Counted from the stretch's first letter, positions 1-10,872 are shown. The stretch is 10,872 nt of DNA from a bacterium (GCA_965233585.1 CBDDTI010000495.1:1-10872), one strand, 5' to 3'. Numbers and translations are program-made. The notes: generated by a model from the sequence alone, not told the origin.

Positions 1-250
1 CTTGGCTAACGCTCGTCACAGGCAACGAGCCACGTCTGCGAAAAGGCGAAACAGGTAAAACCTTAAAGTGAGACATGATGAAACAAGGGTATAAGCGAGG
101 TTAGTTTAAAAATCACAAATTATTGTAAGCCTTAAATTTGGCTAAAACAGCATCTGCATGAGTAGTCCAAAACTTGCAACTCCGAAACTATTTGCCCAAC
201 TGAAAAACATGTCATATTCAACCGTTTTAACTTGCTTTACAGCATTTTAC

Positions 251-428
251 CTTCCACTAACTGAACAACTCCGGTCTGTCCCTTTTCACAAGAATTACGA
301 ATGTTACCATCGCTGGCTTGATAGCCGACAGTGTCATCTGATTCACCAGCTGCTTCATGCAAGTTTTGTTTCGTTCGTACAACGCCAACAACTAACTTTG
401 CCGATGTGCCAAGGTCCTTAATCAAAAC
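251..428 (-). CDS. Exon: SPRY module 2 part b (VLIKDLGTSAKLVVGVVRTKQNLHEAAGESDDTVGYQASDGNIRNSCEKGQTGVVQLVE)
   Basis: Acceptor gttgacag; donor AAG|GTAAAA; 28/59 identical residues with exon 2383-2560. Confidence 0.9.
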
Positions 429-3400
429 CTGTCAACAGCAAAAAAACAGCGTCGTATAGTGCTATGAAGGAGTCAGATGCGATAGAAAGTTAGAAACATC
501 TATTTAGAGTAGATGAGCTGAAAATACATTCGGATGACTAATAGAGAAACCTTGTGGTAAAGTGGAAGTTTTTGTAGACACTTCCAACACCCCTTGGGGA
601 CCCACGCTTGTCTCACTTTCTTCAGAACCAACCAACAATTTGGCTACGAGGATTAAAGCGTGTTGCTTCACTCACCTCAAGTTTTGGAAAGCTTTCAGAG
701 AAAGGCTGTCTATATCTTGCACCATGGAAATCAAACTTGCAGCCTTCAGTGCAAAGGTCGCGACCAGCATAGGTAAGCAAACAGCCATCGATCTGTATGC
801 CGGCGCTATACCAGGCCTAAAAGGTTCCAAGGAAAAAGCTCATTTTTTGCCGAACATAACTGAAATAGTCTCATTATAGGTGGCGATATTTTGTTAGCTT
901 CGACTTTTGACTTTTATAACTAATTAGCATAACAAATGACAATTGAAAATTGGGCCTGAACAATTCTGGCTTAAAAAAAAAAAGAGCAAAAATTATTTCC
1001 TCATTACGTAGCTTGTACTTTTCATTAGTATCTTGTTCCAGGGTTATTTCTTTAACATGATCTAGTAGTTTCGTAGAGATGAATGAATCAATTGCTGCAA
1101 CTGTAAACAAATAACAACGTCAAGGTTCCTGAAGACTTAGTCACGTGCATGTAACAATTTCAATTACATGTCCTAGTCCACTTACCTTTGGACCTGTAGT
1201 GGCAAAAACGGCAGTGCTGCTCTGATTAGAAAAGACAATGGTTTCACAAATGTCAGCAATCCTTTGGTTTAACGTTTGAAACTGAAGATCATTAGATTTT
1301 TTCAGCTTTGCAACTGCATCAACACGATCGTCTGTGACACCAGAACAAACCTAATGAATTTTAAAAATGATTGAGAATAAAAAAGGATTGACGGGATAAT
1401 TTCTGTAACGAAATGAACAAGATTCCTTGTCCCTTCTATGCTTAGCATATTTATGGACGCACTATCATTTTGTAAATGTATGTCTATTCGATTCTTCTCT
1501 ACTTGTGAAAGTCAAGATTTTGAACTCAGGGAAGCTGTCTACCCACTTTTCCTCCTCCATTCCCCCAAATCATCACCATACATCTTAACTTGGATTTACC
1601 AAAACACTACTGAGGTTAACATTTCTACGACTATTATGTCAGTAACTATGGTTACTTGTAACACCTTAGCTTGGTAATTATTTCAGTGTATTCCAAAATA
1701 TTGGCGAAATATTGCGTTTACCTTAGCAAGAACACGAATGCCTTTATGACACATTCCAATGAAAGGATAAAGCTCTTTCTCCGGCCTTTCTTTATATTTC
1801 ATCTTAGCCTCATGAATCAATGTTCCATTTAAGGTGAAAAGAATTGGAACTCGGCTGTCTTCGATATTGTTAAAGTCGACAAGACAAACGATTAGATCGC
1901 CTCGATACGCCATTTTTTCTGCAATAACAGTAAGAAAGTTAAATCAGTAATGCTGTTATGACAAAGATCAGTTAAAGAAAGTAAATACACGGAAGCTCTT
2001 TACTGATCCTATAAAGGAAGGTAATAGTATAGAAAGTAAATTTTCTATCCTGTAAATATGTCCGAAACAAAACCCACCGTCCTTACCCAAGACTACAGAG
2101 AATGCAGTTTGGGCTATTAATTCAGCTGCATGGACGAGACAGGTAGCAGTTTACCATCTAGCTCTTTTGCATAATATAACTTTATCTTGCCGGAATAACT
2201 TACGGAAACAATTATCTGAGGTTTATTCAGAGAAACCTGTTACTGTGAGAGGAAAACGTTGCGACTCGAAACTGAGACGTTCTTGTTTTTTGGAGGCAAT
2301 TTGATAGCTAGATGTTGTGGGGACTATAGCATTCCAATTTCGCTGCCGTAGGAATTATTATATTCTAAAGTAAAACTGCTACCTTCCACTGGTTGAGCAC
2401 TTTGTGCATCGTTCTTATCACAAGCGTTAAGGAGGTGCCCGTTTGAAGTATAATAGCCAACACTGTCATTACATTTGCCGGCCAACTCGTGTGATCTGTG
2501 CTTGGCCCTAACCACTCCAACAACCAGCTCTCGCCTCCTTCCATCTTCCTGGATCAAAACCTTTCAGGAAAAAAAGCCTTTAGTTAGCTTTATATTGAAC
2601 GGAGACATAACAAGTGAATATCTTCTACACTTGGCTTTTCTATATGCCTTTAAACGTCATACTACAAACTGATGTTCGACGTTTAAAAAACTGAACAAAA
2701 TGTAAACTTCATATTAAGTTGCATCTTCATGCTGGGTTAGTTAACGGACATCTGGAATTACTAACTACTTAATAACCGAGAGTGAGGTCGTTACGGGAAA
2801 ATCTCAAACTGAGACCTTGCCGTATTGACCGAGTGATAGCGAGGTCAATACGGTAGGCCGAGGTTTCAGATTTTACCTTACCGACCGAACCGTCGAGGAG
2901 GTTGTTAAGTTGTTTAGTATATGGCAAAAGCATAGATGTTTTTTTTTTTTTAATTACTCTTTGCTTTCTTTTTGCAAGTCCGTATTACGGGAAAATAATG
3001 CCCTGCAATTCAATGACAATTAGCCAATCAGAGCGTGCGTTATATCGCCTACAAACACAAGCCATATAATAAAAGTGAAATAAGGTAAGCTCTTTACAAG
3101 GAAAAAATGAGGTACATGCAGGCCTTTTTTTCTTATATTACATGGGCACTGTAGATTTCTTCGACAGTTTTACTTTAATTAATCATGTACAATTTTGTTG
3201 AAATATTGCTGTAGCTTGGGAGACCTCGCAAAAGTATTCCCACTACCTGATCTTTTATCCTGAACATGCACCACACTATTTTCTCAATACTCCGCCTATT
3301 AATTTGGCAGCGTAAAATGATGAGATAAAGAATAAGTTATTAGAATTACCTCAAGTTTAGGGAATTTTTCAGAGAAAGGCAGTTTATATCTAGCTCCATG

Positions 3401-6400
3401 GAAATTCTGTGCCCCGGCCTTGAACCTGCACATTGTGCAAAGGGCTTGACCAACGTAGGTAAATAAACAACCTTCAATTTGTATTCCGGAACTGATCCAT
3501 GCCTAAAGAAAAAACTATCAGTTAAGGCCTAATTTATGATTTGTTGATCAATCGATGGATCGATCAGTTTGAGTGATTAAATCAACGACGGAAAGACTTT
3601 TTTGTGGAATGAAGATTTTATACCCTTCCCATTTTTGGTTTCAAAAGTAAACTTATACATTCTCCTAATGATTTACTAGAATTCTTCGATGGCGAAATCC
3701 TTTTCTCCTTGTGATAAAATGCTATGAGAATAAATGGAGTTGGAGTTAAGCGGTTTAATATGCCGAAAAGCATATGGCTCTTCTTTAACTACGCTGAAAA
3801 ATTGGCCCAATAACTCACGCCGCTTTTTCATCTAATCAGATGTAACACCAAAACGAATTGCGACTCACTCTCACTCAATCATACTCACTTCAGCACCAAC
3901 AGGAGCCATTTTCGTCATGTGCGATTGATTGAAGAACACTTTCCGGGCAATTTGATTGCACATTTCACGGTTCCTGCGTGTCTCGGTTAGCATGTTACTG
4001 ATCTTGCTTTCATCTTCACAGTAAACGTCACAAAGAAATGAGATTAGTATACAAAAGTTTTAAGAAATTTTAGTTAAATGTTGTGTATATTGTATTGCAC
4101 GTCCCATTCATAAACAAATTGTGCTGAAATGTGATCAAAGGGCGTTGAAGATATAATAATAGAAATTAGGGAGCTTGAAGCTGCAAGATTACAATGATAC
4201 TATTTAAAAATAAAGTCATTTGTTACCTGTTAAAGGGAACGAAGATCCATGTGTGGCAAAGTAAGTAGCTTTTAAGTTATCAAGAATACTCTCTAAATTT
4301 GTATCCTGAGAGCAAGAAATGAAAAAATGAAATAAAAGAATCATTTACCTTAAGTATCACAAATCTTCTACTGATGACATATCTTTTGATAGCGAATTCT
4401 AAATGCCAATAATAATTAAAGGGGCTACGTTGGAGAGCGACACGATCTGGAGTTTTTAGGAGCCATATTTCCTTTTTTCTCAGCTTGAGGTTAATACTTC
4501 TCTGGTGGTGTGTTATAGGCCCTTCAAGAAAGTATCTATTGTTAAATATACGTAGTTTGTCAGTTAATGCCAATTTGTTTTAATAGGGAGACAGGAACTG
4601 AGCATTTACATCGCTTACCTGGTATAACAACTCTGTACATACATTTTAACTTTTAAGCTGGTTTAACCAGTACTAACCTTCGTTGAACTCACTTCGTTGG
4701 TAAGTAATAGGGGATAATCCTCTTGGCACCATTTTTGGATTGCTCACGAGCGTTGCTTCTTTTCCAAACACTAGTAGAGTTCAACAACGACTTATTCAAG
4801 AGGAATTCGAATTCGTCCCATCGAGGAAATGACACGCTATATATTTGGCTATTGACCAACATCTTTTCTAGGATAACTGTATATACTCCCTCTAGCTCTC
4901 GTTTAAATCTACTGAAAGTAGAATAAGCTACTGGGCGTCAAAGGGACACTTCTACCTGATTCAAGCCTCACCATACCTTCTCCTCACCAGCTTGGTCCTC
5001 CCCAGATGTCTTTCCGGAGTCAGGTATTTGACTGTAGCAATTTCGAGAACCGTATTTGCGGCGACAAAATCCGATGCATTGAATTAACAACATTCCAAGC
5101 TGGGATAACAAGTTCAAAGGAACAGGAATAGGATGGTAGTTGCTGAACGTCCTAATAATGATAGCCTTTCTGAAGGACCATTCTATCAGCGAGTTGCTCT
5201 GCAAAACATTGAACATTCAGTGCGTGTAAGATGTCGGTATAATTGTATTCATTAAGAATATTTCAAAACGTAGAGAAATCGTAGCTCGCAGATATCATCA
5301 TTCATGTTCGCAAAAATATTTTATATTTTAGCTGTCATAAGTATCGTGCTACCAGAAAAGACCTATCCTTCTCTTTGTTTAATTGTATTATCATATACCA
5401 TTGGCAACAAAGGAAATTTGCTAAATCAATTCGACAATGTTGTCAGTGGAGTCATTAGAATAGACTTTGGTTAGATTGGCAAACGGATTATCCACAGAAG
5501 ATTATGATTTACCCAAGATACTTGAATTCTACTCAAGAGAGGCTTGTAGAGACATAATCAGTTAAAAGAAAAGAACGAAAATGCATGAAGGTTGTCTTGA
5601 CCACTAGCAGAAGTTTCACTGCTGCTTATTGTGCTGGCGTGGCGGATACACCGACTCTTTTATGCTCTACTGGTAACTGTATCGAGTTATTCTCGAAAAC
5701 AATGAAAAATATTGATACAAAGCCTTTAACATACCTCTACTCGTTCATAAGTGCTAGAAAGAACAGCGATCATCATATTGACTAGAAGAATGAGCGCCAA
5801 TATGATGAAGATACCGTAAAGTGCCTGTGCAATGTAGTCTGCTGGAGAATCATGAGTGGTAAAGGGCCCCACATCTGCAATGCCTAGAAGCGTCCACACG
5901 AGATGCTGAACAATCTCCCAAAAACTGCAACCACAGAGTAAACTTTAATTATGGAGAAGATAGTATCGTTTCTGGTACGAGATGATAATCGGCTATAAAA
6001 CTTCATATACTATATATGAAGAATATATCTTAAAACATCGCGAGCGGCACCATACAACTTTCTTTTGTATTTAGCAACATCGACTTTGTTCATTACTTAA
6101 TATAACTACCGGTTAGGAAGTTTATTGGACAGTGGCTTGGATAGGTGTTTGGTTGGTTGGTTGGCTGGTTGACGGTTGGTAGTTTGGAGGGTGATAGATC
6201 TAGATTAGTGATTTCGGTTAGATGGGTGGTTGTTGGGTTGATTAGTTGCATGGTTAGTGTGTTGGTAAGGCGTTTGCTGGGTTGGTGGAGGAGTTTGTTA
6301 AATTGCTTGTTATTGCTGTGTTGGAGGGTTGTTAGTTGGTCGGTTGGTTGCCTTGTCGCCGGCTGGCTAATTGGTTAGTCAGTGGGTAGGTGAGCAGGTG

Positions 6401-9009
6401 GCTGGCTGGGTGGATAGGCAGGTTGCTGGGTTCCTGGCTTAGTGGGTGGTTTGAATGGTTTGCTTCCTGGTCGCTTGATTAGTTGGCTAGTTGGTTGATT
6501 GTTTGGCAATTTGTGTGATCGATCAGTCAGTACGGCAGCTCTGCTTATGTACGCAACATTTAATACAACTTACCAAGAGAATCCAGCGCCACTGCATATC
6601 CTTTGGGGAAAAAGGAGCAAAGATCAATGGTATTAAACCGATACGCTATAGTAAAAGATTGCACCAAGTTTAATGAACTTATCTGCTAAGACGCTTGTTA
6701 AATTTCAGGTGTTTTGTTATTGTTGTGGAAAGAAAATATAAATCAAGCGATCTCTGCATTACTGACTTTATTTTTAAGTGGTATTTATTTAGGCTTGTTG
6801 CGATGGACTAACTTCATGCTACAGAAACCGGGATAAGCACTGGCCTGATGGGCCATTTGGCTTGTATGCAGACTTACCATCCAGGCTTCTAACTTCCACG
6901 GTCTGATTCTCTTAATAAGAAATATTCTGTACGCAACATCGGTTTAAAATTCAGTTCCATTGAAAGACTTTCAAAAATAGGCTACACTTTTTATGTATCT
7001 ATTGTCCACAATAAATTGCTTTCGCCCCTGACTGAGGGGTCGAGGCATTCCGCATTTTTTTAGATTAGAATGCTGCTTCTTTCCTTTTTTTCCAGGGAAT
7101 TCAAAATACTCCTAATATAAAACGATTTAGAGAAACATTTCAGCAAGAAAATTAACGATACTAAAAGGACATGACATTTCGACGACTTCGTCTCATCATT
7201 GTCAAATAAATAATTAATTAATAAATAAATTATATGCCTTTCCGTTACGTATTATTTATTCATGACAATGATGACATGAAATCGTCGAAACGTCATGTTT
7301 TTTTAGTATCGTTAATTTTCTTGCCGAAATACAGAATACTCTTTTGTTAAAAAGGTGACCAACCGCTAGGCATGTACACAAACTTTCCTGTAATTACCGC
7401 TTGGTAATCTTACATCTTTATCTGTGAATGATTCAAATAATTACTTGGACCGAAAAAAGAAAAATTCCTCGATACTAATTTCATAGGGTAATCTCATTCC
7501 ATTCACACAAGATTCGCCGTATTGTAAAGCAATTAGCAGGTTTACTTTCGTTAAAAAAGATCTAACTGATACTGATACTGATAAAATGAGATAAAACTTT
7601 CCAACCCTTCCGATCGTAAAACTCCTTCGTCATCACCAGTGAAAGAGTGCCCAGCAAGTAAGACTTTGGTCATCGCTAACGAACATGCTAATATCCAGAC
7701 CGCAAACTGGACAAATATGACGGCCACATCTTCAACAATACGGACAAGAGCAATATGGGTAATGCCTGTCCCTTTATTAGCTTCCAAAAGACTTCCGAAC
7801 ACCCGCACAGTCAAGATGGTAGCGTTGAGGCCATACAAGTATTGCGCAATAACTAGTTGTCGGTTTCCAGGTACATATGTGCAAATTCCCCACGTGATCA
7901 TGCGCAATATAAATGTCACAAAGTAGATAAAAAGGCTGATCATGTCCAGTACATTCCAACGGTCACTAGAAGATAAAAATGATCAGAAAAGACAGCTGCG
8001 AAGGTCCCTTCTCTCGTCTTACCGAGTCCTATCATCAGTCACGACGGTAAATCCTGATTTTATTGCGATGACTTGGTTTTAAAGCCAACAATTGTTGGTT
8101 TTCAGTGTCACACCATTCAAAATAGATCGAAATAAAATCAAAACCGTTCAATAGATAAGTCCAAAATCTAAGAAAACAAAGGTAAATATACAAAGCTCTC
8201 ACCAAGATTCAGGTCACAGTAATTTTTCTAAGATACGCGAAGAAATGTTTTACCCAAATCTATAGAGATTTGTATGGAGACGCCATGCTAGAGCCCATCC
8301 GGATGGGCTCCAACATGGCGGCCGGAAATTAACAGAAATATTCGTCACTGAGTTTTGCTACAAAAACGTGAATTTATCCCTCGAAGAACTCAAGAACATT
8401 AAAATCTACCTTTTGTAATGTTTGAACTGTTCAGATGGCTAAATGTCCCGAAATAGTCACTTTGTTAACCAACTTGACAGCTCTCTTAGCCGTCATGTAA
8501 ATGCCACGTTACGCAAAAAGCATAAAAATCCAAGCGAAGTCTGTCACAAAACCAAGGACCTAATCTGAGCGTATATTTGTATGAATACTACAACATAAAA
8601 GTAAATCTCAGGAAGATCACTAGTTTTCTAGTTTGAATTTTAGTGACGTCATGTGAAAACTCCCAATATTTACAAACATTAGGTGCTATAACATTTTTCA
8701 TTTACTGCACGCACCTAAGATATGTATGAAGCATATGCGATGCAACCGATTTATATCTCTGATGTGCTGGCTTCGTTTCCTGATGATGCGTGGAGGCTGA
8801 CAATTCCTTGGGAGCACTCTTGTAGCACTGATCCAGTTCCACAGCTAAACGGCCGACAAAGAATACCAGAATAGACCATTCCACCATTGTAAAAGTAATT
8901 GTCGACGGCGAAAGACATATGGCAGCATGAAGGCCAAGGAGGAAAAAGTAGCTTAAGGTGTCTCTCGCAAAAATGAAGTAAGGCGTGACGAAGTATTCAA
9001 GATACAACT
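251..9009 (-). CDS. Partial multi-exon gene: TRPC-like transient receptor potential channel with two tandem C-terminal SPRY-type modules. Exons: 8715-9009, 7606-7965, 5735-5924, 4977-5198, 4227-4305, 3889-4013, 3350-3502, 2383-2560, 1722-1918, 1186-1350, 676-816, 251-428
   Basis: Manual splicing at GT-AG sites gives a continuous phase-consistent ORF of 2283 nt. TRP hallmarks: YLSDRWNVLD (S3), HLVWTLLG (pore helix), LVNMMIAVLSSTYERV (S6), EWSFRK (TRP box), HPIPVPLNLL (proline-rich box). SPRY-like motifs follow: LVVGVV, SVGY, GDLIVC, FTLNG, LYPFIG. Confidence 0.9.
676..816 (-). CDS. Exon: SPRY module 2 part a (AWYSAGIQIDGCLLTYAGRDLCTEGCKFDFHGARYRQPFSESFPKLE)
   Basis: Acceptor ccttttag; donor GAG|GTGAGT; paralog of exon 3350-3502. 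Confidence 0.9.
1186..1350 (-). CDS. Exon: helical linker before SPRY module 2 (VCSGVTDDRVDAVAKLKKSNDLQFQTLNQRIADICETIVFSNQSSTAVFATTGPK)
   Basis: Acceptor ttcattag at 1352-1351; consensus donor AAG|GTAAGT at 1185; 165 nt open, phase 0/0. Confidence 0.85.
1722..1918 (-). CDS. Exon: SPRY module 1 part c (EKMAYRGDLIVCLVDFNNIEDSRVPILFTLNGTLIHEAKMKYKERPEKELYPFIGMCHKGIRVLAK)
   Basis: Acceptor gttattgcag; donor AAG|GTAAAC; matches SPRY consensus elements GD-x-I-x-C, FT-x-NG and LYP. Confidence 0.9.
2383..2560 (-). CDS. Exon: SPRY module 1 part b (VLIQEDGRRRELVVGVVRAKHRSHELAGKCNDSVGYYTSNGHLLNACDKNDAQSAQPVE)
   Basis: Acceptor tttttttcctgaaag; donor GTAGCA at 2382; 178 nt, same length and phases as exon 251-428. 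Confidence 0.9.
2767..3073 (-). mobile_element. Non-autonomous interspersed repeat with internal hairpin, possibly Crypton-derived
   Basis: Imperfect inverted repeat 2798-2874 with a perfect 11-bp core (CCGTATTGACC 2820-2830 / GGTCAATACGG 2843-2853). The minus-strand end reads TTTATTATATGG...CTGATTGG, like the start of the element at 9661. Resembles recalled anthozoan repeats. Confidence 0.55.
3350..3502 (-). CDS. Exon: SPRY module 1 part a (AWISSGIQIEGCLFTYVGQALCTMCRFKAGAQNFHGARYKLPFSEKFPKLE)
   Basis: Acceptor ttttttctttag; donor GAG|GTAATT; phase 0/0; 31 identical residues with exon 676-816. Confidence 0.9.
3785..3872. repeat. Degenerate fragment of a common anthozoan interspersed repeat
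   Basis: ACTCACGCCGCTTTTTCATCTAATCAGATGTAACACCAAAACGAATTGCGACTC resembles a recalled coral repeat; no structural evidence within the window. Confidence 0.3.
3889..4013 (-). CDS. Exon: helical linker before SPRY module 1 (DESKISNMLTETRRNREMCNQIARKVFFNQSHMTKMAPVGAE)
   Basis: AAG-type acceptor at 4015-4014; donor GTGAGT at 3888; phase 1 in, phase 0 out; similar to exon 1186-1350. Confidence 0.8.
4227..4305 (-). CDS. Exon: helical C-terminal segment (DTNLESILDNLKATYFATHGSSFPLT)
   Basis: Strong acceptor tttcttgctctcag at 4307-4306; donor CAG|GTAACA at 4226; phase 0 in, phase 1 out; open frame. Confidence 0.8.
4977..5198 (-). CDS. TRP exon: TRP domain (SNSLIEWSFRKAIIIRTFSNYHPIPVPLNLLSQ...EEK)
   Basis: Acceptor ttttgcag at 5200-5199, phase 0. 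Donor AAG|GTATGG at 4976 chosen for phase match; alternative donors exist at 4987 and 4971. Confidence 0.85.
5735..5924 (-). CDS. TRP exon: pore helix, filter and S6 (FWEIVQHLVWTLLGIADVGPFTTHDSPADYIAQALYGIFIILALILLVNMMIAVLSSTYERVE)
   Basis: Acceptor gttgcag at 5926-5925; donor GTATGT at 5734; typical TRP S6 motif NMMIA. Missing from the ORF track; translated by hand. Confidence 0.93.
6135..6530. repeat. Degenerate tetranucleotide microsatellite / low-complexity tract (TGGT, TGGC, TAGT units)
   Basis: Directly visible GGTTGGTTGGTTGGCTGGTT-type periodicity with strong G+T strand skew. Confidence 0.9.
6799..6878 (+). mobile_element. 3' fragment of a SINE
   Basis: TGCGATGGACTA...CTTCATGCTACAGAAACCGGGATAAGC...GGCCTGATGGGCCA...GTATGCAGACTTACC matches my recollection of a coral SINE tail; not database-verified. 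Confidence 0.5.
7137..7330. repeat. Long inverted repeat (foldback), arms 7137-7213 and 7252-7330
   Basis: 7137-7204 versus the reverse complement of 7263-7330: 61/68 matches. A further AATAAATAA/TTATTTATT pair follows a 2-nt bulge; AT-rich 38-nt spacer. Confidence 0.93.
7606..7965 (-). CDS. TRP exon: S3, S4, S4-S5 linker, S5 (SDRWNVLDMISLFIYF...ILTVRVFGSLLEANKGTGITHIALVRIVEDVAVIF...RSEG)
   Basis: Acceptor tttatcttctag at 7967-7966 completes the YLS-DRWNVLD motif. Donor GTTGGA at 7605 is weak but its phase (2) matches the next exon. Confidence 0.9.
8091..8667. mobile_element. MITE-like non-autonomous DNA transposon remnant
   Basis: Degenerate terminal inverted repeats ATTGnnnGTTTTCA (8091-8104) / TGAAAACnnnCAAT (8654-8667); internal 40-bp palindrome 8281-8320; resembles a recalled coral repeat family. 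Confidence 0.55.
8715..9009 (-). CDS. TRP exon: pre-S1, S1, S2 and S2-S3 linker (ELYLEYFVTPYFIFARDTLSYFFLLGLH...VEWSILVFFVGRLAVELDQC...HTYL)
   Basis: Acceptor ttttag at 9011-9010; donor GTGCGT at 8714; phase 1 in, phase 2 out; two hydrophobic helices; lies within ORF 8702..9019. Confidence 0.9.
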
Positions 9010-9128
9010 CTAAAACCATATGAGAAAAAAGAGCGATAAATGGACCTACCTACCTTTCAGGAAATGACGCTTTTCGATACTGGAGCATTTGTTCTATTTT
9101 ATTTGAATCTAGCGTTAATTCTCTGATA

Positions 9129-9219
9129 CCCCCAGCCCCCCAATTCAATGTTGTGTAAGCCCTGTAGTCTGTTCAGTCGAAGAAATAGAAAAATCAACAT
9201 TGTTTTGGGGAGAAGGGGG
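9129..9219. repeat. Short inverted repeat (MITE-like relic)
   Basis: 9129-9153 versus the reverse complement of 9195-9219: 20/25 matches, including CAATGTTG/CAACATTG. Confidence 0.5.
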
Positions 9220-9294
9220 CAATATGTGACTAAAACGCCCAAAAATCGAATTTTACTACCACGTGTCTCGACACTTTTGTCGCCCATTGTACCT

Positions 9295-9444
9295 ATAGAC
9301 CATTTCCGATTTGCCTTTTGCCTCTGGAATTGTATTTCGCCAACATGTTCAATTTCTTACAAATAAAACTAATTTTCATCCGGAAAGTTTCGTACAAGGA
9401 CTTTTTCTAAAACAGAGGCGCCAGGGAACTCGGAGAAAGCATAT
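9295..9444. mobile_element. Degenerate ~150-bp MITE
   Basis: The ends ATAGACCATTTCCGATTTGCCTTTTGCCTCTG and CAGAGGCGCCAGGGAACTCGGAGAAAGCATAT are imperfect inverted repeats; resembles a recalled coral MITE family. Confidence 0.5.
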
Positions 9445-9469
9445 TATATTTCATGAACAACATTTCAAA

Positions 9470-9543
9470 CAGCAAGCGATCAGAACGGAACTCTGCTCTC
9501 CGGACTTCAAGTCCAGCGCCCTAACCATTCTTCCACGCTGCCT
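9470..9543 (-). mobile_element. tRNA-derived SINE head (tRNA-Ser(TGA)-like), degenerate
   Basis: Minus strand reads GGCAGCGTGGAAGAATGGTTAGGGCGCTGGACTTGAAGTCCGG: A-box-like D arm and anticodon arm CTGGA-CTTGAAG-TCCGG. The T arm and acceptor stem are degraded. Confidence 0.65.
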
Positions 9544-9692
9544 TAGTTATGAATATGAAGATGTTCTTTTTTGGTCAATACTGGAAGTATGTCACTGATG
9601 GCATTTCATGGATATGAATATTTATGAATGCACAACTGTTTAATTTTAAAAATAAGATCAATTATTATTTATTCAACATATTTCCCCGTTTC

Positions 9693-9784
9693 TGATTGGT
9701 GAAAACCACAGGAATAATTAACCTTAACCAGCTGCTGTTGACCAAATTTGGAAAGAATTTTGTCATATTGAACCAATGACGTCA
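9693..9784. promoter_or_regulatory. Putative transposon promoter motifs: reverse CCAAT (9695-9699), CCAAT (9773-9777) overlapping a CRE palindrome TGACGTCA (9777-9784)
   Basis: Motifs seen directly 100-190 bp upstream of the Crypton ATG; function is inferred only. Confidence 0.35.
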
Positions 9785-9879
9785 AAAGTGCAGCCCGCTG
9801 CCGACTATTGAACCATTGACCGAGAAAACCTGGGGACGAGGCTGTGCTATTTTTGGTGAGCAGAAAAACAAAGAGCGAA

Positions 9880-10275
9880 ATGGCTGCAAGTAGGTTTACA
9901 AGTTTCAGCGAAGAAAATATTACCCAGTTACTTAATGATAAAGACAGTGAGAATACCAAAAAGTCGACGAAACAACATCTTTTGATTTTTGAGTCTTAAC
10001 TCACCTCAAGGAGAAAAACACAGAAATGGAGTTCGATACGATACGAGAAAACAAAATTAAAATGGACAGATGTGTTTTGTGGAGACACTTCAAACAACAA
10101 AATGTAAGCATTACAAAGGATGGGGAATTCGAGTCAACGAAGCCAACCGAGTTTATGAAGCACAGTGCGTAGAGGTGAAGCAGCAAAGGACTGCGAAAAC
10201 TGAACACAAACCTCCATTTGCTGACGGAGGCATTGAGAAATTGTATCGATGCGGTATCATTATTCAATACTGAAT
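9880..10275 (+). pseudogene. Crypton recombinase pseudogene, 5' part (MAASRFTSFSEENITQLLNDKDSENTKKSTKQHLLIFES* ... NEANRVYEAQCVEVKQQRTAKTEHKPPFADGGIEKLYRCG)
   Basis: ATG at 9880, stop at 9997-9999, then frameshifts. The SRF...SENTKKST start and the EHKPP...IEKLY segment resemble Crypton/KIAA1958/ZMYM-related proteins. Confidence 0.75.
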
Positions 10276-10683
10276 CACAGGCTCCCAAGCTCAAAATACG
10301 TGGTGTATGACAGCTTGTGTATACAAGTGGAGAATTGTATAGGAAACTGTCACCGATCGTAAAAACAATTGTAAATTGTGTAAATACACGTAAATAACTA
10401 TTGCCTTTGAATTAAAGTTTTCCTGCCTCAAAATGTGTCGCAAACTTTTAGTGAAGTTGTTTGAAACCGTTACTCCAGTAACGGTTTCAAATAACTTCAG
10501 AATGGCTTTAAAATTGGCACACAATTTTGCAACACATTCGAGGCATGAAAACTTTCTTTCAAATGAGATAGCTATTTACATGTATTTATACAATATTTTT
10601 TTTACGATCGGTGATTTTCCCATACAATTCTTTATATTCGCAAGCTGTCATACACCACGTATTTTGAGCTTGGGGAGCCTGTG
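10276..10683. mobile_element. 408-bp palindromic foldback MITE with CACAGG termini, nested in the Crypton ORF
   Basis: The outer 42 bp of the two arms are identical except for one extra C. Pairing continues to a 2-nt centre at 10475-10476. Flanks TGAAT/TGAAA form an imperfect 5-bp TSD, and the Crypton reading frame resumes after the element. Confidence 0.92.
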
Positions 10684-10872
10684 TGAAATCCCACTCTCTA
10701 TAAAACAAGGTTTTCTTTGCAATAAAGTTATTTTTCTGTTGCCGTGTTTGGTAAAATCTTCGTTAGATGAAAAAGACTAACCTAAAAGTCAACTCGCAAG
10801 GCAAACGCTGTGTTGTGAAAACAAACTATGAGCTAACCAAAAAAACACAGGACACTCGACGTTCAAGTGCAA
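10684..10872 (+). pseudogene. Crypton recombinase pseudogene, continuation (L*NKVFFAIKLFFCCRVW*NLR*MKKTNLKVNSQGKRCVVKTNYELTKKHRTLDVQVQ)
   Basis: One frame with three stops (10701, 10752, 10764). Degenerate LQNKVFF...CRRG-ENLR (catalytic Arg region) and ELTKNHR (catalytic Lys region) motifs. Confidence 0.75.

What the first reader, a model, noticed from the sequence alone, without database searches (positions are those of the whole stretch)
251..9009. TRPC-like ion channel fused to tandem C-terminal SPRY-type domains
Seen: one phase-consistent spliced ORF runs from TRP S1-S6 and the TRP box into two beta-rich modules with SPRY motifs (LVVGVV, S/TVGY-x-x-S-x-G, GDLIVC, FTLNG, LYPFIG). Established: characterised TRPC, TRPM, TRPV and TRPA tails carry coiled coils, kinase or NUDT9H domains, not SPRY. 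SPRY domains are protein-interaction and recognition modules (TRIM, RanBP9, SPRYD3); among channels they are best known from ryanodine receptors. Inference: a tetramer would display eight SPRY modules under the pore, possibly a cnidarian channel class gated or scaffolded by protein ligands (sensory, immune or symbiosis signalling). I recall similar TRP+SPRY models in automated coral annotations but know of no functional study; this is unverified.
Basis: partly seen in the sequence, partly recalled or inferred. Interest (0 to 1): 0.78.

Follow-up and report, generated by a model that had tools for sequence, protein, structure and literature searches.

The report
Coral TRP channel with SPRY tail
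This contig is coral DNA that carries most of a gene for a TRPC-like ion channel whose inner tail ends in two SPRY protein-docking domains, a design that many corals and a sea anemone share but nobody has studied.

Summary
The minus strand carries 12 GT-AG exons in consistent phase. They run from TRP segment S1 through the pore, S6 and the TRP box (EWSFRKA) into two SPRY modules. The gene is cut at both contig ends.

The fusion is very probably real. The Oculina patagonica RefSeq model XP_078357382.1 (1204 aa, about 80% identical) joins the same exons in the same order, linker and second SPRY included. Ion_trans plus SPRY sit in one model in Stylophora, Montipora, Desmophyllum and Porites, and more weakly in Nematostella. 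A 486-aa open frame on a 1580-nt Logan contig spans pore to SPRY without introns.

Five metagenome loci keep the exon order. Against locus L005, 6 of 6 exon indels are multiples of three, against 13 of 62 in introns, and dN/dS is 0.43.

The SPRY fold matches human SPRYD3 (Z 22.1). By sequence the channel is nearest TRPC4/5, but it sits in a separate anthozoan clade without TRP_2 or ankyrin hits.

I found no functional study. One 2026 preprint suspected such a model of being chimeric. Docking of a protein partner is inferred, not shown. The contig sits in a "prokaryote" MAG and is host contamination.

The parts
8715..9009 (-). Exon A: S1-S2 of the channel. An alternative acceptor at 9045 is in the same phase. 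The exon ends with 2 bases of a split codon.
   Evidence: The ORF is open from 9049 to 8702 and the donor is tag|GTGCGT. It is 75.5% identical to Oculina P0166 residues 370-467. Pfam gives no hit for this exon alone.
7579..7965 (-). Exon B: S3-S5 and the start of the pore loop. The donor is uncertain (7606, 7579, 7573 or 7567).
   Evidence: It is 81.9% identical to P0166 residues 468-583. Pfam Ion_trans E 0.018, profile positions 66-151. The acceptor is ctag|T.
5735..5924 (-). Exon C: pore helix, filter and S6.
   Evidence: Pfam Ion_trans E 2.9e-5, profile positions 186-236. It is 80.6% identical to P0166 residues 596-657.
4977..5198 (-). Exon D: TRP box (EWSFRKA), TRP helix and the proline-rich post-TRP segment. 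Phase 0-0.
   Evidence: It aligns to all 11 relatives tested.
4227..4305 (-). Exon E: helical linker.
   Evidence: It is 76.7% identical to P0166 residues 728-757. The corresponding helix is 329-353 in the AF2 model of the Stylophora relative.
3889..4013 (-). Exon F: second helical linker, ending in phase 0.
   Evidence: It is 83% identical to P0166 residues 758-804 and 87.8% to locus L005. dN/dS is 0.18.
3350..3502 (-). Exon G: first third of SPRY module 1.
   Evidence: It is intact here and in L005 (86% aa identity, dN/dS 0.29). In the Oculina assembly it is frameshifted or skipped.
2383..2560 (-). Exon H: middle third of SPRY module 1 (LVVGVV, SVGY).
   Evidence: Pfam SPRY E 0.045, profile positions 13-52. 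dN/dS is 0.50 against L005 and 1.04 against L002/L004.
1722..1918 (-). Exon I: last third of SPRY module 1 (GDLIVC, FTLNG, LYPFIG).
   Evidence: Pfam SPRY E 0.096, profile positions 65-108. It is 75.7% identical to P0166 residues 857-925. dN/dS is 0.25-0.30.
1186..1350 (-). Exon T, new in this report: a 55-codon helical linker between the SPRY modules, phase 0-0. It is homologous to the final tail of the Oculina protein.
   Evidence: Splice sites. E 2.5e-13 to P0166 residues 920-982. Kept in L002, L004 and L005, where all its indels are multiples of 3. The corresponding helix is 125-150 in the AF2 model of the Oculina tail.
676..816 (-). Exon J: first third of SPRY module 2.
   Evidence: DNA is 72% identical to exon G. 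dN/dS is 0.20-0.41. It matches P0166 residues 982-1045.
251..428 (-). Exon K: middle third of SPRY module 2. The donor is AAG|gtaaaa, and the third exon lies off the contig.
   Evidence: It is 69.8% identical to P0166 residues 1030-1092. dN/dS is 1.27-1.91. The next exon is seen in L002 at 4006-4197 and in L006 at 631-822.

Best explanation
The contig is scleractinian coral nuclear DNA that was binned into a bacterial MAG. Its minus strand holds roughly the 3' two-thirds of one gene, cut at both contig ends, for a subunit of an anthozoan-specific, TRPC-like six-transmembrane cation channel. After S6 and the TRP helix, the cytosolic tail runs through two short helices (exons E and F). It then continues as SPRY domain 1, a helical linker (exon T) and SPRY domain 2. 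In the Oculina ortholog a last helix and the stop codon follow. The repeated unit (SPRY plus helix) arose by an old tandem duplication of a phase 0-0 exon block, before this species and Oculina diverged. Shown here: the exon structure, the homology, the SPRY fold, the conservation of the fused design and the coding constraint. Inferred: the channel assembles as a tetramer like other TRPs, so four copies of each SPRY hang below the cytoplasmic face. They would act as docking sites for a cytosolic protein or a short peptide motif that localises or modulates the channel, as the SPRY domains of RanBP9 and the SPSB proteins bind peptides. The faster-evolving middle SPRY exon would contribute to the recognition surface.
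For: One gene. All 12 exons are GT-AG and phase-consistent. The Oculina RefSeq protein P0166 (1204 aa) reads A-B-C-D-E-F-H-I-T-J-K, then a third module-2 exon and a tail with the stop. Pfam Ion_trans and SPRY both pass their cut-offs in one model in Stylophora (P0005, P0155, P0156), Montipora (P0006, P0158), Desmophyllum (P0007, P0159) and Porites (P0171). In Nematostella SPRY scores only 19.5-19.6 bits, below the cut-off. The tally is 3 of 30 proteins scanned, 4 of 9 and 1 of 3. P0066 is a 486-aa uninterrupted ORF on a 1580-nt Logan contig. It runs from pore through TRP box and SPRY-like region to a coiled coil, and it matches window SPRY unit 1 at E 5e-12. No part of exon G or H supplies an independent start: the GenBank Oculina split model begins inside exon H.

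Constraint. In 5 metagenome loci, 19 of 19 in-frame exon copies are open, 20 of 20 donors are GT and 18 of 19 acceptors are AG. Against L005, exon indels are 6 of 6 multiples of three versus 13 of 62 in introns. dN/dS over 372 codons is 0.43.

Fold. The AF2 model of the Oculina tail matches 2yyo (SPRYD3) in Foldseek at E 5.6e-12, TMt 0.83. The Stylophora relative's residues 404-578 match 2yyo at Z 22.1, rmsd 2.2 A, 158 of 160 residues aligned, and its residues 1-330 match TRPM2, TRPC5 and TRPC4 at Z 19-20.

Duplication age. Window unit 1 is closest to Oculina unit 1 and unit 2 to unit 2. The two units are 55% identical in protein, and their introns are not alignable.
Against: There are no transcript reads from this species. 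Joining SPRY 1 to SPRY 2 in one mRNA rests on one Gnomon model and on splice logic. The GenBank annotation of the same Oculina locus splits it into two genes, ACROYT_G006841 and ACROYT_G006842. In that assembly exon G is out of frame. A 2026 preprint (passages read) judged a coral 'SPRYD3-like / TRPC4-like' model, g1393, possibly chimeric. hmmscan did not list SPRY for the full-length P0166, although its C-terminal 394 residues score 36.1 bits when scanned alone. Single window exons reach only 13-14 bits for SPRY. Exon and intron DNA identity to L005 differ little (89.1% against 86.3%), and dN/dS is about 1 or higher in exons H and K. Nothing here tests binding, tetramer geometry or channel activity. 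Most relatives have only one SPRY.
Confidence: 0.7

Rival explanations
1. There are two neighbouring genes: a TRP channel gene that ends after the TRP-box or linker exons, and a separate SPRYD3-like gene downstream on the same strand. Gene predictors fuse them by read-through.
For: The GenBank Oculina annotation has two models at this locus. The preprint 10.64898/2026.10.05.756843 suspected a chimeric model for g1393. Many junctions are phase 0, so alternative joins are possible. If exon D is left unspliced, a stop follows after 2 codons.
Against: The split Oculina model starts inside exon H at a non-start position, and the upstream model runs into exon G out of frame. The split therefore follows a frameshift, not a gene boundary. 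The fused order recurs in paralogs only 30-48% identical, across 5 scleractinian genera and Nematostella. It also recurs on an intron-less 1580-nt contig. Exons E and F have no stop, are conserved (77-88% aa identity) and bridge the two parts.
Confidence: 0.08
2. It is one gene, but the two SPRY blocks are alternative cassettes. Each phase 0-0 block is used in a different isoform, so each protein carries a single SPRY as most relatives do.
For: Block G-H-I-T is phase 0-0, so skipping either block keeps the frame. All other relatives examined carry one SPRY. RefSeq lists isoforms for the Stylophora, Montipora and Nematostella family members.
Against: The only model covering both blocks (P0166) includes both. 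Exon T has lost the stop that ends the homologous Oculina tail and has a consensus donor. This is what one expects if read-through into block 2 is the norm. Both blocks are under constraint.
Confidence: 0.15
3. The copy on this contig is a decaying or non-functional paralog whose open frames are only recent leftovers.
For: The pore-loop cysteine pair seen in Oculina, Stylophora and Desmophyllum is absent here. Exon and intron identity to L005 are close, at 89.1% and 86.3%. dN/dS is 0.66-0.68 against L002 and L004 overall. The family is large, with many fragments in databases.
Against: There is no stop or frameshift in about 770 codons. All splice sites are canonical. Exon indels are all multiples of three against L005 (6 of 6). 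dN/dS is 0.18-0.30 in exons F, G, I and J. The Porites relative also lacks the cysteine pair.
Confidence: 0.07

Closest known systems
Vertebrate TRPC4/TRPC5 (canonical TRP channels; PDB 7b0s, 9g50 and others)
   Same: Best sequence match among solved structures for the S1-TRP helix region: relative P0007 scores E 1.7e-17 to TRPC4 and 1.7e-16 to TRPC5. Same six-TM, pore-helix and TRP-helix fold: Z 19.4-19.7, about 265-278 residues aligned. The TRP box resembles the TRPC motif (EWSFRKA here; the TRPC consensus EWKFAR is recalled, not taken from a call).
   Different: No TRP_2 or ankyrin Pfam hit in the Oculina ortholog's N-terminus, which carries a VWA domain instead. Separate, strongly supported anthozoan clade (SH-aLRT 100). 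The C-terminus carries SPRY domains, which no characterised TRPC has (my knowledge; none found). Structurally the TM core matches TRPM2, TRPM3 and TRPM4 equally well.
Human SPRYD3 SPRY domain (PDB 2yyo) and the RanBP9/RanBP10 SPRY domains (5ji7, 5jia, 5jiu)
   Same: Closest fold and sequence match for the tail. P0007 residues 363-464 match 2yyo at E 4.3e-12. Foldseek gives E 5.6e-12, TMt 0.83. VIA gives Z 22.1, rmsd 2.2 A, 30% identity. It is a SPRY-only type, with no Pfam PRY hit.
   Different: Those are soluble proteins. Here the SPRY is the C-terminal part of a membrane channel, is duplicated in tandem, and each copy is followed by a helix.
TRPM2 (NUDT9H) and TRPM6/7 (alpha-kinase): TRP channels with an added C-terminal globular domain
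   Same: Same design principle: a group-1 TRP core whose cytosolic C-terminus ends in an extra folded domain that could couple a cytosolic signal to the pore. TRPM2 is the second-best solved sequence match (1.6e-12).
   Different: The added domain is a SPRY interaction module, not a nucleotide-binding or enzymatic domain. No ligand is known.
Ryanodine receptor SPRY1-3
   Same: Another tetrameric cation channel with in-chain SPRY domains on the cytosolic side (my knowledge).
   Different: Unrelated channel core. RyR SPRY chains are not among the rows shown for either fold search.

Membership tests
TRP channel superfamily (group 1) | Six-TM Ion_trans core with pore helix and S6 | tested here: met
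   Window exons B and C hit Pfam Ion_trans at complementary profile positions 66-151 and 186-236 (E 0.018 and 2.9e-5, each below the cut-off alone). The ortholog P0166 scores 33.7 bits against a cut-off of 25. The fold of a relative matches TRPC and TRPM structures at Z 19-20.
TRP channel superfamily (group 1) | TRP box / TRP helix directly after S6 | tested here: met
   EWSFRKA lies at the start of exon D. W288 is the only invariant column in the 33-sequence alignment. S6 and the TRP helix form one continuous helix, 244-300, in the model.
TRPC subfamily | Closest sequence similarity to TRPC rather than to other TRP subfamilies | tested here: met
   PDB phmmer with P0007: TRPC4 1.7e-17, TRPC5 1.7e-16, then a Nematostella TRPM2-like chain 1.6e-12. 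Beyond the anthozoan family, the representative search finds choanoflagellate and TRP_2-bearing TRPC proteins at 23-28% identity.
TRPC subfamily | TRP_2 domain (PF08344) and N-terminal ankyrin repeats | tested here: not met
   No TRP_2 or Ank hit at E <= 0.1 in the orthologs P0001 and P0166, nor in P0156 at E <= 1. The window itself lacks the N-terminus. There is a weak TRP_2 hint only in SPRY-less Acropora members (E 0.04-0.05).
TRPC subfamily | Falls inside the TRPC clade in a tree | tested here: inconclusive
   Quick ML tree of 26 rows, which I chose from the more than 150 hits, over 554 columns. The anthozoan family (12 rows) and the TRP_2-bearing TRPCs (6 rows) are each SH-aLRT 100, but their mutual position is an open polytomy with choanoflagellate TRPs. 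A preprint reports anthozoan-specific TRPC groups (passages read). Identity with this family was not checked.
SPRY domain (PF00622) | Profile match above the gathering score | tested here: met
   The Oculina tail P0167 scores 36.1 bits with 2 stretches, against a cut-off of 26.3. Relatives score 27.6-46.4 bits. Window exons alone score 14.3 and 13.2 bits. Spliced window units match these tails at E 1e-116 and 3e-58 in a 184-sequence database.
SPRY domain (PF00622) | Bent beta-sandwich SPRY fold | tested here: met
   The models are of relatives, not of the window protein. The match to 2yyo is Z 22.1, rmsd 2.2 A, 158 of 160 residues and Foldseek E 5.6e-12.
B30.2 (PRY-SPRY) as in TRIM and butyrophilin | PRY subdomain preceding SPRY | tested here: inconclusive
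   No Pfam PRY family is listed in any scan. The nearest structures are SPRY-only proteins. This was not tested by a dedicated comparison.

The most novel reading that the evidence does not exclude
Anthozoans have a private class of TRPC-like channels that carry their own receptor modules: SPRY domains on the C-terminus, and VWA or laminin-G-like domains on the N-terminus. In this class a cytosolic protein or peptide that binds the SPRY loops directly gates or positions the channel. The rapid change in the middle SPRY exons (dN/dS about 1-1.9 in H and K against 0.2-0.3 in the flanking exons) would reflect diversifying selection on partner recognition. The tandem SPRY in the Oculina-like lineage would give two specificities per subunit. 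If the neuron-enriched, heat-repressed coral gene g1393 of the 2026 preprint is a member, the class would link neuronal Ca2+ entry to the heat-stress response.
Probability: 0.15. Interest if true: 0.8.

Novelty: new variant of a known kind. Interest (0 to 1): 0.58.

Why it matters
TRP channels that carry an extra folded C-terminal domain (TRPM2, TRPM6/7) have shown how cytosolic signals reach the pore. A TRPC-like channel with built-in SPRY docking domains would be a new version of that theme, conserved across reef corals and a sea anemone, and directly testable by expression with and without the tail. The analysis also settles a practical annotation question. Models of this type are split or flagged as chimeric (Oculina GenBank annotation; 2026 preprint). 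The cross-species exon order, the constraint data and an intron-less contig argue instead that the fusion is genuine. Finally, it flags eukaryotic host contigs inside a MAG rated 2% contaminated.

Tried and rejected
- Pfam on single exons gave only sub-threshold hits, and none for A, D, E, F, G, J or K. I therefore relied on full-length relatives.
- A word-index search with exon I returned only three short ENA fragments.
- The genome-contig scan with exon K found no relative.
- I looked for N-terminal or VWA exons in 9050-10872 and found none. ORFs there and in introns gave no credible Pfam family (10 ORFs).
- I looked for a stop-bearing tail exon between SPRY 1 and SPRY 2. The exon found there (T) has no stop.
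- I first read exon T as a decayed copy of exon F, because of a weak tblastn hit (E 0.98). I rejected that: T matches the Oculina inter-SPRY linker and final tail.
- TRF found no tandem repeats and Rfam gave no match.
- Assigning exons E and F to the TRPC rib and pole helices could not be tested. Structural alignments to TRPC and TRPM stop near residue 335 of the model, and pLDDT there is 45-59. I keep it as an untested idea.
- Complex prediction (four copies of SPRY 2 plus tail) was not available, so tetramerisation of the tail is untested.
- The earlier-findings index held nothing.
- The atlas search only re-found the cnidarian cluster.
- The dN/dS row for L006 exon K was translated out of frame by my script and is dropped.

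Full report
**What the window is.** The 10,872-base window is the whole of contig C495 of a 12-Mb, 747-contig assembly held as a prokaryote genome (completeness 92.5%, contamination 2.09%). Its content is eukaryotic. It has 32-45% GC, short ORFs separated by GT-AG introns, and best matches to stony-coral proteins. It is therefore coral host DNA binned into a MAG. A second contig, C503, carries N-terminal exons of a paralog, 48% and 38% identical to the Oculina protein.

**Checking the observation.** On the minus strand I located each exon end exactly. The exons are:

| Exon | Coordinates | Content |
|---|---|---|
| A | 9009-8715 | S1-S2 |
| B | 7965 to about 7579 | S3-S5 |
| C | 5924-5735 | pore helix and S6 |
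| D | 5198-4977 | TRP box EWSFRKA |
| E | 4305-4227 | helical linker |
| F | 4013-3889 | helical linker |
| G, H, I | 3502-3350, 2560-2383, 1918-1722 | SPRY module 1 |
| J, K | 816-676, 428-251 | first two exons of SPRY module 2 |

- All junctions are GT-AG and the phases fit.
- The quoted motifs are in exons H, K and I.

At 1350-1186 lies a 165-nt open exon in phase 0-0, which I call T. It has a pyrimidine-rich acceptor (tag|G) and a consensus donor (AAG|gtaagt).

Two boundaries stay ambiguous:
- The donor of exon B has four in-phase GT sites, giving exon ends at 7606, 7579, 7573 or 7567.
- The acceptor of exon A is at 9009 or 9045.

No exon upstream of S1 was detectable in 9050-10872. Other ORFs in the window have no credible family.

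**Is it one gene?** The closest protein is Oculina patagonica KAL9984536.1 (P0001, 841 aa, 82% identical over exon B). It joins A through G in the same order and then drifts into another frame inside exon G. The cluster look-up shows that the same locus has three models:
- KAL9984536.1, the channel part.
- KAL9984537.1 (394 aa), the SPRY part, which starts inside exon H.
- RefSeq XP_078357382.1 (P0166, 1204 aa), which spans both.

P0166 reads VWA, S1-S6, TRP box, E, F, H, I, T, J, K, then a third exon of module 2 and a helical tail with the stop. It skips only exon G. Exon T is thus confirmed independently (E 2.5e-13). Its sequence is homologous to the final Oculina tail, so the duplicated block was SPRY plus helix.

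A HMMER search of 1.84 billion representatives with P0001 gave 1038 hits at E <= 0.001. I scanned 30 of the longer hits with Pfam.
- Three carried both Ion_trans and SPRY above the cut-offs (Stylophora P0005, Montipora P0006, Desmophyllum P0007).
- A fourth, Nematostella P0014, had SPRY at 19.6 bits, below the cut-off.
- Among cluster mates, 4 of 9 further proteins had both domains, as did Porites evermanni P0171.
- The current Nematostella RefSeq model P0185 keeps laminin-G-like, Ion_trans, weak SPRY and a coiled coil.
- Three proteins without a Pfam SPRY hit (P0066, P0012, P0031) still match the window's SPRY unit 1 at E 5e-12, 4e-15 and 4e-10.

P0066 matters most. It is a 486-aa uninterrupted ORF on a 1580-nt Logan contig, and it runs pore, TRP box, linker, SPRY-like region and coiled coil. 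In the window, the matching stretch is broken by the seven introns between exons C and T. I therefore read P0066 as a transcript-derived contig. This is an inference, and I could not fetch the contig itself.

**Evidence from orthologous DNA.** A scan of metagenome contigs with exon K returned five loci.
- Exon order is kept. L005 has F-G-H-I-T-J-K. L002 and L004 have H-I-T-J-K. L003 has J-K. L006 has K.
- L002 and L006 add the third exon of module 2. It ends in phase 0 with a consensus donor, so the gene goes on.
- 19 of 19 exon copies read in frame are open. A twentieth, L006 exon K, is cut by the contig end, was mis-framed by my script and is dropped.
- Donors are GT in 20 of 20 copies. Acceptors are AG in 18 of 19; the L002 exon T acceptor reads AA.
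- Against L005, exon indels are 6 of 6 multiples of three and intron indels 13 of 62. Against L002 the counts are 8 of 10 (the other two form a compensating pair in exon H) and 9 of 41.

Nei-Gojobori dN/dS against L005 is 0.43 over 372 codons:

| Exon | dN/dS against L005 |
|---|---|
| F | 0.18 |
| G | 0.29 |
| I | 0.30 |
| J | 0.20 |
| T | 0.62 |
| H | 0.50 |
| K | 1.27 |

Against L002 and L004, exon H is 1.04 and exon K 1.27-1.91.

The middle SPRY exons therefore take more replacements than the flanking ones. Summed counts are 35.3 non-synonymous and 13.7 synonymous changes in H plus K, against 27.5 and 25.5 in F, G, I and J (Fisher p 0.046; small counts).

Against these points, exon and intron DNA identity differ little (89.1% against 86.3%). 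I also cannot say whether the loci are orthologs from sister species or recent paralogs. The K exons are shared in a mosaic way among loci.

**The duplication.** Window unit 1 and unit 2 are 55% identical in protein. Only the G/J exon pair and a short H/K stretch align at the DNA level, and the introns do not. Unit 1 is closest to Oculina unit 1 and unit 2 to Oculina unit 2. The duplication therefore predates the split of the two species. All other relatives I examined have a single SPRY followed by a helix or coiled coil.

**What kind of channel and what kind of SPRY.**
- By sequence against PDB chains, relative P0007 is nearest TRPC4 (1.7e-17) and TRPC5 (1.7e-16), then a Nematostella TRPM2-like chain (1.6e-12). 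Its SPRY part is nearest human SPRYD3 (4.3e-12), then RanBP9 and RanBP10.
- The AF2 model of the Oculina tail (mean pLDDT 68; 80-93 in the complete SPRY) finds 2yyo first (E 5.6e-12, TMt 0.83). RanBP9/10, SPSB2, DDX1, Ash2L and HERC1 follow.
- The AF2 model of Stylophora P0005 (mean pLDDT 72) shows S1-S6, one continuous S6-TRP helix, two low-confidence helices (exons E and F), a SPRY sandwich and a terminal helix.
- In that model the SPRY matches 2yyo at Z 22.1 (rmsd 2.2 A, 158 of 160 residues). The TM core matches TRPM2, TRPC5, TRPC4, TRPM3 and TRPM4 equally, at Z about 19-20.
- In a quick ML tree (26 rows that I selected, 554 columns) the anthozoan family is one clade (SH-aLRT 100). The window pairs with Oculina (100) inside an eight-row scleractinian group (100). 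The TRP_2-bearing TRPCs form a separate clade (100). How the two clades relate is unresolved.
- The orthologs' N-termini have no TRP_2 or ankyrin hit. They carry a VWA domain before S1.

"TRPC-like" is therefore a fair description, and "a TRPC" is not.

**How it probably works.** The architecture, the fold and the constraint are shown. The rest is inferred from what is known of TRP channels and SPRY domains (my knowledge). TRP subunits form tetramers with cytosolic C-termini, so four copies of each SPRY would sit under the channel. SPRY domains of RanBP9, the SPSB proteins and others bind short peptide motifs through their loops. Some of the structural matches are peptide complexes of exactly that kind (5jiu, 3emw). 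I therefore take the tail to be a docking site for a cytosolic partner that localises or modulates the channel. The fast-evolving middle exon may shape the binding surface. I put about 0.4 on that function and about 0.85 on the fused architecture.

**Literature.** Five full-text searches found no paper that describes or tests a TRP channel with an in-chain SPRY domain. For most hits I saw only the listings and abstract starts.

- The bioRxiv preprint 10.64898/2026.10.05.756843 (passages read) reports a coral gene, g1393. It was annotated SPRYD3-like and is similar to TRPC4. It is neuron-enriched and down-regulated under heat. The authors thought the model might be chimeric or misassembled. I could not compare its sequence, because preprint supplements are closed.
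- The bioRxiv preprint 10.1101/2023.09.14.557824 (passages read) reports anthozoan-specific TRPC groups. It does not mention SPRY or VWA (0 occurrences each).

**Verdict.** This is a real and conserved but uncharacterised domain architecture. It is already present in public automated annotations, so it is a new variant of a known kind rather than a new kind. The window adds an intact exon G, evidence for the inter-SPRY exon T and constraint data. It lacks both gene ends.

Noticed in passing
whole window (G000:C495) and G000:C503:3125-5226: The contig is coral nuclear DNA inside an assembly held as a prokaryote genome rated 2.09% contaminated. A second contig, C503, carries N-terminal exons of a paralogous channel (48% and 38% identity to Oculina P0166 residues 49-171).
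   Followed up: partly
Oculina proteins P0001, P0167, P0166 (orthologs of window 9009-251): GenBank splits the Oculina locus into two genes, and RefSeq makes one 1204-aa protein. The split coincides with a frame change inside the exon-G equivalent, which RefSeq skips. Exon G is intact in the window and in L005. Whether the Oculina shift is real or an assembly error is open.
   Followed up: partly
off-window N-terminus (P0001/P0166 residues 182-341; P0156 residues 236-388): The Oculina and Stylophora orthologs carry a VWA domain between a hydrophobic pre-S1 segment and S1. 65% of a 112-member cnidarian Atlas cluster has VWA. The Nematostella members instead have laminin-G-like or pentaxin-like N-terminal domains. 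The family seems to collect interaction domains at both ends.
   Followed up: partly
window 2560-2383 and 428-251 (exons H, K): The middle exon of each SPRY module has dN/dS of about 0.5-1.9, against 0.2-0.4 in the first and last exons. The changes cluster just after the start of the exon and around the GY motif. Counts are small (Fisher p 0.046).
   Followed up: partly
L002, L003, L004, L005, L006: Mosaic sharing among the metagenome loci. L002 and L004 are identical in exons H, I and T but differ at many sites in K. The K exon of L005 equals that of L003 and L004 although its unit 1 differs. The K exon of L006 resembles that of L002. This suggests alleles, paralogs or gene conversion.
   Followed up: no
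L002:2003 (acceptor of exon T): The acceptor reads AA instead of AG in L002, while the nearly identical L004 has AG. It may be a polymorphism, a sequencing error or a splice-site loss.
   Followed up: no
L005:4407-6283: No third exon of SPRY module 2 is detectable in the 1.9 kb downstream of exon K in L005. In L002 and L006 it lies about 460 bp downstream.
   Followed up: no
window about 7640-7567 and 5924 (S5-pore loop): The two cysteines found in this loop in the Oculina, Stylophora and Desmophyllum proteins are absent in the window protein and in the Porites relative.
   Followed up: partly
window 6140-6500: There is a G/T-rich, degenerate GGTT-like low-complexity stretch in the B-C intron (GC skew +0.49, AT skew -0.36). 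TRF reports no array.
   Followed up: partly
window 10284-10674: Nested inverted repeats (43 nt at 93% and 58 nt at 83% complementary) lie in the region upstream of exon A. This may be a small foldback element. The ORFs there have no family match.
   Followed up: partly
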